Below, in pieces: positions 1-21,860 of a stretch of DNA of 21,860 nt. The stretch is taken from assembly GCA_049303905.1 (NCBI GenBank), contig JBAQNP010000036.1, positions 1-21,860 of the forward strand. The letters run 5' to 3'. The position numbers and the translations under genes are program-made. The stretch's first letter is position 1. Every line of letters begins with the position of its first letter. The stretch is from Candidatus Moraniibacteriota bacterium (GTDB lineage Bacteria > Patescibacteriota > Minisyncoccia > Moranbacterales > UBA2206). The notes under the pieces are model-generated. The model did no database searches. It was not told where the DNA came from and worked only from the letters and a program-made list of their open reading frames with translations.

Positions 1-10257: not shown

Positions 10258-10907
10258 CCCTGTGGTGAGCGAAGCGAGATACAGGGATGATGGCGTGCTT
10301 TTTGTAGAACGATCCAGCGAGTTAGTTCTATGTCGTTGACTAAGCAACTTTATGTTGCGGAGTCGTAGTGAAAGCGAGCCTGAAAGGGCGAACTTAAATG
10401 GCATGGACTAGACCCGAAGCCAGGTGAGCTATTTATGAGCAGGGTGAATTTGCTGTAAAAGGCAAAGGAGGCCCGAACCCACGCACCGTGCAACATGCGG
10501 GGATGACTTGTGAATAGAGGAGAAATTCCAATCGAACTTGGCGATAGCTGGTTCTTCCCGAAATAGCTTGAGGGCTAGCGTTTGAAAACTATGCTTTGGA
10601 GGTAGAGCTACTGAATGAGAATTCGCGGTTCGCCGTAGGGTTCTCAACCAAACTCCGAATTCCAAAGTAATTATTCAAGCAGTCAGTACTCCGGGGCTAA
10701 GCTCGGAGCACAAGAGGGAAAAAGCCCATGATCGCAATCTAAGGTCCCAAAATTTATGTTAAGTGGGAAAGGAAGTAAAGTTTCTTATACACCTAGGAGG
10801 TTGGCTCAGAAGCAGCCATCCTTTAAAGAGTGCGTAACAGCTCACTAGTCTAGAGACTTTGCGCCGAAAATTCAACGGGGCTCAAACATAATACCGAAGA
10901 TGCGGGC

Positions 10908-11015
10908 ACGTAAATTTCTCAAAGGAAGATAATCTAATTTTGTGAATTTTTAAAATTTCACGTAAGCGCTTGCAAACAAGCGAAGTTAGATTTTGTCTTT
11001 TGAGAAATTTACGTG
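10908..11015 (+). other. Intervening/expansion segment in 23S helix 45. A perfect 17-bp outer stem (CACGTAAATTTCTCAAA / TTTGAGAAATTTACGTG) encloses branched inner hairpins.
   Basis: Placed by alignment to E. coli around position 1170. Stem seen directly. Confidence 0.5.
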
Positions 11016-11995
11016 CGGTAGGGAAGCGTTCCATAAGCGCTGAAGGTCGAGCGTGAGCAAGGCTGGAGTTTATGGAAGTGAGAATGCTGGAACGAGTAAC
11101 CGCAATTGGGGTGAGAACCCCCAACACCGAAAGTCTAAGGTTTCCTGGGCAATGTCAATCAACTCAGGGTTAGTCGGGCCTAAGGCGAGGCCGAAAGGCG
11201 TAGTCGATGGACACACGGTTAATATTCCGAGACTTTCGTGTTATTTGATGGAGGGACGCATTGCTGTACTTTCTGCGAGTAATTGGATTCACGTAGGAGT
11301 ATTGAGAGCGTATAGTAGGAAAATCCGCTATACAATAGTTCAAGATACTTCTCGAATTCTGCTTTACGGCAGGAGAAGAGAAAGGAGCGCGGTGCCTGGA
11401 AAAACTTCTAAAATTAGTAACACGAAAACCGTACTAAAACCGACACAGGTAGACTGGGCGAGTAGCCTAAGGTGAACGAGTGAACCTTCGTTAAGGAACT
11501 CGGCAAAATAGCGTCCGTAACCTAGGGATATGGACTCCCCGATGCAAATCGGGGCGCAGCGAAAGATACCAAGCGACTGTTTACCAAAAACACAGGTCTC
11601 TGCAAACCCGTAAGGGGATGTATAGGGGCTGACGCCTGACCAGTGCTGGAACGTTAACGGGAGCGGTGCAAGCCAATCCCCGAAGCGCCAGTGAACGTCA
11701 GCGATAACTATAATCGTTCTAAGGTAGCGAAATTCCTTGACAGGTAAATTCTGTCCCGCATTAAAGGCGTAACGACTTGGTAACTGTCTTAACGAAGAGC
11801 TCGGTGAAATTGCAATGACGGTAAAGATGCCGTCGACCTGCAGCAAGACGAAAAGACCCCGTGGAGCTTTACTACAACTTGGTATTGAATTTGAGATTGT
11901 GCTGCCTAGTATAGGTGGGAGACTTTGAAGTCCTGACTCTGGTTAGGATGGAGTCAAAATATGTAATACCACTCTGTATAGTTTTAAATTCTAAC

Positions 11996-12143
11996 CCTGG
12001 GCTGTTATGAGTCACAAAAGACTTATGATTTTGAGCCGTTAAATATGATATATTTAAAAGAGGATTAGATTAGACGAAGTTGTAATTATCGTATTTACGG
12101 TTCATAAATTTGTAAGTCGTTTTGGTTATTCATACCAGTCCGG
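11996..12143 (+). other. Expansion of about 125 extra nt in 23S helix 79, relative to the ~22-nt hairpin in E. coli.
   Basis: Flanked by conserved TTCTAACC and GGACAGTGCCTGGCGGGTAGTTTGACTGGGGCGGTC blocks. The extra length is not simple-repeat sequence. Confidence 0.4.
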
Positions 12144-12154
12144 GGACAGTGCCT

Positions 12155-12190
<36 letters not shown>

Positions 12191-12351
12191 GGCAACGGAG
12201 GCGTTTACAAAGGTTGGCTAGACTCGGATGGAAATCGAGTCGATAGTGCAAAAGCATAAGCCAGCTTTACTGCGAGACTTATTAGTCGATCAGTTACGAA
12301 AGTAGAATTTAGTGAACCGACTGTCGCATATAGATGCGCAGAAGATCATCA

Positions 12352-12384
<33 letters not shown>

Positions 12385-12410
12385 CCATCCAAGAGTCCAT
12401 ATCGACGATG

Positions 12411-12470
<60 letters not shown>

Positions 12471-12516
12471 TGGCTGTTCGCCAATTAAAGCGGTACGTGA
12501 GCTGGGTTCAAACCGT

Positions 12517-13236
12517 TAAGTAGCTTTTTAGCTAATTAGCTCTTAGCTTTTTAGAAAAAAGGTGATTTAACAGTTTGAACCCGAGGAAAACGACATCAAA
12601 ATCACGGCGGCCTTAAGGAGTAATCTTTAAGTGCGAAACTGACTCATATCGATGAAATCCTGTTGCATGACAAACCGTCATGTGTTAGGATAATATCGAG
12701 GGAAGTCGTATATGTTAAAATCAATTTCGTCAACAAAAAAATCTTATCTAGCTGGTTTTCTAGATGCTGATGGAAGCATTTATGTACAAGCGAAACCAAA
12801 CAGAACTTATCGTTTTGGGTTTCAGATTGTGTCATATATTGTTTTTTATCAATCAGCAAAAGATGCCGATTCTTTTTCGAAGGTATGTTCATTAATAAAA
12901 TTTGGACATAAACGATTAAGAAAAGATGGCATTATAGAACACATCATCAGTAAACAAGAAGATATTATTATGTTTATTAAATTAATTGAGTCTTATATCA
13001 TAATGAAGCAAGCTCAGATAAAATTATTAAAAAATATAATTAATCTTAAAAAGAAAGTTAGAAATAAGAAAGATTTTATAAAGTTGATAAATTTGGTGGA
13101 TAAATTTCGTGAATTGAATTATTCAAAAAAACGAAAAAAACGTACATTGACCCCGTAGAGACTAAACGTCAGTCTCCTGAAATTTTTTTGGGATGAAGGT
13201 ATAGTCCAATGCACGTAGTAATACGTGGAAAACATG
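12517..13236 (+). mobile_element. Group I intron inserted in 23S rRNA at the E. coli 2593-equivalent site (...GGGTTCAAACCGT | CGTGAGACAGGTTGG...), which is the I-CreI-type homing site.
   Basis: The exon sequence is continuous and conserved across the gap. The upstream exon ends in U and the insert ends in G (omega-G). The insert contains a LAGLIDADG ORF. Confidence 0.75.
12712..13158 (+). CDS. LAGLIDADG-family homing endonuclease (single-motif, I-CreI-like, presumably homodimeric) encoded within the 23S group I intron.
   Basis: Motif LAGFLDADGSI near the N-terminus. 148 aa. The ORF lies wholly inside the intron. Confidence 0.85.
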   Translation: MLKSISSTKKSYLAGFLDADGSIYVQAKPNRTYRFGFQIVSYIVFYQSAKDADSFSKVCSLIKFGHKRLRKDGIIEHIISKQEDIIMFIKLIESYIIMKQAQIKLLKNIINLKKKVRNKKDFIKLINLVDKFRELNYSKKRKKRTLTP

Positions 13237-13895
13237 CGTGAGACAGGTTGGTCTCCTATCTGCTGTAGGCGTTATTGCTTGAGAGGACTTTTTCCTAGTA
13301 CGAGAGGACCGGAAAGAACAAACCTCTGGTGTACCAGCTGTTCCGCCAGGAGCACTGCTGGGTAGCTACGTTTGGACGGGATAACCGCTGAAAGCATATA
13401 AGCGGGAAGCCCACCTCAAGATTAGGCAATCCCTTGCACCAATTTTGGGAAAATTTTTTGTAACATAAAATCAGAGGCGAAGCCGATGCTTCGCATCAAT
13501 CTTATGGATATCAGAGAATATTTCTAAAATTGGTGTTAGGGCGATTTCCTGGAAGATGACCAGGTTGATAGGTTTCAGGTGAAAGCACAGCGATGTGTTA
13601 AGCCAAGAAATACTAATAAATTGAACTTTATCTCTCTTAATTTTGATTATCATGTAACATGAAACACAAAACATGAAACAATTCTTTGGATTTGATTCGT
13701 GTTGCGTGCTGCGTGTTATGTGATTTAGGTTAGCAGTTAGAAATTACTAAATTAGCATTTTGTATGAAAAAATATAAGGAAAGTTTGAAGTTTATTTTTA
13801 CAATTTTTACCCTCATAATGACGACCGTAGTATTTTTCATGTTTTTTTCTCCAGTAATTAATGCTTTTTGAAAGAATATATAAGAGAGCATTATT

Positions 13896-14001
13896 TTGGT
13901 GGCTCTAGCGAAGTGGCTACACCTGATCCCATTCCGAACTCAGCAGTTAAGCACTTCAGCGCCGATGGTACCTCTTACGAGGGAGAGTAGGCCGCCGCCA
14001 G
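13896..14001 (+). rRNA. rrf: 5S rRNA.
   Basis: Conserved 5S blocks CCTGATCCCATTCCGAACTCAG, GCGCCGATGGTA and GAGAGTAGG. Terminal helix TGGTGGC/GCCGCCGCCA. Confidence 0.85.
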
Positions 14002-14046
14002 AATAATGCTCTTTTTTGTTTTCTAAAAATATGCTAAAATATTTTT

Positions 14047-14853
14047 ATGGAACTAGAAAATACCCAACGTAAAAAATATATTATAATATTCATCTATATA
14101 ACTTTTTTTATCCTGATTATTCTCGGTCTTTATTTTGCGTTTAAAACAGAAGAAACTTGCACAGATGGAAGACAAAATCAAAATGAGCATGGTATTGATT
14201 GTGGGGGAGTTTGCCAAAAAGAATGCAATACAATAATAGCGAAGGATTTGACAATTGTAAAAATTGGCGTAGTCTTCTCTGGTATTTCTGGAAAATATGA
14301 TTTTTATGCAAAAATAGCTAATCCAAATGCGGTTTTTGGTGATAAAAATTTTGCTTATGAAATAAACTTTAAAGATGAAGCGGGTAGTATTATTGCTACT
14401 AAAAAAGGCTCTAGTTTTATTCTACCAAGCGAGGAAAAATATGTAGTGGAAACCAATATCGAGGCACCAAGCGTTCCTTTTTCTCAAGAGTTTAAAATAC
14501 TTAGTTCTGACTGGATGCGATTTGAGGATTATTATGAAAAGCCAGATATTCAAATTATTAATAAAAATTATAGCGAAATTTCTAGTGGAACAGGTTTTGC
14601 TAACGCACAAGGCTTGCTTCGCAATCGTAGCCCCTATGATTTTGATAATATAAAAATACAAATTATATTAAAAGATTCTACTGATAATATTCTGGCGCTT
14701 AATTCCACTCAGATGGGGACAATTAAGGCAGGGGAAGATCGGGATTTCAAAACTTTTTGGCCGAGTAGTTTCCCTGGCACAGTAAATACGATGGAAGCTC
14801 AAGCGGAGGTGAATATTTTCAATTCGGAAGCTTTTCTAAAGCGAACATACTAG
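14047..14853 (+). CDS. Hypothetical membrane-anchored protein. One N-terminal TM helix, a Cys-rich segment (CTDGRQNQNEHGIDCGGVCQKEC), then two tandem ~50-aa beta-rich repeats. Its stop overlaps the start of the SEDS gene.
   Basis: ORF of 268 aa. Hydrophobic N-terminus. Internal repeats AKIANPNAVFGDKNFAYEINFKDEAGSIIA... and AQGLLRNRSPYDFDNIKIQIILKDSTDNILA... seen by eye. Confidence 0.6.
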   Translation: MELENTQRKKYIIIFIYITFFILIILGLYFAFKTEETCTDGRQNQNEHGIDCGGVCQKECNTIIAKDLTIVKIGVVFSGISGKYDFYAKIANPNAVFGDKNFAYEINFKDEAGSIIATKKGSSFILPSEEKYVVETNIEAPSVPFSQEFKILSSDWMRFEDYYEKPDIQIINKNYSEISSGTGFANAQGLLRNRSPYDFDNIKIQIILKDSTDNILALNSTQMGTIKAGEDRDFKTFWPSSFPGTVNTMEAQAEVNIFNSEAFLKRTY

Positions 14854-14854
14854 T

Positions 14855-15940
14855 ATGAATAAACTTTTCAAGTTGGATTGGGTTTTGTTAATTTCAATAA
14901 GTCTACTTCTCATCATTAGTCTGTTAATAATCTATAGTGTTTCTTTCTCTGGGGCAAATTTTAATCCGGCAAATTTTCAAAAACAAATAATTTCTATTAT
15001 CATCGGTATCGGAGCGATATTTTTTTTGTCTTTTTTTGACTATCGATTATTAAATTCACATAGCACTAAATTATATTTTTTAATGCTGATTATCTTAATG
15101 GCGGTTATTCTATTTGGAAAAACAGTTAAGGGCAATACCGGCTGGTTGGAGTTTTTCTTTTTCAACTTTCAGCCCGTAGAACTGGCTAAAATTATTATGG
15201 TTATTTTTTTGGCTAGTTTTCTTAGTAAAAAAAAGACGCAACTAAGTATTTTTGTGCGAATAATTTCTTCTATAGTGCTTATTTTTATCCCAATTTTTCT
15301 CATCATGAAACAACCTGATTTGGGCTCTGCAACAATAATTCTAGCTAGTTGGCTCACCCTTCTTTTGGCTTCGGGGCTCAACAAAAAAAATTTAGCGTTG
15401 CTTTTGATTTTTGGAATTTTAACTACCTCATCCAGTTGGTTTTTTCTTAAGGATTATCAAAAAAATCGAATAATAAACTTTATAAAGCCTGAGCATGATC
15501 CAATGGGTAGTGGATATAATGTGATTCAAGCGACTATTGCAGTCGGTTCAGGAGGAATGTTTGGTAGTGGATTGGGTCGTGGTTCGCAATCACAATTGAA
15601 TTTTTTGCCGGAAAAACACACTGACTTTATTTTCTCCGTGATTACTGAAGAGCTGGGTCTAGTAGGCGCGATGTCTATTTTTGTGCTTTTTGGAATTATC
15701 TTTTGGCGGATAAAAGAAACCGCAAGGCTCGCGCGAGATAATTTCGGCTATCTGCTAACATTGGGAATTCTATCAATTTTATTTTTTCAATTTCTCATAA
15801 ATGTTGGTATGAACATCGGCGTTATGCCCGTCGCCGGAGTACCCTTGGCATTTTTGAGTTATGGTGGCAGTTCGATGGTAATTATGCTTAGCGCTATTGG
15901 GCTAGTTGAAAGTGTCTATTCGAGAAGGATTAAAAACTAA
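14855..15940 (+). CDS. SEDS-family peptidoglycan glycosyltransferase (RodA/FtsW/SpoVE).
   Basis: Conserved SEDS blocks FQPVELAKIIMVIFLASFL, PEKHTDFIFSVITEELGLVG and GVMPVAGVPLAFLSYGGSSM. About 10 TM helices. Its proximity to murA-mreB and the absence of a dcw cluster favour RodA. Confidence 0.85.
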   Translation: MNKLFKLDWVLLISISLLLIISLLIIYSVSFSGANFNPANFQKQIISIIIGIGAIFFLSFFDYRLLNSHSTKLYFLMLIILMAVILFGKTVKGNTGWLEFFFFNFQPVELAKIIMVIFLASFLSKKKTQLSIFVRIISSIVLIFIPIFLIMKQPDLGSATIILASWLTLLLASGLNKKNLALLLIFGILTTSSSWFFLKDYQKNRIINFIKPEHDPMGSGYNVIQATIAVGSGGMFGSGLGRGSQSQLNFLPEKHTDFIFSVITEELGLVGAMSIFVLFGIIFWRIKETARLARDNFGYLLTLGILSILFFQFLINVGMNIGVMPVAGVPLAFLSYGGSSMVIMLSAIGLVESVYSRRIKN

Positions 15941-15947
15941 ATTAAGA

Positions 15948-15976
15948 TTGACGTGTTTTGATATCTATGCTAGAAT
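15948..15976 (+). promoter_or_regulatory. Candidate promoter for the L25 gene: TTGACG, 17-nt spacer, TAGAAT.
   Basis: Seen directly. Confidence 0.35.
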
Positions 15977-16026
15977 TTTCTAGATAAAGCTTTTAGCTTT
16001 TTTTAATTTTTATTTCACTTGAGAGC

Positions 16027-16121
16027 GGACTTTACGAACTACGAAATTAATACTAAATACGAAAGTACGAAAAGAGAGTCTGATTGTTTCGTATTTCGCC
16101 AATTTCGTAGTTCGTAAATCC
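16027..16121 (+). promoter_or_regulatory. Long imperfect hairpin of about 95 nt in the 5' leader of the L25 gene. Outer arms GGACTTTACGAACTACGAAATT / AATTTCGTAGTTCGTAAATCC, inner arms AAATACGAAA / TTTCGTATTT. Candidate cis-regulatory leader structure.
   Basis: Inverted repeats seen directly. Ends 20 nt before the ATG at 16141. Confidence 0.4.
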
Positions 16122-16140
16122 TAGGTAGAGTGGCAAAAAC

Positions 16141-16821
16141 ATGGATAAAGTAAAATTAGTAGCTAAGACCAGAGAAGTCTTTGGGAGAAAGACTAAGACT
16201 GGAAAAAAAGAAGGCTTATTTCCTGCGGTAGTTTATGGAAAAAAAGTGACTCCAAAAAGCCTTTGGGTTAATGCGATTGAATTTGCAAAACTTCTTAGGA
16301 AATCAGGAGAAAGTACAATGATTGAATTGGAAATCGATGAAAAAGACAAAAGAAATGTGATTATATATGAAATTCAAAAAGATCCATTGATGGGTAATTT
16401 TATCCACGCTGATTTTTTCCAAGTAAGAATGGATGAAGAAATTGAAAAAGCAGTGGAAGTTGTTTATATCGGAGAAGCACCTGCTGTGAAAGAATTGGGT
16501 GGGGTATTGGTTAAGAGTTTGGATGAAATTACGGTTAAGTGTTTACCAGCAGATTTGCCTTCTGAAATTGAGGTTGATATTGCAGGACTTAAAACTTTTG
16601 AAGATCATATTTGTATTAAGGATCTTAAGATTTCTCCAAAAGTAAAAATTGAACTTGAGCCGGAGACCGTAGTAGCTCTTGTTTCCCCTCCTCGAAGCGA
16701 AGAAGAATTGTCTGGGCTTTCAGAGAAAGTTGAAGCGGATGTGACAAAAGTTGAAGGAGTGATCAAGAAAGAAAAGCCAGCTGAAGGAGAAGAAACCAAA
16801 AAAGAAGAAACAAAGAAATAG
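16141..16821 (+). CDS. rplY: 50S ribosomal protein L25 / general stress protein Ctc (bL25, long form with an acidic/Lys-rich C-terminal tail).
   Basis: The N-terminus MDKVKLVAKTREVFGRKTKTGKKEGLFPAVVYG and the two-domain L25/Ctc layout are recognisable. 226 aa. Confidence 0.85.
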   Translation: MDKVKLVAKTREVFGRKTKTGKKEGLFPAVVYGKKVTPKSLWVNAIEFAKLLRKSGESTMIELEIDEKDKRNVIIYEIQKDPLMGNFIHADFFQVRMDEEIEKAVEVVYIGEAPAVKELGGVLVKSLDEITVKCLPADLPSEIEVDIAGLKTFEDHICIKDLKISPKVKIELEPETVVALVSPPRSEEELSGLSEKVEADVTKVEGVIKKEKPAEGEETKKEETKK

Positions 16822-16850
16822 CTTATAAAATATAGGAAATATTTCAAGAA

Positions 16851-16886
16851 CTGTCCGCCTCATCGGCGGGCAGTTTTGTTTTTTTC
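16851..16886 (+). terminator. Strong Rho-independent terminator: stem CTGTCCGCC/GGCGGGCAG, loop TCATC, then TTTTGTTTTTTT.
   Basis: Seen directly, 30 nt after the rplY stop. Confidence 0.7.
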
Positions 16887-16894
16887 AAAAAATT

Positions 16895-16903
16895 TGCTAT
16901 AAT
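16895..16903 (+). promoter_or_regulatory. Extended -10 promoter element TGcTATAAT, 13 nt upstream of the ATG at 16916 (very short leader).
   Basis: Seen directly. Confidence 0.35.
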
Positions 16904-16915
16904 AAATTAAAGAAT

Positions 16916-18160
16916 ATGAAAGTTATTAGCAAGAAAATAGTATTGTTTATTTTTATAGTCGTTTTTATGGCGATTAGTTTTAACGGTGGAACATTTTTTG
17001 CGCAAGCAGAGGATGATGTAGATGATATTAAGGATGATATGAGTAAGTTGCAAAATAAAATTGAAAAAGAAGAAAAGGAACTTCAACAAAATCAATCAGA
17101 ACTTAATGTTACTCAAAAGCAAATAAGCACTACAACACAGCAGCTCAATCAGACAAAAGAAGAAATTTCCAGAAAAGAAAAAGAAATTGAAAATCTTGAA
17201 AATAGGATTGAATTGAATAAGAAGGTTATGATGGCTTATGCGCAAGAAATGTATTCGGAGGACGCAGAGATTTTTTGGACGCTAGGCTTAAGCAATATTA
17301 AATTTAATGAATATTTCGAAAACTTTGATCAAATGCTTAATGTTAAAGAAAAATTTCTTGCTGTGGCGGAAGAAATAAAAAAAGATAAGAGTAAAACGGT
17401 AGTTGTGAAAGAAGAATTAGCCGAAAAAAAAGAAGAACACGAAGAACTTTTAGCGATAAAGCAAGCCGAAAAAAAAGAAATAGTAAGTGATATTGTCGAA
17501 ACTCAAGCAACGATTGAGGAGCTACAAAAAAAGTTAGCAGAATTACAAAGTGACTTATTGAAAGTGACGGGTACATCATACAGTGCTAAAAACATTCAGG
17601 AGGCAGTGGAATATGCCAGTGGAAAAACCGGAGTGCCAAAAGGCGTGTTATACGGGTTTTTGAAAATGGAGACAAATCTTGGAGCTAATACCGGTCAATG
17701 TACCTATAAAAAAGTAGTGGAAGTAGCTTTGGCGAGATATAAATCACTTCTCAAGAAGAATAAAAAATGGCAGTCTTCAATAGATTTACTCAATAAAAGA
17801 GAGGATCTTTTTTATGATATAGTGAAAGATCTTGGATACAGTAAAGATAAGAAAGTATCCTGTTCACCTAGCGGATATATCGGCCAAGGAGGTGCAATGG
17901 GAGTTTCACAATTCATGTCGGATGTTTGGAAAGGTTATGAATCTCAAATAACAGCTAATACAGGGCATAAAAAACCTGATCCTTGGAATATTACTGACGG
18001 AGTGATGGCTATGGCGATAAAACTAAAAAAAGCTGGAGCTACTTCAGATAGTTCCTCAACAATAAAGAAAGCTTCTATTAATTATTTAGGGACTTTTAAC
18101 AACAATTATTATAGTGGAATTGTGTATTGGGCGAAAAATTATAAAAATCTCTTTAAATAA
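16916..18160 (+). CDS. Secreted or membrane-anchored protein: signal/anchor peptide, long coiled-coil region, and a C-terminal lytic-transglycosylase (SLT)-like domain. Putative cell-wall hydrolase with PcsB/EnvC-like architecture.
   Basis: Hydrophobic N-terminus. Heptad-rich region about aa 40-200. C-terminal motifs LKMETNLGAN (candidate catalytic Glu) and GAMGVSQFM (compare the SLT GLMQ motif). Confidence 0.6.
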   Translation: MKVISKKIVLFIFIVVFMAISFNGGTFFAQAEDDVDDIKDDMSKLQNKIEKEEKELQQNQSELNVTQKQISTTTQQLNQTKEEISRKEKEIENLENRIELNKKVMMAYAQEMYSEDAEIFWTLGLSNIKFNEYFENFDQMLNVKEKFLAVAEEIKKDKSKTVVVKEELAEKKEEHEELLAIKQAEKKEIVSDIVETQATIEELQKKLAELQSDLLKVTGTSYSAKNIQEAVEYASGKTGVPKGVLYGFLKMETNLGANTGQCTYKKVVEVALARYKSLLKKNKKWQSSIDLLNKREDLFYDIVKDLGYSKDKKVSCSPSGYIGQGGAMGVSQFMSDVWKGYESQITANTGHKKPDPWNITDGVMAMAIKLKKAGATSDSSSTIKKASINYLGTFNNNYYSGIVYWAKNYKNLFK

Positions 18161-18191
18161 AAACAAAATTAGTTTGAGTTGATTTTATCGG

Positions 18192-18224
18192 CCACATATA
18201 GTATAGTCTATATGTGGTTTTATT
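18192..18224 (+). terminator. Rho-independent terminator: 10-bp stem CCACATATAG/CTATATGTGG, then TTTTATT.
   Basis: Seen directly, 30 nt after the stop of the coiled-coil gene. Confidence 0.6.
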
Positions 18225-18243
18225 ATAATTTTAAGCCTAATTT

Positions 18244-19506
18244 ATGGAACATTTTGAAATAATTGGTGGGAAAAAACTAGCTGGCTCAATTGATGTGCGG
18301 GGCTCAAAAAACGCCACGACGCCAATTTTAGCTGCGACAATTTTGACTAAAAAAGAATGTATTTTGGAAAATCTTCCGCTTATCGAAGATGTTTTTCGGA
18401 TGATTGAAATTTTGGAAAGTATGGGGGCAAAAATCAAGTGGTTGGGAAAAAGAAAAATTTCCATCAAAAACGAAAAAATAAATCCACAAAAATTGGATGT
18501 AGAAAAGATAAAAAAATTGCGCTCTTCAATTTTGCTTTTGGGATCATTGTCAGCTAGATTCGATAATTTCAAACTTTATCACCCGGGTGGTTGTGTGATT
18601 GGCAAGAGACCGCTGGGTACCCATTTTGAAGCGATGCGTAAGATGGGAATTGAAATTTCACAAAATGAAAAATTCTATAATGTAAATTCTAAAAAAAGAA
18701 AAACCACGAAAGTTGTACTGCGAGAACTTTCGGTGACAGCTACAGAAAACGCGATGATGCTCGCAACAGGAATGAGGGGAAAAACAATCATAAAAATTGC
18801 GGCTTGCGAGCCACACGTGGAGGATTTGGGTAGATTCCTAATTTCTCTAGGAGCCAAGATCGATGGCCTTGGAACGCATACTTTGAAAATAACGGGCTCA
18901 AAAAATTTGCATGGAGCGCGTCATAAAATTATTCCTGATGCTAATGAAGCAGCTACTTTCTTGATTTTAGCAGTAGCCACTCAAAGTCCAATCGTTATTA
19001 ATAATACTTGTGAAGATCATCTGGATTTGGTTTTGGAAAAACTCAGAGAATTTGGCGCGGATTTTAAATGCACAAAAAATTCTATTCGAGTTATCCCAGC
19101 TAAAAAACTGCGAGCTGTTTCCAAAATTGACACTCGAACCTATCCTGGTGTGCCATCTGATGTGCAGGCGCCTTTTGGAGTTCTAGCGACACAAGCAACA
19201 GGTGAGACTCTAATTCATGATTCACTCTATGAGAATCGTTTTAACTACATTGGAGAACTAAAAAGAATGGGCGCGCGGGCTAAAATTCTTGATCCACATA
19301 GAGTGGTAATTAGCGGTCCGAAAAAATTAATCGGAAAAGAAATCACCAGCTTTGATCTTCGTGCTGGCGCCACACTCATTATTGCTGGACTTTTGGCAAA
19401 AGGAAAAACTGTCATAAAGGATATTTATCAAGTCGATAGAGGATATGAGAAAATAGAAGAAAGATTGAAAAAATTGGGAGCACAAATAAGGAGAATTAAA
19501 AATTAA
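18244..19506 (+). CDS. murA: UDP-N-acetylglucosamine 1-carboxyvinyltransferase.
   Basis: EPSP-synthase fold. The N-terminus (IIGGKKLAGSIDVRGSKNATTPILAA) and the active-site loop (GGCVIGKRPLGTH, with Cys) are typical of MurA. 420 aa. Confidence 0.9.
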   Translation: MEHFEIIGGKKLAGSIDVRGSKNATTPILAATILTKKECILENLPLIEDVFRMIEILESMGAKIKWLGKRKISIKNEKINPQKLDVEKIKKLRSSILLLGSLSARFDNFKLYHPGGCVIGKRPLGTHFEAMRKMGIEISQNEKFYNVNSKKRKTTKVVLRELSVTATENAMMLATGMRGKTIIKIAACEPHVEDLGRFLISLGAKIDGLGTHTLKITGSKNLHGARHKIIPDANEAATFLILAVATQSPIVINNTCEDHLDLVLEKLREFGADFKCTKNSIRVIPAKKLRAVSKIDTRTYPGVPSDVQAPFGVLATQATGETLIHDSLYENRFNYIGELKRMGARAKILDPHRVVISGPKKLIGKEITSFDLRAGATLIIAGLLAKGKTVIKDIYQVDRGYEKIEERLKKLGAQIRRIKN

Positions 19507-19519
19507 TTTTTTAATATAT

Positions 19520-20527
19520 ATGTTTGTAAGAAAGATCGGTATAGATTTAGGAACGGCTAATATCTTAGTGTTTGTTCCAGGCAAAGGAATTGTGGCTAAT
19601 GAACCAAGCGTGGTGGCAGTTTCGATTTTTGAGAATAAGGTTTTGGCCGTGGGTAATGAAGCCAAAGAAATGCTTGGGCGTACTCCAGATACAATTATCG
19701 CAAGTCGTCCAATGAAGGATGGTGTTATTGCTGATTACAAAATCACTGAAGCCATGCTCAAATATTTTATCAATAAAGTTAGTGGAAGATTTCGTCTAAT
19801 CAAACCAGAAGTTATGATTTCTATCCCAGTTGGCGTCACTTCTACTGAAAGAAGAGCAGTGATTGACGCCGCTATTCGAGCGGGCGCAAAAGCAGCTTAT
19901 GTTGTCAAAGAACCGATGTTGGCTGCAATTGGCGCGGGCATTCCTATTGCTAATGCTTCAGGAAATATGATAATTAATATTGGTGGTGGAACTTCCGAGA
20001 TAGCTGTCATTTCTTTGGGCGGAGTTGTGAGTGCCACAAGTGCGCGAGTAGGTGGAAATAAATTTGATCAAGCTATTGCGGATTATATAAAAAGAAAATA
20101 TAGTTTAGCGATCGGAGATCGAACAGCCGAGGAGATAAAGATAAAAATTGGATCAGCTATCCCGCAAATGAAAGAAGAGTATGCTGATGTTAGGGGGCGA
20201 GATCTTACGGGAGGGCTTCCAAAGTCGATAAAAATTTCTTCTAATGAAATTACCGAAGCTATTCAAGATGAGCTCAGGGAAATAATAAATGCAATTAAAA
20301 AAGTTTTACAAGAAACTCCACCAGAACTTTCCGCGGACATTATGGATAAGGGGATGGTAATTTCCGGCGGAGGAGCGCTAATTAAAAATATTGACCAGCT
20401 TATCACTAAAACTATTGGTGTGCCAAGCTACACTGCTGATGACCCATTGTTTTGTGTAATCAAGGGTATCGGTATCGCTCTAGATAATCTAGAATTGTAT
20501 AAAAGAACTATAATGTTGAGTAAATAA
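19520..20527 (+). CDS. mreB: Rod shape-determining protein MreB (actin homolog).
   Basis: GIDLGTANILVF phosphate-1 motif and actin-fold blocks (DAAIRAGA, INIGGGTSEIAVISLGG, VISGGGALIKNID). Starts 14 nt after the murA stop, so likely co-transcribed. Confidence 0.9.
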   Translation: MFVRKIGIDLGTANILVFVPGKGIVANEPSVVAVSIFENKVLAVGNEAKEMLGRTPDTIIASRPMKDGVIADYKITEAMLKYFINKVSGRFRLIKPEVMISIPVGVTSTERRAVIDAAIRAGAKAAYVVKEPMLAAIGAGIPIANASGNMIINIGGGTSEIAVISLGGVVSATSARVGGNKFDQAIADYIKRKYSLAIGDRTAEEIKIKIGSAIPQMKEEYADVRGRDLTGGLPKSIKISSNEITEAIQDELREIINAIKKVLQETPPELSADIMDKGMVISGGGALIKNIDQLITKTIGVPSYTADDPLFCVIKGIGIALDNLELYKRTIMLSK

Positions 20528-20591
20528 ATTCACATAACATGCAACATGAAATATGTAACAAGATTGTTTCGTGCTACATGTTTCATGCTTC

Positions 20592-21689
20592 ATGATAATA
20601 GGTATTGACGGTTCGCGAGCCTTTCTGGCACAGAGAACTGGTATTGAAGAATATTCTTACCAGGTGATAAAAAGCCTAAGAGGGAAGATAAAAAAAACAT
20701 CCCAAGTTGTTTTGTATTTGAGAAAAGGTCAAGAAGTTGATTTTGATTTGTCAAAAAACCTGCCTGCCGGTGAGACAGGTTGGAAAATAAAAGTTTTAAG
20801 ATGGCCAAGATTTTGGACGCAAATCGGACTTTCCTTGGAAATACTTTTGCATCCTGTGGATGTTCTTTTTATCCCAGCACATGTCGCACCAATAATTCAT
20901 CCGACAAAAACTTTTGTTGTGGTGCATGGATTAGAATATGAGATTATAAAAGAAGCCTATTCTTTTTGGGAAAGAATTTACATGCGCAACTCGATAAAAC
21001 TATCTTGTCGATGGGCCAAAAAAATAATTGCAGTTTCCAAAAATACGAAAAAAGATTTAATTGAATTGTATAAGATACCAGAAAAGAAGATTGAGGTTAT
21101 TTATAATGGTTTAAATATTGAACAAAAAACAAAAAATAGCGAGCAATATGAAAAATATAAACCATACTTGCTTTTTGTTAGTCGACTGGAAAAAAGAAAA
21201 AATGTGGCAGGAATAATTTCGGCCTTTGAAATTTTAAAGGAAAAATATAAAATAAAACATAAATTGGTTTTAGCTGGAAGGCCGGGATTTGGATATCAAG
21301 AAATAAAAATTAAAATGAACAATAGTGAGTATAAAGATGAGATAATTGAATTTGGGTTTGCTCAAGAAGATGAGAAATTTAATTTAATTAAAAATGCAGA
21401 AGTTTTTTTGTTTCCAACTTTCTATGAAGGTTTTGGATTGCCTATTTTAGAAGCTCAAAGTCTGGGAGTTCCGGTGGTCACTTCCAATGTTTCTTCTTTG
21501 CCTGAAGTGGGTGGAGATAGCGTGGCTTATGCAACCCCGACTGAGCCAATAAGCATCGCAGATTCGATTTATAAAATAATTAGCGACAATAATTTTAAAA
21601 ATGCTATAATAGAAAAAGGATATGAGAATGTGAAAAAATTTAGCTGGGATAAATGCGCAAGCGAGATAGTAAGATTATTGATGGACTAA
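20592..21689 (+). CDS. Glycosyltransferase, group 1 (CAZy GT4-type).
   Basis: C-terminal EX7E region FPTFYEGFGLPILEAQSLGVPVVTS. The true start is probably the internal ATG at 20592 (MIIGIDGSRAF...) rather than the ORF-track start at 20571. Confidence 0.8.
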   Translation: MIIGIDGSRAFLAQRTGIEEYSYQVIKSLRGKIKKTSQVVLYLRKGQEVDFDLSKNLPAGETGWKIKVLRWPRFWTQIGLSLEILLHPVDVLFIPAHVAPIIHPTKTFVVVHGLEYEIIKEAYSFWERIYMRNSIKLSCRWAKKIIAVSKNTKKDLIELYKIPEKKIEVIYNGLNIEQKTKNSEQYEKYKPYLLFVSRLEKRKNVAGIISAFEILKEKYKIKHKLVLAGRPGFGYQEIKIKMNNSEYKDEIIEFGFAQEDEKFNLIKNAEVFLFPTFYEGFGLPILEAQSLGVPVVTSNVSSLPEVGGDSVAYATPTEPISIADSIYKIISDNNFKNAIIEKGYENVKKFSWDKCASEIVRLLMD

Positions 21690-21740
21690 GTTTGTTTGTA
21701 ATAAAAAGTAAAGTATAGCGCGCGACATTTTGAATAACGT

Positions 21741-21775
21741 TGCGTGTATCCGAAGTCACGCACTAATTTTTCGTT
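21741..21775 (+). terminator. Weak terminator-like hairpin TGCGTG-N10-CACGCA followed by a T-rich tract.
   Basis: Seen directly, about 50 nt after the glycosyltransferase stop. Confidence 0.3.
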
Positions 21776-21860
21776 GTTAAAAAATAAAAACTGAAAAGTA
21801 ATAATAACCATATTTAATGCTCAACCCCATCCAAAGCCCACGAAAATTTGTGCGGGATTT

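Follow-up and report, generated by a model that had tools for sequence, protein, structure and literature searches.

The analyzed window, a stretch of 21,860 nt from a Candidatus Moraniibacteriota genome (CPR/Patescibacteria), contains the single 23S rRNA gene of its host, which is interrupted between T12516 and C13237. All features described here are located on the forward strand. The gene starts at 9397 (Rfam LSU_rRNA_bacteria, 2153.6 bits). Its 5' exon (9397-12516) ends with a U that corresponds to U2593 of E. coli, as indicated by the Rfam match and by alignment of the insert-free sequence to E. coli rrl. The 3' exon (13237-13537) was identified by the same E. coli alignment and by a match to positions 2620-2925 of the LSU model (183.2 bits). 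After excision of 12517-13236, the 23S sequence is colinear with that of E. coli over the junction. The break follows the equivalent of U2593 (…CAAACCGU|CGUGAGACAGG…), and the joined exons, with 12516 fused to 13237, read GGGTTCAAACCGT|CGTGAGACAGGTTGG compared to GGGTTTAGAACGT|CGTGAGACAGTTCGG in E. coli. In the E. coli strain used, whose rrl has 2903 nt, the exon T is position 2592; U2593 is our own numbering on the standard 2904-nt gene, controlled by the landmarks U2585 and A2602. The insert is thus located in the peptidyl-transferase region, 9 nt from A2602. In the sequence, the ligated junction corresponds to …GGGUUCAAACCGU-CGUGAGACAGGUUGG… and an intronless allele to the pattern GGGTTCAAACCGTCGTGAGACAGGTTGG. 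An earlier note, made from the sequence alone, had placed the interruption at LSU-2593, the I-CreI site, and had described a 720-nt insert which follows an exon U and ends in G. Both descriptions agree with the alignments, since the insert is exactly 720 nt long, is preceded by T12516 and ends with G13236. The same 23S gene also contains several hairpin insertions that are AU-rich and located at classical intervening-sequence sites.

The natural target of I-CreI is TCAAAACGTCGTGAGACAGTTTGG (PMC1904291). The intronless site predicted for the window is CAAACCGTCGTGAGACAGGTTGG, which differs from this target at 2 positions. Within the insert the G+C content drops, to about 0.27-0.32 over the open reading frame (ORF). 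Such values are usual for ORFs of this kind and are close to those of the flanking non-rRNA DNA.

Relatives of the element were identified in at least 437 species genomes, and among the 80 that were listed almost all belong to the Patescibacteria. The 80 related loci were fetched; their labels are almost all Patescibacteria/Parcubacteria, and both exon flanks could be located in 78 of them. In all 78 independently assembled loci the same ORF is found in an insert, and the junction is identical, which confirms that the insert is not a chance feature. The base before the intron is T/U in every relative and the last intron base is G in 77 of 78. In principle, the insert could have arisen during assembly, by artificial fusion of intron-like DNA of another organism with this 23S gene. 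The window is probably derived from a metagenome, chimeras arise readily in the assembly of rRNA genes, and the exact ORF protein has no other record in a collection of 15 billion proteins. However, the junctions are exact to the base at a known homing site, the same architecture recurs in the 78 assemblies, the lower G+C content of the insert is accounted for as described above, and both the guide sequence and a long 5' helix (see below) fit the exon sequence of the host itself. An artefact is therefore extremely unlikely.

The ORF (12712-13158) is located in L6 of the intron and encodes a protein of 148 aa with a single LAGLIDADG motif, as the earlier note had stated. Its last codons (…LTP) also form the 3' strand of P6, and its stop codon UAG is found in J6/7. 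A GAGG motif upstream of the start, within the 5' strand of P6, may serve as ribosome binding site. The Pfam family LAGLIDADG_1 (PF00961) matches residues 13-106 with 35 bits (gathering cut-off 23.1), and a phmmer search of the PDB revealed full-length matches to I-CreI (3.9e-14, residues 11-144) and I-MsoI. The product is 32% identical to I-CreI. An AlphaFold model (pLDDT 87.6) was compared to known structures by Foldseek, and the top matches were I-MsoI (TM 0.89), I-CreI (0.85) and I-CvuI (0.81), with an rmsd of about 2 Å. The predicted alpha-beta-beta-alpha-beta-beta-alpha fold, together with the full-length similarity to I-CreI, I-MsoI and I-CvuI, corresponds to the I-CreI type of homing endonuclease, and the kinship to I-CreI that was claimed earlier is borne out by these best matches in both sequence and fold.

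In I-CreI, D20, Q47 and K98 are catalytic residues and R51 is an accessory residue. The aligned residues D20, Q47 and K99 are invariant among 23 diverse homologues, as are K28, N30, Y33, Q38, R68 and R70, whereas the position of R51 is occupied by Asp in the alignment of the PDB match. The enzymes I-CreI, from the Cr.LSU intron of the Chlamydomonas reinhardtii chloroplast, I-MsoI and I-CvuI belong to the same rRNA site and to the homodimer type of LAGLIDADG proteins (TM 0.81-0.89 to the model). I-CreI shares the three catalytic equivalents and several base-contacting residues with the enzyme of the window but has 163 aa instead of 148 and functions in a chloroplast instead of a bacterium. Sequence and predicted structure thus support the assignment of the product to the I-CreI family of single-LAGLIDADG endonucleases. 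An exact-sequence look-up did not find the protein in the collection of 15 billion proteins, and the nearest cluster is 94% identical. In total, 407 protein clusters match.

The intron (12517-13236) ends with the terminal G13236 (omega-G) and is delimited by the junctions common to the 78 loci and by its core fold, with an Rfam Intron_gpI match below the gathering score. The internal guide sequence CACG-GCGG is located at 12603-12610. GGCGG was found in all 78 introns and CACG directly 5' of it in 52. For P1, GCGG (12607-12610) pairs with the exon bases CCGU (12513-12516), which places the pair U12516·G12607 at the 5' splice site. For P10, CACG (12603-12606) pairs with CGUG (13237-13240) of the 3' exon. 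The combination CACG:CGUG is present in 52 of 78 introns, and at some other loci P10 tracks variants of the 3' exon (CGCG with CGUG or AGCG; CGUA with UACG). If wobble pairs are allowed, the whole segment CACGGCGG is complementary to the ligated junction CCGU|CGUG. P1 is unable to covary, as its exon strand does not vary.

The core helices were analyzed in 31 introns that share the architecture of the window, with the ORF replaced by an artificial GAAA linker. When all 68 ORF-deleted introns were aligned with MAFFT, insertions at P7.1/P7.2, P5 and P9 made the result too gappy, and the covariation analysis was therefore limited to these 31. P2 (12612-12631) is a hairpin of 8 bp with a GUAA loop (12620-12623) and shows compensatory changes at 8 of 8 pairs. 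P3 is formed by ACUGAC (12638-12643) and GUCAGU (13168-13173), with 97.3% of cells paired and double changes at 5 of 6 pairs. The segment 12649-12699 contains P4 (12649-12654/12694-12699), P5 (12657-12662/12686-12691) and P5a (12665-12671/12677-12683). The P4-P5 helix is paired in 98.7% of cells, with an A-U/G-C covariation at one P4 pair, and P5a is present in only a part of the family. The 5' strand of P6 (GGG-AA-GUC-GUA, 12700-12710) pairs with 13143-13154 (91.4% paired), and a C-G/U-A covariation in P6 is distributed over 14 and 12 sequences. P7 is formed by GACUA (13160-13164) and 13202-13206 and makes a pseudoknot with P3. As its sequence hardly varies (99.4% paired), its support comes from conservation and from the alignment to RF00028 rather than from covariation. 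P8 (13175-13193) shows double changes at 6 of 6 proximal pairs. It is followed by J8/7 (UGAAGGUA) and the 3' strand of P7, UAGUC (together 13194-13206); UAUAGUCC is nearly invariant in the family and fits the RF00028 consensus. P9 (13212-13227) is a hairpin of 6 bp with a GUAA loop, 94.1% paired and with double changes at 6 of 6 pairs.

The complete hand-drawn structure from P2 to P9 comprises 10 helices with 61 pairs. In the 31 ORF-deleted relatives, pairing was found in 85.6% of its cells, compared to 35-42% in slid controls. Double-sided changes were found in 37 of 61 pairs, and the observed values were attained in none of 500 shuffles. RNAalifold recovered P10, P2, P3, P4, P5, P6, P8 and P9 independently, P10 without any guidance. 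The element thus shows the structural characteristics of a group I intron, namely a P3-P9 core with P3/P7 pseudoknot and stacked P4-P6, P1 and P10 on one guide sequence, and an omega-G with a preceding exon U. The proposal of a group I intron in the earlier note has therefore gained the evidence of core covariation and of a guide sequence that fits both exons. Taken together, 12517-13236 is very probably a group I intron with an I-CreI-type LAGLIDADG enzyme at L2593, with predicted splicing and homing.

It might be argued that the insert is not ligated out, being either retained in the mature 23S rRNA, which has been reported for the 23S intron of Simkania, or excised by an RNase like an intervening sequence, with a fragmented 23S rRNA as the result. 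Precedents for both are cited by Tsurumaki et al. (PMC11270868), a group I intron of a 23S rRNA gene in the Chlamydiales that is not spliced and intervening sequences processed by RNase III in bacteria, and the AU-rich hairpin insertions mentioned above are located in the same 23S gene. This possibility is very unlikely, as the complete group I core is under compensatory change in dozens of species, and the guide complementarity to two exons as well as the terminal G would be superfluous for excision by RNase III. Moreover, an insert of 720 nt or a strand break only 9 nt from A2602 would hardly be tolerated.

In a splicing intron of this type, the guide CACG-GCGG would pair with the exon bases CCGU to form P1 with U12516·G12607, and an external guanosine bound in P7 would attack the 5' splice site. 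The terminal G13236 would then take over the guanosine site, while P10 (CACG/CGUG) aligns the 3' exon, and exon ligation would restore the helix beside the peptidyl-transferase center. For homing, a homodimer of the enzyme would cut CAAACCGTCGTGAGACAGGTTGG, the pseudo-palindromic intronless site, in a second genome or rDNA copy, and recombinational repair would copy the intron into the cut site. Self-splicing, the activity and specificity of the enzyme and the current mobility of the element are inferred in this scheme.

The search with the Rfam model RF00028 (Intron_gpI), which had been proposed as a check in the earlier note, gave only a sub-threshold match. In a scan of the whole window no match was found at the gathering threshold. 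In a search of 851 nt, a part of the core was matched (13070-13228), but with 31.4 bits (E 5e-6) this best match remains under the gathering score of 50; a second match reached 12.5 bits (12649-12753). RF00028 gave no match in one relative (L006). The low score is explained by the ORF of 447 nt in L6, which splits the ribozyme model. A scan at gathering threshold would therefore have dismissed the group I assignment wrongly, and RF00028 is insensitive for the L2593 intron family. The annotation of the rRNA gene is disturbed as well, as had been suspected earlier. The cmscan match of the 23S rRNA extends into the intron, where it stops at 12577, and the 300 nt of 3' exon are lost from it.

An insert at the point of P7.1/P7.2 was identified in 45 of 78 relatives (locus L077 was corrected by eye), and in the sequences that were inspected it consists of two hairpins. 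The intron of the window has no P7.1/P7.2: the P7 strand GACUA is followed by AAAC and directly by the P3 strand GUCAGU. Through this absence it departs from the IA-like form of most relatives and of the cyanobacterial L2593 introns. The algal L2593 introns (Cr.LSU) belong to class IA3. As P7.1/P7.2, by which subgroup IA is recognized, are lacking, the subclass assignment proposed earlier could be carried only as far as a reduced derivative, and the intron was not filed as IA3. An IC3-like classification was also considered, due to the GNRA loops on P2 and P9 and the lack of P7.1/P7.2 as in the Azoarcus intron, and was dropped because relatives clearly bear P7.1/P7.2. In the Twort intron, P7.1/P7.2 help to stabilize the guanosine pocket (PMC1995217).

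Introns with single-LAGLIDADG genes at L2593 have also been described in cyanobacteria (Haugen et al., 2007; PMC1995217). Those of Synechococcus C1 and C9 and of Thermosynechococcus elongatus are likewise located in a bacterial 23S rRNA gene, are about 745 nt long and have a short P5 and a short P2. Their ORF enters the ribozyme core (PMC1995217), and the ORF of the window likewise has its stop codon in J6/7. Compared by description, they carry a P7.1/P7.2 extension of about 65 nt (PMC1995217), while the intron of the window proceeds from P7 directly to P3 and, unlike them, has a long 5' hairpin that is formed with the exon.

This hairpin (12504-12582) is supported by covariation and by the minimum-free-energy fold. 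It is formed by the exon bases 12504-12516 and the intron bases 12517-12523, which pair with 12563-12582 (…ACAGUUUGAACCC). It comprises about 20 bp, buries the 5' splice site in a U12516-A12570 pair and competes with P1. Across 27 distinct sequences, its pairs are formed in 89.6% of cells, compared to 15-52% in slid controls. Double changes were found at eight pairs, some of which covary with exon polymorphisms, and a conserved mismatch is retained at C(-3). The hairpin is the minimum-free-energy fold with -51.4 kcal/mol, compared to -28.9 kcal/mol with P1 forced, a gap of about 22 kcal/mol. It also explains the misled LSU model described above, as the Rfam model takes the exon-intron hairpin for an rRNA helix. 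A short form, in which the exon bases GGGUUC pair with the intron bases GAACCC, would make a pseudoknot with P1; it was found in 54 of 78 relatives.

The long hairpin was also considered as the catalytic P1 itself. This was rejected, because it gives a U-A pair instead of U·G at the splice site and has no P10 strand beside it. In addition, the conserved guide segment fits the ligated junction and provides the sole possible P1 in the relatives with the short form. As U12516 is paired with A in the more stable hairpin, splicing may require refolding or the help of a protein. A 5'-exon helix that rivals P1 for the splice-site bases has reportedly been described for the Tetrahymena pre-rRNA by Woodson and Cech as the alternative pairing P(-1)/P1. 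There the competing strand is located within the exon; here the intron contributes it, and the resulting helix covaries with the exon and greatly exceeds P1 in stability. We tentatively suggest, as a possibility that is less probable than its absence, that the sub-lineage without P7.1/P7.2 uses the exon-pairing intron strand 12563-12582 as a functional, so far undescribed exon tether or folding switch. Such a tether could hold the rRNA strand of the peptidyl-transferase center, set the timing of the first step of splicing or direct reverse splicing, and it might offset structurally the missing P7.1/P7.2.

With its 5' splice site in a stable hairpin and P7.1/P7.2 lost, the intron could also depend on a protein cofactor, which bears on the question whether the endonuclease still drives homing. 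The intron may splice while its enzyme has become a domesticated maturase, or it may be inherited only vertically since hardly any free site is left in the lineage. Homing endonucleases may have maturase activity as well, according to PMC11270868. The most similar enzymes are found with similar 3' exons, for example in the window and locus L002 (enzyme identity 0.95, exon identity 0.94) and loci L036 and L044 (0.93 and 0.96), which fits vertical descent. Over 54 species, no overall correlation was found between enzyme identity and 3' exon identity (rho -0.02), the exon of 215 nt being a short host marker. About 20 loci with further downstream insertions had confounded a first comparison and were filtered out, leaving these 54. 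As the exon is too short as a host marker, no firm conclusion on horizontal transfer can be drawn. At greater distances the similarity of the enzymes does not track that of the exons: where the exon is 0.84-0.85 identical to that of the window, the enzyme identity is 0.52-0.80. The I-CreI residues for metal and DNA contact (D20, Q47, K98, K28, N30, Y33, Q38, R68 and R70) are invariant among the 23 homologues, as expected of a working DNase. Maturase activity is not known in the I-CreI subfamily. A loss of homing is therefore improbable, and an intron with a putatively functional homing endonuclease is the preferred interpretation.

The earlier note had regarded such introns as rare in bacteria and characteristic of CPR lineages. 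The association with CPR is evident from the distribution given above, and the site is recorded for CPR by Tsurumaki et al. (2024, J Bacteriol; PMC11270868), where position 2593 of the 23S rRNA ("23IS12") is listed as a site of LAGLIDADG_1 group I introns. Lineage, gene, position, Pfam family and the single-domain architecture of the enzyme are all the same as observed here. The enzyme tested in that study, I-ShaI, belongs to another CPR intron site (23IS7); it cuts its own target and dimerizes. The introns at 2593 are catalogued without secondary structure in the text consulted. Within the CPR lineage the element is common, not rare, and already catalogued, and the intron of the window is an ordinary member of this very large, previously described population at the I-CreI site. 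Less usual are its lack of P7.1/P7.2 and the covarying exon-intron helix over the 5' splice site, the latter of which could merit closer study. The truncation by the LSU model and the miss by Intron_gpI imply that annotation pipelines mis-size or truncate the 23S rRNA genes of these organisms. The family represents a natural panel of over 400 diverged I-CreI-like enzymes, all directed at almost the same site of 22 bp, which could aid studies on the specificity and engineering of these endonucleases.

The window carries a 23S-5S rRNA unit, in which the 23S gene starts at 9397 (Rfam LSU_rRNA_bacteria, 2153.6 bits) and the 5S gene lies at 13895-14003 (Rfam scan of the window). No 16S or tRNA genes were found in the window, i.e. 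up to 9 kb upstream and 8 kb downstream of the unit, which is flanked by a mechanosensitive-channel-domain gene (8058-8750) and an ORF without annotation (14047-14853). The 23S gene is broken after 12516 and resumes after 13236 (…GGGTTCAAACCGT|taagtagc…aaaacatg|CGTGAGACAGGTTGG…). With 12517-13236 removed, it aligns colinearly with the E. coli 23S over the junction, and 13237-13537 matches LSU model positions 2620-2925, the model end, with 183 bits. The exon T at the junction is position 2592 in rrl (2903 nt) of the E. coli strain taken for comparison; counted from the landmarks U2585 and A2602 it is U2593, which marks the L2593 site. The insert measures 720 nt, follows a U, ends in G and contains a single long ORF (12712-13158, 148 aa), all as described in the earlier note. 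[quoted passage not shown] Other neighbours in the window are gyrB, NUDIX, FtsW/RodA-family, ribosomal protein L25, SLT-domain and EPSP-synthase-family genes. A 984-aa ORF (418-3372, forward strand) matches Pfam MVP_shoulder above the cut-off (3.1e-20) and Vault_3 just under it (2e-6), and encodes a major-vault-protein-like protein in an apparent CPR genome.

The window-wide Rfam 23S match ends at 12577, inside the intron, with the model forced to position 2925, and the true 3' exon (13237-13537) goes without annotation. cmscan extends the gene this far and then stops because the intron strand ACAGUUUGAACCC resembles the rRNA helix partner, mimicking the 3' strand of the interrupted helix. Compared to E. 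coli (Ec), the 23S gene contains five further insertions, at 9528-9642 (115 nt, after about Ec 132), 9787-9836 (50 nt, Ec 276), 10112-10278 (167 nt, Ec 544), 10906-10977 (72 nt, Ec 1163) and 12009-12134 (126 nt, Ec 2212). The insertions of 115, 167 and 126 nt fold into long hairpins, of which the first two are rich in AU and consist of short tandem repeats, e.g., AAUUUCU and GAAAAUU. Those at about 132, 544 and 1163 fall at the sites in helices 9, 25 and 45 where intervening sequences processed by RNase III occur. Short CPR insertions have been located at known bacterial intervening-sequence sites (PMC11270868).

The ORF product matches Pfam LAGLIDADG_1 with 35 bits (cut-off 23.1), and among solved structures I-MsoI, I-CreI and I-CvuI match it best. 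I-CreI is matched with E 3.9e-14 over residues 11-144 (I-CreI 10-143), and the two proteins are 32% identical. An AlphaFold model (23 homologues as input, mean pLDDT 87.6) was ranked by Foldseek closest to I-MsoI (TM 0.89, rmsd 1.8 Å), followed by I-CreI (0.85) and I-CvuI (0.81). In an alignment of 23 diverse homologues D20, Q47 and K99, which correspond to I-CreI D20, Q47 and K98, are invariant, and so are K28, N30, Y33, Q38, R68 and R70. Their I-CreI counterparts bind metal or act in catalysis, or contact DNA bases. The position of I-CreI R51 is Asp in the window's enzyme. The gene thus looks intact and seems to be maintained by selection as an enzyme acting on DNA. An exact-sequence look-up found no record of the protein; the nearest protein cluster is 94% identical.

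Relatives of the enzyme are encoded in at least 437 genomes (scan with one genome per species), so the element is common in its lineage and not rare. The best 80 of these 437 genomes were fetched; their titles almost all denote Patescibacteria or Parcubacteria-group MAGs. In the 78 loci with both exon flanks located, the gene occupies a 601-824-nt insert at exactly …ACCGT|…|CGTGAGACAGG…. The element is of the same kind as the introns of the CPR insertion site 23IS12 (position 2593), the cyanobacterial L2593 introns and the algal chloroplast introns of I-CreI, I-MsoI and I-CvuI. Cyanobacterial L2593 introns carry single-LAGLIDADG genes (PMC1995217). CPR 23S group I introns cluster around the peptidyl-transferase centre, 2593 is among the sites where LAGLIDADG_1 ORFs predominate, and cleavage and dimerisation were shown for I-ShaI, a CPR enzyme of another site (PMC11270868). 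About 20 related 23S genes have an extra insertion of about 130-900 nt between the L2593 intron and the GCTGAAAGCAT landmark (loci L004, L009-L012, L017, L018, L024, L027, L029, L031, L035, L040, L047-L049, L055, L057, L066 and L076), and most of them show no sarcin-ricin loop landmark within 1.5 kb. These insertions are consistent with the further CPR intron sites 2604 and 2657 (PMC11270868). The window's 23S has no extra insertion in that interval.

The Rfam group I search proposed in the earlier note was not decisive, as its match (13070-13228, 31.4 bits, E 5e-6) lies under the gathering score of 50; a second match (12649-12753) reaches 12.5 bits. The 447-nt ORF splits the ribozyme. Since the match was sub-threshold and the model gave none in one relative, the fold was tested by comparison with relatives. 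The joined non-coding 5' and 3' parts of 31 introns of the window's architecture were aligned, and a structure with P2, P3, P4, P5, P5a, P6, P7 (pseudoknot), P8 and P9 was drawn by hand on the window sequence. Paired cells amount to 85.6%, compared to 35-42% after a shift of the partners by 1-3 columns; changes on both sides are seen in 37 of 61 pairs, and none of 500 shuffles reached the observed values. P3 is paired to 97.3% with compensatory changes in 5/6 pairs and P9 to 94.1% (6/6), P4-P5 to 98.7%, and the nearly invariant P7 to 99.4%. RNAalifold, run blind on the same alignment, recovered P10, P2, P3, P4, P5, P6, P8 and P9. The ORF is located in L6; its last codons (…R-T-L-T-P) form the P6 3' strand and its stop UAG falls within the invariant J6/7-P7 string GUAGAGACU, and this accounts for the invariant C-terminus seen across the protein family.

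GGCGG occurs in all 78 introns, with CACG before it in 52. CACGGCGG is complementary to CCGU|CGUG, the ligated junction, and has a G facing the splice-site U. In this canonical group I layout the P1 strand of the guide sequence has the P10 strand directly on its 5' side; in some loci P10 varies along with the 3' exon. Core covariation, guide sequence and enzyme matches together bear out the original reading as a group I intron with an I-CreI-type enzyme. One of the 78 introns (locus L056) has A instead of G at its 3' end (…GTGACAAATATA|CGTGAG), for which an error in sequencing, a displaced junction or an intron that lacks the terminal G are possible reasons; one intron of this last kind is indicated for Coxiella burnetii by the title of a paper cited in PMC11270868.

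Judged from its anatomy and from knowledge of the family, the element would follow the standard two-step group I pathway. The guide sequence (12603-12610) would form P1 with the 5' exon, guanosine would attack at U12516, and G13236 and P10 would position the 3' exon for ligation, whereby the helix next to the peptidyl-transferase centre would be restored. As a homodimer, the enzyme would cleave the intronless, pseudo-palindromic site and so promote homing. Where two enzymes are most alike, their 3' exons are alike too (for the window and L002, one of the related loci, enzyme 0.95 and exon 0.94). Over 54 species with an uninterrupted 3' exon, enzyme and exon identity are uncorrelated (rho -0.02), and hosts at 0.84-0.85 exon identity to the window show enzyme identities of 0.52-0.80. 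These values would fit the combination of vertical descent with homing that has been proposed (PMC11270868), and are only suggestive because the 215-nt exon is a weak host marker.

In the window intron P7 (GACUA) is followed by AAAC and P3' with nothing between (13160-13173), whereas an insert resembling two hairpins stands at this point in 45 of 78 relatives, a count in which L077 was corrected by eye. The equivalent elements of cyanobacterial L2593 introns are P7.1/P7.2 (PMC1995217). On both counts the window intron is a reduced derivative, which we do not place in subgroup IA3; its subgroup departs from the IA-like form of its relatives. The L2593 family is modular, with P7.1/P7.2 present or absent, extra P5 or P9 extensions in some members and three 5' forms: short (P1 only), medium (with an additional GGGUUC/GAACCC exon helix) and long (where a full hairpin covers the splice site). 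Of the introns of the long form, 29 lack and 6 have P7.1/P7.2, compared to 4 and 39 of the short and medium forms (with the L077 correction). This association could reflect shared ancestry.

In the window's long helix, exon 12504-12516 and intron 12517-12523 pair with 12563-12582 (…UUUAACAGUUUGAACCC). Among 27 distinct sequences it is paired to 89.6% (15-52% in slid controls), with double changes at 8 pairs. An exon A/G polymorphism at -6 covaries with its partner (A-U in 15, G-C in 12), the splice-site U is paired with A in 26, and a mismatch at C(-3) is kept in 24. The long helix is the minimum-free-energy fold (-51.4 kcal/mol, compared to -28.9 with P1 forced). A shorter helix, of exon GGGUUC and intron GAACCC, reaches at least 6 bp in 54 of 78 introns and tracks exon variants (GGGUUA with UUAACCC, GGGUUU with UAAACCC). 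The long helix as the catalytic P1 was ruled out, as it has neither a U·G pair nor an adjacent P10 strand. It may instead be an exon tether or a folding switch, or may stack with P1 as part of a pseudoknot, and this exon-intron helix is the sole feature of the element that might be new.
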